From Armatimonadota bacterium (GTDB taxonomy: Bacteria > Vulcanimicrobiota > JACPDS01 > JBDRKI01), in contig JBDRKI010000122.1 in NCBI GenBank assembly GCA_043814095.1, positions 1 through 11,960 on the forward strand: 11,960 nt of DNA. Reading direction: 5' to 3'. This document shows, in pieces, positions 1 to 11,960 of this stretch. The translations under genes and the position numbers were made by a program. Under the pieces are notes generated by a model that saw only the letters and a list, made by a program, of their open reading frames with translations, was not told the DNA's origin and did no database searches. Each line of letters begins with the position of its first letter. Positions within the stretch are counted from its first letter, which is position 1.

Positions 1-170
1 TTAGCGAATTTCTCAGCCGAAGAATAAACTCTGCCTGTCGCGACAATACATATTATGCCCTTTTTCTGGGCTTTTTTGACTGCCTTAACTGCCTGGGGAC
101 GGATCTTAAGATCTTTCCGCATTAATGTGCCGTCTAAATCAAAAGCAATAAGCTTATAATCACCGCTCAT
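1..170 (-). CDS. Cof-type HAD-IIB family hydrolase, 5' part (runs off the window edge)
   Basis: Hand translation from ATG at 170: MSGDYKLIAFDLDGTLMRKDLKIRPQAVKAVKKAQKKGIICIVATGRVYSSAEKFA. It contains HAD motif I (DLDGTL) and motif II (ATGR). Not in the ORF track. Confidence 0.9.
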   Translation of the reverse strand, partial: MSGDYKLIAFDLDGTLMRKDLKIRPQAVKAVKKAQKKGIICIVATGRVYSSAEKFA

Positions 171-195
171 AATTATCTTCCGTGTTTAAAATTAA

Positions 196-1500
196 TTAAG
201 GTATAAGTCTGGTTATATCCCTGGGGAATAAAGTCGCTTCCCTGATATTATCAAGACCTAATAGCTTGGCGGTTAACCTTTCAAGACCTATAGCAAGGCC
301 GCCGTGAGGAGGCATACCGTATTTAAATGCTTCTAAATAGAAAGAGAAGCTCTCTGTATCCATACCGAGTCTTTTCATTTTCTCTATATACATATCATAC
401 CCGTGTATACGCTGGCCGCCCGTTGTAATCTCAAGACCCTTAAATAAAAGGTCAAACCCGAGAGTATATTCCATATCTTCCGGGTCTTCCATGGTGTAAA
501 ACGGGCGTTTGCTTGTCGGAAAATGGGTAACGAATAAAAAGTCTGAACCCAGCTCTTCTTTTGCGTACCTGCATATAAGTTTCTCTTCTTCAGGAGCAAA
601 ATCCGGCTCGTTTAAGCATTTTCTCTTAAACTTGTCTTCCAGTATTTGCTGTGCTTCTCTGAGCTTCATAGATGGTATATCTTTAGGAACATCCGGCATC
701 TCCATTTTAAACTCTTCAAAAACATCAGCACATTCTTCTTTTATTTTATCAAACATAAAAATTAAAAAATCATTCTCCATTCTTGTTACATCCCTGAAGC
801 TGTCTATGAACCCCATCTCAAAATCCAAGCTTGTATATTCGTTAAGATGGCGTGCCGTGTTATGCTCTTCAGCCCTGAACGCTGGTCCCACTTCAAATAC
901 TCTTTCAAATATGCCTACCATTATCTGTTTATAGAACTGGGGGGACTGAGTAAGATACGCGGGTTCCCCGAAATAATCAAGAGTAAATATATTTGCTCCG
1001 CCTTCGGCGCCTGCTTTAACTATTTTAGGCGAGCATATACGGGTAAAGTTTCGGGATACCAAAAACTCGGAGAAATACTGCAGTATCTTAGACTGGAGCT
1101 TAAATACCTGCCTTATCCTGGGATGCCGCAGAGTCAACGCCCTGTGATCAAGAACGGTATCAAGATGGGCTTTAAGATCTTTTTTATTTAGCTGGACTAC
1201 AGGTTCATCCTTAACAAGTGATATTACTCCTATATCCTTAACTTTCATCTCAACACCTAAAGATACTCTTTCCTCTTTTACGATCATGCCTGTCATTTTA
1301 AGAACGCTTTCAACCCCAACACCATCAAGTTTCTTAATAAGCTCTTCATTCTCGCATACGCCCTGTATAATGCCTGTTACATCCCTTATAACCACAAACG
1401 CAAGATTAGCGCCCATAAGCCGTATTTTATGCGCCCATCCGCTTACAGAAACTTCCTTATCTATGTAATTTACCGTATCTTTTACGTAAATCCGATCCAT
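196..1500 (-). CDS. aspS: Aspartate--tRNA(Asp/Asn) ligase, short archaeal-type AspRS (probably non-discriminating)
   Basis: About 434 aa. N-terminal OB-fold anticodon domain (GWAHKIR), the Asp-type LTQSPQFYKQ, class II motif 2 (FRAE) and motif 3 (GLAIGLERL), and a FPRD C-terminus. It lacks the bacterial GAD insertion. Start moved to ATG 1500 because GGAGG lies at 1506-1510. Confidence 0.92.
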   Translation of the reverse strand: MDRIYVKDTVNYIDKEVSVSGWAHKIRLMGANLAFVVIRDVTGIIQGVCENEELIKKLDGVGVESVLKMTGMIVKEERVSLGVEMKVKDIGVISLVKDEPVVQLNKKDLKAHLDTVLDHRALTLRHPRIRQVFKLQSKILQYFSEFLVSRNFTRICSPKIVKAGAEGGANIFTLDYFGEPAYLTQSPQFYKQIMVGIFERVFEVGPAFRAEEHNTARHLNEYTSLDFEMGFIDSFRDVTRMENDFLIFMFDKIKEECADVFEEFKMEMPDVPKDIPSMKLREAQQILEDKFKRKCLNEPDFAPEEEKLICRYAKEELGSDFLFVTHFPTSKRPFYTMEDPEDMEYTLGFDLLFKGLEITTGGQRIHGYDMYIEKMKRLGMDTESFSFYLEAFKYGMPPHGGLAIGLERLTAKLLGLDNIREATLFPRDITRLIP

Positions 1501-1627
1501 AAAGACCTCCATCTTTGTCTTTAGCCATTTTAAATTATTATATAATTATACCTCAAATCCTTTAATAGTCCAGTATTAATAAAGAAGAAAAAATAAAGAT
1601 AAAACATAAAATGAATAAATAAAATAA

Positions 1628-1656
1628 GCGGTACCTGCCTATCAGGCAGATACCGC
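1628..1656 (-). terminator. Intrinsic terminator downstream of the 1687-2070 orphan
   Basis: GCGGTAcCTGCCT-atc-AGGCAGaTACCGC hairpin, followed on the minus strand by TTATTTT. Confidence 0.7.
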
Positions 1657-1686
1657 CTCCCCCAAGCTTTATATTCTAATTAATTA

Positions 1687-2070
1687 TTATATCTTAAATT
1701 TTACACGAGGTACTGAACCAGGTTTAACTTTAATAGGCACCATATCGCGAAGGTTAGCACCCGGCATCTTTCTTATCTTAACTTCACCGATATTAAGCTT
1801 TACGGGCACTTCCACTTTAGCTTTCGGCCTGAAAACATCTAAGCATCTCTGCAGCCAGCTTTTACCGTTGTTTTTGCTTCCTACAGTTGCAGTAGTTGCA
1901 TCTCTTAAATTAGCTCCTTTAGGAGCATTTAAAGGTGTGCCCTCTTCCTGTATACTGTCTACAAAACGAACTACTTGTCCGGGTCTAGGAACATTTGCCC
2001 TTGGTTTTTTACCTATGCCTCTTCCTTCTGTTGCGGTTTTTTGTCCTGTTTTAATATTCATATCTGACAT
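1687..2070 (-). CDS. Orphan basic protein, 127 aa, with GANLRD motifs and a Lys-rich C-terminal tail (pair 1)
   Basis: Strong SD GAGGAGG just upstream of ATG 2070 (MSDMNIKTG...). The ORF-track extension to 2172 runs through the promoter. It has its own promoter and terminator and is paralogous to 2283-2651. Confidence 0.8.
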   Translation of the reverse strand: MSDMNIKTGQKTATEGRGIGKKPRANVPRPGQVVRFVDSIQEEGTPLNAPKGANLRDATTATVGSKNNGKSWLQRCLDVFRPKAKVEVPVKLNIGEVKIRKMPGANLRDMVPIKVKPGSVPRVKFKI

Positions 2071-2116
2071 AATTTCCTCCTCAATCCCCGTATCTATACG
2101 GTTCTTCTTACTTATA

Positions 2117-2192
2117 ACTATACCATAGTGAGTTTGCCAAAATATTAAAATTTTGTTAACAAATGTTAACAAAATGTTAAATTTTTGTTAAC
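2117..2192 (-). promoter_or_regulatory. Promoter with extended -10 and a phased TTAACA-like repeat array
   Basis: Minus-strand TGgTATAGT at 2117-2125 and TTGGCA at 2135-2140. T(G/A)TTAA copies (+ strand reading) start at 2143, 2154, 2164, 2175 and 2186, a 10-11 bp period. Confidence 0.7.
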
Positions 2193-2217
2193 ATTTTAAA
2201 AATAAAATGGTAAATAG

Positions 2218-2258
2218 AAAAACGGAGCTGATTTTCATAATCAAACCCCGTTTTTTTT
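2218..2258. terminator. Intrinsic terminator downstream of 2283-2651
   Basis: Imperfect hairpin AAAAACGG..TGATT-ttcat-AATCA..CCGTTTTT with A/T tracts on both sides. Confidence 0.6.
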
Positions 2259-2282
2259 ATAATTTTATGGATAAATATACTT

Positions 2283-2651
2283 TTAAGGAAGTCTTATAAT
2301 TCTTAAAAATTTGACAAATTTTTGACTTATTTTTAACGCCTTGCCCGGCGCTAAATCATATAGCTTTACGCCCTGTACGGGCAGTTCTTTAACTTTCCCT
2401 ATATTAAATTTTACGGGTGCTTCGATCTTTATCGTTTTACTCGGGATCTTTTTGGGCTGTTCTACAACAGCGGCATCTCTCAAGTTAGCTTGAGGCATTT
2501 TGCTCTTCTTTACCGCCGCCCTAGACTTAATATCCGCACCATCCCTTATATTAGCGCCGGGAATCATCCTTCCGCCTTCTGCCTTAATCTCTCTGCCGGC
2601 TTTATCTATAAATCTATCTAAAGGTGTTTTCCTAACTTTTACATCTCCCAT
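2283..2651 (-). CDS. Orphan basic protein, 122 aa, with GANLRD-like motifs and a Lys/Arg-rich C-terminal tail (pair 1)
   Basis: SD GGAGG upstream of ATG 2651. Contains GANIRD and QANLRD and shares the PVKxNIGxVK block with 1687-2070. Confidence 0.8.
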   Translation of the reverse strand: MGDVKVRKTPLDRFIDKAGREIKAEGGRMIPGANIRDGADIKSRAAVKKSKMPQANLRDAAVVEQPKKIPSKTIKIEAPVKFNIGKVKELPVQGVKLYDLAPGKALKISQKFVKFLRIIRLP

Positions 2652-2684
2652 TATACTGCCTCCGTAAAGATATTAAGTATTAAA

Positions 2685-2719
2685 GTTATAAAAAAAGTAC
2701 CTGTTTGTCAAGTACTTTT
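2685..2719 (-). promoter_or_regulatory. Overlapping terminator hairpin and possible sigma70 promoter for 2283-2651
   Basis: Inverted repeat AAAAGTAC (2693-2700) / GTACTTTT (2712-2719). Minus-strand TTGACA at 2706-2711, with TATAAC after a 15-bp spacer (non-optimal). Confidence 0.4.
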
Positions 2720-2747
2720 ATAAATAAAATATTGTTCCTGCTAAATG

Positions 2748-3722
2748 CTAGTATTCTTCAACAAATGCACCCGCGCCCGGGACCCCGTGAACATCTAAAT
2801 TAATCACTTTTCCGTTATATTCCCTTATTGGCCTTATTGTAAACATAGGGGTATGCCCCACTACCAGGGCTTTGGCCCCTGCTATCTTTAAAAAATCGTC
2901 TATCTCTTCTTCAGAAAAAGGAGCAGCTGTTGAACCAGTATTTATATCAAATCCGAATATTTTTCTGCTCCAGATATAGGATTTTATTAATTCTTCTTTT
3001 TCCTGATCCGGCATGGTCTTTAATTCCTTATTTATGTCTTTTACACTCATCCAGTAGCTTTTATTATCAGGTATGGTATGGGAGAAAAATATCCCGTTTA
3101 TTTTAACTGCAAGCTTTAAATTTTTACCGTAAAATTTTCCAAGATTCCCGTTTAAACTCTTAAACCAGTTATCAAACGATCCGAAGCTCCGGATTGTTTC
3201 TTTGCCTCCCTGTGTAAACCAGTTTAAAAAGTACATGAATTTTTCAAGATTTTTCCCCGTGTAGTTTTTACCGAACAGGTAACTTCTCATATCCATATCA
3301 TTATTTAAGTTTTCAGAAAGAGAAGTAAATTCTTCTTTACCCATACCCTTCACAATATCATGGGAATCAAGCATCATCTTATCGTGATTGCCGAGGAGAA
3401 GATGAATCCTGCTTTTAAATGTTTTCCTTTTCTTACGCAGAAACTTTAATTCTTCCCCTAGGTAGATAATATATTCCAACAGTTTCCTTATGTTAAGAAC
3501 CCATGTGTCGGGACTGCCTTCCAAGGGTTCTCCCCGCCAGTCTTCATAATCACCCATAAGTACAAGATCCGTATTCTTTTCTTTTGTATTCCATTTTAAA
3601 GAATTTTTCTTTAAAAGGTTATTCTCCCGCAAAATACGGATAAACCTGTAATAATCGCCGTGCAGGTCGCCGATGGCGATAAGTTTTTTTATTTTTTTAT
3701 TTTTTTTATATTTTCTCGTCAT
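2748..3722 (-). CDS. Calcineurin-like metallophosphoesterase (PPP family, Shewanella-like phosphatase-like)
   Basis: Ordered metallophosphoesterase motifs GDLHG, GDYEDWRG, GNHD, FSH and GHT, plus C-terminal INLDVHG. Confidence 0.85.
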   Translation of the reverse strand: MTRKYKKNKKIKKLIAIGDLHGDYYRFIRILRENNLLKKNSLKWNTKEKNTDLVLMGDYEDWRGEPLEGSPDTWVLNIRKLLEYIIYLGEELKFLRKKRKTFKSRIHLLLGNHDKMMLDSHDIVKGMGKEEFTSLSENLNNDMDMRSYLFGKNYTGKNLEKFMYFLNWFTQGGKETIRSFGSFDNWFKSLNGNLGKFYGKNLKLAVKINGIFFSHTIPDNKSYWMSVKDINKELKTMPDQEKEELIKSYIWSRKIFGFDINTGSTAAPFSEEEIDDFLKIAGAKALVVGHTPMFTIRPIREYNGKVINLDVHGVPGAGAFVEEY

Positions 3723-3736
3723 AATTTTAAAAAATT

Positions 3737-3775
3737 AATTTAAAGGGAAACCCTTTTTGAGTTTCCCTTTAAATT
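3737..3775. terminator. Intrinsic terminator at the end of the oxidoreductase operon
   Basis: Perfect 15-bp arms AATTTAAAGGGAAAC (3737-3751) / GTTTCCCTTTAAATT (3761-3775). Confidence 0.75.
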
Positions 3776-3804
3776 CTACAAAGAAAATCATATTCCTTGA
3801 TTAT

Positions 3805-4356
3805 TTAGCTGCATTTCGCGCAGCTCTTAACAGTTTCCGCTCCTCTTGCGAGGGCTTTTTTGTTAATCTCTATAAGGTCGGTTTTATCTTTTAATTTCTT
3901 AGATATAAAACTTACTATCGTCTCTATTTTAACTATCTTTGTTTTTTCCGCGTAAGCCCCGAGAGCCACCATATTGGCAACCTTGGTATTACCCAGCTCA
4001 CTGGCAATATCAGTTGCCGGGACTTTTATGACTTCTATATCTTTCCTCTCCACTTCCCTGTTCACCATGGAAGTGTTAAGTATCATAAGCCCCTTAGGTT
4101 TTATTGTGTTCTCAAATTTCTCAAGTGAGGGACGGTTCATGATTATCATTGAATCCGGATTTGAAACTACCGGTGAAGCTATCTCTTCGTCGGAGAAAAT
4201 AACCGTGCAGTTCGCGAACCCTCCTCTTGTTTCGGGACCGTAAGCCGGCATCCAAAGCACGTTTTTGCCTTCCTCAAGCCCCGCGTAAGCAAGCATCTGT
4301 CCTAAAGTCATGACTCCCTGACCGCCGAAACCGGCTACTATTAAATCATATAACAT
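3805..4356 (-). CDS. 2-oxoacid:ferredoxin oxidoreductase gamma subunit
   Basis: AGFGGQG, PAYGPETRGG and NMVALGA motifs. GGAGG SD favours ATG 4356 (MLYDLIV...). Confidence 0.93.
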   Translation of the reverse strand: MLYDLIVAGFGGQGVMTLGQMLAYAGLEEGKNVLWMPAYGPETRGGFANCTVIFSDEEIASPVVSNPDSMIIMNRPSLEKFENTIKPKGLMILNTSMVNREVERKDIEVIKVPATDIASELGNTKVANMVALGAYAEKTKIVKIETIVSFISKKLKDKTDLIEINKKALARGAETVKSCAKCS

Positions 4357-4372
4357 TTTAACCTCCAATTAT

Positions 4373-4518
4373 TTAACTGGCTTTTCTTAATTTTTCTTCG
4401 TACAGTCCTCTATAGAATGACCGACACCCGTAAACTCCTCCAAATCGGGTGAATAAAACCCGAAAAAATTAGGGTCATCCGTAGCTTCAATAATCAAAGA
4501 ATAAGGCATATCAATCAT
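4373..4518 (-). pseudogene. HicB-family antitoxin-like remnant (truncated or internally deleted)
   Basis: ATG 4518 gives MIDMPYSLIIEATDDPNFFGFYSPDLEEFTGVGHSIEDCTKKN* (stop at 4387-4389). This matches the HicB N-terminal pattern Y-x-hydrophobic-E...PDL-x-G/E...G-x-[ST]-x-E-[ED]. A second frame reads EEKLRKAS* to 4373. Not in the ORF track. Confidence 0.65.
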
Positions 4519-4540
4519 TTTTTACACATCCCTTTTAAGC

Positions 4541-5275
4541 TTACACATTCTTAAATTCGCCCAATTTATAATAAGGGAGCATATTTTTCTCAAGCCACTC
4601 CATGGATTCCATAACATCCATACCCCAGTTAGAAGGACATGTTGAAAGAACTTCTACCATGGCAAACCCTTTGCCCTGCACCTGGTTCTCAAACGCTTTT
4701 TTAATAGCCTGTTTGGCTTTGCGCACATGAGCGGGATTATGGGTTGATACTCTGGCTATATAAGAGGGGGCATCTAATGTAGCGAGCATTTCGCTCATCT
4801 TGATAGGATGTCCCGCCATTTTAAGATCCCTTCCGAAAGGCGTTGTCTGAGTTTTCTGACCTTCAAGCGTTGTAGGGGCCATCTGTCCGCCTGTCATGCC
4901 GTATATGGCATTATTAACGAATATAGCGGTTATATTATCGCCTCTTACGGCCGCGTGTACTATCTCCGCTGTTCCTATTGCCGCGAGATCCCCGTCTCCC
5001 TGATAGGTGAATACGGTAAGATCAGGGTTTGTCCTTTTTACGCCCACGGCAACAGCGGGAGCTCTACCGTGCGCGGCCTGGATCATATCGCATTTGAAAA
5101 ATTCATAAGCAAATACCGAACATCCTACAGGCGCAACGCCTACCGTGGATTCCCTTATGCCCAGCTCATCCATTGTTTCGGCAACAAGCCTGTGAATTAT
5201 GCCGTGCGTGCATCCCGGACAATAGGTAAACGGTTTATCTGTTAAACTTTCCGGTTTTGATAATATTTTCTGCAT
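4541..5275 (-). CDS. 2-oxoacid:ferredoxin oxidoreductase beta (TPP-binding) subunit
   Basis: YCPGCTHG, GCS, HGRA, the TPP motif GDGD...NN.IYGMTGGQ, and CP near the C-terminus. Confidence 0.95.
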   Translation of the reverse strand: MQKILSKPESLTDKPFTYCPGCTHGIIHRLVAETMDELGIRESTVGVAPVGCSVFAYEFFKCDMIQAAHGRAPAVAVGVKRTNPDLTVFTYQGDGDLAAIGTAEIVHAAVRGDNITAIFVNNAIYGMTGGQMAPTTLEGQKTQTTPFGRDLKMAGHPIKMSEMLATLDAPSYIARVSTHNPAHVRKAKQAIKKAFENQVQGKGFAMVEVLSTCPSNWGMDVMESMEWLEKNMLPYYKLGEFKNV

Positions 5276-5284
5276 CCTTCCTCC

Positions 5285-6346
5285 TTATACGCTTACTTTA
5301 TCATTTATTAATTTTTCAACATTATCCAAAATCTCTTCCACAGTCGGGACCATGCCGCCCATTCTCCCGTAGAAGCTTACAGGCAGACGCCCGTTAATTA
5401 CGAGTTTAACGTCTTCTACCATCTGACCCGCGCTCATCTCAGTAACTAAAACTTTCTTCCATTTCTTTAAATTCTCAAAATGCTTATCAGGGAAAGGCCA
5501 CAAAGTTATAGGCCTTAAAAGTCCTGCTTTTATGCCTTTAGCTCTTGCGGCTTTAACCGCGCTTTTTGCTATTCTTGCGAGAGTGCCGTACGCAACAATA
5601 AGAATCTCGGCATCATCTGTCATAAACTCTTCGGCTCTCTGCTCTTTTTCTTTAATTTTTGCGTATTTTGCCTGTAGCTTCTCGTTATGTTTTTCCAGTT
5701 CCTGAGGTTCAAGATGTATTGAACTTATAATATTGGGCTCTCTGCCTTTGCATCCCGTTGTAGCCCAGCTTTTATCAAACTTTTTGGGAGTATATTCGGT
5801 AAATTCAACCGGCTCCATTAACTGGCCCAGCATACCGTCTGTCAGTATAAAAGCGGGGTTCCTGTATTCGTCAGCAAGATCAAAGGCAAGCCTTACAAGT
5901 TCAACTATTTCCTGTACGGTTGAAGGAGACAGAACTATCAATCTGTAATCTCCGTGGCCGCCACCCTTAGTGGCCTGGAAATAATCCGCCTGTGAGGGCT
6001 GTATTGTGCCTAAGCCCGGGCCTCCTCTTTGAACATTCACTATCATGCACGGAAGTTCCGCCCCGCAAAGATATGAAATGCCTTCCTGTTTAAGACTTAT
6101 CCCGGGGGATGAAGATGATGTCATAACTCTCACCCCTGTAGAAGACGCGCCGTAAACCATATTAATCGCGGCGACTTCGCTCTCCGCTTGCAGGAATACT
6201 CCGCCTATCTGAGGGAGCTTTTTGGAAAGATACGCGGGAAGCTCGCTCTGGGGGGTGATGGGATATCCAAAGAAATATTTACACCCCGCGGTAATCGCAG
6301 CCTCGCCTATCGCTTCATTTCCTTTCATTAAAACTTTTTTACCCAT
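5285..6346 (-). CDS. vorB: 2-oxoacid:ferredoxin oxidoreductase alpha subunit (VorB-like, 3-methyl-2-oxobutanoate dehydrogenase type)
   Basis: GNEA, GYPITPQSE, QAESE, TSSSSPGISLKQE, RGGPGLG and LWPFP motifs. GGAGG SD favours ATG 6346. Substrate specificity cannot be determined from sequence alone. Confidence 0.9.
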   Translation of the reverse strand: MGKKVLMKGNEAIGEAAITAGCKYFFGYPITPQSELPAYLSKKLPQIGGVFLQAESEVAAINMVYGASSTGVRVMTSSSSPGISLKQEGISYLCGAELPCMIVNVQRGGPGLGTIQPSQADYFQATKGGGHGDYRLIVLSPSTVQEIVELVRLAFDLADEYRNPAFILTDGMLGQLMEPVEFTEYTPKKFDKSWATTGCKGREPNIISSIHLEPQELEKHNEKLQAKYAKIKEKEQRAEEFMTDDAEILIVAYGTLARIAKSAVKAARAKGIKAGLLRPITLWPFPDKHFENLKKWKKVLVTEMSAGQMVEDVKLVINGRLPVSFYGRMGGMVPTVEEILDNVEKLINDKVSV

Positions 6347-6372
6347 ATAATCCTCCATTACAAATTATAGTT

Positions 6373-6603
6373 TTACACGGAAGCTTTCGCTTTTTCATCC
6401 TTGTAAACGGTTATGGCCGCGTCGGGGCACATCATATAGCATATGCCGCACGCGGTGCAGAGCTTCTCATCCGCCTGAACCGCGGGATAAAAACCTTTCG
6501 CGTTTAAGTGATCAGAAAATTTCAATACATTTTTAGGACAAAAATTTATACACAAGCCGCAGCCCTTGCATAAATTCTCATCAACTACCACTTTATTGGG
6601 CAT
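6373..6603 (-). CDS. 2x[4Fe-4S] ferredoxin (delta subunit of the oxidoreductase)
   Basis: Two CxxCxxCxxxCP motifs (CKGCGLCINFCP, CTACGICYMMCP). GGAGG SD favours ATG 6603. Confidence 0.95.
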   Translation of the reverse strand: MPNKVVVDENLCKGCGLCINFCPKNVLKFSDHLNAKGFYPAVQADEKLCTACGICYMMCPDAAITVYKDEKAKASV

Positions 6604-6658
6604 AACAAACCTCCTTGTTTTATTTATATTCAACCCGTAACCGGGCAAATATTTCCGT

Positions 6659-6676
6659 TTGCGAATTATTTCACAA
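6659..6676. promoter_or_regulatory. Probable Rex (NADH/NAD+ sensor) operator
   Basis: TTGCGAA-TTAT-TTCACAA is one mismatch from the Rex consensus TTGTGAA-W4-TTCACAA. It sits between the promoter and the start of a redox operon. Confidence 0.7.
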
Positions 6677-6729
6677 ATTGCCGCATAAAATAAAACCGTA
6701 TTTTAAAACAGGTTCCGGCGATCCTTTAC

Positions 6730-6758
6730 ATTATATAATATACGGATATTTACCGCAA
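6730..6758 (-). promoter_or_regulatory. Sigma70-type promoter of the oxidoreductase operon
   Basis: Minus-strand TTGCGG (6753-6758), 17-bp spacer, TATAAT (6730-6735). Confidence 0.55.
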
Positions 6759-6821
6759 ATAAAAGACCACTGCTAATATTTGACTAATATTTAATAAATC
6801 CTTTAATTGAATAAAAAATAT

Positions 6822-6859
6822 AAAAAACAGGATTATGACCATAATTATTCCTGTTTTTT
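6822..6859. terminator. Intrinsic (bidirectional-type) terminator downstream of pair 2
   Basis: Arms AAAAAACAGGA (6822-6832) / TCCTGTTTTTT (6849-6859). Confidence 0.65.
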
Positions 6860-6948
6860 TATTTATTTTTTACTTTAAGGCAAATGTTATGTATCTGTTA
6901 TTAAGAAAGCCTGCCTGCTTTATATTATTATTCATCTCGCTCATAATA

Positions 6949-7779
6949 TTACCACCATTTAATTTTCATCTTTGGCAACTTTGCCGGTTCAACCTTTATT
7001 TTATGTTTAAACCTTACCGTCCTAATTTCCGAAGCTTTTACGGATTCATGAAGAACAGTAGTAGCAGGCTTCGGTTTTCTAAAAATGTTTTTGAATTTAT
7101 CAAGCATTCTCCCCATTCCTTTTTTCCTGGGAGCAATACCTTCCTGGATATACCTGCATAACTTATTGAATCCCAAGTTATTATAGACTTCATTGTGTTT
7201 TAACATCAGGAGTTCGGCTTTAAGCTTTTTAATGACATACTCGGTTTCTATAAAATAGTTACTGTTTTTAACATAGCTATTTCTTACACAATCCACAACC
7301 TTTCTTGATCTTGGGTCGATTTCGACAGTAAATAAAAATCTCTCCAGGTCTTTCTCAAGCTCTGCCGTCATATATTCCAGTTTTCTTCCATCAAAAATAT
7401 TTTCAAAAACCTTTTTAAAGCTTGTCCTTACTTTGTCTTTCGGTCCGGCCAGCTCTTTCTCCGCATCGGTTATATACCTGTAGTAAAGACCTTCTTCTAG
7501 TTGACTGCTGTGCTTATAAAGAGCATACTGGTGTTCGTATTTTAATCTTGCCGAAAAATACTCCCCCCAGTCTTTATCCGCGGCAACCAGCATATACTGG
7601 AGTTCCTTCGCTTCCTCTCTTATAACATTTCTTACGGCAACGAAATCACCGGGGTCTATGCCCGAACTTTTTACCTTTCCCCCGAAATAATTTAAAAGCT
7701 CCAGAGAAAGGTTTGTCGTATCTGAAACTTTAAGCTGAAATGTGGCTGAGGAAACAGGCGTAAGCACTTTATTGTTCAT
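6949..7779 (-). CDS. Orphan protein, 276 aa, with a Lys-rich C-terminal tail (pair 2)
   Basis: SD AAGGAG upstream of ATG 7779 (MNNKVLTP...), 10 bp after the stop of the upstream gene. Diverged paralog of 7790-8620. Confidence 0.82.
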   Translation of the reverse strand: MNNKVLTPVSSATFQLKVSDTTNLSLELLNYFGGKVKSSGIDPGDFVAVRNVIREEAKELQYMLVAADKDWGEYFSARLKYEHQYALYKHSSQLEEGLYYRYITDAEKELAGPKDKVRTSFKKVFENIFDGRKLEYMTAELEKDLERFLFTVEIDPRSRKVVDCVRNSYVKNSNYFIETEYVIKKLKAELLMLKHNEVYNNLGFNKLCRYIQEGIAPRKKGMGRMLDKFKNIFRKPKPATTVLHESVKASEIRTVRFKHKIKVEPAKLPKMKIKWW

Positions 7780-7789
7780 AAAAACTCCT

Positions 7790-8620
7790 TTAGGGTACGA
7801 TCTTCCAGCGACCGGAAGGAATACTGCCTTTTTTAATTTTAGGCAAGCCAAGCGGTTTAGGCATAACCGGCTTGGATTCCCTTAATTTTAATTTAATTTT
7901 TAATCCATCGGTAATTTTTTCTATTTTTTGCGCCGCGGCATTAAGCAGTTGGCTTTTATAAACGCTGTATCCGTTATTTTTCATAACTCTCATAAAAACC
8001 TGATCAAATATAGTTCCGTTCCTTTTCAAAACTCCCAATTCTTTTTTAATCCTGCCTAATAAACATTCTATATTTGTTCCCCTGCGAATCTCTGCCCTAA
8101 AATCAAATAACTTGCCGCGGGGAAAGGTTCTCTTTCCTTCACGGACAGCTCTAAAAGTAAAATATGATTTTAACAGGTCTTTTTCCATAAATTCATATAC
8201 TTTGCACCATTCTTTTTTATCGGGATAAATTCTGCGCAGAACATCATTTAATCTTGCCTCCATCTCTTTTCTGCGCCTTAGGTAAGTAAATCTGGCGTAT
8301 GCCATCTCTTTATATTTTTCATGAGGAACAGATTCGGGTATTTTCTTGATATTCGGATTAAGAGGAAAGCATGTTTCTTCAACCCTGTATTTTGCGGGCA
8401 CATAATTGGAATAAAACTCCCTGGATGCTTCATCAATCACAGCCTCCAGATCCCTTATACACTTCCCCATACTTATCTTAAGGGCATTCGGATTATTTGA
8501 TTTTAATTCAGGATCCGCCATTCTGCGTGTTAAATAATCCACCAGCTCTTGCGATATATAGCCGTTACTGCTAGTCTTTCCCGCGGTTATATCCGTGGAT
8601 GTAAGCTTTATACCTTCCAT
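7790..8620 (-). CDS. Orphan protein, 276 aa, with a Lys/Pro-rich C-terminal tail (pair 2)
   Basis: Long ORF with SD AGAGG and an upstream promoter. Diverged paralog of 6949-7779. Confidence 0.82.
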   Translation of the reverse strand: MEGIKLTSTDITAGKTSSNGYISQELVDYLTRRMADPELKSNNPNALKISMGKCIRDLEAVIDEASREFYSNYVPAKYRVEETCFPLNPNIKKIPESVPHEKYKEMAYARFTYLRRRKEMEARLNDVLRRIYPDKKEWCKVYEFMEKDLLKSYFTFRAVREGKRTFPRGKLFDFRAEIRRGTNIECLLGRIKKELGVLKRNGTIFDQVFMRVMKNNGYSVYKSQLLNAAAQKIEKITDGLKIKLKLRESKPVMPKPLGLPKIKKGSIPSGRWKIVP

Positions 8621-8672
8621 TTTATTCCTCTAAATATAAATTATAACTATCTAAATAGTCCCTCCAATTACT

Positions 8673-8809
8673 ATTATAACATAAGTATATTAACAAATTG
8701 TTGCCAAATTGTTAACAATTTGTTAATAAAGTTTCCTTTATAGGAAAAGAAAAAGTTAACATTTTGTTAACATTTTTGTAATATTTTGGCAACATCAATG
8801 CTTTATAAT
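8673..8809. promoter_or_regulatory. Divergent promoter region with two mirror-image phased TTAACA-like arrays
   Basis: Minus strand: TGtTATAAT at 8673-8681, with repeats starting at 8688, 8699, 8710 and 8721 (11-bp period). Plus strand: GTTAAC 8755, GTTAAC 8766, GTAATA 8778 and GGCAAC 8788, then TATAAT at 8804-8809. Central near-palindrome TTTCCTTTATAGGAAA at 8732-8747. Confidence 0.7.
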
Positions 8810-9003
8810 GGTATTAGAACACCTTGCCCCGGTTAAATGCCAGAAAAAAATTACATAAATCCCTTTTAACCTGTAAGCAACGAAAATATGATGATTTTCA
8901 TGAAAATAGGTCTTTTGACCGATATTTTATAAAGATAATGAATGATAAAATTAACTTAGGGAAGGGAAAAAAATTTAAATTAACCGAGATAGGATAGATT
9001 AAG

Positions 9004-10680
9004 ATGAGCAATATTTATACAAGATACATGGATATAACAAGAAGCGCCCTGCACGCCAGGCCGGAAAGTTTAAGTTATACCCGTTATTACTGCAGATACA
9101 ACGGGAAGGCCTACCCCGCATACCAGGATGCCGGAAACCCCGATCCGGACAATAATAACTGGTATATCATAATTGAAATCCCGGCCATGAGAAGCGCGCG
9201 TATGGGAAATCCTGTCTATATTCCGGCAAAGCATAAAAGAGTTAACGTTTCTAAAAACCAGGTATATCAAAAACAGGCCTCCTTTACATTTAAATATTCT
9301 CAAAACGACAAAGCAGTCAAGGAACAGAAAAACCTTCACGGCATACTTGAAGGACTGGGCGTAAAAGCAAAAGGAATAACAATATTAACAGAAGGCATGT
9401 GCGATGATGACACCTTAAGATTCATGAATACCCGGCATTCCAAAGAGTTTTTCACAGAACTATTAACACAGATAGATCAGGTATACCCCGATATCTCGGG
9501 CTATATGATGTATCTTTTTGATAATGTTATAAACAAACGCTATTCGCATAAAGACCTTTCCTTAAGCTTAAAAGATTTTGAACCGGATAATTTAGGTTTA
9601 AATGAATCCGAAGTGTTCCTCTGCCAGGGATTTAAACAGGTAATGGTAGAGATATACAATAAACTTCATAAAAAACATGTAGGCAAATTCGTAGTCTTCC
9701 CGCACCTGGGAAAAGCTAAATTCAGCAAATGGCCGAGGAATGAACGCAACAGGTTCTACTGGTTCTGTAAAAAACACTCGGATCAGAAAACCTGTAATGC
9801 GATTAAAGAAAAAATACTGGCTGAAGAGATAAAGCTCGGTTGGTGGGATAAACTCTGCGTATCTTTAACCGGTTTTGATATTATAAATCCGGGATGCAGG
9901 ATGGCAGATGTAAGGAAAAGCGTATATGCACTAGGTCCGTGTATTAACAAGAAAAAAGAAATGAAGGCATTTTACAGAAAACATAAATCCGCAATAAGAA
10001 GCGGAAAGCTTCACATGTTCATGCTCCCCCACCTAGACGGGGGGAGAATTGTTCTTGTAAAAAACGATCCCAAGATACAGAAACAGTTTAAAAAACAGGT
10101 ATCTAAAATGGCGATGACCCAGGCAACAAACGAAATCTTCAGCCCTAAAGGCATAAGCGAAGCGCATCCCTTAAGACATCTTTTTGAAAAAATGGATGAA
10201 AAAGCTTTCGAAGGCATAGCTAATATAAAAACGGATTCAAAAGAACTGCTTCTTGCGGCTTTCGGATTGTACGCCTTCTTTATGGGGGTAAGAGATATAG
10301 TTGAATTTACATTTAACCCTTACTCCTGGTGGGAATTTATAATATCACTCCAGGATATGGGTCAGGATTTCAAGATGATCGGTGAAGTCTTCATGAGGGA
10401 GCAGAATGAAGCCCAGTCAGCTGTTGTGGTATGCATGCTTGCAGGAGTTCTTTACGGGGGTAAAGTATCCCATTCCCTGCATAATGCGCTTAATAATAAA
10501 ATCAAAGCAAAGATGCTGCTTAAAAACATAAGATCCCAGACAAGAGCTATGGCGGGCACCCCTTATGCTCGCAGCACTTCAAAAACAAGTTCCGCTGTGA
10601 AAATAAAGGCCAAACGTACACGCATGCCGCGAAGCAAATTAAAAGTATTTAAAAACCGGGTCAAAACCGGAAAGAATTAA
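9004..10680 (+). CDS. Orphan protein, 558 aa, with C-proximal hydrophobic segments and a basic C-terminal tail
   Basis: Long ORF with AGGA upstream of the ATG. No recognisable family motif. Hydrophobic stretches LLLAAFGLYAFFMGV and AVVVCMLAGVLYGG. Confidence 0.85.
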   Translation: MSNIYTRYMDITRSALHARPESLSYTRYYCRYNGKAYPAYQDAGNPDPDNNNWYIIIEIPAMRSARMGNPVYIPAKHKRVNVSKNQVYQKQASFTFKYSQNDKAVKEQKNLHGILEGLGVKAKGITILTEGMCDDDTLRFMNTRHSKEFFTELLTQIDQVYPDISGYMMYLFDNVINKRYSHKDLSLSLKDFEPDNLGLNESEVFLCQGFKQVMVEIYNKLHKKHVGKFVVFPHLGKAKFSKWPRNERNRFYWFCKKHSDQKTCNAIKEKILAEEIKLGWWDKLCVSLTGFDIINPGCRMADVRKSVYALGPCINKKKEMKAFYRKHKSAIRSGKLHMFMLPHLDGGRIVLVKNDPKIQKQFKKQVSKMAMTQATNEIFSPKGISEAHPLRHLFEKMDEKAFEGIANIKTDSKELLLAAFGLYAFFMGVRDIVEFTFNPYSWWEFIISLQDMGQDFKMIGEVFMREQNEAQSAVVVCMLAGVLYGGKVSHSLHNALNNKIKAKMLLKNIRSQTRAMAGTPYARSTSKTSSAVKIKAKRTRMPRSKLKVFKNRVKTGKN

Positions 10681-10683
10681 AAA

Positions 10684-11240
10684 CTAGGGCAGTCTGATTT
10701 TTATTCCTTTAACTTTAGGAAGTTTTAATTTTATCTTTAAATTCCTGATTCTTGCAGCTTCTGGCACAATAATTTTAATCTTTCTTGCAAAACCATTCTT
10801 TAGGTATCTTTTAAATCTTTTCAAAGAAGTGGAAATTCTTATCTTCTTATGTTTTGAATATTCCCTGATATCTGAATTGAAATCATTAATAAACCTGCTT
10901 AATATCCATTTATTAGTCCATGTATTATTCCACTGCTCTAAAGTATAAAAACCGCAAGTGGCGTGAACTTCCTTAAAGAATTTAATTTTAACTTCAGGGA
11001 GAGAAGAAAATAAAGTATTGAGATATCGTCCCGCATAAGAAGAATCCGCTTCTATTTTTTTATAATAGCGGATCTTACAGTATTATAGGAAGGGCTAGTG
11101 CCGTGTTCTTTTAAAATATCAGAAACACACTTTTTTATAAAAATCTTAAGTTCCCTTATCCGGACATGTTCTGAAAGAATAAATTCTTCATATTTAAAAC
11201 CTGCCGCAGAAATGCCGGCAGGATGTAATGTATTACTCAT
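10684..11240 (-). pseudogene. Frameshifted orphan gene (about 185 aa if joined) with a Lys-rich C-terminal tail (pair 3)
   Basis: The 62-aa ORF stops at ATA AAA AAA TAG. The -1 frame continues open as IEADSSYAGRYLNTLFSS...RIRNLKIKLKLPKVKGIKIRLP* to TAG at 10684-10686. The joined protein aligns along its length with 11269-11856. Confidence 0.78.
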
Positions 11241-11268
11241 ATATTATTCTCGGCAAAAAACTTTAAAT

Positions 11269-11856
11269 TTATAATTTAACTTTAGGCATTTTCGGAACTT
11301 TAATCTCAATCCTGCGGGTAGTAATCTTTTTGAAAGGAAACACTTTAACGCCTTTTAATGCATCCATTCCTTTAAAAACTTTAGATGTGTTGACGGCTTT
11401 CACTCCATTGCCCGGGGACTTTGTAACAAATCTTCTAAAGGTTTTAATTTTGTTTCCTACTCTTATCTTTCCCACAAATTCTTCAAGCACCGTTCTTTCG
11501 TTTTTATATGCCAGCTCTAAAATCGGACGTATAGGCGTTGAATAATTCTTAGCGCCGCTTGCATGCATCTTAACAGCGGTTATCAGCTCGTTTATAACCT
11601 GTCCGCCTATTTTTTCACTTTTCAATAATTTGTCAAAAAATCTGGCAGAAGGCGTATTCTTTTTTAGCGCGCTTGCAAGAACCTGATTAAGGGCAGCATC
11701 ATAGCTCATACTATATCTGGATTGTACGACCTTATTAGCGGTTTCCCTTACAACTTCTTTGATAAAATCCGTAAGATTGGCAAACTGCTCGTTAGTTATG
11801 GGGAGAGTCGTACCGTTAACTCTCGGATAACAAAATGATTCAATTTTACTATTCAT
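11269..11856 (-). CDS. Orphan protein, 195 aa, with a Lys-rich C-terminal tail (pair 3)
   Basis: SD AAGGTG upstream of the start, a near-consensus promoter upstream, and paralogy to 10684-11240. Confidence 0.82.
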   Translation of the reverse strand: MNSKIESFCYPRVNGTTLPITNEQFANLTDFIKEVVRETANKVVQSRYSMSYDAALNQVLASALKKNTPSARFFDKLLKSEKIGGQVINELITAVKMHASGAKNYSTPIRPILELAYKNERTVLEEFVGKIRVGNKIKTFRRFVTKSPGNGVKAVNTSKVFKGMDALKGVKVFPFKKITTRRIEIKVPKMPKVKL

Positions 11857-11914
11857 TATTTTTCACCTTTTCTACTTTTAAGCTGCAAATCAACTTGATT
11901 TAAAAAACATAAAC

Positions 11915-11943
11915 TTTATAATGTTTTTCGGCTCAAATGTCAA
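11915..11943 (-). promoter_or_regulatory. Sigma70-type promoter for pair 3
   Basis: Minus-strand TTGACA (11938-11943), 17-bp spacer, TATAAA (11915-11920). Confidence 0.7.
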
Positions 11944-11960
11944 CACTTATATTAATATTT

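Follow-up and report, generated by a model that had tools for sequence, protein, structure and literature searches.

Genes and promoters in the window

The window is the whole analyzed stretch of 11,960 nucleotides. Genes were taken from our own greedy longest-ORF call and not from a curated annotation. Seven of them, here p1 to p7, encode proteins ending in a short basic tail. The seven C-termini quoted in the earlier note were all verified letter for letter in the sequence, that of p6 by way of a frame change. The features are as follows:

1687..2070, minus strand: p1, 127 aa, with a probable start at 2070 and ribosome binding site GGAGG at 2076-2080; the longest ORF reaches 2172
1690-1761, minus strand: p1 tail, beta-periodic, PIKVKPGSVPRVKFKI
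2132..2192, minus strand: p1 promoter array of five or six phased units (GTTAACA, TTAACA, GTTAACA, GTTAACA, TTAATA, GGCAAAC), then the -10-like TATGGTATAGT
About 2215-2253: terminator-like hairpin between p2 and the p1 array
2283..2651, minus strand: p2, 122 aa, a paralog of p1
2286-2357, minus strand: p2 tail, helix-periodic, ISQKFVKFLRIIRLP
6949..7779, minus strand: p3, 276 aa (start called at 7779), second gene of a p4-p3 operon
6952-7023, minus strand: p3 tail, KIKVEPAKLPKMKIKWW
7790..8620, minus strand: p4, 276 aa
7793-7864, minus strand: p4 tail, LPKIKKGSIPSGRWKIVP
8688..8727, minus strand: p4-p3 promoter array (ATTAACA, GTTAACA, GGCAACA, GTTAATA) in 11-bp phase, then TTATAAT at 8673-8679
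8731-8750: palindrome CCTTTATAGG between the p4 and p5 arrays, which stand back to back
8755..8794, plus strand: p5 promoter array (GTTAACA, GTTAACA, GTAATA, GGCAACA), then TATAAT at 8804-8809
9004..10680, plus strand: p5, 558 aa
10588-10677, plus strand: p5 tail; it aligns with the basic linker located behind the shared N-domain of long paralogs
10684..11240, minus strand: p6, split over two frames (ORF 11052-11240, then 10684-11082); the frame change adjoins an A7 run at 11055-11061
10687-10758, minus strand: p6 tail, LKIKLKLPKVKGIKIRLP
11269..11856, minus strand: p7, 195 aa
11272-11343, minus strand: p7 tail, RRIEIKVPKMPKVKL
11820..11960: overlap with the start of contig C43, 141 bases, 100% identical

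Promoters without an array precede p2, which has its own TTGACA-type promoter, and p7, where the promoter is sigma-70-like (TTGACA 11938-11943, TATAAA 11915-11920). The genes p5 and p6 are convergent, with 3 nt between their stop codons. Two more tail genes lie on the same-strand continuation in C43 (C43:133-1215 and C43:1326-2015). The genome contains about 20 tail proteins, nine of which are encoded on this contig and its assembly neighbor C43.

The division of the seven proteins into four unrelated families, as proposed in the earlier note, is too tidy. The p1 and p2 proteins are alike (E 1e-5) and have internal MPxANLRD repeats in common. Similarity between p6 and p7 is weak (E 0.02), and p3 and p4 show none (E 7). 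The p5 protein is the short member of a separate in-genome family of giant proteins, the others measuring 615 to >3893 aa. The p7 family consists of proteins of about 200 aa with four dispersed members; when its profile was used without the tail, the p6 piece ranked first among the non-training matches and two tail-bearing genes of contig C97 came next, all with weak E values (0.04 to 0.14). Expansion by tandem duplication was found for p1/p2 in the window and for C97_33174/33970 elsewhere, and for those pairs only.

The description of the proteins as orphan, lineage-restricted, effector-like and coherent as a set was supported. Of 17 tail proteins tested, not one belongs to a Pfam family, as compared to 78 of 84 random genes that do, and no relatives were found in 40 related genomes, 5.8 billion proteins and 1.84 billion representatives. 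A search for N-terminal hydrophobic stretches or transmembrane segments gave none in the tail proteins apart from a hydrophobic pair in p5, in agreement with the claimed lack of Sec-type N-termini, and the genes have a common promoter motif. The coding scores of the tail genes fall between the 5th and 32nd percentile of genes, well above shadow ORFs, with the exception of C31_5607. AlphaFold models of p7 and p5 were of low confidence (mean pLDDT 47 and 46), with the tail modeled as coil in p7 and as a low-confidence helix in p5.

Character and distribution of the tails

The hydrophobic-P-[KR]-x-K motif was confirmed in six of the seven window tails. The shared segments noted before were also found, namely LKIKLKL in p4 and p6, IRLP in p2 and p6, and GS[VI]P in p1 and p4, and all five complete housekeeping proteins of the window lack such a tail. 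Six window tails were measured; these are Lys-rich and carry a net charge of +5 to +8 over their last 20 residues. The p5 tail may resemble the others by composition only, since it aligns with an internal linker of its paralogs.

Two forms of the tail can be distinguished, beta-periodic and helix-periodic. The latter occurs in p2, C1_43225, C1_42244 and three C97 proteins, whereas the strand-periodic form, with Pro-rich turns, accounts for over half of the tails. The common trait is a cationic amphipathic end after a basic Pro/Gly linker that is visible in the sequences. The hydrophobic moment of 12 of 19 tails, calculated for beta (170 degree) or alpha (100 degree) periodicity, was at or above the 96th percentile of all C-termini. 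A general test for cationic amphipathic ends is loose, and flagged 11 of 100 genes of the promoter regulon described below and 45 of 2007 non-regulon genes. The sequence motif differs between the alpha and beta forms, which have no fixed sequence in common.

With the requirement that the motif ends at most 25 residues from the C-terminus, it was present in 15 of 2442 ORF-genes genome-wide, that is in 5/13 of the window and 10/2429 elsewhere (binomial P 1.5e-9). The tails are not a composition effect. The related possibility that they have no function, being Lys/Ile-rich ends of young ORFs entering AT-rich 3' sequence or copies of a common DNA element, would fit the genome GC content of 39%, the low GC and coding scores of the tail genes, and the basic nature of C-termini on average (mean net charge +0.95 versus +0.21 internally). 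Plain alternation of Lys and hydrophobic residues is also common, 1.25 to 1.9 times more so at C-termini than internally. Against this stand the window clustering, at a P of about 1e-9, and the correlation of the tails with a promoter motif that is independent of them. Furthermore, no element is common to the tail DNAs; the longest common stretches are 10 to 18 nt, the two C97 paralogs excepted, so that different codons encode the same peptide pattern. Pro and Trp, moreover, have GC-rich codons. We consider absence of function very improbable.

The tails are as first described and their clustering is far beyond chance, but a large genome-wide set or enrichment was not found. At a threshold of at least 6 bits, a profile built from 16 tails matched 7 non-training C-termini, as compared to 8.7/2107 internal windows and 11.3/2107 shuffled C-termini. 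Motif density in the last 20 residues was only about twice the internal density, and this excess was driven by the window. The set of about 20 was picked from pattern scans by visual curation, and could not be enlarged with any independent profile.

Phased promoter arrays and their regulon

A new observation is the presence of phased GTTAACA-N4 repeats, which include TTAA-N7-TTAA, upstream of the tail genes. An array precedes the gene or operon head for 11 of 20 tail genes and for 154 of 2422 others (odds ratio 18, P 1e-8). The p5 array, 231 nt upstream, was left out of this count; including it gives 12. The remaining nine tail genes (eight if p5 is counted) have no array, p2, p6 and p7 being among them. 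Exact GTTAACA-N(3-5)-GTTAACA arrays number 51 and are all intergenic, whereas a reversed-pattern control gave 0. The arrays end 9 to 21 nt upstream of a TATAAT-like box.

Arrays also occur upstream of genes for the flagellar rod and hook, of a pilus-like operon, and of genes encoding HEAT-repeat proteins, caspase-domain proteins and many further orphans. Named genes of the regulon include FlgB/C, hook, T2SS-F and pseudopilins. Many pilus-like machines are encoded in the genome. Genes without a Pfam family make up 52/84 of the scanned regulon genes, versus 6/84 of random genes. The N-terminal content of Asn, Ser, Thr and Gln is 30.5% for tail genes and 28.3% for first genes behind arrays, as compared to 18.7% elsewhere; these polar N-termini may be no more than a sign of disorder in young genes. 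The tail proteins form a real functional set, since they combine the basic two-faced tail with a promoter motif that is mostly in common with flagellar and pilus genes.

Phased direct repeats before a -10 box are typical of winged-helix response regulators. Three regulators with a Trans_reg_C domain are encoded in the genome; none passes the equivalog cut-off of an NCBIfam model, and they match YycF, MtrA and PhoB best. The arrays are reminiscent of the CtrA regulon of Alphaproteobacteria, which drives flagellar, pilus and about 100 other genes. The consensus TTAA-N7-TTAA and a promoter layout with the site at or near -35 are given for CtrA in PMC11264516. The GTTAACA-N4-GTTAACA units contain this sequence at or upstream of -35 and likewise stand before flagellar and pilus-type genes. 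They differ in forming arrays of 2 to 5 strictly phased units instead of one site, most of their targets are orphans, the genome is not assigned to Alphaproteobacteria, and the best matches of the three OmpR/PhoB-type regulators do not include CtrA.

Possible roles of the tail

Most of the tails show a high hydrophobic moment together with positive charge behind a flexible linker, as membrane-targeting sequences do. They resemble the targeting sequences of MinD/FtsA type in that they are short, cationic and amphipathic, and are located at the extreme C-terminus of soluble bodies after a flexible linker; the helix-periodic tails listed above fit this pattern. The strand-periodic majority with its Pro-rich turns, on the other hand, departs from the classical helix of MinD and FtsA, and the tail proteins are orphans and not cell-division ATPases. 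Membrane targeting by C-terminal amphipathic helices, and membrane binding by polybasic or aromatic motifs, are described in PMC4252000, PMC5599653 and PMC13516693. The difference in motif between the two tail forms points to a physical function, and agrees with physical anchoring no less well than with recognition by a receptor. We infer that the tail most likely has an anchoring role.

A basic strand-turn-strand tail could also wrap DNA or RNA in the manner of HU/IHF arms or SPKK-type motifs, for which the high positive charge and the P-[KR]-x-K turns would be suitable. A profile of the seven tails gave a weak match to the C-terminal arm region in the HU-like protein C75_3415 of this genome, but at 5 bits this is far below significance. 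The terminal Trp, Phe or Ile and the marked hydrophobic face are unusual for such tails and the bodies lack known DNA-binding domains according to Pfam, making nucleic-acid binding quite improbable. The least probable reading is a degradation tag by which an adaptor of an AAA+ protease would recognize the basic C-terminal peptide and keep stage-specific proteins short-lived. The recognition motifs of ClpX include basic C-terminal ones, and the set looks stage-regulated. However, known degrons are much shorter and less amphipathic than these tails, and the antitoxin-like matches that might point in this direction, of p7 to TacA1 (18.2 bits, cut-off 21) and of p3 to CbeA, are weak and below the cut-off.

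The earlier note regarded the proteins as cargo of a secretion or targeting pathway. A secretion machine that recognizes the tail and carries the proteins out as effectors would agree with their orphan nature, the lack of a Sec signal and the co-regulation with flagellar and pilus genes. The signal of VirB/D4 substrates has as its consensus a net positive, Arg-rich stretch of 20 to 30 C-terminal residues, and Vergunst reportedly described in 2005 a positively charged C-terminal transport signal of these substrates. The tails are similar to the Agrobacterium signal in that 20 to 30 unstructured C-terminal residues with alternating basic positions are found on unrelated proteins, but they carry Lys instead of Arg and a strong hydrophobic face. 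Moreover, VirB4 and VirD4 were not found in this 99% complete genome. The T4SS families PF03135 and PF02534 had no matches in it (controls matched in 1 and 5 of 14 genomes), nor did the TssC (T6SS) and phage-type contractile sheath families PF05943 and PF04984 (controls in 1 and 3 of 14) or the encapsulin shell PF04454 (control in 3 of 14). Of the proposed routes, type IV secretion and encapsulin loading are thereby not supported, whereas TolC-type proteins are present (12 OEP domain matches, 6 open frames) and would leave room for type I secretion; ABC/MFP genes were absent beside the tail genes inspected. The family PF14349, representing the T9SS core protein SprA, was not matched in the genome, but its control was also matched nowhere; the length of the tails, about 20 aa versus a folded domain of 70 to 100 aa, and the lack of a Sec-type N-terminus speak against T9SS membership.

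The genome further encodes a flagellar type III apparatus (cluster C54 with FlhA, FlhB, FliO, M, N, I, H, J, K and hook) and two extra soluble FlhA_C-type proteins, one of them fused to an FlhB C-domain, as well as 16 T2SSE ATPase matches and 4 secretins. Arrays precede the hook gene, FlgB/C and tail genes alike. Known T3SS signals, however, are located at the N-terminus, and substrates of the T2SS depend on Sec or Tat. The machine genes adjoin no tail gene in the neighborhoods inspected, and the lack of a fixed sequence common to the alpha and beta tails also argues against a recognized signal. We regard export directed by the tail as unlikely.

Campylobacter proteins of the Fed/Cia type are co-expressed with flagella and exported via the flagellar type III apparatus. 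The tail proteins are likewise non-flagellar, have a promoter type in common with flagellar genes, polar N-termini and no Sec signal. They differ in that the array motif is not a sigma-28 box and that a cationic C-terminal tail is not known as a feature of Fed/Cia proteins. A decidedly unlikely extension is that the tail is the address label of an undescribed export or delivery route in this deep-branching uncultured bacterium, with the flagellar type III gate and its two extra FlhA_C-type proteins, or a pilus-like machine, as candidate routes. The GTTAACA-array regulon would then be an effector programme of a contact or motile stage, grown about 10-fold in the lineage by recruiting newly born genes.

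We tentatively favor anchoring, a plausible reading in which some 20 lineage-specific, co-regulated proteins would be held at an anionic surface by electrostatic and hydrophobic contacts of the tail. These are fast-evolving soluble proteins of this genome only, their mostly helical bodies unrelated or unrecognizably diverged. Promoters with 2 to 5 phased GTTAACA-N4 direct repeats ahead of the -10 box join most of their genes to a regulon of at least 50 promoters, comprising flagellar rod/hook, pilus-like, HEAT-repeat and caspase-domain genes as well as genes for metallopeptidase-like and giant proteins and numerous further orphans. The proteins share a polar, Asn/Ser/Thr-rich N-terminus and, at the other end, a flexible basic Pro/Gly linker that leads into a short amphipathic element. 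This element is strongly cationic, takes a strand-like or a helical form, and in many cases ends with Trp, Phe, Pro or Ile. If the proteins exit the cell at all, a route by way of the N-terminus and through the flagellar type III apparatus would be likelier than one that uses the tail. The surface to which they anchor would most likely be a membrane, either the inner membrane of the bacterium itself or that of a partner or prey cell.

The shared basic C-termini

The seven window proteins with a basic C-terminal end (tail), p1 to p7, are encoded by the following genes.

1687..2070, minus strand: p1
2283..2651, minus strand: p2
6949..7779, minus strand: p3
7790..8620, minus strand: p4
9004..10680, plus strand: p5
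10684..11240, minus strand: p6, in two reading frames that switch beside an A7 run at 11055-11061
11269..11856, minus strand: p7

Translation of these genes gave residues identical to the seven C-termini quoted in the earlier note. The shared details were also confirmed: a hydrophobic-P-[KR]-x-K motif in six of the seven tails, LKIKLKL in p4 and p6, IRLP in p2 and p6, and GS[VI]P in p1 and p4. None of the seven proteins matched a Pfam family above the cut-off. The tail genes lie between genes for AspRS, a metallophosphoesterase, a four-subunit 2-oxoacid:ferredoxin oxidoreductase and the start of a HAD-type gene. For AspRS, the top match was a MAG labelled Armatimonadetes (58% identity), with CPR and Chloroflexota records behind it, a mixture that does not single out one phylum. 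The p5 and p6 genes are convergent (10678-10686) with stop codons 3 nt apart, which leaves no room for a terminator hairpin between them.

The source assembly comprises 2.50 Mb in 129 contigs with 39% GC and is rated 99% complete; the window makes up the full length of one of these contigs, C122. It was compared with 40 relatives, of which the closest is related at the level of the same order only and all others at the level of the same phylum only. Genes for the statistics were the longest non-overlapping ORFs (2442, 91% of the genome), a crude set and not an annotation; below they are named by contig and position. Since window positions 11820-11960 are identical over 141 bases to C43:1-141 of the same genome, the window and contig C43 adjoin in the assembly graph. 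The run of tail genes goes on into C43 on the same strand, with C43_133 and C43_1326 following p7, and through this join nine tail genes lie within ~14 kb. Elsewhere in the assembly, a 4900-aa open frame with a stop at neither end fills an entire contig (C86:2-14701, plus strand). Three groundwater-metagenome runs, one of them RNA, held 0.06-0.16 of the sampled words of window 6900-11900, small shares that are not evidence.

The proline-containing motif, ending at most 25 residues from the C-terminus, was present in 15 of 2442 genes: 5 of 13 in the window and 10 of 2429 elsewhere. The binomial P for this clustering was 1.5e-9, or 8e-6 when the window was counted as 3 of 10 independent units. 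The earlier note had named a Lys/Ile composition effect as a possible source of the tails. The clustering statistics rule this out for the window cluster, but a plain alternation of Lys and hydrophobic residues does not discriminate; at C-termini it occurred at 1.25 to 1.9 times its internal frequency. Within the last 20 residues the motif was about two times as dense as in protein interiors, an excess that stems from the window.

The further expectation that the motif would mark a large set throughout the genome was not borne out by a C-terminal profile check, in which the set leveled off at ~20 proteins, <1% of the genes. A profile of the seven tails retrieved its own members and little more from the C-termini of the genome. 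With a 16-tail profile, 7 C-termini from outside the training set scored at least 6 bits, against a background of 8.7 in 2107 internal windows and 11.3 in 2107 shuffled C-termini, and because the profile stayed at this level the set saturates at about 20 proteins. A genome-wide C-terminal signal was thus rejected, as neither profile added C-termini above the internal, shuffled or shadow-ORF background. Pattern scans combined with charge filters gave further tails of like appearance, in C27_8965, C31_5607, C36_69638, C69_9969, C46_34126, C43_133, C43_1326, C125_1877, C1_43225, C1_42244 and three tandem genes on C97. The resulting set of ~20 members was picked by eye and is not an independent statistic. 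Coding scores placed the tail genes between the 5th and the 32nd percentile of genes, well above shadow ORFs, with the exception of C31_5607, which is a doubtful gene. The observation of the seven tails is real but local.

Protein bodies and relatives

The proteins p1 and p2 are paralogs (E 1e-5). Each contains (M/I)P-x-ANLRD two or three times, and a VPVK(L/F)NIG.VK stretch is common to both (window 1687-2651; no family match). No similarity was found between p3 and p4, each of 276 aa (E 7), and the likeness between p6 and p7 is weak (E 0.02). Four scattered proteins of ~200 aa align with p7 at ~20% identity around a K(N/E)..S....F(F/L)K.LF motif. When the tails were removed from this p7-family profile, the top non-training match was the p6 piece (E 0.04), followed by two tail-bearing C97 genes (E 0.09 and 0.14).

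The p5 protein is the short member of an in-genome family with eight further matches, the smallest being 615 aa and the largest an open frame of >3893 aa with two M16 peptidase units (the C90 member). The family, found on C120, C17, C78, C90, C56, C73 and C107, shares an N-domain of ~450 aa that contains a pair of hydrophobic helices; a basic strand-turn-strand linker follows, and then very different long C-terminal parts, some with HExxH. In the family alignment the p5 tail is placed opposite the basic linker behind the shared N-domain, so its likeness to the other tails may be partly compositional.

In a body-only BLASTP comparison of the 20 tail proteins, three pairs were found at E <=0.003, plus several weak collinear pairs. 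Since no more than these three pairs reached that level, a single superfamily for all bodies was set aside, a common origin being neither shown nor excluded. Judged from these alignments, the bodies appear either unrelated or diverged beyond recognition, and either way the tail would have been kept or acquired repeatedly. A different common C-terminus occurs in the same genome: four tandem orphan genes (C4:154-3735, minus strand; 283-305 aa) have alike acidic ends, EPE(L/I)Y(K/R)(L/I)(I/L)E..(I/V)(V/I)P, and neither of the two that were scanned has a Pfam family.

Searches outside the genome gave little. Against 5.8 billion proteins p3 matched itself only, and for the p7-family alignment the three matches listed were all from its own genome. 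An exhaustive HMMER search of 1.84 billion representatives with the p7 family returned only the five training proteins. Neither the p5 nor the p7 family was present in the 40 related genomes, two matches at E 0.02 and 0.06 being judged noise, and p5 had no match in genome_contigs. With the 20-tail profile, matches in four related genomes were confined to open frames of 18-69 aa, and the same-order genome gave noise only. In PHROGs, 13 of 14 proteins had no match and C46_34126 had two weak matches of unknown function. AlphaFold models had a mean pLDDT of 47 for p7 (5-row alignment) and 46 for p5 (6-row alignment). For p7, no usable feature match came from the ESM Atlas, and all of its structure rows had TM <0.4.

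A repeat array upstream of tail genes

The upstream regions of most tail genes contain 2-5 direct GTTAACA repeats in an 11-bp phase, separated by T-rich 4-nt spacers. The final units of these arrays are often degenerate (GGCAAYA, GTTAATA), and 9 to 21 nt separate the array end from a TATAAT-like box. Three arrays lie in the window.

2132-2192: array upstream of p1
8688-8727: array upstream of p4-p3
8755-8794: array upstream of p5

A short palindrome of the type CCCTTATAGGG occurs beside many arrays, on the side away from the driven gene, for example at C120:5183, C12:29156 and C124:16222; in the window it lies at 8731-8750, between the back-to-back arrays.

Across the genome, 51 distinct exact GTTAACA-N(3-5)-GTTAACA arrays were found, none of them inside ORF-genes, and the reversed pattern had no matches. 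Of the 20 tail genes, 11 have an array in front of the gene itself or of its operon head, versus 154 of 2422 others (odds ratio 18, P 1e-8). This count leaves out p5, whose array is 231 nt upstream and beyond the counting range, and C125_1877, which is at a contig end. As the tail list was drawn up ahead of motif discovery, the array is independent support for the tail bearers as one set. We consider it very probable that they form a real, co-regulated and lineage-specific set.

The Pfam scan covered 84 of the 105 array-assigned genes, the other 21 being distant followers in two long same-strand runs. No Pfam family was found for 52 of these 84, compared to 6 of 84 random control genes taken from six randomly chosen 18-kb regions. 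The genes that could be named encode the flagellar rod proteins FlgB/C, T2SS-F with pseudopilins, seven HEAT-repeat proteins, two caspase-domain proteins, two metallopeptidase-like proteins, GH114 and a LysM deacetylase. Arrays also lie upstream of the hook gene and of giant p5-family genes, e.g., on C17 and C107. The first 20 residues contained 30.5% Asn, Ser, Thr and Gln in tail proteins and 28.3% in first genes behind arrays, compared with 18.7% elsewhere (P 3e-5 and 4e-8, respectively); Leu was depleted in both groups.

The exact repeat pair gave 133 strand matches in the source genome, counted on both strands, versus 1-22 in 21 of the 40 same-phylum genomes. It was absent from families f5, f12 and f17, and a control pattern gave zero in every genome. 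The low copy number in the 21 genomes together with the 133 matches here suggests that the motif is old and that the regulon was strongly expanded in this lineage.

In PhoB-type boxes, direct repeats of 7 bp separated by AT-rich spacers of 4 bp take the place of the -35 element, and the array has the same repeat and spacer layout. The genome encodes three OmpR/PhoB-type regulators, at C97:38444-39139, C36:18454-19176 and C20:20232-20918. All three fall short of every NCBIfam equivalog cut-off, and their best matches do not include CtrA. Like the CtrA-box consensus, GTTAACA-N4-GTTAACA holds TTAA-N7-TTAA, although we do not claim CtrA membership. In Alphaproteobacteria the CtrA box occupies the -35 position in ~100 genes, flagellar and pilin genes among them (PMC11264516). 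The array points to a candidate response-regulator regulon that would resemble that of CtrA, outside the Alphaproteobacteria and strongly expanded here. The promoter array is new here and is the most useful outcome of the analysis, because it delimits the set without reference to the tail and is directly testable.

Character and possible role of the tails

An alignment of 20 tails had no invariant columns. A strand-periodic form, K-x-K-x-K followed by a Pro/Gly turn and K-x-K-x, occurs in p1, p3, p7 and the tails on C27, C43 (two), C69 and C31. A helix-periodic form, such as IQKFLRAIKKIIP, SQKFVKFLRIIRLP and NIQKLLRMFGL, occurs in p2 and on C1 (two) and C97 (three). In one of two hydrophobic moments, 12 of 19 tails reached at least the 96th percentile among all C-termini. 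The last residue of many tails is Trp, Phe, Tyr, Ile or Pro, and the tails are preceded by a basic linker rich in Pro and Gly. An N-terminal hydrophobic stretch or transmembrane segment is absent from the tail proteins except p5, with its hydrophobic pair. These physical properties, i.e. a cationic, amphipathic helix or strand on a flexible linker, often closed by an aromatic residue, led us to rank first an anchor to the membrane or another anionic surface, a reading that we favor tentatively. Cationic amphipathic ends are how peripheral proteins and many effectors hold anionic membranes (PMC4252000, PMC5599653 and PMC13516693).

The net charge of the last 20 residues was +5 to +8 in the six window tails measured, compared to a genome mean of +0.95. 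Nucleic acid binding by such a tail, third in our ranking, is improbable. The DNA under the tails shares stretches of 10-18 nt at most, apart from the C97 paralog pair, which rules out a common DNA element and indicates that the pattern is kept at the protein level. That the tail has no function ranks fourth, with a still smaller chance, and a role as degradation tag is the least probable of the five readings.

The earlier note took the tail for an export signal, which ranks second after the anchor; it is possible but unsupported, and we regard it as unlikely. VirB4, VirD4, TssC, a phage-type sheath and an encapsulin shell were not found in the genome. The type IV secretion and encapsulin routes suggested in that note are therefore excluded at their first defining feature (VirB4 and VirD4, and the shell). 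A search for SprA gave zero here, but its control was likewise zero everywhere, which makes it uninformative. Six frames encode TolC-type proteins, and T1SS or an undescribed route is possible for the tail proteins. The T2SSE ATPase family had 16 matches (five long GspE/PilB-like, the others PilT-like), which together with four secretins is a large number for a 2.5-Mb genome.

On C54, a flagellar type III cluster encodes FlhA, FlhB, FliO, M, N, I, H, J, K and the hook. Two extra soluble proteins correspond to the cytoplasmic C-domain of FlhA (C4:6190-7566 and C67:7431-8699, both minus strand), and one of these two, of 422 aa, has an FlhB C-domain in front (Bac_export_2 at residues 8-97, FHIPEP at residues 214-410). 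If the tail proteins are exported, the flagellar gate would be the most economical route, given the co-regulation with flagellar genes and the polar N-termini; in that case the tail would have its role once the protein is delivered.

If the proposed reading is true, this single genome illustrates how new genes gain usefulness. Orphans without relatives would have come to share three additions (the promoter of a regulon, a polar N-terminus and an amphipathic cationic tail), which would tie them to a motility or contact program. Of the two discoveries the promoter motif is the more testable, and the array offers a sequence-only handle with which candidate effectors in uncultured lineages may be sought by promoter first and not by homology.
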